Shown here piece after piece: positions 1 to 37,656 of a DNA stretch of 37,656 nucleotides. The stretch covers positions 1 through 37,656 of the forward strand of contig CAZZLX010000003.1 in NCBI GenBank assembly GCA_964655235.1. Reading direction: 5' to 3'. Source of the DNA: an uncultured Rhizobium sp. Lineage in GTDB: Bacteria > Pseudomonadota > Alphaproteobacteria > SHVZ01. Below the pieces are notes generated by a model. That model did not search any database. It was not told the DNA's origin and saw only the letters and a program-made list of their open reading frames with translations. Made by a program: the position numbers and the translations under genes. Within the stretch, counting starts at the first letter, position 1; every line of letters begins with the position of its first letter.

Positions 1-370
1 CATCATCAACCCGATGATCGTCGAGGGCCAGGTCCATGGCGGCATCGCCCAGGGCCTGGGGCAGGCGCTGCTGGAAAGCTGCGTCTACGACAAGGACGGC
101 CAGCTGCTCACCGGCTCCTACAACGACTACTGCATGCCGCGGGCGGACGACTTCCCCTCATTCGACGTGCAGCACACCGACAAGCCGACGCCGTGCACGC
201 ACAACCCGCTGGGCGTGAAGGGCTGCGGCGAGGCGGGGGCGATCGGCTCGCCGCCGGCGATCATCAACGCGATCTGCAACGCGCTCAACGTCGGCCACAT
301 GGACATGCCGGCGACGAACGAGAAGATCTGGCGGGCGGCGAACGCCCAGATGGCCCGCGCGGCCGAGTAA
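1..370 (+). CDS. Xanthine dehydrogenase family / CoxL-like molybdopterin-binding large subunit, C-terminal part (5' end outside window)
   Basis: Frame is open from the window edge ([23 protein letters not shown] ... [12 protein letters not shown]). It is followed by a CoxM-like gene, the S-L-M order of form II coxL-like enzymes. The active-site loop is not in the window. Confidence 0.9.
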
Positions 371-387
371 GCAAGGGGAACCGACAC

Positions 388-1179
388 ATGTATTCATTCG
401 AGTATCAGAAGGCCGGTTCTGTCGCCGATGCCGCGAAGGCGGCGACCGGCGAGGCCAAGCTCGTCGCCGGCGGCATGACGCTGATCCCGACGCTCAAGCT
501 CCGGCTCGCCCAGCCCTCCAAGCTGGTCGATCTCGGCGGCCTCAAGGACCTGGTCGGCATCAAGGTCGAGGGCGACGGCGTCACCATCGGCGCGATGACC
601 ACGCATGCGGCGGTCGCGAATTCGGCCGACGTGAAGAAGGCGATCCCGGCGCTGGCCGATCTCGCCGGCGGCATCGGCGATCCGGCCGTCCGCAACCGCG
701 GTACCATCGGCGGCTCGGTCGCCAACAACGATCCGGCGGCGGACTATCCGGCGGCCTGTGTCGCGCTCGGCGCCACCATCGTCACCAACAAGCGCAAGAT
801 CGCCGCCGACGACTTCTTCAAGGGCCTGTTCGAGACGGCGCTGGAAGAGGGCGAGATCATCACCGCGATCTCCTTCCCGAAGGCGGAAAAGGCCGCCTAC
901 ATGAAGTTCCGCAACCCGGCCTCGCGCTACGCGCTGGTCGGCGTCTTCGTCGCCAAGGGCAAAGGCGGCGTGCGCGTCGCCGTGACCGGTGCGGGCGAAG
1001 GCGGCGTGTTCCGGAAGAAGTCGTTCGAGGAGGCTCTGGGCAAGAGCTTCGACGGCGCCGCGCTCGACGCGGTGAAGGTCGACGCCAAGGGCCTCAACTC
1101 CGACATCCACGCCTCGGCCGAGTACCGGGCGCATCTGATCAAGGTGATGGCGAAGCGGGCGGTCGCCGCCGCGAAGTAA
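388..1179 (+). CDS. CoxM-like FAD-binding medium subunit, xanthine dehydrogenase family
   Basis: RBS AAGGGG precedes ATG 388 (MYSFEYQK). Motifs AGGMTLIP and [18 protein letters not shown]. The ORF-track start at 193 overlaps coxL and is unlikely. Confidence 0.92.
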
Positions 1180-1200
1180 GCCATCCGTCTGGGAGAACCT

Positions 1201-1238
1201 GAAGACGGCGCCGGGGAAATCCGGCGCCGTTTTTCTTT
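1201..1238 (+). terminator. Rho-independent terminator
   Basis: ACGGCGCCGG-ggaaat-CCGGCGCCGT stem (1205-1230) followed by TTTTCTTT, just after the coxM stop. Confidence 0.85.
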
Positions 1239-1301
1239 CAGGGTCGTCCAAGCCCATCCCATGTTATGGCGACCGCGCCGGCGGGACGCGCAGGATCGCG
1301 G

Positions 1302-1505
1302 ATGCCGCACAAGGCGCTCAGCGAGAGGGACGTGCTGATCGTGGCCCATATGCTCGTCGAGCGGCATGGGGCAGGAGCAGCCTCGTTCGCCTCGGACCGG
1401 GTCGAGGAGTTCGCGCGCGCGAGCAAGGCCGGCGGCCGCACGATGTGGCGGCGGATCCTGCTGGCGGTGCAATCGATCGGCGAGTCCGGGGGCGGGCGCG
1501 CCTAG
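1302..1505 (+). CDS. Small hypothetical protein
   Basis: AGGA RBS before ATG 1302 (alternative start 1266). The pattern A..LVERHG..A...A..R...W.RI..A resembles a small helical alphaproteobacterial family as I recall it. Confidence 0.6.
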   Translation: MPHKALSERDVLIVAHMLVERHGAGAASFASDRVEEFARASKAGGRTMWRRILLAVQSIGESGGGRA

Positions 1506-1510
1506 GAGGC

Positions 1511-1536
1511 GAAACCCCGAGCGCGGATCGGCCGTT
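1511..1536 (+). promoter_or_regulatory. Putative sigma-EcfG promoter
   Basis: GAAAC-N17-CGTT, one mismatch to GGAAC-N16/17-CGTT, about 20 nt before the DUF2934 start. Confidence 0.45.
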
Positions 1537-1558
1537 ATCTCCGTCCAAGGAGATGGCC

Positions 1559-1819
1559 ATGCCTCGTCATGCGGAGACCCGCGAACCCCAGCTTCCGGGG
1601 ATCGCCGGCGGTCCGGACATCAAGGAAGCGAAGCCGCCGGCCGTGCGGAAGCGGCCGGGCGCCATGCCGCCGGATTTCGGCGATCCGCTGCCGGTCGACG
1701 ACAACCTTGTCCGACGCCGCGCCTTCGAATTGTGGCAGGCCGCCGGCCGGCCGCAGGGGGCGGATCTGGCCCGCTGGTTCGAGGGGATCGCGCCGTCCAG
1801 GTCCCGCCGCCGGCACTAA
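1559..1819 (+). CDS. DUF2934-domain protein
   Basis: AAGGAG RBS. VRRRAFELWQAAGRPQGADLARW matches the DUF2934 pattern IR.RAY.LW...GRP.G.D...W. Confidence 0.75.
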   Translation: MPRHAETREPQLPGIAGGPDIKEAKPPAVRKRPGAMPPDFGDPLPVDDNLVRRRAFELWQAAGRPQGADLARWFEGIAPSRSRRRH

Positions 1820-1912
1820 TTCGCCATGCCGCGGCAATGTCGTGGCGCCCGCGTCCGTTGCTAGAGTCGGGTGTCTGCCCCCGGCTTGCCCAACCCCCAG
1901 CGGGAGATGGTC

Positions 1913-2062
1913 ATGGACTTCATCGAGCAGCTTTTCGGCATCTCGCCCGACGGCGGCGACGGCACCGCCGAACTCATCTGGATCCTGGCCTTCGTCGGCA
2001 TCGCGGCCCTTGTCGCGATCCGCTGGATGAAAGCCCGCCGCGCGGCAAGTCAGACCCGCTAG
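1913..2062 (+). CDS. Small single-pass membrane protein
   Basis: GGGAG RBS. MDFIEQLFGISPDGGDG is followed by one hydrophobic helix and a basic tail. Codon usage is host-like. Confidence 0.65.
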   Translation: MDFIEQLFGISPDGGDGTAELIWILAFVGIAALVAIRWMKARRAASQTR

Positions 2063-2151
2063 CATCGCCGGAGCGAAATTCGCTCCGAGGTTCACCTAGG
2101 TTATTCACCTGCACTTCTTCCGAAGGTTAATTGTGACCTTCAGGAGGGGCC

Positions 2152-2919
2152 ATGGTGCTATTGGACGCGGGGCAGGAGATGGCTGTCCATCTCATCCGCA
2201 AGCTGGAGCAGTTCGTCCGGCTTTCGGGGGAGGAAAAGCGTGTTCTGGCGGCACTCGCCGACCTCAAGGTGAAGCGCCTTGGAGCGCGCGAGGATCTCGT
2301 CCGCGAGGGCGAGAAGCCGACCCATGTTAACCTCTTTCTCGAGGGCTGGGCCTGCCGCTACAAGACGCTCGAGGACGGTCGCCGCCAGATCATGGCGTTT
2401 TTCATCCCCGGCGACATGTGCGACCTCAACGTCTTCATCCTGCGCGAGATGGACCACTCCATCGCACCGCTGACACCGGTGACGGTCGTCGAGATTCCGC
2501 ACGAGACGCTGCAGGAGATTACCGCGACCCACCCGCGCATCACGCAGGCGCTGTGGTGGGAGACGCTGGTCAACGCCGCGATACAACGTGAATGGACGGT
2601 CAACCTCGGCCAGCGCACCGCGCTCGAGCGGCTGTCGCACCTGCTCTGCGAGCTGTTCTTCCGGCTGCGCGCGATCGGTCGCACGCAGGGCAATACCTGT
2701 GAGTTCCCGATCACCCAGTCCGATCTCGGCGACACGGTCGGGCTCTCGACCGTTCATGTGAACCGGACACTGCAGGACATGCGGGCGTCCGGCCTGATCA
2801 CGCTGGCCGGCCGCGAACTCGTCATCCACGATCTCGAGAAGCTTCAGCGCACCGCGATGTTCAATCCAAACTACCTGCATCTCGATCATGAAGGCCGCCA
2901 CCTCGACGCCAACACCTGA
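2152..2919 (+). CDS. Crp/Fnr family transcriptional regulator
   Basis: cNMP-binding fold (GWACRYKTLEDGRRQI...PGD) and HTH (PITQSDLGDTVGLSTVHVNRTLQ). AGGAGG RBS; alternative start 2179. Confidence 0.92.
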   Translation: MVLLDAGQEMAVHLIRKLEQFVRLSGEEKRVLAALADLKVKRLGAREDLVREGEKPTHVNLFLEGWACRYKTLEDGRRQIMAFFIPGDMCDLNVFILREMDHSIAPLTPVTVVEIPHETLQEITATHPRITQALWWETLVNAAIQREWTVNLGQRTALERLSHLLCELFFRLRAIGRTQGNTCEFPITQSDLGDTVGLSTVHVNRTLQDMRASGLITLAGRELVIHDLEKLQRTAMFNPNYLHLDHEGRHLDANT

Positions 2920-3871
2920 GGCGGCCCCGAACACGGGCGCGGCGATCAACGCGCTGCCGCAGCCGGCCTGGAACGCCGCGGCCGACGGCGGCTGGACCGA
3001 CGCGAACCGCGCCTGGACCGCGTACACGGGCCTTTCGACCGAGGCCAGCCTCGGGCGCGGATGGCTCGACGCTGTTCATCCCGACGACCGCCTGATCGCG
3101 GAAACCGCCCTGGCGGAAGCGAAGAGCGTCGGCGGCGTGTTCGCAGCCGACCTCCGGATCCAAACCGCTCAGGGAGAGTCGCGCCTGTTCCGGGCGCGCG
3201 CGGCGGCGGAGCGCGACCGGCAGGGCGGGATCGCCCGCTGGATCGGCGTCTTCACCGACATCGGCGACCTCAGGGTGGCGCGCGACGAGGCGACGCGGCG
3301 GGCGCGCGGCATCTTCGCAATGGTCCGCTCGATCACTCGGCGCACGGCCGCGAGCAACAGCGACAAGGACGACTTTGTCGCCCATCTCGAAGGCCGCTTC
3401 GGCGCGCTCGCCCGGATCTACAATCTCGCGGCGATCGATCCGTCCGGCATCGATCTCGAGACCATGATCCGTGACGAGCACTTGGCGCATGCGGCGCCGC
3501 TGGACAAGCGGGTCGAGATAGAGGGTCCCAAGGTTCGGCTCGAGCGCGAGGTCGCGGAAGTCGTGGGTCTCGCCCTGCACGAGCTCGCGACCAATGCCGT
3601 CAAGTACGGCGCGCTAGCGACTCCCAAAGGCCGCATCGAGATCGGCTGGCGAATCGAGGAGCGCGACGGCCGCTCCCACCTGGCGATCATCTGGAGCGAA
3701 ACAGGAATCCCGACGGACGCGACGCTGTCGCCGCGCGGCTTCGGCGCCGAGATGATCGAGCGCATGCTGCCCTACGAGCTGGAGGCGCGGACCTCGCTGA
3801 CGATCGCAGGCGGGCAGCTTTTCTGCATGATCGACATCCCGGCGACAGTTGGCCTCGTCATCGGCGAGTGA
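2888..3871 (+). CDS. PAS-domain HWE-family histidine kinase-like protein with a degenerate H box
   Basis: PAS (WTAYTG...GWLDAVHPDD), N box LHELATNAVKYGAL, WSE and GFG motifs. The H-box position reads EATRRARG. Confidence 0.85.
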   Translation: MKAATSTPTPEAAPNTGAAINALPQPAWNAAADGGWTDANRAWTAYTGLSTEASLGRGWLDAVHPDDRLIAETALAEAKSVGGVFAADLRIQTAQGESRLFRARAAAERDRQGGIARWIGVFTDIGDLRVARDEATRRARGIFAMVRSITRRTAASNSDKDDFVAHLEGRFGALARIYNLAAIDPSGIDLETMIRDEHLAHAAPLDKRVEIEGPKVRLEREVAEVVGLALHELATNAVKYGALATPKGRIEIGWRIEERDGRSHLAIIWSETGIPTDATLSPRGFGAEMIERMLPYELEARTSLTIAGGQLFCMIDIPATVGLVIGE

Positions 3872-3886
3872 GCTCGCGCGTTCCGG

Positions 3887-4300
3887 TCATACCGTGAAGA
3901 GCGTGCGGACTACCTGATCGCTGTCGAAGGGCTTCTCGCAGAACGGGACCTGCCTGAACCGTGCGGGAACGGTCCGCTGATCGCAGCCGGTGGCGAAGAC
4001 GAACGGAATCGCGCGGCTGGCGAGCGCGTCGGCGACGGCGTAGCCGATCTCGCCGCGCAGATCGATGTCGAGGATCGCGCCGTCCAGGCGGTTGGTCTCG
4101 ACCATGTCGAGAGCCTTGTCGACGGTCGGTACCGGTCCGATGACCTCGGCGCCGCGGGCGATCAGCGCCTCGGCGACATCGCCGGCGATACAGTACTGGT
4201 CCTCGACCACGAGGACGCGCCGGCCGCGCAGATCCGTCACGCCGAGAGCGCCGCGCATGGGAAATGGAACGACATTGGTGCCGTGCATTGTCATGAGCAC
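3887..4300 (-). CDS. Single-domain response regulator, FATGUY (SdrG/MrrA-like) type
   Basis: VLVVED, AILDIDL, PFVFATGC and EKPF motifs. Start is uncertain (4300, 4294, 4288 or 4258). Confidence 0.85.
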   Translation of the reverse strand: MLMTMHGTNVVPFPMRGALGVTDLRGRRVLVVEDQYCIAGDVAEALIARGAEVIGPVPTVDKALDMVETNRLDGAILDIDLRGEIGYAVADALASRAIPFVFATGCDQRTVPARFRQVPFCEKPFDSDQVVRTLFTV

Positions 4301-4396
4301 CCCCTCTCGACGACGCTAGCAGCACGATACCGCGCTGTCCCTTCGAGAGATGCCCGGTCTCTAAATTCTCACCGGTACCGTGCTTCCGATCTTTTG

Positions 4397-4421
4397 GGAA
4401 CGAGGGCGCCGGCCGTGCGTT
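4397..4421 (+). promoter_or_regulatory. sigma-EcfG-type promoter upstream of opgG/D-opgH
   Basis: Perfect GGAAC-N16-CGTT, 30-40 nt upstream of ATG 4452/4461. Confidence 0.7.
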
Positions 4422-4460
4422 GCCCGCAGGCGGGATGCGTCGTGCTGGGATATGGATTCA

Positions 4461-5933
4461 ATGAAATCGTCGTGCAAGGCCGCCGGGGCGGCGATCCTCT
4501 TCGCGATCGCTTTCCTGACAGGCGGTCGTTTCGCCGAAGCGCAGGGCCAGCCGGCCTTCGGCTTTGCCGACGTCCAGGCGCGGGCCCAGAGCCTCGCGTC
4601 GCAGCCCTACAAGGCGCCTGACAATGCCCTTCCGGCGGAGTTCGGCCAGATGGGGTACGACCAGTATCAGCAGATCCGCTTCCGTGCTGCCAGGTCGCTT
4701 CTCCAGGAGAACGGCAGCCTCTTTCGCGCCCAGCTCTTCCTGTCCGGATTCCTCTACCGGGACGCGGTCGCGATCAACGTGCTGACGCCGGGCTGGACCG
4801 GTCCGATCGCCGGCTCGTCCGATCTCTTTGAATGGACCCAGGCCAGGCTCAAGAATCCACCGCCGGCGGTCGTGCCGCTCGCCGGGTTTCGGCTCCACTA
4901 CCCGCTGCACGGGCCGCAGCCCGTCGACGAGGTCGCGGCCTTTCTCGGCGCCAGCTACTTCCGCCTGATCGGCCGCGGCCAGGCCTACGGCGCCTCGGCG
5001 CGCGGGCTCGCGGTCGACACCGCGCGCTCGAAGGAGGAGTTTCCGGCCTTCCGCGAGTTCTGGCTGATGCCGCCGGGACCGGGAGCGACGCAGATGACGT
5101 TCTTCGCGCTGCTCGACAGCCCGGGCGTCGCCGGCGCCTACCGCTTCGTGCTCCATCCGGGCGCACGCACGCGGACGGAGGTGACGGCAACGCTCTACCT
5201 GCGCCACAGCATCTCGGTCTTCGGCTTGGCGCCGCTGACCAGCATGTTCTTCACCGGCGAAAGCTCGGTGCGCCGCGAGCCCGACTTCCGGCCGGAGGTG
5301 CATGACTCCGACGGGCTGCTGATCGAGACCGGCGCCGGCGAGCATCTGTGGCGGCCGCTCGCCAATCCACGCGAGCTTCAGATCAGAACCTTCGCCGACA
5401 AGTCGCCGCGCGGATTCGGCCTGCTGCAGCGCGACCGCGATTTCGATCACTACCAGGATCTGCAGGCCGACTATCACCGCCGCCCCGGCCTCTGGGTGCA
5501 GCCGGTCGGCGACTGGGGCGAGGGCGCGGTGCAGCTGATCGAGATCCCGACCGGCTCCGAGGTCAACGACAACATTGTCGCCTTCTGGGTGCCGCGCACG
5601 CCCGTCAAAGGCGGCGATCGCATCGAGATCGCCTATTGGCTCTCGGCGCTCGCCGACGAGGAAAGGCTCTCGTCGCGCGGCCGCGCGATCGCGACGCGTG
5701 AATCGACGGCGAGCTTTTCCGGCGCCAAGGCGCCGGAGAGAACGCGCCGCCTCGTCGTCGACTTCGCCGGTGGCGGCATCGACAAGCGGACCGAGCCGGT
5801 ACCCCCGCTCGGCGCCTGGCGCATGACCTTCGACGTCGAGGCCAACGGCACCAAGCCGATCGACATGCGCGCCTACCTCAAGCTTCTCGGCGAGCCGATG
5901 ACCGAAACCTGGACCTATCGGTGGCAGCCATGA
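4461..5933 (+). CDS. opgG: Periplasmic glucan biosynthesis protein, OpgG/OpgD (MdoG/D) family
   Basis: Signal peptide ending AEA-Q. Motifs YDQYQQIRFR, FLGASYFR, YGASARGLAVDT, FRPEVHDSDGL, DNIVAFW and ETWTY. Alternative start 4452. OpgG versus OpgD is not resolved. Confidence 0.88.
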   Translation: MKSSCKAAGAAILFAIAFLTGGRFAEAQGQPAFGFADVQARAQSLASQPYKAPDNALPAEFGQMGYDQYQQIRFRAARSLLQENGSLFRAQLFLSGFLYRDAVAINVLTPGWTGPIAGSSDLFEWTQARLKNPPPAVVPLAGFRLHYPLHGPQPVDEVAAFLGASYFRLIGRGQAYGASARGLAVDTARSKEEFPAFREFWLMPPGPGATQMTFFALLDSPGVAGAYRFVLHPGARTRTEVTATLYLRHSISVFGLAPLTSMFFTGESSVRREPDFRPEVHDSDGLLIETGAGEHLWRPLANPRELQIRTFADKSPRGFGLLQRDRDFDHYQDLQADYHRRPGLWVQPVGDWGEGAVQLIEIPTGSEVNDNIVAFWVPRTPVKGGDRIEIAYWLSALADEERLSSRGRAIATRESTASFSGAKAPERTRRLVVDFAGGGIDKRTEPVPPLGAWRMTFDVEANGTKPIDMRAYLKLLGEPMTETWTYRWQP

Positions 5934-7735
5934 GCCGTCTCGACCTCGAATCCCATGCCGGGAGCACCGGCTGGCGGCGGCTCGTCACCTTCGTTCCGGC
6001 GCTGGCGCTGACCGGGCTCGGCGTCTGGATGATGGCGACGGCGCTCGGCGGCAACGGCCTCACCTGGGCCGAGATCGGCCTGCTCGTTCTGTTCGCGATC
6101 ACCTTCGGCTGGATCGCTCTGTCGTTCTGGGCTGCCGTGCTGGGTTTCGTGCTGATGGCGCTGGGCCGCCACCCGGTGACGCTGGCCCGCGTCCCGCCCG
6201 GCGATCCGACCGCGCAATTGACCAGGCGCGTCGCGGTGCTGATGCCGATCTACAACGAGGACACCGACCGGGTCTTCGCCGGCATGCTGGCGACCTATCG
6301 GTCGGTCGAGCGCACGCGCTCGGCGCGGCTCTTCGACTTCTTCGTCATCAGCGACACCACCGACCCCGAGATCGGCAAGGCCGAGGAGGCGGCGCTCGAC
6401 GAGTGCATCGACTTGCTGGGATCGGAGGCGCGCCTCTTCTATCGCCGGCGCCCGCAGACCATCGGCCGCAAGGCCGGCAACATCGCCGACTGGGTGCGCG
6501 CGCACGGGGCCATCTACGAGTCGATGATCGTGCTCGACGCCGACAGCGTCATGACCGGCGAGGCGATTATCACGCTCGCGGCGCTGATGGAGGCGAACCC
6601 GGGAACCGGCATCATCCAGACGCTCACCGTGCCGGCGTCGCGCGAGACGCTGTTCGCCCGCGCGTTGCAGTTCGCGAGCCGCCTCTACGGTCCGGTGCTG
6701 GCGACCGGGCAGAGCTTCTGGCAGCTGGGGCATGCCAACTACTTCGGCCACAACGCCATCATCCGCGTGAAGCCCTTCGCCGAGCACTGCATGCTGCCGA
6801 AGCTGCCGGGTGCACCGCCGCTCGGCGGCGAGATCCTGAGCCACGACTTCGTCGAGGCGGCCTTCATCCGCCGCGCCGGCTGGTACGTCTGGCTGCTGCC
6901 CGAGCTCGCCGGCAGCTTCGAGCAGGTGCCGTCGAACCTGATCGACTACGCCGCGCGCGACCGCCGCTGGGTGCAGGGCAACCTGCAGCATCTTCGTCTC
7001 ATGGGGGCCGCGAGGCACTGGGTCGGCCGGCTGCATCTCGGCATGGGCGTGATGGCCTTCGCCGCCGCGCCGCTGTGGTTCCTGCTGCTGCTGCTGACCA
7101 GCGGCGTGGTCATCCATGAGGCCGTGGTCGGCCATGCCTACTTCCCGGCCGAGCGCGTGCTGTTCCCGATCTGGCCGGACTACCGGCCGGAGATGACCTA
7201 CGCGCTGCTCTACCTCACCGGCGCGGTGCTGCTTGGACCGAAGCTGCTGTCGCTGGTGCTGGCGCTCGCGCACGCGCCGTCGCGCCGCGCGTTCGGTGGC
7301 GGTGCGGCGATGACAGGAAGCGCGCTGGTCGAGCTGGCGTTCTCGGTGCTGGTGGCGCCGGTGCTGATGATGCTTCATACGCGCTTCATCGCGACGATCC
7401 TCTCGGGCTCCAGCGTCGGCTGGGGTCCGCAGCCGCGCACCGATCAGGCGGTCACCTGGGCGACGGCGTTCGAGCGCCACTGGCTGCACACGCTGACCGG
7501 CCTGGTCTGGGCCGGACTCATGTACCGCTTCGCGCCCGACTTCCTGCCCTGGGTGCTGCCGGTGGTGCTGGGCCTGGCGCTGTCGATCCCGGTCAACGTG
7601 ATCTCCAGCCGCGCCAGCGTCGGCCGCCTCGCGCGCCGGGTCGGCGTGTTCCGCACGCCTGAGGAGACGCGGCCGCCGCAGGAGCTCGTCTTCGCCAGCG
7701 CCGTGCCGCGCCGGTCAACTTTCCCCGCCGACTGA
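5930..7735 (+). CDS. opgH: Glucans biosynthesis glucosyltransferase OpgH (MdoH), GT2
   Basis: ATGA overlap with the opgG stop. Motifs MPIYNED, RKAGNIADW, LDADS, GHNAIIR, LSHDFVEAA and RDRRWVQGNLQH, plus multiple TM helices. Confidence 0.95.
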   Translation: MSRLDLESHAGSTGWRRLVTFVPALALTGLGVWMMATALGGNGLTWAEIGLLVLFAITFGWIALSFWAAVLGFVLMALGRHPVTLARVPPGDPTAQLTRRVAVLMPIYNEDTDRVFAGMLATYRSVERTRSARLFDFFVISDTTDPEIGKAEEAALDECIDLLGSEARLFYRRRPQTIGRKAGNIADWVRAHGAIYESMIVLDADSVMTGEAIITLAALMEANPGTGIIQTLTVPASRETLFARALQFASRLYGPVLATGQSFWQLGHANYFGHNAIIRVKPFAEHCMLPKLPGAPPLGGEILSHDFVEAAFIRRAGWYVWLLPELAGSFEQVPSNLIDYAARDRRWVQGNLQHLRLMGAARHWVGRLHLGMGVMAFAAAPLWFLLLLLTSGVVIHEAVVGHAYFPAERVLFPIWPDYRPEMTYALLYLTGAVLLGPKLLSLVLALAHAPSRRAFGGGAAMTGSALVELAFSVLVAPVLMMLHTRFIATILSGSSVGWGPQPRTDQAVTWATAFERHWLHTLTGLVWAGLMYRFAPDFLPWVLPVVLGLALSIPVNVISSRASVGRLARRVGVFRTPEETRPPQELVFASAVPRRSTFPAD

Positions 7736-7739
7736 CGTT
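7715..7739 (+). promoter_or_regulatory. Possible sigma-EcfG promoter overlapping the opgH stop
   Basis: TCAAC-N16-CGTT, 30 nt upstream of the SDR start. The -35 match is partial. Confidence 0.4.
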
Positions 7740-7769
7740 TAAGGATCGGCCACGGAACGGAGGACGCGC

Positions 7770-8762
7770 ATGGCGACGCATGGCAACATGAAAGAGATCG
7801 AGCAGGCGAAGGGCATCGCGGCGAAGCAGCGCGAGATCCAGCGGCAGGTGGCGAAGGCCGACAAGGCGGCGCCCGAGGAGGAAAAGCCGAAGGCGATGCA
7901 GGCCGGCGCGCGCGAATATCCGGTGCCGCCGCTGCCGAAGCAGCACCAGGCGAAGCCCGGCATCGAGGCGAAGCTCGATCCGCAGCCGATGTACGACGCG
8001 CCGTTCTGGCGCGGTTCGGGCAAGCTCGAAGGCAAGGTCGCGATCGTCACCGGCGGCGATTCCGGCATCGGTCGTGCGGTCGCCGTGCTCTATGCGCGCG
8101 AGGGATGCGACGTGGCGATCCTGCATCTCGACGAGCCCGAGGACGCGGCCGAGACCGCGCGCGCGATTAAGGAGGAGGGCCGGCGCTGCCTCGTGATCGC
8201 CGGCAACGTGCAGAGCCGGGACTTCTGCCGGAAGGCGGTGGATCAGGTGGTGCGCGAGTTCGGCCGGCTCGACGTGCTGGTCAACAACGCCGCGTTCCAG
8301 ATCCATACCGACCGTTTCGAGGATCTGACCGAGGCGCATTTCGACCAGACGCTGAAGACCAACCTCTACGGCTACTTCTTCATGGCCCAGGCGGCGGTGC
8401 CGCACATGGAGCCCGGCAGCGCCATCGTCAATACGGGCTCGGTCACCGGCATCCGCGGCAGCAAGGAGCTGATCGACTATTCGATGACGAAGGGCGGCAT
8501 CCACGCCTTCACCAAGGCGCTGTCGAGCAACCTGCTGGATCGGGGCATCCGCGTGAACGCGGTCGCGCCCGGCCCGGTGTGGACGCCGCTGAACCCGTCC
8601 GACCGCGAGGAGGACGACGTCTCGCATTTCGGCGAGCAGACGCCGATGGGTCGCCCGGCGCAGCCGGAGGAGATCTCGCCCGCCTTCGTGTTCCTGGCCT
8701 CGCCGCAATGCTCCAGCTACATCACCGGCGAGATCCTGCCGATCATCGGCGGCTACGGCTGA
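7770..8762 (+). CDS. SDR oxidoreductase, general-stress (YdaD/YghA-like) type
   Basis: GSGKLEGKVAIVTGGDSGIGRA, NNAA, YSMTK and VAPGPVWTPL motifs. GGAGG RBS. Confidence 0.92.
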   Translation: MATHGNMKEIEQAKGIAAKQREIQRQVAKADKAAPEEEKPKAMQAGAREYPVPPLPKQHQAKPGIEAKLDPQPMYDAPFWRGSGKLEGKVAIVTGGDSGIGRAVAVLYAREGCDVAILHLDEPEDAAETARAIKEEGRRCLVIAGNVQSRDFCRKAVDQVVREFGRLDVLVNNAAFQIHTDRFEDLTEAHFDQTLKTNLYGYFFMAQAAVPHMEPGSAIVNTGSVTGIRGSKELIDYSMTKGGIHAFTKALSSNLLDRGIRVNAVAPGPVWTPLNPSDREEDDVSHFGEQTPMGRPAQPEEISPAFVFLASPQCSSYITGEILPIIGGYG

Positions 8763-8821
8763 AGCCTCGCGGCATCAGTCGTCGCCGGGCCGATTGACCG
8801 GCAGGACGCGCGGCCAGGGGG

Positions 8822-10960
8822 CTATGCCGCGCGGACCGTCATGAGGAAGCGGTCAACCTCGCTGCGAAGAGCATCGGCCTGCTTGGAGAAGGCGCCTGCC
8901 GAGCCCAGCACCTGGCTCGCCGCGTTACCTGTCTTTTCCGCCGCTTCCGTGACCCCGGCGATGTTGGACGACACCTCGCCGGTACCCTGAGCCGCCTGCT
9001 GCACGTTGCGGGCGATCTCCTGGGTCGCCGCACCCTGCTCTCCGACCGCCGATGCGATCGCGTTCGATATCCCGCTGATCTCTTCGATGGTCTTGCGGAT
9101 CGAGGCGATCACATCGACCGTGCCTTTGGTCGCGCCCTGGATCTGGCCGATGCGATTGCCGATGTCGTCGGTCGCCTTCGCCGTCTGAGTGGCGAGGTTC
9201 TTGACCTCGGCGGCGACCACGGCGAAGCCCTTCCCGGCTTCACCGGCTCGCGCCGCCTCGATGGTGGCGTTCAGCGCCAGCATGTTGGTCTGGGACGCGA
9301 TATCGCTGATCAGCATCACGACCTCGCCGATCTTCTGGGCTTCGCGCGCCAGGGCTTCGACCGTGACATTGGCCCGGCCGGCTTCGTCCACGGCACGTTC
9401 GGCGATCCGCGAGGACTCCGGTACCTGTCGGCTGATCTCGTTGATCGACGCCGAAAGTTCCTCGGTCGCCGAGGCCACCGTCTGTACGTTGGTCGAAGCC
9501 TGCTCGGAGGCGGCTGCAACAGCTGTCGACTGCCGGCTGGCCTGCTCCGCCGTCGAGGACAGTCCGTCCGCCGCGGTCAGGAGGTCCGCTGCGGCGGTCG
9601 AGACGGTCCCCACGATGTTTCCGACCGACTTTTCGAAGTCCAGGACGCTCGCCTCGATGGTCTTGCCGCGATCGATCTGGCGCTGCTGCTCGACCTGTCG
9701 CGAAGCGCGAAGCCGCTCGGCCTCGATCATGTTCTCCTTGAACACCTGGAGCGCCGTCGCCATCAGCCCGATCTCGTTGCGGCGGTCGCGCTCCGGCACC
9801 TCGGTTGCGAGCGCGCCCGAGGAGAGCTGCTGCATGGCCGCGGTGATCGCGCCCAGGGGTCGCGTGATGGCTCGGCCCATCGCCCAGGCGGAGACCGCGA
9901 TCAGGAATGCCGAAAGCGCGATCGCGACCTCCATCCAGAAGGCCACCCGGTTGGCGACGACATTGATCACGTCGTCCGAGACGCGCACCAGCACGGACCA
10001 CCCGAGACCGGGATAGTCGTAGGCGCCGGTGGTGTGGGCATACCCCGCCGCCTGCTCCAGCTTCTTGCGCGAGTTGACCGAGAGCATGACGCCACGGCCG
10101 CCTTCGTGCGCGGCCACGGCCGCCTCGACCTTGCTTTCGACGAGATTGAGCTTGCCGATAACCGCCGGATCGCGGGTATAGACGGCGCCCGAGGCGGCGG
10201 GATCGTAGTCGACGAGCACACGGCCGTCGGCATCGAGTACCGTGATCTCGGCAGACGCCAAACCACGGTCGGCGAGGGAGCGGTGGAACGTGGCCACGAT
10301 CTCTTCGACCAGCCCGAAATCCGCGAAGTTGACCCAGGCGCCGACGAGATCGCCGGCGCCGTTCTTCACCTGCGCGGCGAAGGTGATGACGTATCCGTCG
10401 GTGCCGTAGAGCTTCGCCACCAGGTCGCTGGCGACCGGCTGTTCGACGACGGTGCCGGTAAATCCATTGGCGCCTTGAAGGAACTCGCCGGCCATCACCT
10501 TCTTGAACCAGGTCGCATCCGCGAAGGTGATGTCGTAGAGCCAGGACGTGTCCAGCGCCTTGCCGGTCGAGGCGACGCTGTTGACCGCCAGCACCCGGCC
10601 CTCCGGGTCCACGAGCATCATCAGCCGGTACAGGCCATAGTTGGTCATGTAGGCGTTCATGGCCGCGATCAGCGGGTTGTCCGCCGATGGGTTGCGCCAG
10701 TTTTCGGCCGACCACGCGGCGGTGTTGGCGCCGAACGCCTGGACGTCGCCGTAGCGCTCGAAGAGGTTGCAGTCGACGACATCGCCGAGCGCAATGGCCG
10801 TGTCCTTGATCGGGGCGCGGTAGGCCGTCTCGATCGGGCCCTTGAACCAGAAGAAGACGCAGATCAGGCATACCGCCGGCACGATGCCGAACAGCAGGAA
10901 GGTCCCGATCATGCGCGTCTGGATGCTTTCGAGGCTGGAAATCCGCTGAGAGCGGGTCAT
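8822..10960 (-). CDS. Methyl-accepting chemotaxis protein (dCache-like sensor, HAMP, signalling domain)
   Basis: Two TM helices, HAMP (RRNEIGLMATAL), and hairpin [30 protein letters not shown]. Start is 10960 (AAAGGA RBS) or 10978. Confidence 0.92.
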   Translation of the reverse strand: MTRSQRISSLESIQTRMIGTFLLFGIVPAVCLICVFFWFKGPIETAYRAPIKDTAIALGDVVDCNLFERYGDVQAFGANTAAWSAENWRNPSADNPLIAAMNAYMTNYGLYRLMMLVDPEGRVLAVNSVASTGKALDTSWLYDITFADATWFKKVMAGEFLQGANGFTGTVVEQPVASDLVAKLYGTDGYVITFAAQVKNGAGDLVGAWVNFADFGLVEEIVATFHRSLADRGLASAEITVLDADGRVLVDYDPAASGAVYTRDPAVIGKLNLVESKVEAAVAAHEGGRGVMLSVNSRKKLEQAAGYAHTTGAYDYPGLGWSVLVRVSDDVINVVANRVAFWMEVAIALSAFLIAVSAWAMGRAITRPLGAITAAMQQLSSGALATEVPERDRRNEIGLMATALQVFKENMIEAERLRASRQVEQQRQIDRGKTIEASVLDFEKSVGNIVGTVSTAAADLLTAADGLSSTAEQASRQSTAVAAASEQASTNVQTVASATEELSASINEISRQVPESSRIAERAVDEAGRANVTVEALAREAQKIGEVVMLISDIASQTNMLALNATIEAARAGEAGKGFAVVAAEVKNLATQTAKATDDIGNRIGQIQGATKGTVDVIASIRKTIEEISGISNAIASAVGEQGAATQEIARNVQQAAQGTGEVSSNIAGVTEAAEKTGNAASQVLGSAGAFSKQADALRSEVDRFLMTVRAA

Positions 10961-11049
10961 GGTCTGGTCCTTTCCCATCTTGGAGGGACCTTAGGCGGCA
11001 GCGTCTATCGCGTGCCTTGTACTAAAGTAGGAGGTCGCACGATCGGCCG

Positions 11050-11178
11050 CTACTCGCCCGCCAGCAGGTTCAGCAGCACCACGACCAGGGCAACCGCCAG
11101 CATGGCGATCATCGGCATCGCGACCGCGATGCCGATGACGACGAACATCTGGATCTGCTTGGGGGACAGCTTCGGCAC
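11050..11178 (-). CDS. Small hydrophobic protein (42 aa)
   Basis: GTG start just after the SDR stop. MPKLSPKQIQ is followed by about 30 hydrophobic residues. Confidence 0.45.
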   Translation of the reverse strand: MPKLSPKQIQMFVVIGIAVAMPMIAMLAVALVVVLLNLLAGE

Positions 11179-11192
11179 CGCCGTCGATGTCC

Positions 11193-12008
11193 TCACGCCG
11201 GCCAGAGCTGGCCGCCGCCGTCGACGCGAAGCGTCTGACCGGTGACGAAGGCGCCGGCGGGGCCGGCGAAGATCGCGACGGTGCGCGCGACCTCGTCGAC
11301 CGTGGCGACGCGGTCGAGCGTGCCCTCGGTCACCATGCGCTTCGGATCGTTGCCCTGGCCGGTGCCGATGAAGCGGCCGGTACGGGTGCCGCCCGGCGCG
11401 ATCGAGTTGACGGTCACGTCGTAGGGCCGGAGCTGGGACGCGAGGCAGCGCGTGTAGTGCACCACGCCGGCCTTGGCGGTGGCATAGATCGAGCCGTGGT
11501 CGCGACCGATGAAGGCGGCGATCGAGCTCAAGGTGACGATGCGGCCGCGCCGGCGCTGCATCATACCGGGCGCCACCTGCTGGCACATGAAGATGGTGGA
11601 GAGCAGGTTGCGGTCGATCACGGCGCGCACGTCCTCTTCCTTGATGTGAACGCAGTCGTTCGGGTTCGGCTTGCCGCCGGCCGCGGCGATGTCGCCGCCG
11701 GCGTTGTGCACCAGGATGTCGATGGGGCCCAGTGCCTTCTCGGTCTCGGATACGACGCGGGCGCAGTCCTCCATCTTCGAGAGGTCGCCCAGCAGGCGCA
11801 CGGTCTTCACGCCGAAGTCCTTGGCCACGGCCTCGGCCGTGGCCGTCAGCGTCGTTCCCTCGCCATACTCGGCAGGCCCGTTCTCGCGCATGCCGTGGAT
11901 GCCGATCGAGGCACCCATCTTCGCCAGCGTCTCGGCGAAGGCGCGGCCGAGGCCGCGGCCGGCACCCGTGACCAGGGCGACCTGGCCCTTCAGCAGCTGC
12001 TCGGTCAT
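11193..12008 (-). CDS. SDR family oxidoreductase
   Basis: TGAGRGLG, HNAG, catalytic YATAK, and VTGQTLRVDGG. Confidence 0.92.
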   Translation of the reverse strand: MTEQLLKGQVALVTGAGRGLGRAFAETLAKMGASIGIHGMRENGPAEYGEGTTLTATAEAVAKDFGVKTVRLLGDLSKMEDCARVVSETEKALGPIDILVHNAGGDIAAAGGKPNPNDCVHIKEEDVRAVIDRNLLSTIFMCQQVAPGMMQRRRGRIVTLSSIAAFIGRDHGSIYATAKAGVVHYTRCLASQLRPYDVTVNSIAPGGTRTGRFIGTGQGNDPKRMVTEGTLDRVATVDEVARTVAIFAGPAGAFVTGQTLRVDGGGQLWPA

Positions 12009-12012
12009 CTGA

Positions 12013-12312
12013 TCAGGCCGGGTTCAGGATGTGGATGGCGCGGTTGGCGACCATGTCCTTCACCTTGGCGCCATAGGCCGCCATGTGCGGGGCGGCGGCA
12101 TGGGCCTTGAGGTCGTCCGCCGTCGCCCACTTCTCGACGACGACGAAGGTGTCTGGACCGAACTTGGCGGGCGAGGTCTCGGTGTCGACCACCGGCCCGT
12201 ACTCGATGCAGCCCTTCTCGGCATGCACGGCCGGCATGTTGGCGCGGAACATCTCGAGCACCTTGGCCCGCATACCGGGCTTGGTGGTGATGATGGCGAG
12301 GACGTGGATCAC
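12013..12312 (-). CDS. ABM-family putative quinol monooxygenase (YgiN-like)
   Basis: GGAGG RBS and GTG start. IHVLAIITTKPG...EKGCIEYGP...VVEKW...LKAHAAAPHM. Confidence 0.85.
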   Translation of the reverse strand: MIHVLAIITTKPGMRAKVLEMFRANMPAVHAEKGCIEYGPVVDTETSPAKFGPDTFVVVEKWATADDLKAHAAAPHMAAYGAKVKDMVANRAIHILNPA

Positions 12313-12403
12313 TTCTGGGTTTCCTCCCGGTTGAACGCCGGTTGACCGTACCCGATCGCGGGACGACTCTGACAGCGCTCTCGCGCCTCCAAGGAACGCC
12401 CCT

Positions 12404-13612
12404 ATGAACGACGCCGCCCCGACGCCGACGCTGATGAACGGCTTCCCGCCAGCGCCCGACGGACAGGTGACCCTGGCCAACTGGCGGACCGGGCCGTTCA
12501 ACAAATGGGCGTTCCAGCACGTCCGCGAGATCGTGCCCTCGGCCGACATCGCCAACGACCCGGACAATGTCTGGCGGCTGCCCTCGGCGCCGGTGGACCT
12601 TGCCGGGTTGAGGATCGATGGCGACATGGACGTGCACCGGTTCCTGGTCGCGACCGACACCGACGGGATCGTGATCCTGCATCGCGGCCGCATCGTCGCC
12701 GAGGCCTATGCCAACGGCATGACCTACGCGACGCCGCACATCCTCATGTCGGTCTCGAAGTCGATGCTGGGGATGCTTTCGGGCATCCTTGCGGCTACGG
12801 GCAAGCTCGATCTCGATGCACCCGTGGCGTCGCTGGTACCCGAGGTCGGCGGCACCGCATACAAGGGCGCCACATTGCGCCAGCTCCTCGACATGCGCGC
12901 CGGCATCCTCTTCGACGAGAACTACCTCGCCACGTCCGGCCCGATCATCGCCTATCGCAAGTCGACCAACTGGAATCCGCTGGAACCGGGCGAAAGGCCG
13001 ACCGATCTCCGCAGCTTCTATCCGCAGCTCGTCCAGAGCGACGGGCCGCATGGCGGGCGATTCCATTATGTCTCGCCCAATACGGATCTCCTCGGCTGGG
13101 CGATCGAGCGGGCCACCGGCGAGCGTTACGCCGACGTGATGAGCCGGCTCGTATGGCAGCCGCTCGGCGCCGAGCGCAGCGCCTACATCACCGTCGATCG
13201 CTTAGGCGCCCCCCGCTGCGCCGGCGGCTTCTGCGCGACGGCGCGCGACCTCGCCCGCGTCGGCCAGCTCCTGGTCCAGGGCGGCCGGCGCGGAGCCAGG
13301 CAGGTCGTGCCGGAGTCCTGGATCGACGATCTGGTGGAGAAGGGCGACCGCGCCGCCTGGGACCAGGGCGACTTCCTCAGCTACTACCCGGGCCTGCCGA
13401 TCAGCTACCGCTCGAAGTGGTACGTGCTGCACGGGCCTTCACCGATGCTGTTCGGCCTCGGCGTCAACGGCCAGAACCTCTTCGTCGACCGCGAGAACGA
13501 GATCGTCGTCGCCAAGTTCTCTTCCCAGGCGATGCCGATGGACGAGGCCCGCATCATGCTGACCATGCGCGCGGTCGATCGGATCCGCGCGTTCCTGATG
13601 ACGGCTCAGTAG
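12404..13612 (+). CDS. Serine hydrolase, beta-lactamase fold, NylB (6-aminohexanoate-dimer hydrolase)-like
   Basis: SxxK motif (MSVSKS), FHYVSPNTDLLGW, GVNGQ, and an N-terminal TLANWRTGPFNKWAF segment. Confidence 0.85.
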   Translation: MNDAAPTPTLMNGFPPAPDGQVTLANWRTGPFNKWAFQHVREIVPSADIANDPDNVWRLPSAPVDLAGLRIDGDMDVHRFLVATDTDGIVILHRGRIVAEAYANGMTYATPHILMSVSKSMLGMLSGILAATGKLDLDAPVASLVPEVGGTAYKGATLRQLLDMRAGILFDENYLATSGPIIAYRKSTNWNPLEPGERPTDLRSFYPQLVQSDGPHGGRFHYVSPNTDLLGWAIERATGERYADVMSRLVWQPLGAERSAYITVDRLGAPRCAGGFCATARDLARVGQLLVQGGRRGARQVVPESWIDDLVEKGDRAAWDQGDFLSYYPGLPISYRSKWYVLHGPSPMLFGLGVNGQNLFVDRENEIVVAKFSSQAMPMDEARIMLTMRAVDRIRAFLMTAQ

Positions 13613-14508
13613 GCGATCGGCGTCGCGTGCCAGCCTTCGGCGCGCTTCTTCCAGAAGGTCTCGCGCAAGCGCGATGAGATCGGGCCGGGCCGGTCGTTGC
13701 CCATGATGCGGCCGTCGATGCGAGAGGCCGGCATGATGCCGCCGGCGGTAGTGGCGAGGAAGATCTCGTCGGCATCCTTGAGCTCGTCCACCGGCAGCTT
13801 CCGGATCTGGAAGGGGATACCGAGCTCGGCGCAGAGCTCCTTCACCGACAGCCGCGTGATGCCTTCGAGCGATCCGTGGTCGGATGTCGCGACCGCCCCG
13901 CCGGTGATGCTGAAGACGTTGTAGCCCGGCCCTTCGGTGACGAAGCCCTTTCCGTCCGAGAGCACGCAGTTGTCGGCGCCCTGGTCGTGCGCCTCGAACA
14001 GGCCGCGCGTGAGGTCGCCCCAGTGGAAGTTCTTCACCTTGGGATCGACGGACTCATCGGCGATGCGCGGGGTCTTCGCGACGATCAGATGCGCGCCTCT
14101 GGCCTGCATCTCGGGCGACATCACCCACACCCAGGGGATCGCGAAGGCGACGATGTAGTTGCGGCAGTTAACCGGATGCCGAGGCAGCCCCGGCTTCGGC
14201 TTACCCCGCAGGCAGTCCATCGCGACATAGGCCTCGCGGAGTCCGGTGCGCCGCACGCATTCGGTCAGCACCTTGCGGATCTCGTCGTCGGATTCCGGCG
14301 GGTCGAGCCGGATCGACTTCATCGAGGCTCGGAAGCGTCTGATGTGGTCGTCGAGGCGGAAGAACGCCCCGCCCCAGACGCTGACGACGTCGTAGGTGAC
14401 GTCGGAGCGGCGGTAGCCGAAGTCGGTGACGGGGATCGCCGCCTCGGCGATCGGCATGTAGCGGCCGTCGACATAGGCGCAGCCGTCAGGGAGGAGGGAT
14501 GTTTCCAT
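13606..14508 (-). CDS. PLP-dependent fold-type IV aminotransferase, (R)-amine transaminase-like
   Basis: GYRRSDVTYDV, VKNFHWGDL, EGPGYN, LEGITR and TTAGG motifs. Confidence 0.88.
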   Translation of the reverse strand: METSLLPDGCAYVDGRYMPIAEAAIPVTDFGYRRSDVTYDVVSVWGGAFFRLDDHIRRFRASMKSIRLDPPESDDEIRKVLTECVRRTGLREAYVAMDCLRGKPKPGLPRHPVNCRNYIVAFAIPWVWVMSPEMQARGAHLIVAKTPRIADESVDPKVKNFHWGDLTRGLFEAHDQGADNCVLSDGKGFVTEGPGYNVFSITGGAVATSDHGSLEGITRLSVKELCAELGIPFQIRKLPVDELKDADEIFLATTAGGIMPASRIDGRIMGNDRPGPISSRLRETFWKKRAEGWHATPIAY

Positions 14509-14517
14509 CCCTCTAGC

Positions 14518-16218
14518 TTACTTGAATCCGCCGGCCTTCATAAGGTGATGGCACTGCAGGATGATCTTCTTCTGCTCGTTCGGGTCGGATGTGCCGGCGA
14601 TCAGCTCGACCTCGAAGTTCGGGCGGCGGAGATGGTTCACCACCGCCTTGCGGGCGACCGAGACTGCCTTGCCGTCCGGCAGCACGTCTGGCATGCACAT
14701 CTGCATCAAGAGGAAGGCGCGGGTGTGCAGCTTCCAGGCGGGGTTGTCCATCTGCTCGACGATCTTGCCCTTCACCACGTACTCGAAGAGCAGGGCGTCG
14801 AGCTGCCGGGTGATCGCCTGCGCGGATTCCGGCGGCAGGCCGACGCAGCCCTCGACCGCGCGGTAGAGGCTGGTCACTGCGCGCATGTGGTCCATCGGGC
14901 TGCCGGGGCCGCCGACCAGCTGGGCCACGTCGGTGATGCCGCCGATCAGGGATTCCAGATGCGTCGCCGGCACGTCCTCGAGCGTGGCCGCGATGCGGCT
15001 GTTGAGGATCGCGACGAGGTAATGCGCGTTGGCGAGCGGCGAGGGGCCGCGGCGGAGCACCCAGACCACGCCTTCGCGCTGGCCGACGGCGCCGCCGATG
15101 TTGAGGATCACGGTCGCACGCGACACCAGCGCTTCCGCCATGCCGATGCCGCCGGCTACACCCGTGTCGAGCAGCACGCGGTCGATGATCTCGCAGAAGC
15201 GCTCGATCTCGGCGCCGGTGTCGTTCTTCGACAGCGGGTTCGTGGTACGCAGCTCCGAGCGTACGCGCTCAAGCAGGAAGTCGCGGCTCGCCGGAAGACG
15301 CCCGGTCTTCATCAGCTTGCACAGCATCTCTTCGAGACCCGCCATCTCGGGCGACTGGCCCTTGCCGGGCTTGTACTCGCCGTCGGCGATGTCGATCAGC
15401 TTGAGCAGCGCGGCAGCGAGGTTCGGCGGCGTGCCCAGGATGTCGGCGATCATCGAGCCGCTGGCGAGCGTGTCGGAGACGAAGTCGTCGAGCAGCATGA
15501 GTCCGGCGGACTCTTTCGACGTGTTGCTCCACTCCAGAACCTGGGTGAGCTTGCCGTACCAGGAGCGGGTCTGGGTCAGCTCCCGGGTGAAGACGGTGCG
15601 GAGCAGGAACTTGAGCTCCTCCGGCTTTGCCGTCTTCATCACGAATTTCACCGCCTCGTCGAAGCCGACCTCGCGGATGTTCGGCAGCTTCAGCTTGTCG
15701 GCCTCGTTGGCGCGCTTGCTGATGCCGTTGACCATGCTCCAGAGCGCGTCGCCGCGCTTCTTGGCGTCCTGTCCCTCCGCCCCCTTCTGTACGCGGGCGA
15801 CGCGGTCGATCGCGGTCTGCACGATGGACTCGAAGTCCATCACGCGCTTCATCTCGCGGCCGTTGTGCATGATCTCGGTCGGCGTCAGCAGCGCCTTGTC
15901 GAGATATTGGCGGAAGAGGCGGTTCACGATCTTGCGGCTCTGCGGCCCGTAGAGATCGTCGGGCGCGGCGCAGACCGGCGCCTCCTCGATCTGCGGCACG
16001 ACGAGCGGCTGCTTGGTCTGGGGCTTCTTCTGCTCGAACAGGACCTTCTCGCTGGCGCTGTCGAGCACCACGCGAATCGCCTCGATGTCCTTGAGCTTGT
16101 TGAGGAGGGCCTTGGCGGCGACCTCGGCCTCGGCCGGATCGTTGGACGTCTGCTCGATCGTCCAGCGGCCTTTGCGAGATGCCTGGATCTCGTACGTCTT
16201 CTGGCGGAAAAGAAACAC
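14518..16218 (-). CDS. Hypothetical protein (566 aa, apparently soluble and helical)
   Basis: Long ORF with host codon usage, GGGGG RBS and GTG start. It has a partial paralogue at 18928-19810. I recognise no domain. Confidence 0.85.
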   Translation of the reverse strand: MFLFRQKTYEIQASRKGRWTIEQTSNDPAEAEVAAKALLNKLKDIEAIRVVLDSASEKVLFEQKKPQTKQPLVVPQIEEAPVCAAPDDLYGPQSRKIVNRLFRQYLDKALLTPTEIMHNGREMKRVMDFESIVQTAIDRVARVQKGAEGQDAKKRGDALWSMVNGISKRANEADKLKLPNIREVGFDEAVKFVMKTAKPEELKFLLRTVFTRELTQTRSWYGKLTQVLEWSNTSKESAGLMLLDDFVSDTLASGSMIADILGTPPNLAAALLKLIDIADGEYKPGKGQSPEMAGLEEMLCKLMKTGRLPASRDFLLERVRSELRTTNPLSKNDTGAEIERFCEIIDRVLLDTGVAGGIGMAEALVSRATVILNIGGAVGQREGVVWVLRRGPSPLANAHYLVAILNSRIAATLEDVPATHLESLIGGITDVAQLVGGPGSPMDHMRAVTSLYRAVEGCVGLPPESAQAITRQLDALLFEYVVKGKIVEQMDNPAWKLHTRAFLLMQMCMPDVLPDGKAVSVARKAVVNHLRRPNFEVELIAGTSDPNEQKKIILQCHHLMKAGGFK

Positions 16219-16441
16219 GTATTTCCCCCTTCGGCCACGTTCTGCGGCCTATCCCCAACCCGGCGTCTATCTACGCCGACACCCCGGCTGGCGCGGGGTA
16301 CTCGGTTACTTTGCCTCGAAGATTTGGGGAAAACACCTTGAAAATAAAAACAATTTTCCAGAATTACGCCAAGCATTCATTCATTAACGCTATAGGCGCC
16401 GCTAAACGAAGTGGAGATCCGGCTTTCGCGGCCCGGGCCGG

Positions 16442-18259
16442 TTAGCCGCAAAATCGATCGAGGGCAACCTCGACCTCCGCGACGACGCTGGCCCAGTCCT
16501 CGGCCACGGGCTGGCGGAAGAGACGCATCGGCGGATACCAGGGGCTCGCCGCGCCCTGCTCGTGCCAGCGCCAGTCCGGCGCGTGATGCAGAAGAAGGAA
16601 GGTCGGCCGCCCGAGCGCGCCCGCGAGATGGGCAAGCGCGGTGTCGGACGTGACGACGAGGTCGAGGCCTTCGAGGCAGGCGGCGGTGTCCGCGAAGTCG
16701 GCGAAGTCCGGCCCGAGGTTCGTCAGGTTCGGATGGCGATGCGCCGGCGCCGCGTCGCGCACGAGACCGACGAAGGGGCGGCGATCGAGAAGCGGGCGCA
16801 CCGCATCGAACCCCGGCGAGCGCTCGAGGTCGCGCCGGAAGGTCGGATTGCCTTGCCAGCAGAGGCCGATCCGGGGCGCGGGCAGTGCCGCGATCCGATC
16901 CGCCCAGCGCGTGCGACGCGCCGCAGGAGCCGCCAGATAGGGAACCTCGGCCGGGATCGTTTCGACACGTGTGCCGCAGAGATGGGGAAGGCTCATCACC
17001 GGCGCCTGGACGTCGATGTCGGGCAGGCGCTCGCCGCGGCGGACGATCGCGACGCCGAGGCTCATGAAGAGATCGGCGAGCGGCGCCGGCGCCTCGACCG
17101 TCACGCGAAGCCCGCGTGCGGCGAGGATCGGCGCGTAGCGGACGAAGTTCAGTGCGTCGCCGAAGCCCTGCTCGGACCAGAGCAGCAATCGAAGTCCCGC
17201 CTCGATCCGCCCGTTCCATCGCGGCCACGGGAGATCGCGGCCGTTCGCGGCGACGAAGTCCGTAAGCTGCCAGCGGCTCTCCATCAGGGGCAGGCCGGCC
17301 GCGTAATCGCCCTGTGCCGCCAGCGCCTGGCCCAGCTCCCACGCCGCCGCAGGGTCGGCGCCGATCGCCAAACGGCGGCGTGCGATGCGGATCGTGCGGT
17401 CGCGACGGCCGAGGCCGAAGCTCGCCGTCGCATGGTCGCTCAGGATCTCGCCGTCGGCCGGCGTCAGTGCCGTCGCCGCGCGCAGGTCGCGGTCGGCGGG
17501 CGCGAACCGGCAGGCATCGGCGAACGCTTTCGCCCGGCCGCGGCGCGCCGGCAGGCAATCCCGGTCGACGGCGAGCGCGCGCGTATACCCTCTCGCCGCG
17601 GCGTCGCCGTTGCCGATGGCATCGGCCAGCGCGGCGAACGGCAGGAGCGTCGCGAGATCGCCCGGCGCGAGCGCCATGGCGGACCGGGCGTGGCGTCTCG
17701 CCGCGATCGGTTGGCTCGAGGCATGCGCGGCCTTCACCAGGGAGACCTGCAGCACCGGATCGTCGCGCCGAAGCCGCGCGGCGCGTGTCAGCCAGCGTTC
17801 CGCCTCGAGCGGCTTGCCCTGGCCCAGCAGCACGGCGCCGAGATTTCCAAGCACGGTGCCGTCGCCCGGCATCCGGGCCAGCGACCGGCGGTAGCTTGCG
17901 CCGGCGATGTCCAGGCGTCCGACGGCGACGGCGGTCGCGGCCTGCACGAGGCGGAGATTGTCGTCGTCGCTGCGCTCGAGCGTGCATCTCAGATGATGCA
18001 GCAGGCGCTGCTTGTCGCCGGCCGCATCCGCCAGCGCCATCGCGTTGTTGCGAAGCAGGGTCGAGGCCGGATCGATCGCGAGCGCACGTTCGGCGGGACC
18101 GAGCGCGGCCTTCGGCAGGCCGGCGGCAACGAGGGGAGCCGCCAGCGTGATCCAGGCGTCCGCGTCGGCCGGCGCTTCGACCAGCCGGCGGCGGAGCAGT
18201 CGCGAGGCGCCGGCCGCGTCGCCCCGCTGCAGCGCGTCGAGGGCGGCGCGGAGGCTCAT
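16442..18259 (-). CDS. TPR-repeat protein with C-terminal GT9-like glycosyltransferase domain
   Basis: Ala/Leu-rich TPR repeats, then EQGFGDALNFVRY, LDLVVTSDTALAHLAGALG, DWRW and SPWYP. ATGA overlap with DUF938. Confidence 0.88.
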   Translation of the reverse strand: MSLRAALDALQRGDAAGASRLLRRRLVEAPADADAWITLAAPLVAAGLPKAALGPAERALAIDPASTLLRNNAMALADAAGDKQRLLHHLRCTLERSDDDNLRLVQAATAVAVGRLDIAGASYRRSLARMPGDGTVLGNLGAVLLGQGKPLEAERWLTRAARLRRDDPVLQVSLVKAAHASSQPIAARRHARSAMALAPGDLATLLPFAALADAIGNGDAAARGYTRALAVDRDCLPARRGRAKAFADACRFAPADRDLRAATALTPADGEILSDHATASFGLGRRDRTIRIARRRLAIGADPAAAWELGQALAAQGDYAAGLPLMESRWQLTDFVAANGRDLPWPRWNGRIEAGLRLLLWSEQGFGDALNFVRYAPILAARGLRVTVEAPAPLADLFMSLGVAIVRRGERLPDIDVQAPVMSLPHLCGTRVETIPAEVPYLAAPAARRTRWADRIAALPAPRIGLCWQGNPTFRRDLERSPGFDAVRPLLDRRPFVGLVRDAAPAHRHPNLTNLGPDFADFADTAACLEGLDLVVTSDTALAHLAGALGRPTFLLLHHAPDWRWHEQGAASPWYPPMRLFRQPVAEDWASVVAEVEVALDRFCG

Positions 18260-18861
18260 GCCGACCGGCGGAAGACCAGGCTCAGATTGTTCGCCGGCAT
18301 CTCGGTCAGAAGCGGGCGGGAGAACCCTGACCGCTGCGCGAGCGCGGCGACCTCGGCCAGGTCCCGCACGCCCCAGGCCGGGTTGCGCTCGCGGAGGCTC
18401 CGGTCGAAGGCGAGGTTGCTTTCCGCGGTCGCGACCTCGCGGCGGAAATAGGGGCCGTAGAGATAGAGCGGCGCACCCGCCGGCAGGATCGCCGCGGCGC
18501 CTTCGATCAGCGCCACCGTCGCCGCCCAGGGCGAGATGTGGACCATGTTGATGCAGAGGACCGCGTCGGCGGCGGCGATCGGCCAGGGGCGCTCGGTCAC
18601 GTCGAGGCGGACCGGCGGACGCACGTTGGCGACGTCGGTCTCCGCGATCCAGGCGGCGATGCTGGCGAGCGCCGCTGGCGTCGGGTCGGTCGGCTGGAAG
18701 GCCAAGTTCGGCAGCGCCTCGGCGAAGTGGACGACGTGCTCGCCCGAGCCGCTGGCGATCTCCAGGACCAGGCCCGACGGCGGCAGTGCTCGGCGCAGCA
18801 CGTCCAGGATCGGGTCGCGGTTTCGTTGGGTCGCGGGGGCGAACTGGCGCGGGTCGCTCAT
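18256..18861 (-). CDS. DUF938 family SAM-dependent methyltransferase-like protein
   Basis: APATQRNRDPIL, VLEIASGSGEH, NMVHISPW, YGPY and MPANN motifs. Confidence 0.9.
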   Translation of the reverse strand: MSDPRQFAPATQRNRDPILDVLRRALPPSGLVLEIASGSGEHVVHFAEALPNLAFQPTDPTPAALASIAAWIAETDVANVRPPVRLDVTERPWPIAAADAVLCINMVHISPWAATVALIEGAAAILPAGAPLYLYGPYFRREVATAESNLAFDRSLRERNPAWGVRDLAEVAALAQRSGFSRPLLTEMPANNLSLVFRRSA

Positions 18862-18927
18862 GTGTTTCCGAGTGCGCCGGTCGGGGCGGCGCGCTTGCAT
18901 TCAGGCCGGCTGTGCCAGGGGACGGAG

Positions 18928-19810
18928 ATGACGTTCACCAAGTCCGGTATCGACGCGATCAAGAACAAGGAACTGCTCGGCGCCATCAAGGACAAGGCGC
19001 AGGGCATGATCAAGAAGAACATGTTCCGGACCGCGAAGACGGCAAAAGGAGGATCTGATCTTCCTGCTCCGCTGTATGATCGCCCGCGAGCTGAGCCAGA
19101 CCCGTTCCTGGTACGGCAAGCTGATGCAGGCGCTCGAATGGCACGACGCCACCAAGGAGGCGGCCAGCATCGGCCTCCTCGACGACTTCATCTCCGACTC
19201 CCTCGGCAGCGCCACGCTGATCGCCGACCTTCTGGGCCAGCAGCCGACCCTCATCGACGCGCTGTTCAAGCTGCTCGACATGGCCGAAGGCAAGTTCAAG
19301 GGCCCGGGCAAGGGGCAGGCGCCCGACGTCGTCAAGGCGGAGGAGGCCCTCTGCAAGCTGATGGCCACGGGCCGCCTGCCGGCCAGCCAGGAAATCCTGA
19401 TGGAGCGCGTCCGCTCCGAGCTGCGCGGGCCGAACCCGCTGGTCCGCAACAACCAGATCGTCGAGCAGAACCGCTTCCGCGACTTCATCAAGCACGTGCT
19501 GCGCGAGAGCGGCGTCTTCGGCGGCGCGGCGATGGCAGAAGCGCTGGTCCATCGCGCCGCCGCGGTGCTGGAGATGGGCGGGCCCAACGGCTTGCGCGCC
19601 GGTGTCGGCTGGATCGTCGAGGCCGGGCCCTCGTCGCTCGCCAACGCGAACTTCGTCGTGGCGCTGTCGGGCACGCGGATCGCGCCGGCGCTGGAGGCCG
19701 TGGTGTCGGTCGAGCTCAAGAAGCAGATCGCCGGCATCGCCGATCCCGCCGCGCGCGCCAGGATCCTGGCGCAGCTCGACCAGCAGATGACGACGGCGAA
19801 GGGCGCCTAG
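18928..19810 (+). pseudogene. Frameshifted, truncated paralogue of the 566-aa hypothetical protein with an unrelated 36-codon N-terminus
   Basis: Similarity starts at KTAK (19036) and continues in the +1 frame after the A run at 19044-19047 (EDLIFLLRC..RELSQTRSWYGKL). An intact part-ORF spans 19076-19810. Confidence 0.65.
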
Positions 19811-21816
19811 GCGGCGCCGGCCTCGCCGGTCCTGAATCCCGACGCGGCGTCGACGAGCTGTCCTGCCTGGTCGGCGAGGGAGGCTGCTGCGGCGGAGCTC
19901 TCCTCGACCAGGGCTGCATTCTGCTGGGTCGCGACGTCGAGCTCGTTCAAGGCCTTGTTGATCTCGGCGATGCTGCGTGCCTGCTCGCGGCTGCCCGATG
20001 CGATCTTGGGCGCGATCTCGGCGACCTCGCGAACGATCTCGATGATGCTGGTCAGGGCCTCGCCGGCACCGCTCGCGAGCTCGACGCCCTGCGCCACTTC
20101 CTTGGCGCTCTGGGCGATCAGGTCGCGGATCTGCTGGGAAGCCTGGCGCGAACGGTCGGCCAGCGCGCGCACTTCCTGGGCCACGACCGCGAAACCCTTG
20201 CCGGACTCGCCCGCCCGCGCCGCTTCCACCGCCGCGTTCAGTGCCAGCAGCTTGGTCTGGAACGAGATCTCCTCCATCACCTGGATGATCGCGTTGATCT
20301 TCGACGACGAGCTCTCGATGCCCGACATCGCCTGGATCACGCTGGAGACCGCCGTATTGCCGCCCTCGGCGCGGGTCAGCGCGTCGGCGGCCAGCTTCCT
20401 CGCCTGCTCCGAGCTCTCGGCATTGGCCGCGACGTTGCCCGAGACCTCGCTCATCGTCGCAACCGTCTCCTGCAGCGCCGACGCCTGGCGCTCGGTCCGC
20501 GTCGCAAGGTCGTTGCTCCCCTGGCTGATCTCGCTCGCCGCCGCCCGGATCGCGTCGATCGATTCCGTCACCCGTTCCGCCGTCTCAGAAAGACGCGTCA
20601 GCATCGATGACTGCTCGGCCATCAGGTCCTTCTGCTCGGCCGTCATCTCCTTGTTGCGCGCGATGGTCTTGCGGAAGCGGGCGAGTACCTTCTCGAGGTC
20701 CCCGATCTCGTCGCGCCGCCCGGTCTCCTCGTAGCTGGATCCCAGATCGCCGATCGACAGCCGCTGCATCACGCCGGACATCCGCGACAGCGGCCGCCCG
20801 ACCGTGCGGTTGACGACCCACACCGCGATCAGAGAGAGGACCAGCACGATCCCAGCGAGCATGCCGGAGACCTGCCAGGCCCGGTCCAGCGTCGCATCGA
20901 AGTCGCTGCGATCGATCGCCTTGACGCTGATCCCGATCACGCGCCTGGAGAAATCGAGGACCGGGCTCGCGATGATCGCGTACGGTTTTCCGGAGAGGAA
21001 GATCCTGTCCACGATCTTCGCGCCCTTGATCGCGTCGGCGACCAGGTTCACGTCGAGCACGGAGAGCCCCGGGTTGTTCGCGGCGAAGAAGGTGAACGCG
21101 CCGCCGTCGAGCAGGTAGAGGGCGACCTCGACTCCCGACTGCCGCTTGAAGGCGGACAGCAGCACGTCGTCGAACGAGAGCCCGACCTCGACCGAGCCGA
21201 CGTGCTGGCCGGCCGAGAGGACCGGCACGATGCCGCGGAGGCCGAGGCCTTCGCGTCCGATCTCGAGGCCGCTCACCGGCGCCTTCGTCGAATTGACGGC
21301 GACGACGCCGGGGCGGATGTCGCTCAGGTCGTCGCCGAAGCGATCGGGGCGATGGACGCGGAGGAAGGAAGTCGCGGGCGGCAGATGAAACTGCATCTGC
21401 TGGAAGTCGAAGCGATCCCGCAGCACGGCATACTGGGGCACGAACTCTGCAGCGAGCGCGGCGCGGTCCTTGGCCGCCAGCGCTTTCTGCACGCTCGGCA
21501 TGCCGGCGACGAGGGTCGAGACGGTGAGAGCGCGCTTGGCTTGGTCCTCGACCTTTGAGGCGAAGCTCGCTTCGGCCGCTTTCAGGGCAGCGGCGAGCTG
21601 GCGGTCGACCAGGCCCTGCGCCTCGTAGATGTTGATGCCGGCCGAAAGCGCCAGGACGGCGATCATGCCGACGGTCGCAAGGCCCGCGACCTTGACGCCG
21701 ACGGACAGCCGCCTCGGCAGCCGGACTTGCGGCACGCGAAGCCGGAGCCTCACGCCGGACTCCTGCCGGGACGGCGATCGGAGAGGCTGAAAGTAAGGTG
21801 ACGTGACAGTCTGCAC
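19807..21816 (-). CDS. Methyl-accepting chemotaxis protein with dCache_3-type sensor
   Basis: Sensor motif [24 protein letters not shown], two TMs, HAMP, and [30 protein letters not shown]. Exact start is uncertain. Confidence 0.9.
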
Positions 21817-22006
21817 CGGCCTTTCGGTCGCGAGACGGCGAAGCGCTGCAAAAGCGGGCAGCGCGCCGGCGTCCCCGCGCCCCGCGATCTTAGTTCGCGG
21901 CCGGGTTAACAGCTAGCCTTTGATTTTACACGATTATAATGAACGCAGCGTGGCGCCTTCCGGCCCCTTAGGGCCGTGGGCGCCACGCCGCGCCGTTTGC
22001 CCGTGC

Positions 22007-22783
22007 CTAATGCGCGAGCAGGGCGGGAACCTTGTCCTGATCCAGGACGCTTTCGGTCGCACCGCCGAGCACCCATTCGCGCATGCGGGAATGGCCGTAG
22101 GCGCCCATCACGAGAAGGTCGGCGCCACTGGTCCGCACTTCCTCGAGCAGGAGATCGCCGACATCGGCGCCATGCGACAGGCGCTCGCGGATGTTCGCCT
22201 TGACGCCGTGGCGGCCGAGGCTGCGCGCAATGTCGATGCCCATGCCGTCCTGGGACGGATCGACGACGAGAATGTCGACGGCCTCGGCGGCCGCGAGCAG
22301 CGGCAGCGCGTCGTGGACGGCACGGGCGGCCTCTCGGCTTCCGTTCCAGGCGACCAGCGGGCGGCGGGGCGCCTGCCCCTTGCCCGAGGTGGCGGCGAGG
22401 ACCGGGGTGGCCGCCGCGAACACCAGATCGCGGGCGACATCGGGCTTGCAGACCGTGAGGTCGGCGTAGTTGGCGTGGACGGCGGCATTGGCGATTTCGT
22501 CGCCGCGCTCGCAGCGCCACTCGATCGCGGTGCCGGTGGCCGCGGCGGTCGCCTCGACCTTGGCCCGGATCGCCTCGGCCGCCTTTTCGGCCTCTTCCTG
22601 CTGCGCCTCGATGACGGAGGCGGGAATATCGCCGCCCATGCCGCTATAGAGAACCAGCGGCGGCGGAATGACATGGAGCGCCGCCAGATGCGCGGAGTGA
22701 CGCTTGGCCAGCGCGATGGCCATGCTCAAGGGGCCCTCTTCCTGGACGGACGAGACGACGACAAGAAGTGTCTTGATGTTCAT
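22007..22783 (-). CDS. Universal stress protein (tandem USP)
   Basis: GAGGAGG RBS. LVAWNGSREAARAVHDALPLL and ADLLVMGAYGHSRMREWVLGGAT. Confidence 0.92.
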   Translation of the reverse strand: MNIKTLLVVVSSVQEEGPLSMAIALAKRHSAHLAALHVIPPPLVLYSGMGGDIPASVIEAQQEEAEKAAEAIRAKVEATAAATGTAIEWRCERGDEIANAAVHANYADLTVCKPDVARDLVFAAATPVLAATSGKGQAPRRPLVAWNGSREAARAVHDALPLLAAAEAVDILVVDPSQDGMGIDIARSLGRHGVKANIRERLSHGADVGDLLLEEVRTSGADLLVMGAYGHSRMREWVLGGATESVLDQDKVPALLAH

Positions 22784-22835
22784 GCGATCCTCCTCGGATG
22801 TGGCGTAAGGAGGCCTGCGATTTCGCTTCCGATCC

Positions 22836-22849
22836 TTGATCTGCGTCAA
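22836..22849 (-). promoter_or_regulatory. FixK/Fnr box for the USP gene
   Basis: TTGAT-CTGC-GTCAA, centred about 60 nt upstream of ATG 22783. Confidence 0.85.
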
Positions 22850-22892
22850 GCGATGATCCGATCGGGGCCGGGCATGCCGGCATCAGGCAGGC

Positions 22893-22906
22893 TTGATTTG
22901 GGTCAA
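22893..22906 (+). promoter_or_regulatory. FixK/Fnr box for pat
   Basis: TTGAT-TTGG-GTCAA, centred about 75 nt upstream of ATG 22975. Confidence 0.82.
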
Positions 22907-22974
22907 GCCCAGCACCGTGCCGGCGCATCATCATGCGCGGCCGCCCGCACTGCTCTGAATCCTGGCTGAACCGC

Positions 22975-25653
22975 ATGTCCATTCGCAATCTAGACGCCCT
23001 CTTCAAGCCGCGATCGGTGGCCGTCATCGGCGCGAGCCCGCGCCCCGGCTCGGTCGGCCTCGTCCTGACCCGGAACCTGCTGGCCGGCGGGTTTTCCGGC
23101 CCGATCCACGCGGTCAATCCAAGGCACGCCGAGGTCGCGGGGCTTCCGGTCTATCGGGACGTCTCGCGGCTTCCCGAGGCGCCGGATCTCGCCGTCATCT
23201 GTACGCCGCCCGCGACCGTGCCGGGACTGGTTGCGGAACTCGCGCGGCGCGGCACCCGGGGCGCGGTCGTCGTCACCGCCGGATTCAAGGAGCTCGGCAG
23301 CGCCGAAGGACGCCGGCTCGAACAGGCGATTCTCGACGCGGCGCGTCCGGGCCTGCTCCGCGTCATCGGCCCCAACTGCGTCGGCGTCATGTCGACCGCG
23401 GTCGGGCTCAACGCGACCTTCGCGCATATCGGCGCGCGCAAGGGCAACGTCGCCTTCGTCACCCAGTCCGGTGCCATGGCCACGACCGTGCTCGACTGGG
23501 CCTCCGACCGCGGCATCGGCTTCTCGTACCTGGCCTCGCTCGGCGACATGGCCGACGTCGACTTCGGCGACATGCTCGACTTCCTCGCCAATGACACGGC
23601 GACGAGCTCGATCCTCCTCTACGTCGAGGCCATCACCAACAGCCGGAAGTTCATGTCGGCGGCCCGCGCCGCCGCCCGCCTGAAACCGCTGATCGTGATC
23701 AAGGCCGGGCGCCACGACGCCGCGGCGCGCGCGGCGGCGTCGCATACCGGCGCGATGGCGGGGGCCGACGGCGTCTACGACACCGCGTTCCGCCGCGCCG
23801 GCATGCTGCGCGTCCAGAGCCTCAGCGAGCTGTTCGACGCCGCCGGCACGCTCGCGACCTCGCTGCCGGTCTCGGGCGACAGGCTGGCGATCCTGACCAA
23901 CGGCGGCGGCGCCGGCGTGCTCGCGACCGACGCGCTGCTCGACCTCGACGGTCGCCTGGCCGAGCTTTCGCCGGCGACGGTCGCCGCGCTGGACAAGGTC
24001 CTGCCGCCGACCTGGCCGCGGGCGAATCCGGTCGACATCATCGGCGACGCGCCGGCGGGTCGTTACGCCGACGCGCTGCGGATCCTCAAGGACGCGCCCG
24101 AGGTCGATGCTACCCTGGTGCTGAACTGCCCGACCGCGATCGGGTCGGGGGTCGACGCGGCCCGCGCCGTCGCGGCTGTGGCCTCAGAAGGCCGTCGCGT
24201 GATCCTGACGAGCTGGCTCGGCAGCACCGCGGCGGTCGATGCGCGACGCGTGTTCGCGTCGGTCGGGATTCCGACCTACGACACGCCCGACGCGGCGATC
24301 AGGGGCTTCATGCATCTGGTCAGGTACCGCCGGAACCAGGCGCAGCTGATGGAAGTCCCGGCCGCGGGGCCGCGCGAGCCCGAGGCGCGGACGGGGGAAG
24401 CCCGGCGGATCGTCGGGGAAGCCGTCGCCGGCGGAAGAGCATGGCTCAACGAGGCCGAGATCAGCCGGCTGTTCGCCTGCTACGACATTCCCGCCGCACG
24501 CTCGCTTCTCGCCGCGGATCCGGACGATGCCGCGCGTTGCGCGTCGATGCTCGGCGGACCTTTCGCGCTCAAGGTCTCGTCGCCCGACATCACGCACAAA
24601 TCCGATGTCGGCGGCGTCGTACTGGATCTCGCGTCCCCGGATGATGTCCGCGCCGCGGCGATCGCGATGCTTCGGCGCGTCGAGGAGGCCGTGCCCAACC
24701 GCCGCGTGACGGGGTTCATCGTCCAGGAGATGGTCCGCCGGCCGCATGCCCATGAGGTGATCCTCGGCATGGCCGTGGACCGCCAGTTCGGGCCGTTCCT
24801 GCTGTTCGGTCATGGCGGTACCGGCGTCGAGGTCATCGCCGACCGGGCGCTGGCGCTGCCGCCGCTCAACATGAGCCTCGCGCACGAGTTGATGGCGCGC
24901 ACCCGGATCCATCGCCTGCTCGTGGGGTATCGCAACCGCCCGGCCGCCGATCTCGATGCGGTCGCCGGCACCCTGGTTCGTCTGTCGCAGCTGGTCTGCG
25001 ATCTCGACGAGGTCGTCGAGATCGACCTCAACCCGCTGCTCGTGGACGAGACCGGGGCGATCGTGGTCGACGCCCGCATGCGCGTCGCGCCGATGCCGGC
25101 AGGGGCCCTGCGCGGGTCACGCCTGTCGATCGTGCCTTATCCAAAGGAGTTCGAGCAGACCGTCGAGATCCAGGGCATGGGACCGGTGCTGATGCGCCCG
25201 GTGCGGCCCGAAGACGCGCCGGCCATCCTCCGCTTCGTCGAAGGGCTTGCGCCGGAGGATGCGCGCCTTCGCTTCTTCGGCGCGATCCGCACGCTCTCCA
25301 AGGAGATGCTCGTGCGACTGACCCAGATCGACTACGACCGCCAGATGGCGTTCGTGCTCGAAGCGGCGGGCGAGATCCTCGGCGTGTCGCGCCTCGCGGC
25401 CGATCCCGACAACCGCCAGGCGGAGTTCGCGGTGACGGTCGGCAGCAAGCTCAAGTCGCGTGGCATCGGAACCCTCCTGATGCGCCGCCTGATCGAGCAC
25501 GCGCAGCATCGGCGCATCGGGGCGCTCGTCGGCGATATCCTCGCCGAAAACGCAGCGATGCTCTCGCTGGCGCGCGATCTCGGATTCAAGCTGAGCCCGC
25601 CCGACGTGCGGAGCGGGACGGTCCACGCCGTGCTGCCGCTGGGCACGTCCTGA
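22975..25653 (+). CDS. pat: Protein lysine acetyltransferase Pat type (NDP-forming acyl-CoA synthetase-like domain plus C-terminal GNAT)
   Basis: MSIRNLDALFKPRSVAVIGAS, GPNCVG, QSGA, HKSDVGGV, RLRFF and TQIDYDR motifs, with a GNAT RGIG motif. Confidence 0.9.
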   Translation: MSIRNLDALFKPRSVAVIGASPRPGSVGLVLTRNLLAGGFSGPIHAVNPRHAEVAGLPVYRDVSRLPEAPDLAVICTPPATVPGLVAELARRGTRGAVVVTAGFKELGSAEGRRLEQAILDAARPGLLRVIGPNCVGVMSTAVGLNATFAHIGARKGNVAFVTQSGAMATTVLDWASDRGIGFSYLASLGDMADVDFGDMLDFLANDTATSSILLYVEAITNSRKFMSAARAAARLKPLIVIKAGRHDAAARAAASHTGAMAGADGVYDTAFRRAGMLRVQSLSELFDAAGTLATSLPVSGDRLAILTNGGGAGVLATDALLDLDGRLAELSPATVAALDKVLPPTWPRANPVDIIGDAPAGRYADALRILKDAPEVDATLVLNCPTAIGSGVDAARAVAAVASEGRRVILTSWLGSTAAVDARRVFASVGIPTYDTPDAAIRGFMHLVRYRRNQAQLMEVPAAGPREPEARTGEARRIVGEAVAGGRAWLNEAEISRLFACYDIPAARSLLAADPDDAARCASMLGGPFALKVSSPDITHKSDVGGVVLDLASPDDVRAAAIAMLRRVEEAVPNRRVTGFIVQEMVRRPHAHEVILGMAVDRQFGPFLLFGHGGTGVEVIADRALALPPLNMSLAHELMARTRIHRLLVGYRNRPAADLDAVAGTLVRLSQLVCDLDEVVEIDLNPLLVDETGAIVVDARMRVAPMPAGALRGSRLSIVPYPKEFEQTVEIQGMGPVLMRPVRPEDAPAILRFVEGLAPEDARLRFFGAIRTLSKEMLVRLTQIDYDRQMAFVLEAAGEILGVSRLAADPDNRQAEFAVTVGSKLKSRGIGTLLMRRLIEHAQHRRIGALVGDILAENAAMLSLARDLGFKLSPPDVRSGTVHAVLPLGTS

Positions 25654-25681
25654 GCCGGATTCGGCGCGGTCGCGGAAGCGC

Positions 25682-26107
25682 TCAGGGAACGATCATAACG
25701 GGGCAGCCCGCCAGATGGATGGTCTTCTGCGACACGCTGCCGAACATCAGCGAGGTCACGCGCCCCCTGCCGCGCCGACCGACGACGATGATGTCGGCGT
25801 GACGGCGCTTCGCGGCATTCACGATCTCTTCCGCCGGGTCGCCGACGGCAGCGGCCGTCTCGACGCCGGGAGCACCGGCGAGCGCGGCTTTCTCCCGGGC
25901 ACGCTTCAGGAAGGGCGGGCGCAGATCGACGAGGGAGTCGTGCGCATCCTCGAAGGAGGCGCGCTCACCCGAGTCGAGAGCCTGGGGCAGGCTCTGCACC
26001 GCCAGCAGGGTGAGATCGGCGCCGCTCGCCTTCGCGATCTTCGCGGCGACGCAGATCGCGCGATCGGCATGGGCCGAGCCGTCGACACCGACCAGGATTC
26101 TCTTCAT
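25682..26107 (-). CDS. Universal stress protein (single USP)
   Basis: MKRILVGVDGS, GDPAEEI, IVVGRRGRG and FGSVSQK. Confidence 0.92.
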   Translation of the reverse strand: MKRILVGVDGSAHADRAICVAAKIAKASGADLTLLAVQSLPQALDSGERASFEDAHDSLVDLRPPFLKRAREKAALAGAPGVETAAAVGDPAEEIVNAAKRRHADIIVVGRRGRGRVTSLMFGSVSQKTIHLAGCPVMIVP

Positions 26108-26178
26108 GGGTACCTCTCGGCGCAGAAGCGCCCGGATTCCGGAGAAGAGAAGAATGGCTCGCCGCTGCCGGGATCTCC

Positions 26179-26192
26179 TTGATCTAGCTCAA
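26179..26192 (-). promoter_or_regulatory. FixK/Fnr box for the single-domain USP
   Basis: TTGAT-CTAG-CTCAA within an extended palindrome (TCCTTGA...TCAAGGA). Confidence 0.8.
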
Positions 26193-26215
26193 GGAGCCCG
26201 GGGGCACGGGATCGC

Positions 26216-26956
26216 TCAGGCGACGCCGCTGCCGATCGTCACCAGCTTGTTGCGATCGCGGACGACGATCTGGCTCGCGGTCGGGATGTCGATGACGTGG
26301 CTCTCGCGAAGCTGCGTGAGGATGCGGCTGACGGTCTCGATGGTGAGGCCGAGATAGTCGGCAATGTCCGCGCGACACATCGGCAGCTTGATCGTGTTGG
26401 CGTCGACCGTCTTCGGCGAGCGCGTGCGCTCGGTCATGGCCAGGAGGAAGGAGGCGATGCGTTCGACGGCGCTCTTGCGGCAGAGGGTCAGCAGGCGCTC
26501 CTGCGCTGCCGACAGCTGGCCGCACATCAGGTTGAAGAAGCGGCGGCCGGCGCGGGGATCTTCCTCGAGAAGCTCCTTCAGCTGCTGCTTCGGGTACCGG
26601 ACGAAGCTCGTGTCGGACAGAACTTCGAGCGAGTGGCTGTAGGTGCCGTCTTCCGCGAGGCCGAAGAAGTCGCCGGGCAGCAGGAAGTCGATGACGGAGC
26701 GGCGGCCGTCGGGGAGCAGGCGGACCATCCGGAGCGCGCCGCTGACCACCTTGTAGACGTGCTCGGCAGAATCTCCCTGCTCGACGATCGTCTTGCCGCG
26801 CGGCATCACGTGGAGCGTTCCGAGCCGGTCGAGCGAGGCGGCGCCCGCATCGGCACCGGCCGTCGGGGCGAGCCGGGGAAGCTGGGTCGACGTGGCCTTC
26901 CGCGGGGGGATCTGGGTGCGGATGGCCGGGAACGCCTGGGTAGCAACTGCGGTCAT
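26216..26956 (-). CDS. fixK: FixK-type Crp/Fnr transcriptional regulator
   Basis: GGAGGG RBS. Recognition helix LPMCRADIADYLGLTIETVSR (ExxSR), no N-terminal FNR Cys cluster, and located downstream of fixLJ. Confidence 0.88.
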   Translation of the reverse strand: MTAVATQAFPAIRTQIPPRKATSTQLPRLAPTAGADAGAASLDRLGTLHVMPRGKTIVEQGDSAEHVYKVVSGALRMVRLLPDGRRSVIDFLLPGDFFGLAEDGTYSHSLEVLSDTSFVRYPKQQLKELLEEDPRAGRRFFNLMCGQLSAAQERLLTLCRKSAVERIASFLLAMTERTRSPKTVDANTIKLPMCRADIADYLGLTIETVSRILTQLRESHVIDIPTASQIVVRDRNKLVTIGSGVA

Positions 26957-27035
26957 TTTTCCCTCCTGCAGCGACATCGTCGCGTTGGAGGAAAGCTACC
27001 GGCGTCACGCCTTCCGAGAAATTTCGGGATTGTAC

Positions 27036-27053
27036 TTAAGGGATACTACGTAG
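27036..27053 (-). promoter_or_regulatory. Putative FixJ binding site upstream of fixK
   Basis: Minus strand CTACGTAGTATCCCTTAA resembles the GTAGTTTCCC-type FixJ site of rhizobial fixK promoters. Confidence 0.65.
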
Positions 27054-27066
27054 GACGCGGTGGCGT

Positions 27067-27447
27067 TCAGGAGGCGAGCTGAAGCATCGCCCTTTCGATC
27101 TCGGTGAACAGGCGCGCGCCGAAGAGCGGCTTCTCGAGAAACGCCTGGACGCCCAGCGCATCCGCCTGGGCGCGGGACGCCGCATCCCAGCGGCCGGTCA
27201 CCATGATGACGAAGACCTTGTCGCCGCGCTCGCGCAGCTTCTGCATGAGCTCGATGCCGGTCATCTGCGGCATGTGATTGTCGAGAATGACGCATTCTCC
27301 GGCCGCGTCCTGGTCGCGCGCCAGGAACTCGGCCGCCGAGGCATAGTCGGAGACCGCAAAACCGCGCGATTCCAGCAGGGCCTTCAGGGAATCCCTCACC
27401 ATATCGTCGTCGTCGACGATGTGAATGGTGCGCGCGACAGTCGTCAT
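27067..27447 (-). CDS. Single-domain response regulator, FixT-like / FixJ-receiver paralogue
   Basis: IHIVDDD, ILDNHMP, MVTG and EKP motifs. It lies between fixJ and fixK. Confidence 0.88.
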   Translation of the reverse strand: MTTVARTIHIVDDDDMVRDSLKALLESRGFAVSDYASAAEFLARDQDAAGECVILDNHMPQMTGIELMQKLRERGDKVFVIMVTGRWDAASRAQADALGVQAFLEKPLFGARLFTEIERAMLQLAS

Positions 27448-27532
27448 TCCAGCCTAACTCCTCGGCTCCGAAATGGTCTCATGCGAGCGGAGCCGGCGTC
27501 TTTCTATATGGCGAAATCCAGATGAATGCCCA

Positions 27533-27550
27533 TTAAGGGAAATTACCTAG
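27533..27550 (-). promoter_or_regulatory. Putative FixJ binding site upstream of the receiver gene
   Basis: Minus strand CTAGGTAATTTCCCTTAA, 15/18 identical to the site at 27036-27053. Confidence 0.6.
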
Positions 27551-27556
27551 CGTCCG

Positions 27557-28171
27557 CTAGCGCGCGATCACGCCGGCCGCCAGCGCCATGCGGACCAGAT
27601 GGGACAGGCTGTCCGCGTCCATCTTCTTCATCAGGTTCGCGCGGTGGATCTCGACCGTGCGGGGGCTGATCTTGAGCTCGAAGGCAATGATCTTGTTGGG
27701 GTGGCCAATCACAAGTTGCTCGAGCACCTCGCGCTCGCGCGGCGTGAGTGCCGCGATCTTGGCCGCGTTGCCGGCGTCGCGGACCATGTCTTCGCCCGAG
27801 CTGGCCCTGGTCTGCTCGAGGGCCCGCGACACCGCCGCGAGGATGACCTCGTTGCCGTAGGGCTTTTCGACGAAGTCGGCCGCGCCCGCCTTCATGGCGC
27901 GGACCGCCAGCGGTACGTCCCCGTGCCCGGTCACCATGATGACGGGAAGGCTCGCCGCATCGCCCTTCAGCCGCTCGATCAGCTGCAGGCCGTCCATGCC
28001 CGGCATCCTGAGGTCGACCACCGCGCAGGCCCGGGCCCCCGGACGATAGGCGCCGAGAAACGCCTCGGCGGAGTTGTAGGTCGAGACGCTGAAGCCTCGG
28101 GATTCGAGCAGGGCCTGCAGGGATTCCCTAACTGCTTCGTCGTCGTCGACGACGTAGATCGTTCCGGCCAC
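27557..28171 (-). CDS. fixJ: Response regulator FixJ
   Basis: Receiver (VVDDD, DLRMPGMDG, TGHGDVPLAVRAMKAGA) plus LuxR HTH (LTPREREVL..NKIIA..SPRTVEIHRANLMKK). Confidence 0.93.
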   Translation of the reverse strand: MAGTIYVVDDDEAVRESLQALLESRGFSVSTYNSAEAFLGAYRPGARACAVVDLRMPGMDGLQLIERLKGDAASLPVIMVTGHGDVPLAVRAMKAGAADFVEKPYGNEVILAAVSRALEQTRASSGEDMVRDAGNAAKIAALTPREREVLEQLVIGHPNKIIAFELKISPRTVEIHRANLMKKMDADSLSHLVRMALAAGVIAR

Positions 28172-28184
28172 GCGGCGGCTCCGC

Positions 28185-29669
28185 TCAACCGGCCGGCAGC
28201 AGGAAGCGGAATACCGTCCCGCCGCCCGGATTCGGTTCCGCCCAGATGCGTCCGCCGTGCTCGCTGACGATCGACTGGCTGATCGAGAGGCCGATCCCCA
28301 TGCCGGTCTTCTTTGTCGTAGTGAAGGGCTTGAACAGGTTCTCGACGATCTCGGGCGAAAGGCCCGGTCCGGTATCGGCGATCGCCACCTCCTGCCGGTC
28401 GTCGGCGCCGCTGGTCCGGATCGCGAGCTCCCGCCGCTCGACGCCGCTCATCGCCTCGATGGCATTGCGCACCAGGTTCACGACCACCTGCTGGATCTGG
28501 ATCTTGTCCATGCTGATAGGCGTCAGGTCAGGCGCAAGGTCGTAGCTGATCGAGACACCGTCGAGTTTCGCGCCGACCGTTGCGAGGGCGGCTGCCTCTT
28601 CCACGACCATGGAGAGCGATTCCGGGGCACGCTCGACCTCCGTCTTCTCGACGTAGCTTCGCAGGCGCCGGATGATCTGTCCCGCTCTCTCCGCCTGAGC
28701 CGCGATCTTTCCCAGGAAGTCGACGACGCGGTCCACGGGCGGGTTCGAGGTCGTCATCATGTGACGGGTCGCGTCGCTGTAGTTGGCCACCGCGGTCAGC
28801 GGCTGGTTGAGCTCGTGCGCCAGCGAGGAGGCGAGCTGCCCCATCGCGCTCAAGCGGGCGATGTGCTGCATCTCGCCCGTCAGCTCGCGAACCCGGCCTT
28901 CCGCCTGACGCAGGTCGGTCGTGTCGCGTCCGATCGTCGAGATCCCGACGACCTCGCCCTTGTCGGTGCGGATCGGCGAGAGGGTCAGCGACATGTCGAG
29001 GACGCGGCCGTCCTTGGTCACGCGCTGTGTATCGTATTGAGCGATGACTTCGCCCCGGCACACGCGCCGGATGAGGTCGTCGACCTCGCCCTTCCGTTCG
29101 GCCGGGGAAAGATCGGAGATCGGCCGGCCGATCATTTCTGCAGCGGTGTAGCCGTAGGTCAGCTCGGCGCCCCGGTTCCAGGCCGTGACGATGCCGCGCA
29201 GGTCCTTGCCGATGATGACGTCGTGCGAGGACTCGACGATGGCGGCCAGCCGGTCGCGATCCTGCTCGAATTCCTTCTGCCGCGTGAGATCGTGGATGAT
29301 TCCGACGAAGATGCTCTGGCCGCCCTGATGCCCTTCTCCGACCGAGAGGTACATCGGAAAGACCGAGCCGTCCTTCCGCCGCCCCGTGACCTCCCGCCCC
29401 ATGCCGATGATCCGGGGCTGCCCGGTGGAACGATAGGCCGCGATGTAGCGGTCGTGCTCCTCGTGATAGGGCGACGGCATCAGCATGCGGATGTTCTGGC
29501 CGATCACCTCCGCCGCCGGATAGCCGAACAGGCGCGCACACGCCGGGTTGTAGACCTGCACGATCCCTTCGGCGTCGATGACGATGATGCCATCGACGGC
29601 GGTCGTCAGCAGCGCGTCGAGCTGAGCACTTTCAACGTCTCGGCGATCGTCGGACCCGATCCTGATCAT
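28185..29669 (-). CDS. fixL: Heme-PAS oxygen-sensor histidine kinase FixL (cytoplasmic, two PAS domains)
   Basis: Heme-PAS signature LMPSPYHEEHDRYI..IIGMGREVTGRRKDGSVFPMYLSVGE. H box LAHELNQPL, then NLVRNA, DTGPG and GMGIGL. No TM segments. Confidence 0.92.
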   Translation of the reverse strand: MIRIGSDDRRDVESAQLDALLTTAVDGIIVIDAEGIVQVYNPACARLFGYPAAEVIGQNIRMLMPSPYHEEHDRYIAAYRSTGQPRIIGMGREVTGRRKDGSVFPMYLSVGEGHQGGQSIFVGIIHDLTRQKEFEQDRDRLAAIVESSHDVIIGKDLRGIVTAWNRGAELTYGYTAAEMIGRPISDLSPAERKGEVDDLIRRVCRGEVIAQYDTQRVTKDGRVLDMSLTLSPIRTDKGEVVGISTIGRDTTDLRQAEGRVRELTGEMQHIARLSAMGQLASSLAHELNQPLTAVANYSDATRHMMTTSNPPVDRVVDFLGKIAAQAERAGQIIRRLRSYVEKTEVERAPESLSMVVEEAAALATVGAKLDGVSISYDLAPDLTPISMDKIQIQQVVVNLVRNAIEAMSGVERRELAIRTSGADDRQEVAIADTGPGLSPEIVENLFKPFTTTKKTGMGIGLSISQSIVSEHGGRIWAEPNPGGGTVFRFLLPAG

Positions 29670-29779
29670 GGAACGATCCTAACGTTGTAGGTCCCAGGCC
29701 TTGGTCGACCCAGCATGTTATCGCGAGTTTGAATTATTTTTAACCGGCGCCCGAAACGGAAGCGGCGAGGCGCTGCGGG

Positions 29780-29793
29780 TTGAGGTGGATCAA
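29780..29793 (+). promoter_or_regulatory. FixK/Fnr box between divergent fixL and the L,D-transpeptidase gene
   Basis: TTGAG-GTGG-ATCAA, centred about 58 nt upstream of ATG 29845. Confidence 0.75.
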
Positions 29794-29844
29794 GTTCCCT
29801 CGTCGCTCCGGCGAGCATCATCGCTCCGGAGTCGATCCAAGTCC

Positions 29845-30789
29845 ATGACCCGCGCATTTATCAATCGAAGAGACGGTATCCGACGTCTTTGCCGAATCGC
29901 GGCTGGCGGGGCGATCCTGAGCGTTTTGGGGGTGCAGCGCGTCCATGCCCAGATGCGCAACGATGTGGTCGGCCGCTTCGCGGTCTGGGCCGCGAGGGCC
30001 GAGGACACGCTGCTCGACCTTGCGATGCAGCATGGTCTGGGCTTCGTCGAGATCGTCGCGGCCAATCCCGGCGTGGATCCCTGGCTTCCCGGCACCGGGA
30101 CCGTCATCTCTCTGCCCTGCGCCCATCTGCTGCCGGCAGCGCCTCGGCGCGGGATCGTCATCAATCTCGCCGACCAGCGCCTCTATTTCTTTCCGACCGC
30201 GGGCGCCGTCCAGACCTATCCGATCGGCATCGCGGCGGACGGGGTCGCGATCGACGTCGGCCTCGGCCGCGTGATCCGCAAGCGCAAGGACCCGGTCTGG
30301 GTACCGCCGGCATCGGTCAGGGCCGAAGCGCCGGAGCTGCCGCTGTCGGTGCCTCCGGGCCCGGACAATCCGCTCGGGGCCTTCGCGCTCGATCTCAGCT
30401 GGACGAGCACGGCGATCCACGGGACCAACAACCTTTACGGCGTCGGGCGGCGTGTCAGCCACGGCTGCTTCCGGCTGTACCCGGACGACATCGCGGCGCT
30501 GTTCCCGCAGGTCGCGATCGGGACGGAGGTGCACATCTTCGATCAGCCGGTCAAGTTGGGCTGGTCGGAGGAGGGACTTCTGCTTGAGGTGCATCCGACA
30601 CTGGCGCAGGCCGACGAGATCGAGGCTCACGGCCGAGCCGAGCCCGTGGACCTCCCGGATCTGGAAATGCTGGTCATGGAAGCCGCCGGCGCGATGGCGG
30701 ACGATCTCGACTGGAGAACTCTCAGGCGCGTGGCCCGCGAGCACCTCGGCATTCCGTTCCCGATCCTGAGATCGGGCCGCGACCGATAG
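29845..30789 (+). CDS. L,D-transpeptidase, ErfK/YbiS/YcfS/YnhG family
   Basis: Signal peptide with RR pairs ending VHA-Q. LysM-like EIVAANPGVDPWLP, catalytic IHGT..SHGCFRL, and C-terminal QPVKLGW..LEVH. Confidence 0.92.
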   Translation: MTRAFINRRDGIRRLCRIAAGGAILSVLGVQRVHAQMRNDVVGRFAVWAARAEDTLLDLAMQHGLGFVEIVAANPGVDPWLPGTGTVISLPCAHLLPAAPRRGIVINLADQRLYFFPTAGAVQTYPIGIAADGVAIDVGLGRVIRKRKDPVWVPPASVRAEAPELPLSVPPGPDNPLGAFALDLSWTSTAIHGTNNLYGVGRRVSHGCFRLYPDDIAALFPQVAIGTEVHIFDQPVKLGWSEEGLLLEVHPTLAQADEIEAHGRAEPVDLPDLEMLVMEAAGAMADDLDWRTLRRVAREHLGIPFPILRSGRDR

Positions 30790-30792
30790 CCT

Positions 30793-31347
30793 CTAGACGG
30801 CTGGCCAGAGCACGACCGGCTTGTGCCGTGTCGTCGGCGGCGAGACGGACGCGGGCTTGCCGACGATGACCGGCGCCACCGGGACCTGATCAGGCAGCAG
30901 GCCCAGAAGCGACCGCGTCTGCGGCAGTTCGAGCCACGGTCTGGCGGTGCCGATCCAGCAGGTCCCCCAGCCGCGGCTGTAGGCGGCCAGCATCAGGCCG
31001 TGCGCGGCCAAGCAGCAATCCTCCGCGGCCTGGCGCGACGGCGGCCTGGCGCAGACGATGATGAGGCAGGGCGCACCGTAGAAGATGTTGTGCGAAGGGT
31101 CCTGGAGCACCGTCCGATGAGACGCATCCGTCGTCGGCAGGGACAGAAGGGCGCGCTTCGCGAGGGCGGACATCCTCTCCAGCCGCTCTTTTCCCTCCAC
31201 GACCACGAACGACCAGGGCTGCAGGTTCATCGCGCTCGGCGATGCGGCGGCCGCCTCGATAAGGCTCAGGATCTCCGCGCGGGAGACCGGCTCGTCGGTA
31301 TAGGCCCTGACGGACCGGCGCCCCTTGATTGCCTGCATCAGCTCCAT
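30793..31347 (-). CDS. Nitroreductase family protein
   Basis: AIKGRRSVRAY, SPSAMNLQPWSF and GTCWIG. An alternative GTG at 31425 overlaps the lipoprotein stop. Confidence 0.9.
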   Translation of the reverse strand: MELMQAIKGRRSVRAYTDEPVSRAEILSLIEAAAASPSAMNLQPWSFVVVEGKERLERMSALAKRALLSLPTTDASHRTVLQDPSHNIFYGAPCLIIVCARPPSRQAAEDCCLAAHGLMLAAYSRGWGTCWIGTARPWLELPQTRSLLGLLPDQVPVAPVIVGKPASVSPPTTRHKPVVLWPAV

Positions 31348-31421
31348 GCCTTCCGACTCCGAGGTCGAGGCTGGGATTTCAGGCTGACGCCGAAAGGAAT
31401 CCCGGCGGCAGCCCGTGTCGG

Positions 31422-31748
31422 TCACGGCGTCGTCTTGCGCTGGGTGCGCCGGAACATGCGATCAGCGCGCTCGGCGGCCGCCTTGGCGTTGTCGGCGGCA
31501 CTCGAGGCTGCGCTCGACGCAGAACGGGCGGCGTCGGCGCTCTGGCCGGCCGTGGCCGAGGCTCGCGCGGCGGCCTCGCTTGCGCTCTTGGCGGCATCGG
31601 CGGCGCGGTCGGCCGCGGCCTTCGCCTCGATCGAGGTCTGGCGGACGCTTTCCAGCAGGGCGCGGTCGTCCTGGCTGAGCGTGGTGCAGGCGCCGAGCCC
31701 GATGACCGGCAATGCCAGAGCGAACACCCTCACGAATGAGCGAAGCAT
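31422..31748 (-). CDS. OprI/Lpp-like alanine-zipper lipoprotein
   Basis: GGAGG RBS, lipobox LGA-C21, Ala-rich heptads, and C-terminal AERADRMFRRTQRK resembling the OprI end. Confidence 0.8.
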   Translation of the reverse strand: MLRSFVRVFALALPVIGLGACTTLSQDDRALLESVRQTSIEAKAAADRAADAAKSASEAAARASATAGQSADAARSASSAASSAADNAKAAAERADRMFRRTQRKTTP

Positions 31749-31805
31749 GCGGAACCTCCGAAACAGATAGTGCGGTCAGCGTATGGCCGGCGGCGATCCG
31801 CTTCG

Positions 31806-31819
31806 TTGATGTAGGTCAA
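31806..31819 (-). promoter_or_regulatory. FixK/Fnr box for lipoprotein-nitroreductase
   Basis: TTGAT-GTAG-GTCAA, centred about 65 nt upstream of ATG 31748. Confidence 0.85.
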
Positions 31820-31859
31820 CAGCGGATCGGGCCACGTGCACGGAAGCGTGAGCGCCGCG

Positions 31860-32336
31860 CTATCGCGCCGCGAGGCCACGCTCGATGCGGTGGGCCAGCG
31901 TATCGAGATGCTTGCCGAGGTCGCCGTCGGGAACCGGCGTCAGGTCCTTCGCAAGCTCGCCGACGACCCGCTTGCTGGTCTGGGTGTCGAGATGGCTCCG
32001 GATCTCGCCGAGAACCCGCGCCGGCGCCACCAGCACCAGCTCGTCGAACTCCGACGCACGCGAGGCTTCGTTGATGTCGGCGGCGGTCTTGTGCGCGAAG
32101 GCGAGCTTGGCCTGCCGGTGCGGGTCGTGCTTCGCTTCGGCCGCGTGCCGCGCCGACGACGCGCTCTCGCCGACGCGCCCGGCACGATCCGACATGATCT
32201 GCGAGGTCTTGAGCCTGGCCAGCCGCGACTCCGAACGGCTCACCTGATGATAGCCGCCGGTCTCGGCGTCGCGCCGGACGATGCGCGCGTGGGCGCCGTC
32301 GGCGATGAGGTACCAGATCTCGACATGCTTGGACAT
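31860..32336 (-). CDS. Host attachment family protein (bacterial aeRF1-like, baeRF12-type)
   Basis: GGAGG RBS. WYLIADGAHARI, SDRAGR, LVLVAPARVLGEIR and ELAKDLT motifs. Confidence 0.85.
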   Translation of the reverse strand: MSKHVEIWYLIADGAHARIVRRDAETGGYHQVSRSESRLARLKTSQIMSDRAGRVGESASSARHAAEAKHDPHRQAKLAFAHKTAADINEASRASEFDELVLVAPARVLGEIRSHLDTQTSKRVVGELAKDLTPVPDGDLGKHLDTLAHRIERGLAAR

Positions 32337-32399
32337 TTCTTCCTCCGGCTGAGGCATGACGCAGGGGAGAACAGCTAGCGCAGGTCGCGCGACAAGGGA

Positions 32400-32413
32400 T
32401 TGACGTGGATCAA
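32400..32413. promoter_or_regulatory. FixK/Fnr box shared by divergent genes
   Basis: GGGA-TTGAC-GTGG-ATCAA-TCCC extended palindrome, about 70 nt from ATG 32336 and 78 nt from ATG 32484. Confidence 0.85.
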
Positions 32414-32483
32414 TCCCCGGCATCGGCCCAGACGGCAGAAAGAAGAACGAACAGGCTCAGACACGCGCACCATCGGGAAGATC

Positions 32484-34112
32484 ATGTCCACGACTCCTAC
32501 GCATTCCATCACGCTGCAGTTCTGCGGCGGCGCCCATACCGTCACCGGCTCGTGCCTGCTGTTCAGGACACAGCGGGCCAAGGTGCTGGTCGATTGCGGG
32601 ATGTTCCAGGGATCGAAGACGCTGAAGTCGCTGAACTACGGCGCCTTCGCGTTCGATCCGGCCGAGATCGACGCCGTGCTCCTGACCCATGCGCATATCG
32701 ACCACAGCGGCCTTGTGCCCAAGCTCGTCACCAGCGACTTCCGGGGTCGCATCCTGGCGACCCGCGGCACCATCGATCTCTGCTCCTATCTCCTGCCGGA
32801 TGCCGGCTACATCCAGGAGAGTGAGGTCGCCGCGCTGAACCAGAGGAACGCGGCCCGCGGCCGCGCGCCGGTTTCGCCGATCTACACGAAGGCCGATGCG
32901 ATCGCCTCGCTGAATGCGTTCAGGCCGGTCGACTACGAGACATGGTTCACGGCCGCGCCGGGCGTGCGCGCACGCTACTGGAATGCCGGACATCTTCTCG
33001 GATCGGCGTCGATCGAGCTCGAGTTCGAGCCGGCAGCCGGAGGACGGCCGCTGACGGTGCTCGCCTCCGGCGACATCGGCCCGAACGGCAAGCTGTTCCA
33101 GCCCGATCCCGACGCGCCCTCCGGAATCGACTACGTCGTCTCGGAGTCGACCTACGGCGACACCGACCGCCCGGACGTGCGTCCGAAGGAGCGCCGCAAG
33201 CGGCTGGCGGACGAGCTCCGTGCCGCGCGGTCTGCCGGCGGCGCGCTCCTGATCCCGGCGTTCGCCGTGGAGCGGACGCAGGAGCTGCTTGTCGAGCTGC
33301 TCGACCTGATGGACAAGCACGAAGTGCCGGCCGCGCCGGTGTTCCTGGACTCGCCGCTCGCGATCCGGGCAACCGAGGTGTTCCGGCAGCACGCATCGAG
33401 TCTTGAAGGCGATTTCGATATCGACCGGTTGCTGGACTCCCCGCACCTGCACGCGACGGAGACGGTGGAGGAGAGCAAGCGGATCGCGCGCTTCTCCGGA
33501 TTCCACGTCATCGTCGCCGGTAGCGGCATGTGCGAGGCGGGACGCATCCGCCATCATCTCAAGCATTGGCTCTGGCGGCGGGATGCGACCGTGCTCCTCA
33601 CCGGATTCCAGGCGCGCGGAACCCTGGGACGTTTCCTCGCCGACGGTGCGTCGGCGGTCCGCATCCAGGGCGAGGAGGTCAAGGTCGCCGCGCGGATCCG
33701 TCAGCTCGACGACTACTCGGGCCACGCCGACGGCCCCGAGCTGCTCGACTGGATCACCCGCCGCGGGCCGATCTGGCGCGGCATCTTCCTCGGCCACGGC
33801 GAGCGCAGCGCCCTCGATGCGCTGCAGAAGCGCGTCGCCGACCGGCTCGGCGAAGATCCCGTCTGCCTCGTGCCGGAGCTCGACCAGCGCTTCGAGCTCG
33901 GCGGCGCCTCGCCGCGGCTGCTCGAAGGCGTGCAGCGCCGGCTTCAGCCGGAAGCGGTCGAGAACCTCGACTGGCACAACGAGATGTCGCGGCTCATCCT
34001 CGACATCAACCGGCGGCTCGAGGCCGCGTCGAGCGACCGCGAGCGCGACCAGCTGGTGCGAACCCTGCGCCAGGCGCTGGGAGGCGCTGATCCCGCCGCG
34101 CCGCGGGGCTGA
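32484..34112 (+). CDS. MBL-fold beta-CASP metallo-hydrolase (Ysh1/TTHA0252-like ribonuclease)
   Basis: VTGSC, DCGMFQG, THAHIDHSG, AGHLLGS, SGD, ESTYG, PAFAVERTQ, SGHAD and HGE motifs. Confidence 0.92.
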   Translation: MSTTPTHSITLQFCGGAHTVTGSCLLFRTQRAKVLVDCGMFQGSKTLKSLNYGAFAFDPAEIDAVLLTHAHIDHSGLVPKLVTSDFRGRILATRGTIDLCSYLLPDAGYIQESEVAALNQRNAARGRAPVSPIYTKADAIASLNAFRPVDYETWFTAAPGVRARYWNAGHLLGSASIELEFEPAAGGRPLTVLASGDIGPNGKLFQPDPDAPSGIDYVVSESTYGDTDRPDVRPKERRKRLADELRAARSAGGALLIPAFAVERTQELLVELLDLMDKHEVPAAPVFLDSPLAIRATEVFRQHASSLEGDFDIDRLLDSPHLHATETVEESKRIARFSGFHVIVAGSGMCEAGRIRHHLKHWLWRRDATVLLTGFQARGTLGRFLADGASAVRIQGEEVKVAARIRQLDDYSGHADGPELLDWITRRGPIWRGIFLGHGERSALDALQKRVADRLGEDPVCLVPELDQRFELGGASPRLLEGVQRRLQPEAVENLDWHNEMSRLILDINRRLEAASSDRERDQLVRTLRQALGGADPAAPRG

Positions 34113-34122
34113 TCCAGATCAA
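34109..34122 (+). promoter_or_regulatory. FixK/Fnr box for CBS-BON and pfkB
   Basis: CTGAT-CCAG-ATCAA (one mismatch) overlapping the MBL stop codon. Confidence 0.65.
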
Positions 34123-34183
34123 GGGCGGACCCGGCGAGGCCGCGCACACTGGGCTTGAGATCAATCCAAGCGGAGAGTTCCAC

Positions 34184-34888
34184 ATGCGTGCCGCCGACAT
34201 CATGACGACCGCGGTCGTCACCACGACTCCGGAGGCTCTGATCAGCGACGTCGCACAGGCGATGCTGCGCCACCGCGTCAGCGCCCTGCCGGTCGTCGAC
34301 TTCAGCGGCAAGCTCGTCGGCATGGTGAGCGAAGGCGACCTGCAGCGCCGCGCCGAAACCGGCACCGAGCGGCATCGTTCCTGGTGGCTCGAGCTCATCG
34401 CCTCGAACGCCGAGCGCGCCCACGACTTCGAGAAGTTCCGAGGCCGCCACGTGCGCAACGTCATGACGTCGGGGGTCGCGACCGTCACCGAGGACGCCTC
34501 TCTGGCCGAGATCGCCGAAATCCTCGAAACCAGGCACATCAAGCGCGTGCCGGTGCTGCGCGACGGCCACCTGGTCGGAATCGTCAGCCGCGCGGACCTG
34601 CTGCGCGGGCTCGCGGTCGCCAAGGGCAGCGACACCGCGCCGTCGCGTGACGACGCGGCGATCCGGCAGGCGGTTCTGGATGCGCTTGGTCGCCAGGAGT
34701 GGCTGTCCGTCACGCCGGCGCGGGTCCTGGTCGAGCACGGCGTGGTGCACCTCTGGGGACATGCCCTCAGCGAGGAGGAAGTCCGGGCGATGCGCGTCGT
34801 CGCCGAGAACGTGCCCGGCGTCCAGGAGGTCCTCAGCCACATGGTCGTCGTCCCCATGGCCACCTTCCAACCGGTCGGGACGTTCTAG
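34184..34888 (+). CDS. CBS-pair plus BON domain protein
   Basis: MRAADIMT, SALPVVD..LVGMVSEGDL and IKRVPV..VGIVSRADL, then a BON domain (GVVHLWG..AENVPGV). Confidence 0.9.
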   Translation: MRAADIMTTAVVTTTPEALISDVAQAMLRHRVSALPVVDFSGKLVGMVSEGDLQRRAETGTERHRSWWLELIASNAERAHDFEKFRGRHVRNVMTSGVATVTEDASLAEIAEILETRHIKRVPVLRDGHLVGIVSRADLLRGLAVAKGSDTAPSRDDAAIRQAVLDALGRQEWLSVTPARVLVEHGVVHLWGHALSEEEVRAMRVVAENVPGVQEVLSHMVVVPMATFQPVGTF

Positions 34889-34913
34889 TCCGGGCGAAGC
34901 AGAGGCCGGTGCC

Positions 34914-35849
34914 ATGGACGTCCTGACCGTCACGCCCAATCCGTCGGTTGACGTCTTCACGTCGACCGAGAAGCTGATGCCGTTCACCAAGCTCCGTTGC
35001 GCCGCCCCCCGATACGATGCGGGCGGCGGCGGCGTGAACGTCGCGCGCGTGGTGAAGCGCCTGGGCGGGAACCCCCTCGCCGTGCTTCCGGCCGGCGGAT
35101 CGTCGGGCGAGATGCTGCTCCGCCTGCTTGCCGGACAGGGTGTCCGGACTGAAGCGATCCCGTTCGATGGCGAGACCCGCCAGGACTTCACGGTTTTCGA
35201 CCGGACCGGCGAGAGCCAGTACCAGTTCGTTCTTCCCGGCCCGGACCTGCAGGCTGAAACCTGGCAGGCCTGTCTCGAGAAGGCGCGGAAGGCCGGGCGA
35301 CATCCACGCATCCTTGTCGGGAGCGGCAGCCTCCCTCACGGCGTCCCCGAGGATTTCTATGGACGGCTGGGCTCGATCGCGAAGGAGATCGGCGCGCGAG
35401 CGGTCGTCGACTGCGCCGGCCCTGCCCTGCGAGCGGCGGTGGCGAGCGGCGTGCATCTCATCAAGCCGAACCTGCGCGAGTTCCAGGAACTGATCGGCCG
35501 GAAGGTCGTGGACGAAGCCGGTTGGATCGCGGAGGGCAGAGCGCTCATCGCCGGCGGCAAGGTCGACTACATCGCTCTGACGCTCGGCGCCGACGGCGCG
35601 CTCCTAATCGGCGCCGACATCGCCGTTCGCGCCGACGGCATCCGGCTCAAGCCCGCCAGCGTGATCGGCGCCGGCGACAGCTTCGTCGGCGCGCTCTCCT
35701 TGAGCCTCGCCGCTTGCGATCCGATCGAGACGGCCTTCCGGCACGGTGTCGCCGCCGGCACGGCCGCGACGCTCAATGCGGGAACCGAGCTTTGCCAGGC
35801 AGAGGATGTCCGTCGCCTTCTGGCGCAGATCGCGTTGCGCCGAGTCTAG
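34914..35849 (+). CDS. pfkB: PfkB / 1-phosphofructokinase family sugar kinase
   Basis: TPNPSVD, GGGGVNVAR, IKPNLRE and GAGDSF motifs. Confidence 0.9.
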   Translation: MDVLTVTPNPSVDVFTSTEKLMPFTKLRCAAPRYDAGGGGVNVARVVKRLGGNPLAVLPAGGSSGEMLLRLLAGQGVRTEAIPFDGETRQDFTVFDRTGESQYQFVLPGPDLQAETWQACLEKARKAGRHPRILVGSGSLPHGVPEDFYGRLGSIAKEIGARAVVDCAGPALRAAVASGVHLIKPNLREFQELIGRKVVDEAGWIAEGRALIAGGKVDYIALTLGADGALLIGADIAVRADGIRLKPASVIGAGDSFVGALSLSLAACDPIETAFRHGVAAGTAATLNAGTELCQAEDVRRLLAQIALRRV

Positions 35850-35868
35850 GTTCGGGTGCGCCATCGGT

Positions 35869-35882
35869 TTGATCGAGATCAA
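35869..35882 (+). promoter_or_regulatory. FixK/Fnr box (perfect consensus)
   Basis: TTGAT-CGAG-ATCAA. Confidence 0.88.
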
Positions 35883-35915
35883 GCCGCGAGCCCCCCGGCT
35901 GGTCCAGACTCGACA

Positions 35916-36509
35916 ATGATGACTGGTTCTTCCCGAGCAAGTGCCGTTCCGCCTCGGGCCGCCGATGCCGGCGTCGCGGCCATCGAGATCCGGCTGTCCT
36001 CGCTTCAGCAGCTCTTCAACTCCTTCGATCCGTCGCCCTTCCACGACAAGGAGCTCGACCGCGAGGCGGAGAAATACATCGTCGGGTCGGTCGACGAATA
36101 TCCGCTGGCCCGGCCGCTCCGGCTGGTAGTCCGTCTTCCGGCCGAGCGTGTCGCGCCCGGCGACGCGGGCACCGTCCAGCAGGCCGTCGCCAACTATTTC
36201 ACCTATCGGGGCACCGAGGCGGCGCGGCGGTTGCGGTTCCAGCTGCGCGAAGGCCGTTTCGCGCTCGCGATCGGCCTGATGTTCCTCTTCGCCTGCGTCC
36301 TGATCCGACAGCTCGCCATGGAGCTGGCGGGGCCGACCGCATCGCAGATCATCTCCGAGGGCTTCCTGATCCTGGGCTGGGTCGCGATGTGGCGGCCGCT
36401 CCAGATATTCCTCTACGACTGGTGGCCGATCCGCCACCAGGCGCGGCTTTTCGCGAAGCTCGCGGCCATGCCGGTCGAGATACGCGGCGAGTGGCCGCTC
36501 GAGCAGTGA
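35916..36509 (+). CDS. Hypothetical membrane protein (two C-terminal TM helices)
   Basis: QLFNSFDPSPFHDKELD N-domain and GWVAMWRPLQIFLYDWWP. The ORF-track start at 35856 would contain the FixK box. Confidence 0.8.
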   Translation: MMTGSSRASAVPPRAADAGVAAIEIRLSSLQQLFNSFDPSPFHDKELDREAEKYIVGSVDEYPLARPLRLVVRLPAERVAPGDAGTVQQAVANYFTYRGTEAARRLRFQLREGRFALAIGLMFLFACVLIRQLAMELAGPTASQIISEGFLILGWVAMWRPLQIFLYDWWPIRHQARLFAKLAAMPVEIRGEWPLEQ

Positions 36510-36531
36510 GGTCTACCGGCGCCCTTCGACG

Positions 36532-36545
36532 TTGATCTGCGTCAA
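36532..36545 (+). promoter_or_regulatory. FixK/Fnr box
   Basis: TTGAT-CTGC-GTCAA, identical to the box at 22836. Confidence 0.85.
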
Positions 36546-36620
36546 GGCGAGCCCCGCGGACATTGCTACCGTATTGCCGACGGGCGACAGATTTGTGTCG
36601 CGTGTGCGAGGGAGCAACCG

Positions 36621-36926
36621 ATGCTGACCCGTGAAGATTGCCTCGCCTTGAGCGGCGTCGAGGAGGACATCATCGACGCGATCGCCGAACACGAGCACAT
36701 TCCGGAAATGGTCGCGGCCGAGCTCGGCTGCTATCTGTGCCGCTCACCGGCCGGAGAGCTGCGGATCCGTCGCATCGTGCTCGACGACATCGAGGCTGCC
36801 CGGGCCGCGGGAAACGAGGAGAAGGTGCTGCACCTGAAGCTGGCTCTGGCCGCCTTCATCCGGAATCATCCGGTCTGCCTTACCGTCGCTTCGGCACCGC
36901 CGTCCGCGGGCGCGGTCGGCGTTTGA
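36621..36926 (+). CDS. Conserved-looking hypothetical protein
   Basis: GAGGGAG RBS. MLTREDCLALSG..IDAIAEHEHIPEMVAAELG. Confidence 0.8.
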   Translation: MLTREDCLALSGVEEDIIDAIAEHEHIPEMVAAELGCYLCRSPAGELRIRRIVLDDIEAARAAGNEEKVLHLKLALAAFIRNHPVCLTVASAPPSAGAVGV

Positions 36927-36952
36927 AGGGCTCTGGGCGGTGAGGCGCGCGG

Positions 36953-37414
36953 CTATCGCGCGGTGATGGCGACGAGCAGGCGATCCTCGAAGGAGCCGGC
37001 TGCCGGGCTCTGATCGTCCGCGAACTCGAGCTCCAGAAGCTGCGAGGCGCCGCTCTCGACGCCGCCATCCATGGAAAGCTGCGCCTCACCGTTCTCGAAG
37101 CGGACCTCGCGTCCGCCGAGCGTCAGGCGATAGGGAAGGCTGCGGGTACCGGCCTCGTCGACGAAGGCGGGCGAGCTTGAGCGCCCGCTCCTCTTCATAG
37201 GTGAAGACCTGCACGATGGGGAACCGGGCGCGCAGAAGGTCGGCGATCTCGTTGGCGAACGCCGTCTTGAAGGTGGCGGCCGGATATCCGGCTGCTGCGA
37301 CTTTTGCCAGGGATACGGGGCACATGATCCGGCCGTCCGCTAACAGACGACCGTTGTCGGGCACCCGGCGTGCCGCGGGCGTCTCCGTCCGCGCTCGCCC
37401 ACGATCTTCTGCAT
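36953..37414 (-). pseudogene. Mosaic of gene fragments (AAA-ATPase N-terminus-like piece plus pilin-like C-terminal piece)
   Basis: Three short overlapping frames: EIADLLRARFPIVQVFTYEEERAL in one, LPYRLTLGG..AGSFEDRLLVAI in another, and GGGAGG-N6-ATG at 37414 in the third. Confidence 0.4.
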
Positions 37415-37487
37415 CGCCGCCCTCCCAAACCCGCGCCCGCCGACCGACGGGCCCGGCTGACCATGGACGGCAGGGCAGTGACGGTCC

Positions 37488-37501
37488 TTGATGTAGGTCA
37501 A
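37488..37501. promoter_or_regulatory. FixK/Fnr box
   Basis: TTGAT-GTAG-GTCAA, identical to the box at 31806. Confidence 0.8.
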
Positions 37502-37550
37502 CGTGCGGCTGCGTCTTCCAGACGAGAAAGGCCCGGCAGGAGGAAAGGCC

Positions 37551-37656
37551 ATCCAGCCCCTAGCCGCATTCTTCCGTCGCTGGTTCGACGTCCTGGTCCT
37601 CGACCTTGGACGACAGTTCCGCGTCTCGTACCTGCCGCCCCTGATGGTTTACCTGG
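37551..37656 (+). CDS. N-terminus of a probable membrane protein (BT1/MFS-like), running off the window
   Basis: AGGAGG at 37538-37543, then the open frame IQPLAAFFRRWFDVLVLDLGRQFRVSYLPPLMVYL. The start codon is unclear. Confidence 0.5.
   Translation, partial: MQPLAAFFRRWFDVLVLDLGRQFRVSYLPPLMVYL

Follow-up and report, generated by a model that had tools for sequence, protein, structure and literature searches.

The locus described here raises the question of whether a small lipoprotein and an L,D-transpeptidase (Ldt) encoded close to it could form a covalent tether between outer membrane and peptidoglycan in an alphaproteobacterium, and whether such a tether would be controlled by FixK. As far as the accessible portions of the sources go (here and for every work cited below), current accounts confine Braun-type tethers to some Gammaproteobacteria and have Alphaproteobacteria use β-barrel proteins (PMC12729407 among the sources). 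The surveys available in part describe Lpp as a recent invention of some Gammaproteobacteria. The premise of the original prediction, that Alphaproteobacteria lack Lpp, agrees with these published surveys, but they searched with PF04728 alone. Our literature search outside subscription journals found no OprI-type lipoprotein/Ldt pair in Alphaproteobacteria and no FixK regulon that includes an Ldt or a lipoprotein. Alphaproteobacteria would gain a third type of tether if the attachment is real.

The window (the whole stretch of DNA analyzed, 37,656 nucleotides) comes from a freshwater alphaproteobacterium. The features that bear on the question are as follows.

26216..26977, minus strand: FixK-like regulator of the CRP/FNR family, lacking a Cys cluster at the N terminus (NF050806)
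27557..28171, minus strand: FixJ-like response regulator with receiver and GerE/LuxR HTH
28185..29669, minus strand: FixL-like PAS-PAS histidine kinase (profile match)
29780..29793: FixK/FNR-type box TTGAGGTGGATCAA, centered 58.5 nt before the ATG of the Ldt gene and at 117 nt from the start of fixL, which is divergent
29845..30789, plus strand: ErfK/YbiS/YcfS/YnhG-type Ldt, 314 aa (PF03734, NCBIfam, motif alignment)
30793..31347, minus strand: nitroreductase-family gene (PF00881, E = 1.3e-34)
31422..31748, minus strand: lipoprotein precursor, 108 aa, OprI-family alanine-zipper type at the family level (open reading frame, profiles, family alignment)
31806..31819: FixK/FNR-type box TTGATGTAGGTCAA, its center ~64 nt upstream of the lipoprotein ATG

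The gene coordinates and strands agree with the layout originally predicted, in which the lipoprotein and Ldt genes are convergent with a nitroreductase gene between them. The nitroreductase gene, which likely starts at ATG 31347 (GTG 31425 is the alternative), ends with a stop codon 3 nt from that of the Ldt gene. It lies downstream of the lipoprotein gene on the same strand and is probably cotranscribed with it, so that the two converge together on the Ldt gene. A nitroreductase gene is found in this position only in the window's genus. A GGAGG Shine-Dalgarno sequence is located 6 nt before the lipoprotein ATG. Scanning positions 29500 to 32600 for sigma-70-like promoters (-10/-35) and intrinsic terminators found none, a result that is uninformative in a high-GC alphaproteobacterium.

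We consider it fairly probable, with moderate rather than high confidence, that the lipoprotein and the Ldt together constitute a FixK-controlled covalent tether from the outer membrane to peptidoglycan. We base this on gene anatomy, family-level homology, linkage, co-occurrence, box conservation, and a trimer model. The original interpretation is supported by these data, and from them we infer covalent attachment and oxygen dependence.

The lipoprotein and its relatives

The 108-aa precursor has the properties first ascribed to it, namely a lipobox (L-G-A-C21-T-T), no Asp at position +2, and a TTP ending. The +2 residue is Thr, which is not an inner-membrane retention residue under the +2 sorting rule of E. 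coli, although that rule may not be the one that applies in this class. The protein would be exported, lipidated at Cys21, and sorted to the outer membrane. Its body is alanine rich and its C-terminal end is AERADRMFRRTQRK-TTP, with the C-terminal motif reading ERADRMFRRTQR-K105 before the TTP tail. Heptads run through residues 32 to 98, with Ala at the a positions (46 to 95) and the d positions (42 to 91), unbroken except for S70. In an alignment of 28 lipoprotein sequences, the a and d columns hold Ala in 19 to 28 of the 28 where aligned, and C21, A88, and K105 are invariant.

The original assignment to the alanine-zipper/OprI type holds at the family level only: 26 of the 28 alphaproteobacterial relatives match PF11839 (E ≤ 0.01; best, 2.5e-10), but the window protein itself falls below the cut-offs of both PF11839 (20.3 bits; cut-off, 23.1) and NF040598 (25.5 bits; cut-off, 43), and weak profile matches such as these are inflated by alanine-rich composition. 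In both alignments the profile ends at K105. The clustered protein collection consulted contains no sequence identical to the window protein. PF04728 is touched by only 1 of the 28 relatives. We make no claim of membership in the Lpp family (PF04728), because an hhalign comparison of the family profile with E. coli Lpp aligned the signal peptide only and detected no homology outside it. The best solved match to the family profile is 9tz4_A (“Major outer membrane lipoprotein,” 59 residues, E = 9e-4), which we take to be OprI, and the alignment runs end to end with the terminal RK included.

The resemblance to Pseudomonas aeruginosa OprI, at the family level of PF11839, extends to the lipobox, the alanine-zipper body, and, in the 9tz4_A alignment, the ER-A-x-R-M-x4-RK ending. 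Unlike OprI, the window protein has TTP after the Lys, belongs to an alphaproteobacterial host, and scores below the family cut-offs. With E. coli Lpp, also a lipoprotein, it would share small size, a trimeric coiled coil (a model in the window protein), location in the outer membrane, and an Arg-Lys end, but the zipper of Lpp is one of leucine rather than alanine, and homology between the two is undetectable beyond the signal peptide.

A homotrimer model of the lipoprotein scored 0.54, compared with 0.00 for the best control, on a scale that is calibrated for two copies and with a predictor that possibly remembers solved Lpp trimers. Of 30 proteins solved as same-chain pairs, 20 attain this mark, as does 1 of 23 single-chain structures. 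Agreement between runs extends to at least 85% of contacts, pLDDT is at least 76, and the predicted contacts are in register (e.g., 46-46 and 49-49). A trimeric coiled coil, the prediction of which had been proposed as a check, is favored by the model over its controls, within the limits set by that calibration and by possible memory of the solved trimers. If the model is right, three parallel chains of the protein would form an alanine-zipper rod about ten heptads long.

The L,D-transpeptidase and its linkage to the lipoprotein

Four parts can be recognized in the Ldt: a signal-like region at the N terminus, a segment resembling LysM, the YkuD domain, and a C-terminal domain. It matches YkuD PF03734 across residues 102 to 231 (E = 2.4e-19; 70.8 bits; cut-off, 23.4), and its best NCBIfam models are LdtE, PRK10190, and PRK10260 (E = 7e-48 to 5.5e-45), among which the paralogues are not discriminated. 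These matches agree with the YcfS/ErfK type named in the original prediction. The scores of 163.5, 163.2, and 153.7 bits are far below the respective equivalog cut-offs of 480, 517, and 583, so the protein does not qualify as an equivalog of any named E. coli enzyme. Its catalytic motifs are H192-G-T and S205-H-G-C208-F-R210; H192, S205, G207, C208, and R210 do not vary among 19 partner Ldts, and the S-x-G-C-h-R motif is present in 27 of the 27 partner Ldts examined. According to the accessible text of PMC10434034, S-x-G-C-h-R is the transpeptidase form of the motif; S-x-G-C-h-A is the form of the DpaA amidase. The window enzyme resembles LdtPae2 in its ErfK/YbiS/YcfS/YnhG lineage and its S-x-G-C-h-R motif. 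Unlike oprI and the LdtPae2 gene, the lipoprotein and Ldt genes of the window are neighbors. The periplasmic Ldt would form an acyl-enzyme with a peptidoglycan stem at meso-DAP, and attachment would then proceed as it does by LdtPae2 on OprI and by LdtA/B/C on Lpp.

Linkage and co-occurrence, two points on which the proposed enzyme-substrate pairing depended, are both found. An Ldt gene of this type lies within 1.5 kb of the lipoprotein gene in 28 of 31 loci, always on its 3' side and mostly convergent, and 4.5 kb away in a 29th. When the search is anchored on the Ldt instead, the lipoprotein gene is no more than 3 kb distant in 51 of the best 80 loci, convergently placed in 39 and in tandem in 12, and the linkage is conserved across many families. 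In a 400-genome sample of the class, a full-length Ldt of this type is present in 30 of 33 lipoprotein-positive genomes versus 19 of the 367 others, and the pair occurs in about 8 to 12% of the sample. Seven of these 19 genomes have a divergent Ala-rich lipoprotein ending in Lys that adjoins the Ldt, and three more have weaker candidates. The pair is also seen in MAGs labelled Myxococcota, Bdellovibrionales, and similar.

Adjacency alone is no proof of an enzyme-substrate relation. E. coli lpp and ldtE are also convergent neighbors, only 63 bp apart, in the same lipoprotein/Ldt layout as in the window, and LdtE is said, after work of Magnet et al. in 2008, to make 3-3 cross-links and not to anchor Lpp. 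Identity between LdtE and the window Ldt is 37%, and the LdtE model tops the NCBIfam list by a negligible margin. It is therefore necessary to weigh the possibility that the window Ldt is mainly a 3-3 cross-linker that serves FixK-switched wall remodelling at low oxygen, that the synteny is simply inherited, and that the lipoprotein is not attached by this enzyme. Ldt function cannot be read from phylogeny, as anchoring and cross-linking Ldts are not separable by lineage in the available part of PMC10434034, and 9 of 49 genomes with a full-length Ldt have no partner lipoprotein nearby, so the enzyme can have another job. We nevertheless regard this explanation as unlikely. The lipoprotein is nearly always accompanied by this type of Ldt, and the two clear exceptions are weak matches in long open frames. 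In the window's genus gain or loss is joint: both genes occur in two genomes (G004 and G008), and neither was found in the other eight. The C-terminal (E/D)(R/K)xxR(M/I/V)(F/Y)-x4-(R)K motif and its Lys are kept even where a short non-Ala linker beside the Ldt replaces the coiled coil.

Moreover, no other periplasmic transpeptidase-type YkuD protein was found in the MAG, which is 79.5% complete. The only other YkuD match is a small protein with no signal peptide, a T-A-G-C-L-A motif, and no NCBIfam match at E ≤ 0.001; we label it “ElsL/DpaA-like” on account of its size, missing signal peptide, and motif only. The DpaA-like ORF of locus L039 has no match in the window's genome, from which absence cannot be inferred because of the incompleteness of the MAG. 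Finally, cross-linking and anchoring are not mutually exclusive activities.

Lys105 and the TTP tail

Arg104-Lys105 is conserved, with Lys in 28 of 28 sequences, but in the window protein it is not C-terminal, since TTP follows it. The original prediction called this unusual, and the tail is indeed a minority trait: 25 of 31 loci in the class end at the Lys, and a tail follows it in 6 (3 of these in the window's genus) and in 3 of the 51 Ldt-anchored loci. In the accessible portions of PMC10434034 and 10.1101/2025.11.13.688167, a terminal Lys is the attachment point in every demonstrated case of Lpp or OprI anchoring. One could therefore imagine that a TTP (or PAR) tail masks the Lys in this genus and that the protein is a free, nonattached form or a damping subunit. 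Salmonella LppB offers a precedent, as it lowers the cross-linking of Lpp, and C-terminal changes reduce cross-linking efficiency (10.1101/2025.11.13.688167, accessible text). The rarity of the tail is in keeping with this idea.

Masking is, in our estimation, very unlikely. Lys105 and Arg104 are kept in the tail-bearing relatives while no common sequence or length is kept in the tails themselves (TTP, PAR, PSR, PAS, GAGT, GVGS, TAPPQ, and ISQ), and a dedicated Ldt is retained beside the tail-bearing genes. One copy of the lipoprotein was found in the window's genome (79.5% complete), so that a damping subunit would lack a major form to act on. Use of an internal Lys also has a precedent: Coxiella LimB is attached via the nonterminal Lys21 (PMC12729407, accessible text), much as is proposed for candidate Lys105. 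LimB and the covalently attached β-barrel proteins of Brucella and Agrobacterium are possible analogues of the proposed tether in that they represent Ldt-dependent tethering of outer membrane to peptidoglycan without Lpp. They differ from it in that the barrel proteins are attached through an N-terminal Gly or Ala and in that LimB is specific to Coxiella according to the accessible part of the review (PMC12729407), whereas the window protein would be an OprI-type rod. In the proposed tether, the TTP tail may either stay on or be trimmed. The residues that follow the Lys provide a natural means of asking whether Ldts require a free C terminus, and if attachment is real, the C-terminal motif with its Lys would be a sequence rule for finding Ldt substrates.

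FixK boxes and the proposed response to oxygen

Exact matches to TTGA-N6-TCAA number 9 in the window versus 0.08 expected, none of 100 shuffled sequences has more than 1, and the nine boxes cluster around fixLJ-fixK. The lipoprotein and Ldt genes each have a box of their own, as originally predicted, and both boxes are exact. With a FixK box at a class-II-like distance on both transcription units and fixLJ-fixK beside them, the tether would be made when oxygen is low.

Within the genus, all three pair-bearing species (the window's, G008, and G004) keep both boxes. In G008 the same lipoprotein box is again upstream of the orthologue, and in G004 it is located ~64 nt ahead of an hsp20 gene, after which the lipoprotein gene follows directly. 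Across 48 distinct loci, FNR/FixK-type boxes accompany the lipoprotein in only 6, a minority of lineages.

The boxes might instead be bound by a different CRP/FNR regulator or be repressing, or the box at 29780 might serve fixL and not the Ldt gene, in which case even a real tether would not be one induced by low oxygen. The divergent intergenic region that contains this box is shared with fixL, and the FixK-like regulator, for which the best NCBIfam match is FixK NF050806 (E = 4.4e-51), scores 173 bits and misses the equivalog cut-off (300). However, the Ldt gene of G004 keeps its box at 61.5 nt from the ATG even though its upstream neighbor is a transporter gene and fixL lies at a distance of 2.4 kb. 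Across the three pair-bearing species, no block other than the box is conserved in the region upstream of the Ldt gene. Class II activation follows a -41.5 spacing rule, and the spacing of the boxes would fit activation of this class. Together with the clustering around fixLJ-fixK, these observations make regulation of another kind highly improbable in our view, and we retain FixK-dependent production of the tether as the preferred reading.

Low-oxygen induction would be the opposite of what is seen in the only studied relative: according to the accessible text of PMC4731081, anoxic biofilm of P. aeruginosa has about 18-fold less oprI transcript, whereas the pair in the window carries FixK boxes. 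If attachment is real, envelope mechanics in this genus would be linked to the oxygen-sensing FixLJ-FixK cascade, a link that we did not find in the literature searched.

A more general proposal, which we put forward tentatively and think possible rather than probable, would join these points. The staple would be an old, patchily inherited two-gene cassette of an OprI-type lipoprotein and its own Ldt, present in about a tenth of the sampled alphaproteobacterial genomes and in the MAGs of other labels mentioned above, and a remnant of it would survive in E. coli as lpp-ldtE. The window's genus would deploy the staple only at low oxygen and weld it via a nonterminal Lys, with the Ldt reading (E/D)RxDRMF-x4-RK rather than a free C terminus. 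Among cultured species, the pair is carried by, for example, Stella vacuolata ATCC 43931.

The lipoprotein and its neighbors

The original prediction described a 108-amino-acid lipoprotein with the lipobox LGA-C and no Asp at +2, whose gene converges with that of an L,D-transpeptidase (Ldt) across a single nitroreductase gene. The reading frames bear out this description.

29845..30789 (+): L,D-transpeptidase (Ldt), 314 amino acids; YkuD domain, 70.8 bits (cut-off, 23.4)
30793..31347 (-): nitroreductase-family gene (PF00881, E 1.3e-34), 74 nt 3' of the lipoprotein gene and on the same strand
31422..31748 (-): lipoprotein precursor, 108 amino acids; signal peptide, lipobox L-G-A-C21, Thr at +2, Ala-rich body, C-terminal end ...AERADRMFRRTQRK and then TTP
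directly upstream of the Ldt gene: FixL-like PAS-PAS kinase, FixJ-like regulator and FixK-like CRP/FNR regulator (family matches)

The stop codons of the Ldt and nitroreductase genes are 3 nt apart. The nitroreductase ATG agrees with the start in a relative (the alternative is a GTG at 31425), and GGAGG is found six bases 5' of the lipoprotein ATG. The CRP/FNR regulator beside the pair has FixK as its best match (E 4.4e-51) and lacks an N-terminal Cys cluster. The metagenome sources of this DNA are freshwater and estuary. Just upstream of the lipoprotein gene is a Host_attach/baeRF-family-12 gene (31860-32423, minus strand; PF10116, E 8.5e-36), divergent from a beta-CASP/RMMBL metallo-hydrolase gene (32400-34112, plus strand) with a third FixK-type box, TTGACGTGGATCAA (32400-32413), between them; this arrangement and its box are also present in the congeneric genome G008.

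Taken alone, the window's lipoprotein is under the curated cut-offs of both OprI/alanine-zipper models (20.3 bits versus 23.1 for PF11839 and 25.5 versus 43 for NF040598). Searching 5.8 billion proteins turned up 15 homologues, and many more came from genome searches with the profile. In contrast to the single protein, 26 of the 28 alphaproteobacterial members in our alignment (A2) match PF11839 at E≤0.01 (best, 2.5e-10), and only 1 of the 28 touches the E. coli LPP model. The best solved match of the A2 profile is 9tz4_A, a chain of 59 residues named "Major outer membrane lipoprotein" (E 9e-4), with an alignment that begins where the rod begins and extends to the terminal RK, while a comparison of the profile with E. 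coli Lpp aligned nothing except the signal peptide. C21, A88, and K105 are invariant in the 28 sequences, and the heptad a and d positions are Ala, unbroken over residues 32 to 98, with Ala in the same columns family-wide. We classify the lipoprotein as of the predicted OprI kind at the family level, though it is subthreshold as a single sequence.

Prediction of a trimeric coiled coil had been proposed as a check. The three-copy model of the lipoprotein scores 0.54 versus 0.00 for the best control (runs share at least 85% of contacts, with a pLDDT of at least 76), a mark reached by 20/30 proteins solved as one-chain pairs and by 1/23 solved as single chains; this calibration is for two copies, and the model may remember solved Lpp trimers. 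The contacts are in register, which suggests a parallel bundle. The modeling supports, but does not show, a trimer.

Conservation of the lipoprotein/Ldt pair

The conserved pair, as a module, is the main new result. The lipoprotein profile matches 6 of 60 close-to-distant relatives and 33 of 400 genomes across the class. The locus survey took in 31 regions of ±1.5 kb (30 from the class sample and 1 from the relatives' search, with the window's locus included and 5 further matches left out). At 28 of these 31 loci, tblastn with the window Ldt gives a strong match, always 3' of the lipoprotein gene and mostly convergent with it, at times tandem. For the other three, the Ldt is 4.5 kb off (G163) or on another contig (G020 and G325). 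When the survey was anchored on the Ldt, which gave 593 confirmed loci in named public genomes, a lipoprotein match was found within 3 kb at 51 of the 80 best (39 convergent and 12 tandem; 49 score >30 bits), and several of the misses are at contig ends. Among the cultured carriers of the pair are Stella vacuolata ATCC 43931, whose lipoprotein (locus L092) ends in RK, Virgifigura deserti, and Limibaculum sediminis, and some carrier metagenome-assembled genomes are labeled Myxococcota, delta proteobacterium, or Chromatiales.

The co-occurrence that the original prediction proposed to test is also seen across whole genomes. A full-length Ldt is found in 30 of the 33 lipoprotein-positive genomes; G228 has a partial one, and G190 and G206, which have the weakest lipoprotein matches, in long open frames, have none. 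The Ldt profile itself matches 61 of the 400 class genomes at E≤1e-40, 49 of them near full length by reading of the match table. We inspected all 19 genomes that have the Ldt and no lipoprotein profile match: 7 have a divergent Ala-rich, Lys-ending lipoprotein adjoining the Ldt (G027, G063, G096, G188, G210, G299, and G394), 3 have weaker candidates beside it (G350, G289, and G385), and 9 have no partner, one of these at a locus that ends at a contig end. Because related genomes are not independent, we give no test statistic for co-occurrence. Within the window's genus, both genes were found in G004 and G008, and neither was found in the remaining 8 genomes (74 to 97% complete).

The same layout is found in E. 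coli K-12, where lpp (+) and ldtE (-) converge with 63 bp between them (NC_000913.3 1757421-1758725). This suggests that the gene pair may predate the divergence of the LPP family from the OprI family. It is also the model for the main rival explanation, in which the Ldt serves mainly in 3-3 cross-linking and its adjacency to the lipoprotein is inherited synteny, as for lpp-ldtE. What makes this explanation less probable is that the Ldt is near-obligate wherever the lipoprotein occurs, and that the two genes have been gained or lost jointly within one genus.

Two cassette copies are unusual. The G228 Ldt adjoining the lipoprotein (G228:C6:46421-47141) covers only profile positions 189 to 309, has a TGA inside, and may be a decaying copy. 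In G078, which belongs to another family, a second YkuD-type reading frame (locus L039, 6217-6906, minus strand; motif T-D-G-C-I-S) is located between the lipoprotein and Ldt genes, at a locus with four FixK-type boxes. Its sole NCBIfam match is the DpaA/YafK amidase model, at E 8.9e-7 and far under the cut-off, and its role in the cassette could be that of a detaching enzyme.

FixK-type boxes

Both boxes assigned to the pair in the original prediction are exact TTGA-N6-TCAA sites; the one at 29780-29793 has its center 58.5 nt before the ATG of the Ldt gene, and the one at 31806-31819 has its center about 64 nt before that of the lipoprotein gene. In all, the window contains 9 such boxes versus 0.08 expected, and shuffled sequences never gave more than 1. 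The expectation that the boxes are conserved holds within the genus. G008 has both at corresponding places. In G004, the Ldt box is 61.5 nt from the ATG, fixL is 2.4 kb off, and the upstream neighbor is a transporter gene; since the box is kept without an adjacent fixL, we assign it to the Ldt and not to fixL. When the regions upstream of the Ldt in the three genomes are aligned, this box is the sole conserved block. On the lipoprotein side, G004 has an hsp20-like small heat-shock gene (locus L009, 7334-7810, plus strand) inserted between the box and the lipoprotein gene, with the box about 64 nt 5' of hsp20, which suggests that box, hsp20, lipoprotein, and nitroreductase may form one unit. 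A universal-stress-protein-like gene with its own box adjoins fixL in the same genome (both gene labels in G004 come from reading translations).

Outside the genus, the expectation is not borne out to the same extent: of 48 distinct lipoprotein loci, only 6 have a box ≤250 nt upstream (12 kb of such sequence contains 7 boxes, versus 16 in the other 274 kb). Upstream boxes are also present in G078, G163, G361, and G306. FNR/FixK-type control of the lipoprotein would thus recur, in a minority of lineages only. The proposed low-oxygen induction is opposite to the behavior of Pseudomonas aeruginosa oprI, which is ~18-fold down in anoxic biofilm (PMC4731081).

The final 15 kb of the window has six further exact boxes (22836, 22893, 26179, 35869, 36532, and 37488), with a tandem pair of them upstream of a gene at 22933-25653 for a 906-amino-acid fusion of an ADP-forming acyl-CoA synthetase with a GNAT domain. 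This end of the window resembles a FixK regulon island.

The Ldt, Lys105, and a possible tether

The top NCBIfam models for the Ldt are E. coli LdtE, PRK10190, and PRK10260 (E 7e-48 to 5.5e-45), with scores that are inseparable and all far under the equivalog cut-offs; identity to E. coli LdtE is 37% over 273 residues. The Ldt has the motifs H192-G-T and S205-H-G-C208-F-R, and S-x-G-C-h-R is present in 27/27 partner Ldts examined. PMC10434034 describes this as the transpeptidase form, as opposed to the S-x-G-C-h-A of the DpaA amidase. No second periplasmic transpeptidase-type YkuD protein was found in the window's own genome (79.5% complete), which is a further point against a chiefly 3-3 cross-linking Ldt, and one enzyme could serve in both cross-linking and anchoring. 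The sole other YkuD match in that genome (locus L045, contig C309 3492-4022, minus strand) is a protein of ~176 amino acids without a signal peptide, with the motif T-A-G-C-L-A. At E≤0.001 it matches nothing in NCBIfam, and it is possibly an L,D-carboxypeptidase-like enzyme of the cytoplasm.

Both lipoprotein alignments have Lys105 as an invariant residue. In the window it is followed by TTP, as originally noted, and this is the minority state, as the protein ends at that Lys in 25/31 class loci and 48/51 Ldt-anchored loci. The tails are 1 to 5 small residues long (TTP, TTP, and PAR in the window's genus; TAPPQ in G078, GVGS in G163, N in G279, ISQ at locus L061, and R at locus L066) and are also present in 9/15 closest database homologues. 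Tail sequence is free to vary, in contrast to R104-K105 and the (E/D)(R/K)A(D/E)R(M/I/V)(F/Y) that precedes it, which are constant. Beside some Ldts, a short non-Ala linker replaces the coiled coil and the ...ERVFxxQxK ending is kept. Since the tails vary and the ending is fixed even without the coiled coil, we read the C-terminal motif and Lys as the element under selection, and this element is plausibly the Ldt recognition site. The acceptor in lipoprotein attachment is, chemically, the side-chain amine. Coxiella LimB is attached via an internal Lys21 by an unknown Ldt (PMC12729407).

We consider it fairly probable that an OprI-type trimer, together with a dedicated Ldt and with FixK controlling the production of both, would form a covalent outer membrane-peptidoglycan tether. 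The parts are of known kinds; what is new is the host class, the close pairing of the two genes in one cassette, their wiring to an oxygen sensor, and a Lys that is not terminal. The Witwinowski et al. preprint and Winkle et al. describe surveys that used PF04728 only, with Lpp-like proteins restricted to some Gammaproteobacteria. Our literature search, run outside subscription journals and supplements, found no published OprI-type lipoprotein/Ldt pair in Alphaproteobacteria and no published FixK control of either gene.

The short lipoproteins that lack the zipper are encoded convergently to the same Ldt type at L145 (G289, 4130-4357, minus strand), L150 (G385, 4071-4343, minus strand), L122, and L125. 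Each is a Pro/Ala-poor linker, ~45 residues long when mature, ending ...(A/P)E(R/K)VF-x4-K, a hint that there may be a broader class of Ldt substrates set by the C-terminal motif alone.
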